Below, in pieces: positions 1-25,443 of a DNA stretch of 25,443 nucleotides. The number at the start of each line of letters is the position of its first letter. Within the stretch, counting starts at the first letter, position 1. The notes under the pieces were generated by a model that had not been told where the DNA came from, did no database searches, and saw nothing but the letters and a program-made list of their open reading frames with translations. Position numbers and translations under genes: made by a program. This DNA comes from a virus (taxonomy: Duplodnaviria > Caudoviricetes): the IMG/VR virus record IMGVR_UViG_3300030419_001308, positions 1 to 25,443 of that record; one strand, written 5' to 3'.

Positions 1-42
1 TGGAGTGTTAACTTTTACAATCAACAAGAAAGGATGGGATAA
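1..42 (+). CDS. Possible 3' end of a plus-strand gene entering the window (...WSVNFYNQQERMG*), convergent with the early region
   Basis: Frame 1 is open from base 1 to TAA at 40-42, ending 2 nt from the stop of the minus-strand ORF 45..458; too short to verify. Confidence 0.35.
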   Translation, partial: WSVNFYNQQERMG

Positions 43-44
43 CC

Positions 45-458
45 TTAAGATTGTTTAAGGTTATCTATTTCTTCTTGAATATTCTTTTTGACTTTATTGA
101 GTACATTGATTGCATAATCAATATCCTCAACAAGCAATCCAAAATCTTTTCTGTTTTGTCTTACAGATAGTTTGATAAATGGGTAGTGAGTGTCTCCTGT
201 AAAATGGTCAGAAGTTTTAAGAACATCAGAATAATTACCTCGCATATCCCAAATAGAAATTGTATCTTCATTTCTTTCAATGGTATGACCATGTAATTTA
301 TCTTTGTTTATTTTTCTAGCTACTCTGACTCTAGCTAATTCTTGTTCTGTTCCTAATTTTAATTTGTACCTTTTAGAGTACATTGCATTAATTTTAGGAT
401 GTTTTGCTAACATCTCATTAGCTAATGTATCGTTTGTTATTGATTTATGTTTTGGCAT
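45..458 (-). CDS. Hypothetical phage protein (137 aa)
   Basis: ATG start, SD-like AAAAGGGGT upstream, preceded by motif copy 490-518. Confidence 0.8.
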   Translation of the reverse strand: MPKHKSITNDTLANEMLAKHPKINAMYSKRYKLKLGTEQELARVRVARKINKDKLHGHTIERNEDTISIWDMRGNYSDVLKTSDHFTGDTHYPFIKLSVRQNRKDFGLLVEDIDYAINVLNKVKKNIQEEIDNLKQS

Positions 459-489
459 AATACCCCTTTTCTTTTTTTGCGTACACTAC

Positions 490-518
490 TTAGACTTCTA
501 AACAAAAAAAAGGTTACA
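490..518 (-). promoter_or_regulatory. ECF-sigma-like early promoter motif copy 1: TGTAACC-N16-GTCTAA
   Basis: Plus strand reads ttagact(490-496)...ggttaca(512-518); A-tract (UP-element-like) at 522-540 upstream on the minus strand. Confidence 0.7.
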
Positions 519-546
519 GACTTTTTTTTATTTTTTTTTTCTTGTG

Positions 547-711
547 TTATATTTTACTCCAACATAAGTTGCAAACACTGTGGTCATCATCCTGTTCTGT
601 AATTTTTTTTCCACAAAACATACAACTACCTGAAAAAGGTTTAGCAACTACATTTTGATTTGCAATCTGTACATCCCAAAATTTGCTTAGAGGTTTACTT
701 AATTTACTCAT
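547..711 (-). CDS. Small Zn-finger protein, 54 aa (MSKLSKPLSKFWDVQ...CMFCGKK...CNLCWSKI); not in ORF track
   Basis: Translated by hand; two CxxC pairs; ATGA overlap with the upstream 30-aa ORF. Confidence 0.75.
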   Translation of the reverse strand: MSKLSKPLSKFWDVQIANQNVVAKPFSGSCMFCGKKITEQDDDHSVCNLCWSKI

Positions 712-800
712 TCTTCTTCAAGCTCTTCATCTAAGTCATCAATAACTGGGTCATCTAATATCCAGTTTCTCAATGGACCTGAACCATTTTTATTTATCAT
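708..800 (-). CDS. Acidic 30-aa peptide MINKNGSGPLRNWILDDPVIDDLDEELEEE; not in ORF track
   Basis: Strong SD AGGAGG immediately upstream; fills the gap between neighbouring ORFs and is coupled to the next gene. Confidence 0.65.
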   Translation of the reverse strand: MINKNGSGPLRNWILDDPVIDDLDEELEEE

Positions 801-809
801 ACTTCCTCC

Positions 810-1289
810 TTATATAGGTAGAATCTTATACAACTTTGGATTACCTAAAAAATCTTTTTCATAGTAACCCCATATAGTATTCTTATCTTCCCACATACCT
901 TTCAATGCACTGAAAGGAATCCACATAGGTTTTTTAAGACCTGTTCCAAAATACATAATACCTACAAAGACTTCATCATAAGGTATTGTTTTTTTATGCA
1001 GCTCTTCTAGTTTCATGTAATCAGATTCTTTTATTCTTTTAGTTCCCTTTACTTCTACCAGGTAAACTTTTTTGTTTACCACGACACAATAATCAGGTAT
1101 GTTTATCACTGCGGTAACCAACCAAAAGTAATTTAATTTATTTTCTTTTGGGTCTGTACCAATCTTCAACCAATCTTTATATTCTTTAAGACCTTTGTGT
1201 TTAAGATACTTCTGCATTTTTATATCAGCAACATCAGGAACATCTTGTCTTTCTGCGTATGTGTTTGTGTATCTCATATCAATCTTCAA
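810..1289 (-). CDS. PD-(D/E)XK superfamily endonuclease (possible Holliday junction resolvase-like)
   Basis: Motif IPDYCVV...YLVEVKG matches PD-Xn-EXK; located near the annealing protein gene. Confidence 0.7.
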   Translation of the reverse strand: MKIDMRYTNTYAERQDVPDVADIKMQKYLKHKGLKEYKDWLKIGTDPKENKLNYFWLVTAVINIPDYCVVVNKKVYLVEVKGTKRIKESDYMKLEELHKKTIPYDEVFVGIMYFGTGLKKPMWIPFSALKGMWEDKNTIWGYYEKDFLGNPKLYKILPI

Positions 1290-1582
1290 AAAGGTAGTTC
1301 TCTTCTGTTATCTTTTGGAGTTGCTTTCTGTAATAAAGCATGACACTCCCTATACTCCCACATGTAAGGATTATCTTTGCTAGTTTTTTTATACTGTCTA
1401 CCACAATAAATGTTTCCTTCCTGGTCGCTGTAAGTTACATTAAATAGTTTCTTACACTCGTACTCTTGTTTACATTTGGTGTCAGGTTTAGGTGGTAAGG
1501 AGAAGTCATGAGAAGGGTATCGAACTCGCAACTTCTCCAATAGTTTATCTATCCCACCATTTCCTATAGGTTCTAAAGCCAC
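1286..1582 (-). CDS. Hypothetical Cys-containing protein (98 aa)
   Basis: Overlaps both neighbours in operon fashion; four Cys and a His; C-terminal ELPF resembles SSB-type tails. Confidence 0.7.
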   Translation of the reverse strand: MALEPIGNGGIDKLLEKLRVRYPSHDFSLPPKPDTKCKQEYECKKLFNVTYSDQEGNIYCGRQYKKTSKDNPYMWEYRECHALLQKATPKDNRRELPF

Positions 1583-2406
1583 TCTTTAGGTAATCCCTCA
1601 TTACCTATCCACCAACCTTTGCCGCAACCATTTTTATCTCCATAGTTACTACATGCAAAGTCAGGTATCTTACCAAACTTCTCAGGTTCATCTGCTTTCT
1701 TTTCTCTATTGTCTTCTATGTTTCCTGATGTGTTACATACAGGACATACCTTTAGAATCTCTGTATCAAACACAACAGAGATTTCATCAACAACTTCAAG
1801 TTCTTTTTCTACAACATCCATGAACATACCAACCTGTTCTAATGACCACTTCTCAATATCTACATCTAACTGGTCAGGAACTAACTCATTGTATATCTTA
1901 AGTTTTATCTTATCTCTTTGGTCCTGGTTAGGTATCATCTCTTTGAGCATGTGGTTTACCTGGTCAGCATTGCTTGTAGATTTTGGTTCAGCTACCATCT
2001 CATCAACTACTTTCTCCATAGCTGCTTGTTCTTCTTGAGTAGGTTTCTTTACTGGTTTCTTTTCTACTTGCACCTTAGACATTTCTTCTCTACTTGGTCT
2101 AGGTTTATTAGTGCCTTGATAGTTCCAGTTACTTAAAGCTCTACCTAAACTCGAGGTTTCCGCATTTTCCATCCACGCATCTGCATTTGCAAATCCACCT
2201 TGTCCTTTAGTTTCTTGTGCTATACCAGTGCTGACTGGTTTGACATCATTTATATCTTTATATATTTCAGACCTTATTGTTACGCATGTACCATCCTCTG
2301 TAATATGTATAACTTGTGTGTCTAATCTACCATTTGGAAAATCTTTCCAAAACTTTTTAAGTCTGTCTTCTACTGTTTCGTAATTATCTAAATTAAACTT
2401 AGCCAT
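1573..2406 (-). CDS. Probable ssDNA-annealing/recombination protein (Rad52/Sak/ERF-like N-domain) with C-terminal Zn ribbon
   Basis: YETVEDRL...GIAQE...ENAETSSLGRAL pattern is typical of phage annealing proteins; C-terminal CPVC...FACS...CGKGWW. Confidence 0.7.
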   Translation of the reverse strand: MAKFNLDNYETVEDRLKKFWKDFPNGRLDTQVIHITEDGTCVTIRSEIYKDINDVKPVSTGIAQETKGQGGFANADAWMENAETSSLGRALSNWNYQGTNKPRPSREEMSKVQVEKKPVKKPTQEEQAAMEKVVDEMVAEPKSTSNADQVNHMLKEMIPNQDQRDKIKLKIYNELVPDQLDVDIEKWSLEQVGMFMDVVEKELEVVDEISVVFDTEILKVCPVCNTSGNIEDNREKKADEPEKFGKIPDFACSNYGDKNGCGKGWWIGNEGLPKEWL

Positions 2407-2813
2407 TATTCCTCCTCTGCTTTACATAAGGTAGCACTTTTTCTTGGTTTGTAATTTACAAGGACTCCATATTTGTCATAATCTCTATCTTCATTATGGT
2501 TTCTTCTTTGTACTCTTACTTCTGCATTAGGATTGCAAAAATAAAACTCACTTTCCTTATGTGCTAATGCTATTGGTTTAGCTAATTCTAATTTGTCAGC
2601 ATAAATCACACCACCAAAAACATCATCATAAAATACATCATAGGCAAATTTACCATCATACATGTTATTTACAATGTAACCTGATGCACCATAATAAGGC
2701 GTTCTTATTGTATGCTCTTCCTCTGTGCCTACATTAAAAGTATCAATGATTATCATTGGTCTTTTCATATATATAGATTCGAGCTTTACTCGTTTGTTAT
2801 TTTTTACTTTCAT
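2406..2813 (-). CDS. Hypothetical phage protein (135 aa)
   Basis: SD AAGGGAG upstream; TAATG coupling to the next gene; preceded by motif copy 2. Confidence 0.8.
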   Translation of the reverse strand: MKVKNNKRVKLESIYMKRPMIIIDTFNVGTEEEHTIRTPYYGASGYIVNNMYDGKFAYDVFYDDVFGGVIYADKLELAKPIALAHKESEFYFCNPNAEVRVQRRNHNEDRDYDKYGVLVNYKPRKSATLCKAEEE

Positions 2814-2840
2814 TTGTTCTCCCTTTTTTATCTTTGTTAC

Positions 2841-2869
2841 TTAGACTACACATTGGTAATTAAGTTACA
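2841..2869 (-). promoter_or_regulatory. Early promoter motif copy 2: TGTAACT-N16-GTCTAA
   Basis: ttagact(2841-2847)...agttaca(2863-2869); the -35-like half contains the TAA stop of ORF 2865..3062. Confidence 0.65.
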
Positions 2870-3062
2870 TATTTTTTAATAAAATTTTATAGACTCTTTG
2901 CCTACTCAATTTTAATTTCTTTGCTATTGTTTGAACAGGAATACCCTGCGCAAAAGTTTCACACATTAATTTATCTCTCTGTTTTATTTCTGCCTCTGTT
3001 GTTTTCTTGGCGTTGTCCACGATTATATTTTGTAGATACAATCTGTTTAATAATTCATCCAT
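2865..3062 (-). CDS. Small helix-turn-helix DNA-binding protein (sigma region 4/resolvase HTH-like)
   Basis: GIPVQTIAKKLKLSRQRVYKIL is a classic HTH pattern. Confidence 0.8.
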   Translation of the reverse strand: MDELLNRLYLQNIIVDNAKKTTEAEIKQRDKLMCETFAQGIPVQTIAKKLKLSRQRVYKILLKNM

Positions 3063-3214
3063 GTATCTTTCCTCATCTTGTCCTCTCTCTTATGTGTGAT
3101 TAACATACCTAAATCTCTAAGTGCCTCTCTAAATAAATCTTTTAATCCTGTAAATAATATTGTCATCAATGAACCGAACATTGCTGCAATAATTAATCCT
3201 TCGATACTAAACAT
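3047..3214 (-). CDS. 55-aa protein with N-terminal hydrophobic helix (MFSIEGLIIAAMFGSLMTILFTGLKDLF...); not in ORF track
   Basis: Translated by hand; TAATG overlap with the upstream gene and an SD (GGAGG) in its last codons. Confidence 0.7.
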   Translation of the reverse strand: MFSIEGLIIAAMFGSLMTILFTGLKDLFREALRDLGMLITHKREDKMRKDTWMNY

Positions 3215-3429
3215 TACTCTTCCTCCTTCTTTGCATTCTCTAATTGTTCTGCAATCTTCATTGTGTTTTCGTTGTGGTCCGCTACAAATTCATCCAGTAG
3301 CTCTGCGATTCGCACTGTGTTTAAGGAGGTCATTACAATAGACTTTTCTACCTTTTGTCCTCCACATGCGTTAGCTAGTTTGATTGACCATGTTTTAATA
3401 CTTTTGGGGTCATCAAAAATATTTGTCAT
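3214..3429 (-). CDS. Hypothetical phage protein (71 aa)
   Basis: SD AGAAAGGGAG upstream; coupled to the next ORF. Confidence 0.8.
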   Translation of the reverse strand: MTNIFDDPKSIKTWSIKLANACGGQKVEKSIVMTSLNTVRIAELLDEFVADHNENTMKIAEQLENAKKEEE

Positions 3430-3457
3430 TACTCCCTTTCTATTTGAATTAGTTTTA

Positions 3458-3604
3458 TTAACTAACTGTTTCTTTATATTCTAATCTAGTTATGCAACTC
3501 ACTAAGTCTTTGTACTGTCGAATCTTAACCAGTGCATCTTGCTCTGTCTCAAATTCAAAGACTTCCTGTTCGCCTGTTAGATGTATAATAGTTAAAATAA
3601 ACAT
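3458..3604 (-). CDS. 48-aa hypothetical protein (MFILTIIHLTGEQEVFEFETEQDALVKIRQ...), probably leaderless; not in ORF track
   Basis: Translated by hand; no SD; 7 nt separate the ATG from a -10 hexamer. Confidence 0.65.
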   Translation of the reverse strand: MFILTIIHLTGEQEVFEFETEQDALVKIRQYKDLVSCITRLEYKETVS

Positions 3605-3611
3605 CTATTTA

Positions 3612-3640
3612 ATTCTACCTGTGTTGTCTTTATTTGTAAA
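3612..3640 (-). promoter_or_regulatory. Sigma70/SigA-type promoter TTTACA-N17-TAGAAT
   Basis: 5/6 match to each consensus hexamer, 17-nt spacer, intergenic. Confidence 0.7.
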
Positions 3641-3646
3641 CTACTG

Positions 3647-3775
3647 TTACTCACTACCATCTTTGGCTATCCAGTAACACTCATCACAAATAGGATAGAC
3701 TCCTGCTACTTGGTATGGCTCATCCTCTGTTACTATAAGATGATTGATAGGAGGACATCTAAAAATATAAATCAT
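3647..3775 (-). CDS. 42-aa Cys/His peptide (MIYIFRCPPINH...ICDECYWIAKDGSE), possible Zn ribbon; not in ORF track
   Basis: TAATG coupling, with SD GGAGGAGG in the last codons of the upstream gene. Confidence 0.65.
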   Translation of the reverse strand: MIYIFRCPPINHLIVTEDEPYQVAGVYPICDECYWIAKDGSE

Positions 3776-4086
3776 TATTCCTCCTCCCTTATTTCTTGTA
3801 ATAAATCAGTAGCTGCATCAGGTCTCCCCAGTACATCTATCCAGGTATATAACAAATGTTTTATATCTAACAACTGATTGTATGAAAAGTCTTTGGACCT
3901 CTCAATACCATCTAAGAAATGAATTGCTATTGCAGTTACTCTTGGGTTATTGACCTCCCACATATTTGATTTTCTAGTATGTAGTTTGGTCTCATCAATC
4001 AGTATTTGATTAATGTTTGTCTTAGTTGTTCCAACCGCCAATAACATCCACCCCATCTCTTTCAGCTCTCTTAACGAAGGCATCAT
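3775..4086 (-). CDS. Hypothetical phage protein (~103 aa); start more likely ATG 4086 than TTG 4092
   Basis: AGGAG at 4100-4096 is 9 nt from ATG 4086; 65-nt overlap with the upstream ORF. Confidence 0.65.
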   Translation of the reverse strand: MMPSLRELKEMGWMLLAVGTTKTNINQILIDETKLHTRKSNMWEVNNPRVTAIAIHFLDGIERSKDFSYNQLLDIKHLLYTWIDVLGRPDAATDLLQEIREEE

Positions 4087-4375
4087 ATTCAAACTCTCCT
4101 ACTGAACATGCTTGATATAAGTCCTTTATTATATTCTTGTGTACTGCAGTAGTCATAGAATAAAACTCATTACATAAAATTACTTTAGTTTCATTTATGA
4201 ACGAACCATTTTCAACATCTACCACATAAGCGATTGGAGTATTGTAAGATATGATTCTATCGTATCTAGTTCCCTCTTCTCTTCTTAAGTTCCCTGTGCT
4301 TACTAGATTTGTTACCTTTGTAACTACATTTACTTCAGGCTTACTTAATCTAGGTTCTTTGTATATTGTTTTCAT
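4022..4375 (-). CDS. Conserved-looking phage early protein (117 aa)
   Basis: SYNTPIA...YSMTTAVH pattern recalled from small phage proteins (SYxTxIA...YSxTTxxH); SD AAAGGAG; preceded by motif copy 3. Confidence 0.8.
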   Translation of the reverse strand: MKTIYKEPRLSKPEVNVVTKVTNLVSTGNLRREEGTRYDRIISYNTPIAYVVDVENGSFINETKVILCNEFYSMTTAVHKNIIKDLYQACSVGEFEYDAFVKRAERDGVDVIGGWNN

Positions 4376-4393
4376 TTGTTCTCCTTTGTTTGT

Positions 4394-4422
4394 TTAGACT
4401 CTGTAACTTGTAAAAGGTTACA
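4394..4422 (-). promoter_or_regulatory. Early promoter motif copy 3: TGTAACC-N16-GTCTAA, with internal inverted repeat CTGTAAC-N9-GTTACAG
   Basis: ttagact(4394-4400)...ggttaca(4416-4422). Confidence 0.7.
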
Positions 4423-4423
4423 G

Positions 4424-4795
4424 TTATTCTTCCTCTGCTTTTGTTTCATCTTGGAATAAAAACTCCCCAAATTCTAAAAAGTGTTTCATATCTTCCATGA
4501 TTTGCTGAACTGTCTCAAGTCTTTCAATAAGACTGATGGTAGCCTCAAAACCACCACTACTCCAGGAGACTTCCCAAGCTCCATCATTGTATCTATTTAC
4601 TCTTTTATCTCTGCGTAGTCTAAAGTTATCACTACCCCACCAACCTTTTGCAGTGTAGTGAACCGCAGTATAGAACTGCATATCCATATAGGTTCTCTCT
4701 ATATCTTGTAGCTCTATACATATATCATCTTTGTACTCTCTCTTTTCTGTCTTGAGATTGTCCACCTGATATATTTCGTTATATTCTTTTGTCAT
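4424..4795 (-). CDS. Hypothetical phage protein (123 aa)
   Basis: ATG start, SD GAAGGGT upstream. Confidence 0.8.
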   Translation of the reverse strand: MTKEYNEIYQVDNLKTEKREYKDDICIELQDIERTYMDMQFYTAVHYTAKGWWGSDNFRLRRDKRVNRYNDGAWEVSWSSGGFEATISLIERLETVQQIMEDMKHFLEFGEFLFQDETKAEEE

Positions 4796-4798
4796 TGT

Positions 4799-5128
4799 TT
4801 ACCCTTCCCTTTCTCTGTTGTAGGTATCGCCCTCCACGATATCTCCTACTTTGTTGTTGTCGAACTCTTTAAGCACTCTGTACATTGTTACCCTATAACC
4901 GATAACCCCTGGACTACTTTCAGGTCCAACAGTTTTCTCCTTCTTGATATACCCTGCTTTAGTCATACACTTTTTGCAGCTTACTGATTTGGTATATTTT
5001 TTCTCGGTAGTTGTACCCCTCACAAACTGTCCGCATATTGTATCTTGTGCCAACCAGTCCAACCTGTCTTGTACAAAATGTTCTTTACCATTTCTTGCAC
5101 TTAGTATGTAGTTTCCTGTATCTTGCAT
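4799..5128 (-). CDS. Hypothetical protein with H...CG...CxxC putative Zn site (109 aa)
   Basis: KEHFV...TICG...VSCKKC. Confidence 0.75.
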   Translation of the reverse strand: MQDTGNYILSARNGKEHFVQDRLDWLAQDTICGQFVRGTTTEKKYTKSVSCKKCMTKAGYIKKEKTVGPESSPGVIGYRVTMYRVLKEFDNNKVGDIVEGDTYNREREG

Positions 5129-5130
5129 CT

Positions 5131-5262
5131 TTACCCTTCTAATTCTCTTTGTAATTTTGCTTGTATATTCTGCAATTCTACAAATGTAGTACCATCTAAT
5201 AAATCAAGTTCTACATCCAAATCAATTACTTTTGTAATTGCCTCTAAGTATTCTTTCTCCAT
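5131..5262 (-). CDS. 43-aa acidic protein (MEKEYLEAITKVIDLDVELDLLDGTTFVELQNIQAKLQRELEG); not in ORF track
   Basis: SD AGAAAGGGT; preceded by motif copy 4; ends 2 nt before the next ATG. Confidence 0.75.
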   Translation of the reverse strand: MEKEYLEAITKVIDLDVELDLLDGTTFVELQNIQAKLQRELEG

Positions 5263-5282
5263 TGTTTACCCTTTCTTTATCT

Positions 5283-5312
5283 TTTGACTACCCTTTAACC
5301 AAAAAGGTTACA
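5283..5312 (-). promoter_or_regulatory. Early promoter motif copy 4: TGTAACC-N17-GTCAAA
   Basis: tttgact(5283-5289)...ggttaca(5306-5312); internal TAACC-N5-GGTTA. Confidence 0.7.
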
Positions 5313-5313
5313 G

Positions 5314-5556
5314 TTATTCTTCCCCATATTTTCTTACGATTAAGTCCATAATGTATCTATGCACTGTATCGATTGAACTTTCATGAACATCCTTAAAGTT
5401 GTTCATAAGTAACTCTTTAATCTCATCTTCTAAACTATCCTCTTCGAATAATTCTCCGCTTAGTGCTTGAGCTTTAAAGATTTCTTGAAGTCTTTGTTCT
5501 TTCTGCTCTTCTGTCATCTTTTCTAGTTCTCCATCTTTTAATGGTTCTATATTCAT
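5314..5556 (-). CDS. Acidic helical hypothetical protein (80 aa)
   Basis: SD AAGGAG; Glu/Asp rich; preceded by motif copy 5. Confidence 0.8.
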   Translation of the reverse strand: MNIEPLKDGELEKMTEEQKEQRLQEIFKAQALSGELFEEDSLEDEIKELLMNNFKDVHESSIDTVHRYIMDLIVRKYGEE

Positions 5557-5577
5557 TGTCTCTCCTTTTTCATATCT

Positions 5578-5607
5578 TTTGACTACCCTGCAACCGAAAT
5601 GGTTACA
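5578..5607 (-). promoter_or_regulatory. Early promoter motif copy 5: TGTAACC-N17-GTCAAA, overlapped by a 12-bp inverted repeat (5584-5612)
   Basis: tttgact(5578-5584)...ggttaca(5601-5607). Confidence 0.7.
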
Positions 5608-5625
5608 GGGTAATTTCTTTTCTTT

Positions 5626-5778
5626 TTATATGTTTAGGTCAAATTTATCTAAGTTACCTTTTACCCAAACTAAGTCGAATACTAGACTTTGTTTTTCCTT
5701 CTTGTTTAAGACCTCTGTATCTTGTACTGCTAATTTAAGTACAGTGTCTATTGCTTTCCTGATTTCTTGCTCTGTCAT
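5626..5778 (-). CDS. 50-aa hypothetical protein (MTEQEIRKAIDTVLKLAVQ...KFDLNI), first early gene; not in ORF track
   Basis: SD AGAAAGGGT; preceded by motif copy 6. Confidence 0.75.
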   Translation of the reverse strand: MTEQEIRKAIDTVLKLAVQDTEVLNKKEKQSLVFDLVWVKGNLDKFDLNI

Positions 5779-5803
5779 ATTTACCCTTTCTTGTTTGTAC
5801 AAC

Positions 5804-5833
5804 TTAGACTAAATAGGTTACAAAAAGGTTACA
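5804..5833 (-). promoter_or_regulatory. Early promoter motif copy 6: TGTAACC-N17-GTCTAA, with a second TGTAACC 11 bp downstream
   Basis: ttagact(5804-5810), ggttaca at 5816-5822 and 5827-5833; A-tract upstream. Confidence 0.7.
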
Positions 5834-5979
5834 GGATTTATATATTTTTTTTGTGGAGATACCTCAATTAAATTAACACCCATCCCCTGTGTTAGAAAAG
5901 TTTAAAACAGGTACAGGGGTGGTTATATGTTTGCAGTATGTTGGCAGTATTTACCAATATATATGCAGATATTTGCACA

Positions 5980-6130
5980 ACACAATATGTTGTATATATT
6001 ACAATAACACTAGATATAGGGGGGTTTAATGTGCGGTGCTGTGTAGTGTAGTGTGTAGTATTTAGAGAATATCTGTTAAGTTTGACCCACTATATGTAGT
6101 GTAATCTAAAGGGTACTCTATATATAGGTA
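5980..6130. promoter_or_regulatory. Four 16-bp NrdR-box-like palindromes in two pairs (starts 5980, 6007, 6087, 6115)
   Basis: ACACAATATGTTGTAT, ACACTAGATATAGGGG, CCACTATATGTAGTGT, ACTCTATATATAGGTA versus the NrdR consensus acaCwAtATaTwGtgt. Confidence 0.55.
6041..6060 (+). repeat. Short GTGTA tandem repeat (GTGTAGTGTAGTGTGTAGTA)
   Basis: Read directly; lies between the palindrome pairs, after a G6 run at 6019-6024. Confidence 0.7.
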
Positions 6131-6329
6131 CTTTACTTGAATTGTATCTAATTGAATACAGCTAACCCTGTGTCAACCCTCCCAACCAATGACTAAGTTT
6201 ATGACCACCTAATTTAAATATTTGAGCAAAGCAGCTATAACCTGCGAATATGGTCTTGCTAATCCACTTTGTTTAGAGTTTTATCTTAAGATTCTTTCTA
6301 AAAGCAAGAGAATCAAAATGTTTACTTAG

Positions 6330-6361
6330 AGCCTAGCAGGTATTTCTATTTATGGTAGGAT
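6330..6361. promoter_or_regulatory. Overlapping divergent extended -10 promoters (plus: CTAGCA-N17-TAGGAT with TG; minus: CTACCA-N17-TAGGCT with TG)
   Basis: TGnTAnnnT on both strands; the plus-strand start would fall at the G-run (~6367) that opens a hairpin. Confidence 0.45.
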
Positions 6362-6365
6362 TTTA

Positions 6366-6430
6366 TGGGGGATGTTTTTGTAGTTGTTCTCCCTTTTACT
6401 ACACCCTGTCTTTACATCCCCCAAGTTTTT
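6366..6430 (+). ncRNA. Candidate small RNA 1: hairpin with anti-Shine-Dalgarno loop UGUUCUCCCUUUU
   Basis: 10-bp stem 6366-6375/6414-6423, inner 6-bp stem 6379-6384/6398-6403, 13-nt loop, U-tract after; upstream extended -10. Confidence 0.5.
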
Positions 6431-6463
6431 AAAAAAATTTTTTTACACATATTCAACAAGTGT

Positions 6464-6472
6464 TGTTATAAT
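6464..6472 (+). promoter_or_regulatory. Extended -10 promoter TGTTATAAT
   Basis: Perfect TGnTATAAT; TTTACA at 6442-6447 (19-nt spacer); no plus-strand ORF directly downstream. Confidence 0.6.
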
Positions 6473-6478
6473 AAATAT

Positions 6479-6579
6479 TGGGATACAAAAAGTTTCGTAA
6501 TTTTTTGTTCATACCCCTTTCTTTGTTTAGATTGATGACAAGACCCTTGGACCAGGCAACTGACCGAGGGTTTTGTTAT
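6479..6579 (+). ncRNA. Candidate small RNA 2: 5' hairpin, pyrimidine linker (ACCCCUUUCUUUGUUU), 3' long stem capped by a GCAA tetraloop (terminator-like)
   Basis: 16-bp stem 6535-6550/6564-6579 with G-U pairs that only form on the plus strand; CAG-GCAA-CUG apical hairpin. Confidence 0.5.
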
Positions 6580-6592
6580 AATGTGGTATAGT
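6574..6592 (+). promoter_or_regulatory. Tandem extended -10 elements (TGTTATAAT, TGGTATAGT), candidate promoter of the late operon
   Basis: Directly upstream of SD AAGGAG (6603-6608) and ATG 6615. Confidence 0.55.
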
Positions 6593-6614
6593 AAAAATAA
6601 AAAAGGAGTATATT

Positions 6615-6668
6615 ATGCCATATCATAAAGCAAAAAAAGGTATGAAAAAAAAGAAGAAGAGGATGTAA
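6615..6668 (+). CDS. 17-aa very basic peptide MPYHKAKKGMKKKKKRM; not in ORF track
   Basis: SD AAGGAG with correct spacing; TAATG coupling to the next ORF. Confidence 0.65.
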   Translation: MPYHKAKKGMKKKKKRM

Positions 6669-6790
6669 TGCCTTTCAAAGATTACAGTCCAAAACAAAAA
6701 AAACTTGCACGAGTTGCACCACCCTTCGATAAAATTACTGCCGCAGATTTTAAAAAACTCAGAGACAGTAAACGAAGACCAAAGATGTAA
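6668..6790 (+). CDS. 40-aa basic protein (MPFKDYSPKQKKLARVAPPFDKITAADFKKLRDSKRRPKM); not in ORF track
   Basis: Translated by hand; coupled start; SPKQKKLA...KITxxDF pattern recalled from marine phage small proteins. Confidence 0.75.
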   Translation: MPFKDYSPKQKKLARVAPPFDKITAADFKKLRDSKRRPKM

Positions 6791-6792
6791 TT

Positions 6793-7050
6793 ATGGCAAC
6801 ATACCAAGGTAAATCAGTTACATTAAATAAACCATCCAGGATAAGCAAAGGCGAACCAGGACATGGTAGAAAAAAATTTAAAGTTTATGTAAACGATAAT
6901 GGTAAGATAAAAAAGATTATGTTTGGAGACCCAAACATGGAGATACGCAAAGACAACCCTGCAGCTAGAAAATCATTTAGAGCTAGACACAGATGTGATA
7001 CTGCTAAAGATAAGACAACTGCAAGGTATTGGTCTTGCAAGATGTGGTGA
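6793..7050 (+). CDS. Conserved basic phage protein (85 aa), DUF6321/DUF5754-like (tentative)
   Basis: FGDPNM...RKSFRARHRC...ARYWSCKMW pattern recalled from aquatic phages. Confidence 0.85.
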   Translation: MATYQGKSVTLNKPSRISKGEPGHGRKKFKVYVNDNGKIKKIMFGDPNMEIRKDNPAARKSFRARHRCDTAKDKTTARYWSCKMW

Positions 7051-7051
7051 T

Positions 7052-7225
7052 ATGAAAGTAAAAGGTGTAGATGTATCTAAGTTGACCAAGAGTCAACAGA
7101 ATGCTATGAAGAAACATTCTAAGCATCATACAAAAAAACACATGCAGTACATGTACAACTCTATGCGTAGAGGTACTAGCTTTAACAAAGCACATGTCAA
7201 CGCACAAAAGAAAGTAGGTAAATAA
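7052..7225 (+). CDS. 57-aa basic His-rich protein (MKVKGVDVSKL...KKHSKHHTKKHM...AHVNAQKKVGK)
   Basis: True start likely ATG 7052, right after the upstream TGA, rather than 6923. Confidence 0.8.
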   Translation: MKVKGVDVSKLTKSQQNAMKKHSKHHTKKHMQYMYNSMRRGTSFNKAHVNAQKKVGK

Positions 7226-7464
7226 TGGCAATACCTGAAAAAGCAAAAAAAACATTGCGAGAAAAAGCAGCTAAGTCAAAATATACTTATGGACAATTAG
7301 CACAAGTATATCGTAGAGGACAAGGTGCTTATGTATCATCAGGTTCAAGAGGCACATCCATGGCAGCATGGTCTATGGGAAGAGTAAATTCTTTTATTAG
7401 AGGTGGACACTCACAAGACAACGATATAAAGCGTGGTGTCAAAAAAACTAAAAAGAAGATGTAA
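7225..7464 (+). CDS. Basic viral protein (79 aa), DUF5824-like (tentative)
   Basis: LxxVYRRGxGAY...W..GRVNSF motif; TAATG coupling on both sides. Confidence 0.85.
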   Translation: MAIPEKAKKTLREKAAKSKYTYGQLAQVYRRGQGAYVSSGSRGTSMAAWSMGRVNSFIRGGHSQDNDIKRGVKKTKKKM

Positions 7465-7583
7465 TGGCACAGGTTAGTTGGATGTGGGGTGGCAAAAGAC
7501 ACTATGGTACTTTGATTCGAGAAACTAAAACACACAAGTTTGCTCGAACAAAAAATGGTAAAATCAAAAAGATTAAAAAATGA
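7464..7583 (+). CDS. 39-aa basic protein (MAQVSWMWGGKRHYGTLIRETKTHKFARTKNGKIKKIKK); not in ORF track
   Basis: TAATG start overlap and ATGA stop overlap fill the gap exactly. Confidence 0.75.
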   Translation: MAQVSWMWGGKRHYGTLIRETKTHKFARTKNGKIKKIKK

Positions 7584-7774
7584 GTAAAAGAACACAACCT
7601 TATAGATATGGTGTACCTGCAAAATATTTAAGTGGGTTATCTGATTCTGCTGCAAAAAAAAGAGCTGCAGAAATTAAAAGAACAGCTAAGGCATATAGAG
7701 AAGGTAGAAAAGTAAATCTAAAAGCAATACAAAAATCAAGAGTGGAGGCAGGTCGAAAAAAGAAACGCACTTGA
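7580..7774 (+). CDS. 64-aa basic protein
   Basis: ATGA coupling; VPAKYLSGLS motif; K/R rich. Confidence 0.8.
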   Translation: MSKRTQPYRYGVPAKYLSGLSDSAAKKRAAEIKRTAKAYREGRKVNLKAIQKSRVEAGRKKKRT

Positions 7775-7866
7775 TAATTAGTTGTCCAAGGTGCGAAGAA
7801 CCTTTATTGCCAAGTGATGACATGAAATGTCAAAACAAAAAATGTAAAAACTATGCAAGAAAATAA
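7771..7866 (+). CDS. 31-aa Zn-ribbon peptide (TTG start; MIISCPRCEEPLLPSDDMKCQNKKCKNYARK); not in ORF track
   Basis: TTGA overlap with the upstream stop; CxxC...CxxxxC. Confidence 0.55.
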   Translation: MIISCPRCEEPLLPSDDMKCQNKKCKNYARK

Positions 7867-9778
7867 AAAAATATGTTATGCAGCAGGATGTCATAGACCT
7901 TTACCAAAAGGCAAAAGAAAATATTGTTCTGATAAATGTTCTAACAGAATCAACATGCAAAAGAAAAGAGCCAGGAAGGCAGGAGTCGAATGGTCTCAAG
8001 AAGAAGATACACTAAACATACCTAGTCAAAAAACTAATGTAGCAAGTCGTAGAGGGCAAGTTTACGAAGACATAAAAGAATCAGGACTAGCTTTAGATTT
8101 ATACGAAAAGAAAATAAATCTAACAGAGGTAGCAAAAATTTTAAACACAACTGCTGCTGCAGTATCTATGGCATACCAGGCATACCTAGAGGATTTAAGA
8201 CAAGAAGAAGAACAAAAAAACTGGAGTTTACCAAAAGTTGCCAAAACTTCTTTACAAGATTTTGGAAAGTTTAGAGCAAGATATTTTAGAACAGAGCAAG
8301 GCAAAAAATTTGAGACACCTGAGTTTCATCAAAAATGGATTGAATCAATAATGAATACTATTGATGAAGGTGAACAACAAATGATTCTATCTCCACCTAG
8401 ACATGGTAAGACAGAACTATTGATACATTTTGTAGTGTGGTTGATATGCAACAATCCAAACATAAGAATTATGTGGGTTGGTGGAAATGAAGACATTGCA
8501 AAAAACTCTTTACTATCAGTTATGGACCAGTTAGAAAACAACGAGTTACTAATAGAAGAGATATGCGGACCAGGAGCAAAATTTAAACCTAAAACAAAAT
8601 CAAGTAAGTCTTGGTCTCAAAATGGTTTTACAGTTGGTACGAGGACAGTTACTGGAATTAAAAGTCCGACAATGGTAGGCATTGGTAGAGGAGGAAAGAT
8701 ATTGTCAAGAGATTGTGATTTGATTATTGCAGATGACATTGAAGACCACACTTCTACCATGCAACCATCCTCAAGAGAAAACACAAGAAACTGGTGGACT
8801 ACAACATTGTCAAGTCGTAAAGAGGAACATACTGCAATGGTAGTTATAGGTTCAAGACAACATTATGATGACTTGTATTCTCATTTATTAGAAAACGAAT
8901 CTTGGAAAACAATAGTAGAAGAGGCACATGATACAGGTTGCACAATAGCAGACTTTGAAGAACAAGAACATGTTGACTGTATGTTATGGGCTAGTAAGAG
9001 AAGTTTTAAATGGTTGATGGATAGAAAACGAGCAGCAGAAACTACAGGTGGTAGAGCAATTTATGAAATGGTTTATCTTAATATTGCAATGCCTGAAGGT
9101 CTTGCATTGTTTGACAGAGTAGAGATAGAAACATGTCGAGAACAAAAAAGAGACATTGGTCATATACCTCCAGGCACAAGATTGATTGCAGGACTAGACC
9201 CTGCATCTACAGGTTATCAAGCAGCTTTTCTTTGGGCATACGACAATGTACAGAATAAATTATATATGGTCGATATGAACAACAGTCTTGGTGGTGGTAT
9301 ACCACAGGCTTTAGAAATAATAAAAGGATGGTGGAAACAATATAATTGTTCACACTGGGTTATCGAAGAAAATGGTTTTCAGAAAGCTATAAGACAAGAT
9401 AAAAGTATTAGAGAGTTTGCAAGTGTGCATGGTGTACATCTTGAAGGACATGAAACAAATAAAAATAAATTTGACCCTTTGTATGGTGTTACTGCAATGA
9501 GACCACTATTCCAGGAAGAAAAAATTTCTTTGCCATATCTTAGCTATGAGGCTCAAGAAAAGGTAAACTTATATACAAGTCAGTTGGTTTATTTCAGCTC
9601 TGCTAAAAATAAAAGCAAGAGTGTGGGTACAAAGACTGACATTGTTATGGCTAGTTGGTTTCCAATGAGAGCAATTAGGCGTATGCAGAAAGAAAGATTT
9701 GCAGAGCTTGGTTATGAATATGAACCTAGCTTTACTGGGTACGAACCTAGTAATATGGATGTAGACACATGGAGATAA
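7853..9778 (+). CDS. terL: Terminase large subunit with N-terminal Zn-finger + HTH extension
   Basis: Walker A PPRHGKT, Walker B LIIADD, coupling motif VIGSR, RNase H-like nuclease AGLDPA...IEEN...DIVMA. Confidence 0.93.
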   Translation: MQENKKICYAAGCHRPLPKGKRKYCSDKCSNRINMQKKRARKAGVEWSQEEDTLNIPSQKTNVASRRGQVYEDIKESGLALDLYEKKINLTEVAKILNTTAAAVSMAYQAYLEDLRQEEEQKNWSLPKVAKTSLQDFGKFRARYFRTEQGKKFETPEFHQKWIESIMNTIDEGEQQMILSPPRHGKTELLIHFVVWLICNNPNIRIMWVGGNEDIAKNSLLSVMDQLENNELLIEEICGPGAKFKPKTKSSKSWSQNGFTVGTRTVTGIKSPTMVGIGRGGKILSRDCDLIIADDIEDHTSTMQPSSRENTRNWWTTTLSSRKEEHTAMVVIGSRQHYDDLYSHLLENESWKTIVEEAHDTGCTIADFEEQEHVDCMLWASKRSFKWLMDRKRAAETTGGRAIYEMVYLNIAMPEGLALFDRVEIETCREQKRDIGHIPPGTRLIAGLDPASTGYQAAFLWAYDNVQNKLYMVDMNNSLGGGIPQALEIIKGWWKQYNCSHWVIEENGFQKAIRQDKSIREFASVHGVHLEGHETNKNKFDPLYGVTAMRPLFQEEKISLPYLSYEAQEKVNLYTSQLVYFSSAKNKSKSVGTKTDIVMASWFPMRAIRRMQKERFAELGYEYEPSFTGYEPSNMDVDTWR

Positions 9779-11506
9779 ATGCCTTTAGATAGCGATAAAT
9801 TATACGACAAAATTGATTATCTTAGAGTAACCAATCAAGAATCTATTGTTGATAGGTCAAGAATCAGAGATATCATGAATGGTGGTGAGGCAGCAGTTCG
9901 TGCTTTACTAGGTAACTCAATCAATGTTGAGTATCACGAATTACCTGCACCTAACTTATTTTTAACTGCACTAGATAGATTTGCACAAAAATTAGGTAGA
10001 AGTCCTGATTTAAAAGTTGACATAATAAACGAAAAAGATTCTGAGAGAGCAAAGAAGAAATCAGAGAAACTCGAAAGAATAGTTATGTCTTATGATAAGT
10101 TTCAAAAACTTAGTATGCAGTTACCACAAGTAGGTAGATGGTTACCAGGTTATGGTTTTGTTGTTTGGACTATATCACACAAAAGAGACAAGAATGGTGT
10201 GCCATATCCATACGCAGAACTAAGAGACCCTTTTACTTGTTATCCAGGATATTTTGGTAATGACCAACAACCTACAGAACTAGCAATAATAACTAGAGTG
10301 CCGCACAAAGTATTGGCAGAACAATATCCTGATGCCAAAAAATTTATTTATGGCACAAACGAAAATACAGAACAAGACCCATACAGTGCTATGTTAGATT
10401 ATTCAGATAGACATGGTAGTTGGGCAAACTCAAATGGTAATGGAAAGATTGTAGTCGAATACAAAGACAGTGAAGGTACTTATGTATTTTTGCCTGAGAA
10501 TAGAAAGATTATAGATTACATGGAGAATCCATTGAAATCAGGTCCATGTTTTGTAATAGCTAAAAGATTTTCTTTTGACCAAATGCAAAGTCAGTTCCAA
10601 CACATCACAGGTCTTATGTCAAATATGGCAAAGATAAATATTCTTGGAACTATTGCTATGGAAGATGCAGTATTTACTGAAACAAATATTACAGGTGAGA
10701 TTGAATCAGGCAAATACAGAAAAGGTAGGTTTGCTGTTAACTACCTTGCGCCTGGTTCATCAGTATCAAAACCTGTAAATAATTTACCATATCAACTATT
10801 TCAACAAGTAGATAGATTAGAACGACACTTACGACTAGGTGCAGCTTATCCTGTATCAGATGATGGACAATCTCCAAACGCATTTGTTACTGGTAGAGGA
10901 TTAGAAGAACTTGGTCAGTCTGCATCATTGCATGTAAGAGAGTATCAATCTGTATTAGCAGATGCCTTACAAGAACTAGATGCAAAAAGATTAGAATATG
11001 ATGAGGAGATGTTTCCTGGTCAAAGAAAACCTATTGCAGGATTTCACAAAGGCACAGCTTATAAAGAAACTTATGTTCCTACATCAGACATTGCACAGTA
11101 TCACTCAACAAGAAGAGTGTATGGTGTCATGGCAGGATTTGATGAACCGCAAAAAATTATTACAGGCTTACAGTTAAAACAACAAGGAATTATAGATACA
11201 CAGACATTACAAGAAAATATGGATGGACTAGACAATATAAGCAAGATACAACAAAGAATCGTATCTGAAAAAGCAGAAACAGTATTGTTCGAATCATTAA
11301 TGGCACAAGCTGCACAAGGTAATATAAAAGCAACACAAGCAGCTATTGCAATAAAAAAGAATCCATCAAGAATGACAAGTATCTTAGAAGATTTTTATGA
11401 AGAAGAAGAGCAACCTGCAGAACAACAACTACCAGGACAACAAGTAGCAGAACCTGATATAGCATCATTTCTAGCACAACTTGGTGGTCCGCCTCCAGGA
11501 GCATAA
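9779..11506 (+). CDS. Portal (head-tail connector) protein
   Basis: Directly follows terL; 575 aa; RDPFTCYP motif and Q/P-rich C-terminal tail typical of podovirus-type portals. Confidence 0.8.
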   Translation: MPLDSDKLYDKIDYLRVTNQESIVDRSRIRDIMNGGEAAVRALLGNSINVEYHELPAPNLFLTALDRFAQKLGRSPDLKVDIINEKDSERAKKKSEKLERIVMSYDKFQKLSMQLPQVGRWLPGYGFVVWTISHKRDKNGVPYPYAELRDPFTCYPGYFGNDQQPTELAIITRVPHKVLAEQYPDAKKFIYGTNENTEQDPYSAMLDYSDRHGSWANSNGNGKIVVEYKDSEGTYVFLPENRKIIDYMENPLKSGPCFVIAKRFSFDQMQSQFQHITGLMSNMAKINILGTIAMEDAVFTETNITGEIESGKYRKGRFAVNYLAPGSSVSKPVNNLPYQLFQQVDRLERHLRLGAAYPVSDDGQSPNAFVTGRGLEELGQSASLHVREYQSVLADALQELDAKRLEYDEEMFPGQRKPIAGFHKGTAYKETYVPTSDIAQYHSTRRVYGVMAGFDEPQKIITGLQLKQQGIIDTQTLQENMDGLDNISKIQQRIVSEKAETVLFESLMAQAAQGNIKATQAAIAIKKNPSRMTSILEDFYEEEEQPAEQQLPGQQVAEPDIASFLAQLGGPPPGA

Positions 11507-11727
11507 TGGAATACAACGAAGAAGAAATAAACGAGATGTTTATAGATATAGTTAATGCTAACTTTATCGATAAACCACAATTTGATTTTACTGAGACAGT
11601 AATACAAACAACACCAATATTTTTAGATGAGAATGAACCTACTACAAGTTATCTAATACCAACACAGATACCTGGATTGTTTATAGGTATATCTATTGAC
11701 TTTGATAAAGGAAAAGAATCATGGTAA
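11506..11727 (+). CDS. Acidic hypothetical protein (73 aa)
   Basis: TAATG coupling with SD GGAG. Confidence 0.75.
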   Translation: MEYNEEEINEMFIDIVNANFIDKPQFDFTETVIQTTPIFLDENEPTTSYLIPTQIPGLFIGISIDFDKGKESW

Positions 11728-12074
11728 GAAAAAGTAGGTCAATGCGTGAGGCAACAGATTTAACACAGGCAGGTGCGTATGCTGATATAGTTGCTCCCCC
11801 AAGGAAAGAAGGCGACCCAACAGGGCAGACTACAATGTTGGAAGGTCAAGCAGAATCAGTATCAGCACCACAACAATCAGAAATAATTAATCAGGCAAGA
11901 CCTGTCATACAAGGTCAACCTCAACCTGATGTTTTTTCTACACCGACAGAATTTCCAAATGAACCAGGTTACATACCTGAACAAACAGATATAGCAGTTC
12001 CTGCTAATCAAACACAAATAACAAAACAGATAATACTGGAGAAGTTTCCTGAACTAGCGTATAGGTTCAGATAA
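11721..12074 (+). CDS. P/Q-rich hypothetical (probable virion) protein (117 aa)
   Basis: In operon after the portal; likely disordered. Confidence 0.75.
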   Translation: MVRKSRSMREATDLTQAGAYADIVAPPRKEGDPTGQTTMLEGQAESVSAPQQSEIINQARPVIQGQPQPDVFSTPTEFPNEPGYIPEQTDIAVPANQTQITKQIILEKFPELAYRFR

Positions 12075-15000
12075 TGTCCTTTTTTATAAACTGGGGTCAA
12101 GAGTGGATTAAATCTCAAAAAGATAAAGCTATTGATGAACAAAATTTTAATGCAGCTAAAAATTCTTTATCTGATGCTGATGTAGATGCTCTTGGTGGTG
12201 CTGCTCTTAGTTTTCAATCTATGACTCCTGATGAACAAAGTGATTTACCTATAGCTGCTGCATCATTAGGTTTGACTGGCTCACAGTATTACAACCTATG
12301 GACACAAACAAATACAGTTGTTCCTAATAGGAATGATGATGATGTAAAAAAAAGAAGTATAAGTTTTTGGGAAAAGATAAAAGATGCAAGAGCTTATGGA
12401 AGACAAGCATATCAAGATACTCAAGAAGAACTTTTTGACCCACCAACTATAAGAAGAAGTACATTATTAAATGGTGCGTTGATTGCTATTAATTCTTTAT
12501 ATCAAGATTTTCAAGTAGGTTTTATGAACTCATTTGGCGTTGCTGCTAAAGATGAATTAAATAAATTAGCTGCTGAACAAGGTAAAGAACTAGATAGAGA
12601 TTACTCTGAGTTTGCAGGAGACCCAGGAACAAAAGGTAACAGAATACCTATAACCTGGAGAATACAATCTTTTCTTAAAGGTTTACAAGCATTTGGTGCT
12701 AGATATGCTTTAGAAGAAACATCAAGAAACTTAAACATGGATATACCTGAACAAGTATTAAATATTGCACCATTAGCTATTGCAGATGCAACAACTTTTT
12801 TAGATACACAAACAGATTTTAAATTTGCACAAAGCGATATAGATGTTATTAAAGAATATTTCCCAAGTGTATATCAAGAAAATTTAAAAATAAAAGAAGA
12901 TGGAATTAAAAGAAATCTTACACTTAATGAAAAACTTGATGTATATTTTGAAACATACAATCAACTTGTAGGTAATGCTAATAAACAAGGTATAGAGCAA
13001 TTTTTTGGTACTAATGAATATTTTGTACAAGCACAAAGAAGTAGAGAAGGTTTTAAAAAATATTCTATTCCTGCAACTCCTGGAGACCAAATTAGATATA
13101 CACTTACAGGAACATTAGGAGGAGAGTATTCACCTCTCAACAATGTAATTTTTGATATTAAACAAAAAACAGAAGGTGAGATAGCTAAGCTTGTACAAAC
13201 TTATCAATCTACATCTATGACAGATGATGAGTTTGAAACAAAATTTACTGCGTTGTTATCTGCTGAAACAGAAGAAATCGCAGATTTAAACTTTGACCCA
13301 AAACATGGATGGTTTTCTTGGATTGGTTTTATGTCAAACCTAGGACTGATGGTTGTTACAGACCCAACAATGGTTTTGCCTGGTGTCGGTATAGGTGGTA
13401 GGTCTGCACAAACAAGTAAAACTTTAGCTGCTGTTGGTAGAGATTTAGATGATTACATAAAAGCAGGTGGAAGAGCAGTAGATTTCTGGGCAGATAAAGA
13501 TGAAACTATTTCTCTTATGGCAAACGAAATACAACAAGCAGTAGCTAAAGATGCTCCTGTTTTTACATATTTAGCTAGAAATGGATTTAGTCCTTCTATG
13601 GCAAAAGAAGTTGTAGATAATCCTGAAAAAACTTTTGATATTATAAAAGATAGTTTGACTGGCGGACTTATTTCAGATGTAAGATTTAAAGGTAATAACC
13701 TTACACAAGCTAATGACTTTCACATACAAGCAAAAGTATTGAACGATAACTTTTTAGATAACCTTTACGCTGCAATGACAGATGGTAACTACACAGCAAC
13801 TTACATGAGAGGTGGAGGTAGAAAATCAAAAAATCCAGTAAGAACTTTACAGTCAAGTATGAAAGATATTTTTGGTGGTACAGATGTTAGATTACCTTCA
13901 AGACCATGGGCATATCTTGGTGAAACAGATAGAGCAGTAGATACATTTATTAAAACAGGTTACATGATGTCAATACCTGAAAATAAAATAGATGAATTAG
14001 TAAGAGAGTTTTATGATGCTATTTATAGAAAAGATTATAGAGGCGCACAAAATATTTTTTATGACAGGTTAGTAAAAGGTGAAGGTGCTTTACAACTTAG
14101 ATATACTTTTGGTTTGTCAGACAATGAAATTAAAGAACTTATGGAGTCTTCATTAGATGATGTTCGTGGTTTCAGTGAAAAAGGAAGAGCATACAGACCA
14201 TCACAATCACCACAATTTTATGACAGAACTTTACTACAAGAAGGTTTAGACCCTATTGCTAGAGCGCAATATCATAATACACTTTTGTCAGAAACTGATA
14301 AAGCGTATGCTAGTGAACACGCATTAGCAATGGCAGGTCAGGCAATGGATTTGACAATCAACATACCTGATATGAAAGCAATTTTAAGATACACAGGTTT
14401 ACGAAGAAGATTAAGAAACAAAGTATTTGGAACAAAAAACTTTGAAACCAGTATGGATGCTGTTAGAAAACAATTTGATGAAGGATTACCAGGTACATTT
14501 TATGATAAATCAACTCCTATTGGAAGAGAATTGCAAGGAGTTATTAAAGATGGATTAGAAGACCCATCTCAGTTATTTAAGTATGGTGCAGAAAAAATAC
14601 CTTTCAAAGCTACAGATTTTGCTTTTACTTTTATTAGTAGAGCATGGATGCCTTTACAACTTATTACCAGGGTTGCTTTTCCATTGAAGATTACTACAGA
14701 TGGAGCTTTGCGTATGTCTGCAAGAGGTCTTGCATCTATATTTAGAAGTCCTTGGGAATATTTAAAACTTATTTGGAATGACCCAAATGCTGCAATGGTT
14801 AAATTAATTCAATCACAGAATCCTGATTTTAAACCTTACACTGCTTTGACTGGACCATTTAGAACTTCAGGAAAAGTTCTAAGTGAAAAATATCCTGATT
14901 TTATTAGAAAGGGATTAGGAGCATTAAAAGAAAATAATTCTAAGTTTGGTTTACCTGAAGTACAAGACTTATATGCAAGAGACCCAAGGTTTACATCTGT

Positions 15001-18000
15001 ATTTAGAAAAACCAAAGGTGAGTATGAAGATGTATTTAAATATGCAACTGAAGAAGAGGTAGTTCCAGGAGCTACAAGATTAGATGTTCAAGATGATTAT
15101 GTAGAATCTTACATAGATTTTTTGGTAACACAATTTGCACATGACCCATTTATGCCTGTTATTGCACAGGCAATGAAAAAGAATCTACCTGATGAAGAGA
15201 TTGTAGATTTAATTCAAAGAACTCCTTATCTTATGGATGAGATTACTGAATTGAATAGAAAGATTTTATCTGTTAGAAGTGTAGACAAAGGTTCAGAAGT
15301 TATACCAGTATTGAAAACAGACCAAGATTATATTGATTTTGTAAGACATCATAAAATGACAATATCTAATTTTACTGCAAATCAACCTGATTTGATTGAC
15401 ATGATTGCACAAGGGCAAGTAGGAAGAGTAAATATAAGAAGTCTTGATGTAGCAAAACAAATTAACAAAGAAAGTCTTAAAAAAACTATTAGACCAATCA
15501 TGTTAGAAGTATTAGAAGATTTACCTGCTACAGTACCAGGTCTTAAAAAAGTATCAGGTAGAAGTTGGAGAGATGGATATGCTAATTTTATAGATGCTTT
15601 GTTTTTTGCAGTTGGACAGTCTGAGGCAACTCTTAACAGAATACCAACATTTAAACAGGCTTACTATCACTTTTTAGAAAGCAATGCAAGATTTGGTACA
15701 AGAAAAGCATTGCAAGATATACTTGATGCACATTATGACCCTGATAATGTAATTAACCTTCCACAAAATTTAATTTCTACTGTTAAAAGAAATTTAAATG
15801 ATGCTGATATACCTTTTGAAGATATCGAAAAAGTTATGAAGAAAGTTGTCAAACAAAGACTACAAGTAACTGATGATGCGGTAACTTTTGTGGCATACAA
15901 CGCTGATAACAAATACGCACCAAGGGTATTACAAGCAACAAGTAAACAACAACTTGAATTAGATTTAAATTTAGCAAACGCAGAAAGTAAAGCATATTCT
16001 ATTGAAACAGCAGGTGGTATTAGATTAGGTGATGAAAATACTAAGATTGGAACTTATCACTCTACTTTACCTCGAAGAAATGTTTTAGTTGATGGTGTGC
16101 TTGATTCTTCACAAGATAGACAGTTTGTGAAAGTTTTAAAAGAATTTCATGCAGGAACAGATAAAAATACTTTTGATATTACAACTAATTTTAAGGCTCT
16201 TATCAAAGAAAATCCTACACCAACAATAAAAGAATTAAGAAAAGTATTACAGATGGGTAATACGAAGTATGATGATGTAGCTGAGTTTATGCAAAGAACT
16301 GGACTTCTTGCAATGGTTGATTCTAAATCAGGTAAATTAGTCTTAAACAATCCAAAGAAATCAGGTATTGTTTCTGAATTTACAGAGATAGATTATCACA
16401 CAATGTTAGACCTAGATGGTATAAGACAAACAACCACAAGAAATATGACATTTAATGATTTAAATAAAACTGCATCTGCATACGCTTTTGAACTTCATAA
16501 TCGTTTGTTATATAACTTATTAGAAAGAGGTTATGTAGCAGAGGCTTATAAAGTTGGATTACCTTTCTTTGAGGCATATAGAGAAGTTCTTGGTAGATGG
16601 ACACAGTTGTCTGTAGCTAATCCTAGAGCGGTTGCTCAAGTTGGTTTTGCATATAGAAAAGGTGTTGAGAATAATTATATTTATACAGACAAGTTCGGAG
16701 AAAAATATTTAATACTTCCTGTTGGAGGTACTGCGTTAGAAGATTATGTTAAATCTGAAGGTAGAGGTACTTGGACAGATGATGTAAGTATTGAAGAAAG
16801 CAATATAATTATCAAAAGAAGTTTTCCAATATCTGCACTAGGAGTTGCAGGTGGTGGCTTGTTCCCACCATTAGGTCCAGTTGTTGCTATACCTACAGGT
16901 TTTGCAACAAGAGATAATCCAAAGACAAGAAGATTATTAGAAAGAACAATATTTCAATTTGGATTACCTTTTGAATCTATGGGTAATGGAGACTTAAAAG
17001 GTATCATAGGAGAAATTCTTACAGAAGAAATATTACCTGCTACAGCAAAAAATGCTTTTAACGCTATAGCAAGTAAATTAGATTTACAAGGACTTGATGA
17101 AGATTTATACCTTAGTGCAACAACACAATCTGTACAGATAGCAGCAATACTACATCCTGATAGAGCAGATGACCCTGAGTTTTTGTTTGACACTGCTGCA
17201 ACAATTAGAGATAACATTTATTGGTTGAAAGCATGGGATAGAAACATAAACCCATTAGTTCCAAGGGTAAATGTTTTATATCGTATTGATGCAGAAAACA
17301 GTACATTTAATGAATGGTATGGAACACAAGAAGAAACTTCAGGTGTAGCCTGGAATAGTTTTGTAGAACTATCTATTCTACATGGTTTCTATCAAGATTT
17401 GAGAGACCACTATGCACTTACTATGGGTCAGAAACAAGCTGACTATGAGGCAACATTAGAGGTTGTAAGATTACTAGGTCTTGATATATACGATATAGAT
17501 TCTGCTTTTACATCTGCACAATTACAACTGAAAGGTAAAAGCATATCTGAATCAGGACCTATGGCAAGAACAAAACCTGAATATGATTTCTTGATGAATA
17601 ATGAAGAATTATATGGAGATTATGGAGGAAGTATAATTTATTTCTTTGGTGGTCTTGGAAGTGGTGATGTTGATTATACATCTTATGGAATACAAAAAGG
17701 ACTTGGAAACATTACACCACTAAATAAAGAAGAGTTTTACTGGAGGTCAGCTACCTATGCAGCATCAATAGTCGAAAGAGCAATGAAAGAAAGATACAGA
17801 GCTAAATGGGATACACAACAATATACAGCATCAGAACAGAAAAAAGAGATGGCACAATTAGAACTTACACTAAAACAAATGTTTCCTCTTGCTTATGAAA
17901 TAAATCCTGCTGAAGTAGCAACAAAACTTCCAGGAAAAGAGATACCAAGAACATTTGATTGGGATTTAGTTATACCAATATTGGAACAAGCTGTTGAAGA

Positions 18001-18286
18001 CCCAAGAGCTGCAAACTTAGATTTATATAAAGAGATGAAAGATTATCTTGATTTTAGGAATCAAGTAATTATTGGTGTACAAAAAGGCAAAAACTTTGCT
18101 ATAAAAGAAGATGCTGTTAACTGGATAAGAACAACAAATACAGAGGAGGCACAACAAGTTCGTGATTTGCTGTATAAAAAAGGTTCTTTGCTTTCACAAG
18201 AAACTCCTGAGTTTCTTCCAGTCTTCCAAGATGTGTTTTATAATGAAGTTACCAAGTATGGAATAGGAGATTTATCAGATGAGTAA
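12074..18286 (+). CDS. Giant 2070-aa probable internal virion/DNA-ejection protein
   Basis: Uninterrupted ORF; hydrophobic segment ending in DP (WFSWIGFMSNLGLMVVTDPTM); C-terminal PFFEAY...LFPPLGPVV pattern recalled from large ejection proteins; function is inference. Confidence 0.7.
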   Translation: MSFFINWGQEWIKSQKDKAIDEQNFNAAKNSLSDADVDALGGAALSFQSMTPDEQSDLPIAAASLGLTGSQYYNLWTQTNTVVPNRNDDDVKKRSISFWEKIKDARAYGRQAYQDTQEELFDPPTIRRSTLLNGALIAINSLYQDFQVGFMNSFGVAAKDELNKLAAEQGKELDRDYSEFAGDPGTKGNRIPITWRIQSFLKGLQAFGARYALEETSRNLNMDIPEQVLNIAPLAIADATTFLDTQTDFKFAQSDIDVIKEYFPSVYQENLKIKEDGIKRNLTLNEKLDVYFETYNQLVGNANKQGIEQFFGTNEYFVQAQRSREGFKKYSIPATPGDQIRYTLTGTLGGEYSPLNNVIFDIKQKTEGEIAKLVQTYQSTSMTDDEFETKFTALLSAETEEIADLNFDPKHGWFSWIGFMSNLGLMVVTDPTMVLPGVGIGGRSAQTSKTLAAVGRDLDDYIKAGGRAVDFWADKDETISLMANEIQQAVAKDAPVFTYLARNGFSPSMAKEVVDNPEKTFDIIKDSLTGGLISDVRFKGNNLTQANDFHIQAKVLNDNFLDNLYAAMTDGNYTATYMRGGGRKSKNPVRTLQSSMKDIFGGTDVRLPSRPWAYLGETDRAVDTFIKTGYMMSIPENKIDELVREFYDAIYRKDYRGAQNIFYDRLVKGEGALQLRYTFGLSDNEIKELMESSLDDVRGFSEKGRAYRPSQSPQFYDRTLLQEGLDPIARAQYHNTLLSETDKAYASEHALAMAGQAMDLTINIPDMKAILRYTGLRRRLRNKVFGTKNFETSMDAVRKQFDEGLPGTFYDKSTPIGRELQGVIKDGLEDPSQLFKYGAEKIPFKATDFAFTFISRAWMPLQLITRVAFPLKITTDGALRMSARGLASIFRSPWEYLKLIWNDPNAAMVKLIQSQNPDFKPYTALTGPFRTSGKVLSEKYPDFIRKGLGALKENNSKFGLPEVQDLYARDPRFTSVFRKTKGEYEDVFKYATEEEVVPGATRLDVQDDYVESYIDFLVTQFAHDPFMPVIAQAMKKNLPDEEIVDLIQRTPYLMDEITELNRKILSVRSVDKGSEVIPVLKTDQDYIDFVRHHKMTISNFTANQPDLIDMIAQGQVGRVNIRSLDVAKQINKESLKKTIRPIMLEVLEDLPATVPGLKKVSGRSWRDGYANFIDALFFAVGQSEATLNRIPTFKQAYYHFLESNARFGTRKALQDILDAHYDPDNVINLPQNLISTVKRNLNDADIPFEDIEKVMKKVVKQRLQVTDDAVTFVAYNADNKYAPRVLQATSKQQLELDLNLANAESKAYSIETAGGIRLGDENTKIGTYHSTLPRRNVLVDGVLDSSQDRQFVKVLKEFHAGTDKNTFDITTNFKALIKENPTPTIKELRKVLQMGNTKYDDVAEFMQRTGLLAMVDSKSGKLVLNNPKKSGIVSEFTEIDYHTMLDLDGIRQTTTRNMTFNDLNKTASAYAFELHNRLLYNLLERGYVAEAYKVGLPFFEAYREVLGRWTQLSVANPRAVAQVGFAYRKGVENNYIYTDKFGEKYLILPVGGTALEDYVKSEGRGTWTDDVSIEESNIIIKRSFPISALGVAGGGLFPPLGPVVAIPTGFATRDNPKTRRLLERTIFQFGLPFESMGNGDLKGIIGEILTEEILPATAKNAFNAIASKLDLQGLDEDLYLSATTQSVQIAAILHPDRADDPEFLFDTAATIRDNIYWLKAWDRNINPLVPRVNVLYRIDAENSTFNEWYGTQEETSGVAWNSFVELSILHGFYQDLRDHYALTMGQKQADYEATLEVVRLLGLDIYDIDSAFTSAQLQLKGKSISESGPMARTKPEYDFLMNNEELYGDYGGSIIYFFGGLGSGDVDYTSYGIQKGLGNITPLNKEEFYWRSATYAASIVERAMKERYRAKWDTQQYTASEQKKEMAQLELTLKQMFPLAYEINPAEVATKLPGKEIPRTFDWDLVIPILEQAVEDPRAANLDLYKEMKDYLDFRNQVIIGVQKGKNFAIKEDAVNWIRTTNTEEAQQVRDLLYKKGSLLSQETPEFLPVFQDVFYNEVTKYGIGDLSDE

Positions 18287-19211
18287 TGGAGAGATAGAAG
18301 GCTATACAATACCTAGAGGTGATGGAGATAAACAAGATGTTATTGACATTGACCCTAATGTATCAGATGTAGTACAAAATGATGATGCTACACAGTTTGT
18401 TTTAGATGTACTAGGAGGTTTAGACCCATCAGGAAAACCATTAGGTGATGGATTTCAAAGTAAGTATAAAGTTGAGGTAGATGGTGTAGAAAGAGATGTA
18501 TCTGCAGAACAATACTTGACTGCACAAGGTTACGACTTTGTGTATTTTCCATATCAAGCAGGAGAGGCGGCAAGAGATATAGAACCTGCAGTTCGTGTTT
18601 TACTTAAAAATCAAATGGCAAGTGTTGGTTTACTTGACCTTACAAAAACACAAGGTGCTATGGTAGATGAAGAATTTGTAAAAGGCATAAGAAGACTTAT
18701 GGAGTTTTCTATGAATAATGGTGGTAAATTAGATTGGTTACAAAGTCTTGGTGTACTACGCACAAACTTCAGTGTAAGGAAAGCTGTAAAAACTACATCT
18801 CCAAAAATAGACAATGAACAAATGGATGATATTGTTGATGATTTACTTACAAAAGCAAAAAGTAGAAAAGGCGCTCCTTTGAATGCAGAAGAAAGAAACT
18901 ACATATCTAATAAGATACAACAGAGATTAGATATGTTTAACACAGAGATAGAAGGACTCAAACCTGCTACCTCAGGTAATTTAGTATTTGACCCTACAAA
19001 TCCTTTACAAGGAACATACTTACCTCCTGAACCAGGAGAACAACCTGATACAGAACAACTTGCAGAAGACTTATCTGATATAGAAGAAGAAGTATTTGCA
19101 CCAAGAGAAGAGGCAGCAAGACAACAAGAAGTTGGTGAACAGATAAGGTCAAGAGGTGCAAGGACAGTTTCTAATCTTACAAATTTATTTAGAGCAGGTG
19201 TCAAGAGATAA
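18279..19211 (+). CDS. Hypothetical virion-associated protein (310 aa)
   Basis: SD AGGAG, 8-nt overlap with the upstream gene, acidic. Confidence 0.75.
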   Translation: MSNGEIEGYTIPRGDGDKQDVIDIDPNVSDVVQNDDATQFVLDVLGGLDPSGKPLGDGFQSKYKVEVDGVERDVSAEQYLTAQGYDFVYFPYQAGEAARDIEPAVRVLLKNQMASVGLLDLTKTQGAMVDEEFVKGIRRLMEFSMNNGGKLDWLQSLGVLRTNFSVRKAVKTTSPKIDNEQMDDIVDDLLTKAKSRKGAPLNAEERNYISNKIQQRLDMFNTEIEGLKPATSGNLVFDPTNPLQGTYLPPEPGEQPDTEQLAEDLSDIEEEVFAPREEAARQQEVGEQIRSRGARTVSNLTNLFRAGVKR

Positions 19212-20029
19212 TGGAAATGGATGTATCGCCTCCTGCGATAGTAATCATAAAAGAGCTTGAGACTTTACAGCTTGAGGCTTATGAAGATGGTGCATCAGTA
19301 TCTATTGGATATGGACACAGTAATTTATCAGGTGGTGAACAGTTTGATATCGGTGATGTAATTACAGAGGATAAAGCAGAACAATTACTAAAAGAAGATT
19401 TAAAAGAGATTGTTCGTATTGTAAACCAAAGGTTAAAAAATTATAATCTTACATTTACTCAAGAACAATTTGATACTATGGTAATAGCTACTTTTAACAG
19501 ACCGAGCAAAGTATCTAGTAAAAAATTCTATGATGCTTTACTGTTAGATGATGAAGATAAAATACAAGAAGTTTGGGAGACATCTTTAACTGAACAAGAT
19601 AGAAAAAACTTTCCTGGACTTGTAAAAAGATTGGAGATTGAATTGGCAATGTTAGACCAAGACCGAGGAATACCTGAACCTGAAGAAGGCTTTGACCCTT
19701 CACCAATACAAGATGTTAATCCAAGCAATATGCAAGACCAAGTAAGAGCAGGTAATGTAAGAGATGTTAATCCAAGCAATATGCAAGACCAAGTAAGAGC
19801 AGGTTCTGTGATTTCTAATATATGGAGTCAAGGTGTTGATTTTACAAATGCAGTAGCTAAATCAGAAAGTCAAGTGGTTGCACTAATACAAGCAGCAATA
19901 AACAATCAGAGAAGAGCAAAGAATCTACCTGATATATCTAACGACATGAGTATGGATAGAAAAAGAGAGACACTATCTGATGACCAAAAAGTTGCATTAG
20001 ATATATTAAGGGGATTGTATGGCAAGTAA
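19211..20029 (+). CDS. GH24 (T4-like/phage) lysozyme with C-terminal extension; probably a virion-associated muramidase
   Basis: E17-X8-D26-X4-S31 then IGYGH; ITEDKAEQLLKEDL, TQEQFD and GLVKRLEIE match GH24 motifs. Confidence 0.85.
   Translation: MEMDVSPPAIVIIKELETLQLEAYEDGASVSIGYGHSNLSGGEQFDIGDVITEDKAEQLLKEDLKEIVRIVNQRLKNYNLTFTQEQFDTMVIATFNRPSKVSSKKFYDALLLDDEDKIQEVWETSLTEQDRKNFPGLVKRLEIELAMLDQDRGIPEPEEGFDPSPIQDVNPSNMQDQVRAGNVRDVNPSNMQDQVRAGSVISNIWSQGVDFTNAVAKSESQVVALIQAAINNQRRAKNLPDISNDMSMDRKRETLSDDQKVALDILRGLYGK
19711..19804 (+). repeat. Two identical 43-nt direct repeats (19711-19753, 19762-19804), 51-nt period, encoding DVNPSNMQDQVRAG
   Basis: Read directly in DNA and protein. Confidence 0.95.
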
Positions 20030-20210
20030 ATTTACACCATTCGATAAGAATGCAATTAAAATAAATCCTAATTATTTACAAGAATGGCGTAGAGAAAACA
20101 GACAAAATATAATTGATTCTGTTGGAGATAAGGATGCAACTAAAGAGTTAAATGATATTGTATCTAGGGCAAGAAATGAAGAAATAAGGCTTAGATATGA
20201 GCGACAGTAA
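20019..20210 (+). CDS. Hypothetical protein (63 aa)
   Basis: Fills the gap between two large genes; SD AGGGGA. Confidence 0.65.
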   Translation: MASKFTPFDKNAIKINPNYLQEWRRENRQNIIDSVGDKDATKELNDIVSRARNEEIRLRYERQ

Positions 20211-22842
20211 GTATCAATCTTTTTTAAACGAAATTGATAATTTATTTGCAAATAATGGTATCAACCCAAAAAGCGTAAGAGAGATTGCTGCAGAAAGTAT
20301 TTTTTCTTTAGATTATATTCACGAAAGTACAAAAGATTTTTTACTAGATGAATATGTTAGAGGTAAATTAGGTCCAGGAATAGAAGATACTCAAAAATTT
20401 ATTTTAGATTTATTAGAAATATTACCTGAGTACAAAGAATTAAATTTAATATCAAACATGCTTGATATAGATGTATCAAATAATGGTATTGGTTTTTATC
20501 CTACTGCAAGTATGTTAGAAAATGCTGATGATGTAATGAATCCTACAGGAGATTTAATTTATCAAATTGTAAAAAATGCAGGAAATTTAGATGATGAGTT
20601 AAAACTTATATTAGATAACAACCAACCATTTTTGGATGAGGCACTTGAAGTATTTAATAAACTACCAGTTAGTAAAAAAATAGAATCATTAGAAACTTTA
20701 CAAGAACTTACAGATGTAGAAGGTAAAAAAATAGGTTTAAACATAGGAATGATAAAAGACTCAATTATAGAACAATATTTTAGAATACAATCAGAGCTGA
20801 CAAGAGGTTTTTTGGGAGGAGAAAGTTTAGGAAATAGATTGATGATTGAGTTAAACAATGCTGTAGATGTTTCTAAAGATACTGGAAAAATAATTGAAGA
20901 CATAATAGATAATTTTGAAATGGATAATTTAACAGGTGATTACAAAAATTTTAATAATAAATCAATGAGCGACATAATGGAATTTCAAACAGATGATGTA
21001 TTTTATGGTGTTAGAAATATGCTAAATCAATACATGAAAACATTTCGTAAAGAATATTTAAAGTATCTAAATGGTGATTTTAGTGATTTGTATGGTGGTT
21101 CGATAGAGCTTATGAGTAATTATAAAATAAATAAAGCTACGAGAAGAGCTGCGGTTGCTTTAGTAACTAATGTACAAGATGAAGATTTTGTTACAAGTAA
21201 TTCTTTTTTTAAAAGACTAGCTGAAAGAAATCTGTCATTTACACCCACTGGAAGAATTGAACCATTTTTTGCTACCTTAAAAGAATTTACAAGTGATGTT
21301 TTAGAACTCAAAAAAGATGCAGAAGATGATTTTAGAATGATGGCAAATTCAGATTCTGCAATCAGAACTGCAGGAGTACCAATACAATACGAAACAGATT
21401 ACATAACAAAAAGAAATTTACTAAAAACTAACACACCTAAGGAGTTAGCTTTGTTAGATATAAGAGGTAGAGCATTGAATGTGTTTAAGAATAATCTTGG
21501 TGTTGATAATTATTCAAGTATATTTGATATAGCTGTTACAGAACCTATGCACATGACACCAACTGTAGCTTTATTAGATTATGTTGAAAAAAATCCTGAT
21601 TTTAAAGTAGAGGTTTTAGATAGTAGAACAGCAAAATTTTTTGATGTATCTAATATGACAAGAGGTAACGCACAATTACAAATACTTAAACAAGGAATAG
21701 GAGGCAAACCTAATTTATTCAATATTCCTGATACAGAATTAAGAGAGATACCTAAGAAAGCTCCAGGTGGACCTACTCCTTTAGGTGAAAGATATATGGA
21801 TAGTTTAATTTTAAGAGTAACACCTAATAATCCTGGTCAAAATGTAGTAAATGAAAGACTTAGACTAGAAAGAATTATTAAAAATAAAATACAAACTCCA
21901 CCTTTACAAGAGGGTTTACTTAAAAGATATTTAGATTATGATGAATTTATTAAAGGACTTCCTGCTGATAGAGCAGAGCAATTATTAGATTATACTAATA
22001 AAGAAGTTGCAGATAAACTTGAATTATTTAAAGACCAATATAATTTAACTAAACCTTATGGACCAGGAGAATTAGAAAGTATAAATATTATTTTATTTGA
22101 TTACAAAGAACCTTCACCAATAGAAGATGCAGTATTAGCAGACATAGAAAATTGGGATTTAGATGCAGAAGGTAATCCTATTGACCCAAGAAAAAAACCA
22201 GAAGGTATGTCAAATTTTCAAAAAGAATTATCTGCACAATATAATTATTTACTAGAATCAGACACACCTACAAATGCTGTAGATGATGTGCAAAGATTTA
22301 TAAAAAATTTACCTCAAGATTACTTTACCCCTCCTGAATTTAGAAAGATTGCAGATACACCTGAAGATATTGCTAGGTCTGTTGATAAAAATAAATTAGC
22401 ACAAGCAGAAGATGTTTTGAAAAATACAGATGTAGGAAGACACATATCAGGAACAGCTTTAGATTTTGCTAAGAAAGCAGGAAAGGTTGGTTTTGGTACA
22501 GGTATGACTGCAGTTGCTCCAGGAGATGTAATTATAGAACAAGGTATAAAAAGATTACTACCAAAACTAGGTTTAGCTTTTATATCTGCACCTGCATTAG
22601 CAGCATATACAGCTTATGAAATGGCTTTACTTGCAGCAGATGTAGGTAAAGGATTGTCAGAGGCAAAAAATAGAGGAGATGAAGAAAGTTTTAAATCAGC
22701 ATTTTGGGATGGGTTTACAGAAGATGCGTACTCAGATAAATACTCTATTGGTTACGCTTTAACTAAAGAAATACATGAAACATTGTTTCAAGATGTCTAT
22801 GGTAGAATAGCACAAGAATATTTACCAGGAAGTGAAGACTGA
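20197..22842 (+). CDS. 881-aa hypothetical, probable internal virion/ejected protein
   Basis: Long acidic ORF; Gly/Ala-rich hydrophobic helices near the C-terminus (LGLAFISAPALAAYTAYEMALLAA). Confidence 0.7.
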   Translation: MSDSKYQSFLNEIDNLFANNGINPKSVREIAAESIFSLDYIHESTKDFLLDEYVRGKLGPGIEDTQKFILDLLEILPEYKELNLISNMLDIDVSNNGIGFYPTASMLENADDVMNPTGDLIYQIVKNAGNLDDELKLILDNNQPFLDEALEVFNKLPVSKKIESLETLQELTDVEGKKIGLNIGMIKDSIIEQYFRIQSELTRGFLGGESLGNRLMIELNNAVDVSKDTGKIIEDIIDNFEMDNLTGDYKNFNNKSMSDIMEFQTDDVFYGVRNMLNQYMKTFRKEYLKYLNGDFSDLYGGSIELMSNYKINKATRRAAVALVTNVQDEDFVTSNSFFKRLAERNLSFTPTGRIEPFFATLKEFTSDVLELKKDAEDDFRMMANSDSAIRTAGVPIQYETDYITKRNLLKTNTPKELALLDIRGRALNVFKNNLGVDNYSSIFDIAVTEPMHMTPTVALLDYVEKNPDFKVEVLDSRTAKFFDVSNMTRGNAQLQILKQGIGGKPNLFNIPDTELREIPKKAPGGPTPLGERYMDSLILRVTPNNPGQNVVNERLRLERIIKNKIQTPPLQEGLLKRYLDYDEFIKGLPADRAEQLLDYTNKEVADKLELFKDQYNLTKPYGPGELESINIILFDYKEPSPIEDAVLADIENWDLDAEGNPIDPRKKPEGMSNFQKELSAQYNYLLESDTPTNAVDDVQRFIKNLPQDYFTPPEFRKIADTPEDIARSVDKNKLAQAEDVLKNTDVGRHISGTALDFAKKAGKVGFGTGMTAVAPGDVIIEQGIKRLLPKLGLAFISAPALAAYTAYEMALLAADVGKGLSEAKNRGDEESFKSAFWDGFTEDAYSDKYSIGYALTKEIHETLFQDVYGRIAQEYLPGSED

Positions 22843-24605
22843 TGTCAACAGATTACAATGATGTAACTGCTTTAATAAATGGTTCTATAACCATGGAAGA
22901 GTATGAAAAAAGAAGATATGAAAGAAGGATTGCCGCACTTAGAGCTACACTTCCAGTCAGTGCTGACCAAAGATTATTAGATGCTGCAGAAAGAGCAGAA
23001 TCAGTAAGAGCAGATTTTGAATCACAAGTACCAAGTCAAGCAGGTTCATTAGAGGCAGTTGCTTTTAAAACAGAAATAGCAAGACAAGGTGGTCAAGGAA
23101 CAGAAGATTCAACCATACAAACTACAGATGAAATGGGTGTAGATGAATCAAATGCTTTTGAAGATGCTTTATCAGGAGCGACAACATCAACACCTACAGA
23201 ATCAACACAATCAGGAGATAGAGATGAGTTTGGATTTACTGCTGATGATTATAAAAATGGTATAGCAATATATAGAGGTGATGCTCCATCAGGCGGAGAA
23301 AGAGTATTCAGCAAATCAGATTTACAGTCAGCATTATCTAATGGATATTCTTTGAGTCCTGTACCTTTATTTGAGGGAAACACAGGAGCAGGTGGAGGTT
23401 CATTTTTAGGTTCAACATCAGGAGACCAAATAGGTCGTATGAGTTCACAGATTTGGCAGGATGAAACAGGACAAAAGTTTTTAGTATTTGGTATCCCAGG
23501 AACAGATATGTTTGTTAGATACCAAGCAAGTGATGAACAACTTGGAACATTTTATACAACAGGTATGCCAGGCGTTAGAAGTGTAGACTCGGATTCTAAC
23601 GAGTGGTATAACTCTTTATTTTTAGGTGATTACACAGAGATAGATGCAAACATTAAATTAGGTTTAGCTAATCCTTTTGATTCGTTAGTAGCAAATTTTC
23701 AAAGAATTAAAAATGTACAACCATGGATGGAAGATGAGGAACTTTATACATTATGGTTAGAAGGAATAATAGAAGACAGAGATATAGAAGATTATGAGTG
23801 GCAAGGAACTAACTGGTGGAGAACGCATACAAAAGAACAAAGAGATTGGTTATTAGTTTCACAAGGAAGAGGTATAGGAGAACTACCTGCAGATGCACAA
23901 GCTCTATTAGATAATAATATTATTCGTGCAAAAACTTTGTTGCAACAAAATGGTGTAACAAATGCTGATTCAATATTTAATCCTGATGGAGAAAGTCTGA
24001 TAGAGTTTTTTGCATTGCAATTATCTAATGGAAACTGGACAGAGTTACATACAGTAAATCAAGCCAAAGCTATTGGAGACCCAATGGCAGGTATAACTGT
24101 CGACAATCAACTCAAAGGGTGGTTAGAAGGTGTAGTCGGTGGAGTTGCACCTGAAACCACTCAAGCAGGTTTTGCTAAAGCACAAGAACTTGCATTGAAA
24201 TGGTTAGGTCCTACCTTTGCAGAGTTTGAATCAGCAAACATATCAGAGTTTGCATCTATGATTCGTAATGCAGAATCACCTCAAATTGGTGAGGCACAAG
24301 TACAAGAAAGATTGAAAGCAATTAGAAAAGCATTGTTTTCTACAGACTTGTATGATGAAAATCTTACATACGAAGATATTGCATCACCATGGCGTAACTA
24401 TTCATTTCAGTTCTTAGGAGAAAGAATAGATGAAAAGAAACCTGAGTTTATAAATATACTAAGGTCAAATGACCAGGAAGAAATAAATAAAATACTTCTT
24501 GAGTATGGTTTGAATAATAATATTGAGACAGTCTTTGATAGAGTAGAAGATAATATTATTGAAGGCATAGCTCCTTCATCAGTAGTTAGAGGAGTACCTA
24601 CATAA
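22842..24605 (+). CDS. 587-aa hypothetical virion protein
   Basis: TGATG coupling; low-complexity N-terminus; TNWWRT motif. Confidence 0.75.
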   Translation: MSTDYNDVTALINGSITMEEYEKRRYERRIAALRATLPVSADQRLLDAAERAESVRADFESQVPSQAGSLEAVAFKTEIARQGGQGTEDSTIQTTDEMGVDESNAFEDALSGATTSTPTESTQSGDRDEFGFTADDYKNGIAIYRGDAPSGGERVFSKSDLQSALSNGYSLSPVPLFEGNTGAGGGSFLGSTSGDQIGRMSSQIWQDETGQKFLVFGIPGTDMFVRYQASDEQLGTFYTTGMPGVRSVDSDSNEWYNSLFLGDYTEIDANIKLGLANPFDSLVANFQRIKNVQPWMEDEELYTLWLEGIIEDRDIEDYEWQGTNWWRTHTKEQRDWLLVSQGRGIGELPADAQALLDNNIIRAKTLLQQNGVTNADSIFNPDGESLIEFFALQLSNGNWTELHTVNQAKAIGDPMAGITVDNQLKGWLEGVVGGVAPETTQAGFAKAQELALKWLGPTFAEFESANISEFASMIRNAESPQIGEAQVQERLKAIRKALFSTDLYDENLTYEDIASPWRNYSFQFLGERIDEKKPEFINILRSNDQEEINKILLEYGLNNNIETVFDRVEDNIIEGIAPSSVVRGVPT

Positions 24606-25443
24606 TGGCATTGACAGAACAAGCTAAAGCAAGATTAAGAACTAATGTTCAAAAAAAATTTGGTGCATCATTTCCAAGTGCTTTGATAGATATTTATATA
24701 GATGCTTTTATTGCAAACAATCAAGATGCTAATGAGGCAATTATAGCTATGAGACAATCAACAGAATATCAAACTAGCTTTCCTGGGAACATAAATCCTG
24801 ATGGTGTATCTGTAAAATATAGTGAATCAGAGTATCTTAATTTAGTAGATGCTTACAAAAGAAAGATAGAATCAATAGGCTTAAATGCAGATTTAATTCT
24901 TACACAAGACAGAATAGAAACATTGATTACAAATGTTGTTAGTAATGTAGAGTTTGGTAAAAGAATAAATCAAGTTTATCAACAGGTAGTTACAGCTATA
25001 CCTGAAGTAAAACAATTCTATCAAGAAACTTTTGGTAAGACACTTACAGATGCAGAGATTATAGCTAGTGCTATAGACCCACAGATAAGTCAAGACTTAC
25101 AGACTGGTGCTATAACAGGAGCAGATATAATATCACAAAATATTCTTCGTGCAGAGATTGGTGGTGAGGCTTTGTTAGCAGGGGTTGACATAGATGTACA
25201 ACAAGCAGAACAATTAAGACAACAAGGTTTATCCAGGCAACAAGCAAGACAAGGATTCCAAGCAGCACCATCATTTTTAGCTATGGCTAGAAGACAAGGT
25301 AGAACAGGCGTATCTGCTACAGATGTAGTTGAGGCTACACAATTAGGTATTCAAGAACAACAAGTAAGATTAGGAAGAATAGCAGGACAGTCTGAACAAG
25401 AGAGTGCAGCAAGACTTGGAGCAGCACGAGCAAGAACTGGTGA
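24605..25443 (+). CDS. Partial gene running off the window (MALTEQAKARLRTNVQKKFG...EYQTSFPGN...SESEYL...), probable virion protein; not in ORF track
   Basis: TAATG coupling, SD AGGAG; frame read by hand at both ends and appears open to the window end (>279 codons). Confidence 0.8.
   Translation, partial: MALTEQAKARLRTNVQKKFGASFPSALIDIYIDAFIANNQDANEAIIAMRQSTEYQTSFPGNINPDGVSVKYSESEYLNLVDAYKRKIESIGLNADLILTQDRIETLITNVVSNVEFGKRINQVYQQVVTAIPEVKQFYQETFGKTLTDAEIIASAIDPQISQDLQTGAITGADIISQNILRAEIGGEALLAGVDIDVQQAEQLRQQGLSRQQARQGFQAAPSFLAMARRQGRTGVSATDVVEATQLGIQEQQVRLGRIAGQSEQESAARLGAARARTG

Follow-up and report, generated by a model that had tools for sequence, protein, structure and literature searches.

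A conserved phage hairpin predicted to pair with the ribosome-binding sites of the phage's own early genes

Results

Genes and promoter-like motifs of the early region

The window, meaning the whole 25.4-kb virus record that was analysed, carries small leftward genes before position ~5800 and a terminase-led rightward arm after position 6600. Among the leftward genes, the ORF at 2406-2813 (minus strand, 135 aa), which is the first predicted target gene discussed below, had no match in Pfam or PHROG, its matches in the Atlas reached at most 0.80, and only three relatives were found for it among viral contigs. This ORF had been described in an earlier note, made from the window alone, as the head of a recombination operon: it does head a unit, in which the next gene (1573-2406, minus strand) likely encodes a Rad52/Mgm101-like annealing protein with a fold that is weakly supported, since the top Foldseek rows for its model (pLDDT 76) were Mgm101 and RAD52 with a best E value of 0.01 and none at or below 0.001.

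The unit that starts with ORF 2406-2813 is headed by a promoter-like GTAAC-N16-AGTC motif (2842-2868, minus strand), which may be read by an alternative sigma factor. Further copies of this motif start at 517, 4421, 5311, 5606 and 5832/5821 on the minus strand. All six sites are thus on the early strand, and both the opposite strand and the late arm have none. The motif is shared with two related loci, L041 and L260; most relatives use housekeeping-like TTGACA/TATAAT early promoters. Searches for sigma region 4, for WhiB and for a tyrosine integrase each gave no hit in five complete relatives.

Between the two arms, a divergent conserved non-coding element is found at 6150-6315 (minus strand; ~70% blastn identity in many relatives), and it is probably a separate RNA. 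This element of ~170-190 nt had no Rfam match and is probably pseudoknotted, with the loop of its 5' hairpin pairing with a downstream AGCAGG and with compensatory changes that include the window (CCTGCT/AGCAGG versus CTTGCT/AGCAAG, by eye). It also occurs in relatives without the hairpin described in the next section. Several relative contigs start ~1 kb before an 85-aa gene, and positions 5800-6150 of the window, which contain G-rich and GT-rich tracts, may mark a genome end. A further conserved structured unit, which the window lacks, is located 100-350 nt before the first late genes in L014, L008, L071 and others; it is composed of a CCTAAG-GAAA-CTTAGG hairpin, then ACAGT..GGAC..CTGT and then a terminator-like hairpin.

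A promoter-led nested hairpin that likely corresponds to a small RNA

The earlier note had reported a nested hairpin that follows a promoter-like sequence, and both features are real: a putative extended -10 promoter box of the TGnTAnnnT type (TGGTAGGAT, 6353-6361, plus strand) precedes a plus-strand hairpin whose folding energy of -20.8 kcal/mol (z -3.96) was equalled by none of 200 shuffles. This predicted small RNA, hereafter unit 1 (6367-6430, plus strand), is predicted to fold into an outer stem (6367-6375/6414-6422), an inner stem (6379-6384/6398-6403) and a 3' internal loop (6404-6413), and it ends with a U tract (6426-6430). The anti-RBS loop proper is at 6385-6397, T6384 being one of the bases of the stem; this loop is a derived variant of the family loop and it is predicted to open at a cost of only 0.16 kcal/mol. 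The minus strand folds almost equally well by itself (-20.0 kcal/mol).

Contigs from four RNA runs, which were selected using the window itself and of which small shares were taken, are unstranded: contigs of X2 span 6217-6367 and 6417-6568 and a contig of X3 spans 6066-6253, leaving the core of the hairpin uncovered. A 56-aa ORF at 6365-6535 was considered as a small protein and rejected, as it is frameshifted to 35-44 aa in four of six contigs of the window's clade. At the position of unit 1 in L427 (~765-810), there is a hairpin whose plus-strand loop shows a sense SD sequence (CAGAAAGGAGGC), and which may be a sponge or a copy in inverted orientation.

Stems covary around a nearly invariant loop

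The unit 1 hairpin belongs to a family seen in ~80 distinct phage contexts (79 among the loci gathered up to a scan with the 17-nt loop, which was found in at least 120 viral stretches, with ~160 estimated). When 80 loci were fetched through a neighbouring gene, 28 of them, duplicates included, carried the hairpin. Of the 75 loci from a scan whose anchor was outside the loop, 58 had canonical loops, 7 had single-base variants, 6 had loops of the window type and 4 were without the hairpin. The proposal of a phage small RNA had been made dependent on conservation of the stem or the loop in relatives, and both are indeed conserved: the family loop is nearly invariant while the stems drift, with compensatory changes at 7 of 13 stem pairs in 30 aligned sequences. 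Changes on both sides of a pair were counted in 40 cells, whereas shuffles gave 11 and slid controls 1-8, relatedness inflating these counts. Unit 1 is a real conserved element.

Folding energy scarcely separates the two strands (the plus strand is better in 48 of 76 sequences), and it is the mismatch type alone that does so. On the plus strand, the non-Watson-Crick pairs of the outer stem in these 76 sequences are G-U in 53 cases, A-C in 3 and other in 15, and the element was assigned to this strand because G-U pairs far outnumber A-C pairs. Moreover, of 49 low-GC loci that had been chosen by the loop alone, 39 have an extended -10 box no more than 55 nt upstream, against a background of 7% of random 45-nt windows. 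From the covariation, the G-U bias and the extended -10 box upstream of the stem, we infer that unit 1 is likely a plus-strand RNA of roughly 60 nt, running from ~6367 to the U run at 6426-6430. Since its promoter is housekeeping-like, this RNA may already be produced when infection begins. In five loci of a more distant group, a terminator-like hairpin followed by a U run is seen by eye 3' of the loop on the same strand.

Rfam gave nothing near its gathering score for positions 5200-8000 of the window, 10 related loci and 13 other loci, and a 33-nt piece of the hairpin was unmatched in an annotated phage collection, in which relatives of the terminase are only ~25% identical. A literature search gave no description of the exact loop or of the family, although the family may be among the candidates of two motif surveys (PMC5737381, PMC10690425).

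The loop matches leaders of early genes in the window

As the earlier note had stated, positions 6384-6397 are identical over 14 nt to positions 2814-2827, which form the reverse-strand leader of ORF 2406-2813, and there is also a 9-nt match at 4376-4384 and an imperfect one at 5556-5570. To assess chance, the 14-mer was shuffled: it then reached 14 nt in 3 of 3,000 trials against the 17 leader windows of the left arm and, with a 6-nt core kept fixed, at least 13 nt were reached in 8 of 3,000 shuffles, both tests being post hoc. T6397 is private to the window, with a C in all six other contigs of its clade, and the conserved match is therefore of 13 nt. The 9-nt site is itself a 13-nt perfect match in all three other clade contigs holding it (L242, L243 and L244); the leaders of the homologues of ORF 2406-2813 and ORF 4022-4375 both carry the same 13-nt complement in three other contigs.

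The best predicted target is the SD-to-start leader of ORF 2406-2813 (2814-2827, minus strand), with a predicted duplex of -19.5 kcal/mol (target opening 0.5) compared to -15.2 kcal/mol for the next partner of the loop on either strand of the window. Both the loop and this leader are predicted to be open, and three of three relatives have the same leader. The leader of ORF 4022-4375 (4376-4387, minus strand) is the second predicted target, at -12.6 kcal/mol in the window. Using hand-listed starts, early leaders of the window pair at -11.4 kcal/mol versus -4.9 kcal/mol for late leaders (12 and 14 starts, respectively; p 3e-5).

Opening the inner hairpin of unit 1 alone would cost 4.7 kcal/mol versus -20.4 kcal/mol for the duplex. 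Nested co-folding at 37 C, with a model that cannot form kissing loops, gave small gains: -3.4 for the best target, near 0 to -3 for most leaders and -6.5 for ORF 4424-4795. An extended duplex was predicted for two leaders. A second site of pairing, located in the 3' internal loop, was also considered and is not supported, as 18% of shuffles were as good.

The ancestral loop and the 16S tail of the likely host

A likely host was deduced via L007, a relative without the unit 1 hairpin, whose terminase is 79% identical and which carries a ferredoxin gene at 527-772 in its ncRNA region. In a 301-genome sample of one class, identities of 81-93% to this ferredoxin were confined, among the matches listed, to genomes of 0.6-1.1 Mb, larger genomes not exceeding 82%; its named matches include Actinomycetota/Acidimicrobiia labels (72-75%) and, at 84%, a single Pelagibacter MAG label. 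A genome size of 0.6-1.1 Mb and a GC content of 34% fit Ca. Actinomarinales as described in excerpts of a published account (PMC7771536). Through this relative, the host can be inferred to be a streamlined marine actinobacterium.

The 16S gene ends in GGATCACCTCCTTTCT in five of five candidate host genomes, and the canonical loop therefore shares CCTCCTTTC (9 nt) with the 16S tail. By its letters, the ancestral loop is a generic mimic of this tail, and canonical loops match the leaders of their own phages over just 9-10 nt, which the earlier note had missed.

Such an invariant loop suggests a fixed target, and host mRNAs with strong SD sites might then be the main targets, as part of a host takeover. 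Among 636 host leaders called in 740 kb of one ~1.1 Mb genome, 13 contain GGAGG and the mean pairing with the canonical loop is -5.1 kcal/mol; 41 of them pair at or below -10 kcal/mol, as a host takeover would need. The best host leader reached -14.6 kcal/mol (canonical loop) or -16.2 kcal/mol (variant loop), however, versus -19 kcal/mol for the phage's own leader. A fixed target was also searched for in host genomes and none was found: the exact 13-nt complement is absent from 65 candidate host genomes, and matches with one mismatch were no commoner than for a reversed control, being mostly away from gene starts in the 30 loci that were read. We therefore hold a host takeover to be highly improbable.

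Predicted pairing shifted jointly in the loop and the early leaders of the window's clade

The derived loop variant is confined to one long-branch clade in a quick version of a terminase tree. To compare leaders, the early, late and host sets were all called with a single ad hoc rule, which was purine-weighted and took ATG starts, with minimum lengths that differed; the comparison excludes L114 and three unrelated loci of high GC. Across 30 canonical loci, the canonical loop pairs with early leaders at -10.4 kcal/mol and the variant loop at -8.3 kcal/mol, while the order is reversed in the variant clade (-9.7 and -10.7 kcal/mol, respectively). The loop type of the phage itself pairs better on average in all 30 canonical loci and in all four variant loci (two genotypes). 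AAGGG is found in only 12 of 397 early leaders of canonical loci versus 6 of 15 in the window and 8 of 15 in the L001 type (in which L001 and L243 represent a single contig and the numbers for L288 are identical). It is found in none of the late leaders (0/168 and 0/32), which pair near -5 kcal/mol. L041 and L260 share the GTAAC...AGTC early promoters yet keep the canonical loop, AAGGG being absent from the 10 leaders of L041 and present in 2 of the 15 leaders of L260, and the stems of L041 are by eye the most similar to those of the window's clade.

Since the variant clade forms a single long branch amid canonical phages, the loop shift is a single event, and a second terminase scan revealed no further independent shift beyond single-base variants. 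That late leaders are unshifted and that the 16S tail is the same in five of five candidate hosts argues against an altered host ribosome as a common cause. Altogether, these comparisons of predicted pairing show that the loop and the early leaders shifted jointly in the window's clade.

The same loop recurs in unrelated phages, often with an A-G closing

The exact 17-mer recurs in unrelated phages, often within operons. The 44 matches to the loop in genomes are near chance level and 39 of them have no long stem; the other five have stems of 9-15 bp and are all in a phage-like context (four are annotated, and the sequence of L239 equals that of L227). In metagenomes, 118 of 119 matches have stems of at least 5 bp, two of them forced by the search pattern. 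When an inner A-G mismatch closes the loop, it is hairpin-borne in 63 of 65 viral contexts, most of which belong to one family, compared to 9 of 75 for all other closings, and Watson-Crick closings of the loop are not favoured. Being hairpin-borne so often, the A-G-closed form goes beyond what pairing alone needs, which points to a shaped module, possibly with a protein partner or a role in cis.

Separately, the same or nearly the same loop was observed in unrelated phages (L206, L604, L198, L227, L346, L349, L393, L304 and L321) after a gene with an ssb-like end, after capsid/scaffold genes, after tRNA-like 3' ends or just upstream of an RBS, at a distance of a few nt. In higher-GC contigs (L372, L386, L388 and L182), the hairpin is flanked by two other repeated conserved motifs, and this set suggests another RNA cluster.

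One explanation that would fit a shaped module is that the RNA mimics the 16S 3' tail as a protein-binding decoy, whose partner might be a ribosomal factor, an initiation factor or a defence nuclease that cleaves the anti-SD, for instance, mRNA pairing being secondary. The identical 17-mer with its A-G mismatch in unrelated phages, the phage-like context of all five genome matches with stems of at least 9 bp, the lack of preference for Watson-Crick closings and the 9 nt in common with the host 16S tail all speak in favour of a decoy. However, in the window's clade the A-G motif has disappeared, as has the exact identity with the tail, while the promoter and the stems were kept; the loop of this clade moved toward its own leaders, and no partner gene was identified, which makes us regard a decoy as unlikely.

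A role in cis, as a terminator, a processing site or a DNA hairpin, or an origin as a copied leader relic, would leave the match as a mere product of a shared purine-rich style, and we find this very unlikely. It would account for the U run that follows the outer stem and for the placement of the motif in other phages, where it follows a gene or a tRNA-like end or immediately precedes an RBS, but not for a conserved promoter box that is directly upstream with no gene between, nor for a loop that is invariant while stems drift; the G-U bias also favours an RNA, and the overlapping 56-aa ORF is frameshifted in four of six clade contigs.

A second, adjacent anti-leader unit

While the case that the earlier note had made for unit 1 as a small RNA is borne out in part, it had overlooked an adjacent second anti-leader unit. 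This unit 2 (6479-6580, plus strand) is also a predicted small RNA and it is preceded by a sigma-70-type promoter-like site (6444-6472, plus strand; 10 of 12 consensus matches, with TG), similar boxes being visible by eye in relatives. It contains an anti-leader tract (6506-6530), which is complementary to an A/C-rich early leader up to and including the start codon, and a G-U-rich hairpin (6535-6579) with a z of -6.2 on the plus strand and -3.4 on the minus strand. The tract was found in all 32 loci examined and, among 13 tract types that are not strictly independent lineages, it favours the early leaders of its own phage (double-centred mean -1.06 kcal/mol; permutation p with a median of 0.001 and a maximum of 0.004). 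Of the 32 tracts, that of the window comes out best against the leaders of the window itself. Arguably, unit 2 is a stronger covariation case than unit 1. A minus-strand mini-gene at this position is unlikely because its start codon is absent in several relatives and immediately followed by a stop in others (by eye).

These results also bear on whether the pairing might be aimed mainly at the early mRNAs of co-infecting related phages, leading to superinfection exclusion. Unit 1 has a housekeeping-like promoter and is near the probable genome end, so that it may be made at once, and every relative tested has early leaders with which the canonical loop pairs. Nevertheless, the loop and unit 2 track the leaders of their own phage rather than avoiding them, and a tyrosine integrase was found in none of five complete relatives; we thus consider superinfection exclusion to be quite improbable.

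Discussion

The reading that we favour, with moderate confidence, is that the unit 1 RNA pairs in trans with the phage's own early SD leaders and thereby dampens the expression of early genes. The trans-acting multi-target sRNA imagined in the earlier note gains a structured plus-strand unit, an accessible loop and a preference for early leaders, as predicted from sequence. The unit would be transcribed from its own promoter as a ~60-nt RNA and its loop, mimicking the 16S 3' tail, would seed on the SD sequences of early leaders. The short inner stem would then open, at a cost of ~4.7 kcal/mol versus -20 kcal/mol for the duplex, and 30S loading would be blocked at these leaders, reducing early protein synthesis. 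Unit 2 would act jointly by covering further early leaders. Late genes and most host genes would be largely spared because they are without strong SD sites. Concerning timing, our preferred guess is that the RNA accumulates steadily, damping early translation as infection proceeds. One point against this reading is that a strong use of SD sequences by early genes and a weak one by late genes could arise without any sRNA. Others are the small gains in nested co-folding, the short matches of canonical loops to their own leaders, the single origin of the loop shift, the insufficiency of one loop-loop contact for RNAIII, the recurrence of the loop in unrelated phages and the deduction of the host via a relative lacking unit 1.

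More tentatively, and with chances that we place somewhat below even, these units may constitute an RNA-only early shut-off. Since the host barely uses SD sequences, the phage would give strong SD leaders only to its early genes, which would then be silenced by two adjacent co-evolving RNAs mimicking the 16S tail, with a module that is reused across several phyla. If true, this would explain the strong SD loading of early genes in a host that seldom uses SD sequences. In addition, the canonical and variant loops form, together with their leaders, a natural compensatory pair that can be tested by reporter or in vitro assays, for which host culture is unneeded.

Excerpts of a review on phage sRNAs (PMC12197685) mention no phage RNA that silences a class of the phage's own genes by copying the 16S tail. 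According to the same excerpts, c4 of P1/P7 and sar of P22 are small RNAs that block the translation of phage mRNAs, c4 binding around the RBS through loop-placed sequences, but these have one antirepressor target in temperate phages, whereas unit 1 is predicted to have many early leaders as targets and mimics the 16S tail. Nor does the window look like a member of the c4/sar group, its best target gene being without known family and tyrosine integrase being absent from the five complete relatives.

A different parallel is offered by the start-associated sequences (SAS) of cluster K mycobacteriophages, as described in parts of PMC3203893: a 13-bp repeat with 11-19 copies before non-structural genes, resembling an extended RBS that is rare in the host, with one reversed copy in some genomes and a possible RNA partner left open. 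This lone reversed copy recalls the loop of unit 1. However, those parts describe no RNA, while the reverse copy in unit 1 is part of a covarying, promoter-led hairpin, and the exact 13-mer precedes two genes only, the remaining leaders being looser in style.

Among bacterial regulators, RsaE and RNAIII are similar in that an unpaired C-rich motif pairs with the SD sequence and blocks initiation (excerpts of PMC3053349), and the loop of the window has UCCC. Unlike unit 1, they are host regulators, with which it has no sequence or structure homology and no Rfam match. One loop-loop contact is insufficient for repression by RNAIII (same excerpts), and a counterpart of its second contact is not supported in unit 1. 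NfeR1, one of the cuckoo/ar14 sRNAs of Alphaproteobacteria, silences many mRNAs through anti-SD motifs (excerpts of PMC4615179), and cuckoo RNAs are bacterial, with two to four adjacent hairpins that each have the loop CCUCCUCCC (parts of bioRxiv 10.1101/2025.11.14.688489). Like these, unit 1 has an invariant anti-SD loop on freely covarying stems, but it consists of one nested hairpin with another loop, it is phage-encoded and its predicted targets are in its own genome; the cuckoo/ar14 Rfam model was unmatched by positions 5200-8000 of the window, by the 10 related loci and by the 13 other loci. By analogy, unit 1 thus resembles cuckoo/NfeR1 and RsaE in its predicted action, while belonging to neither.
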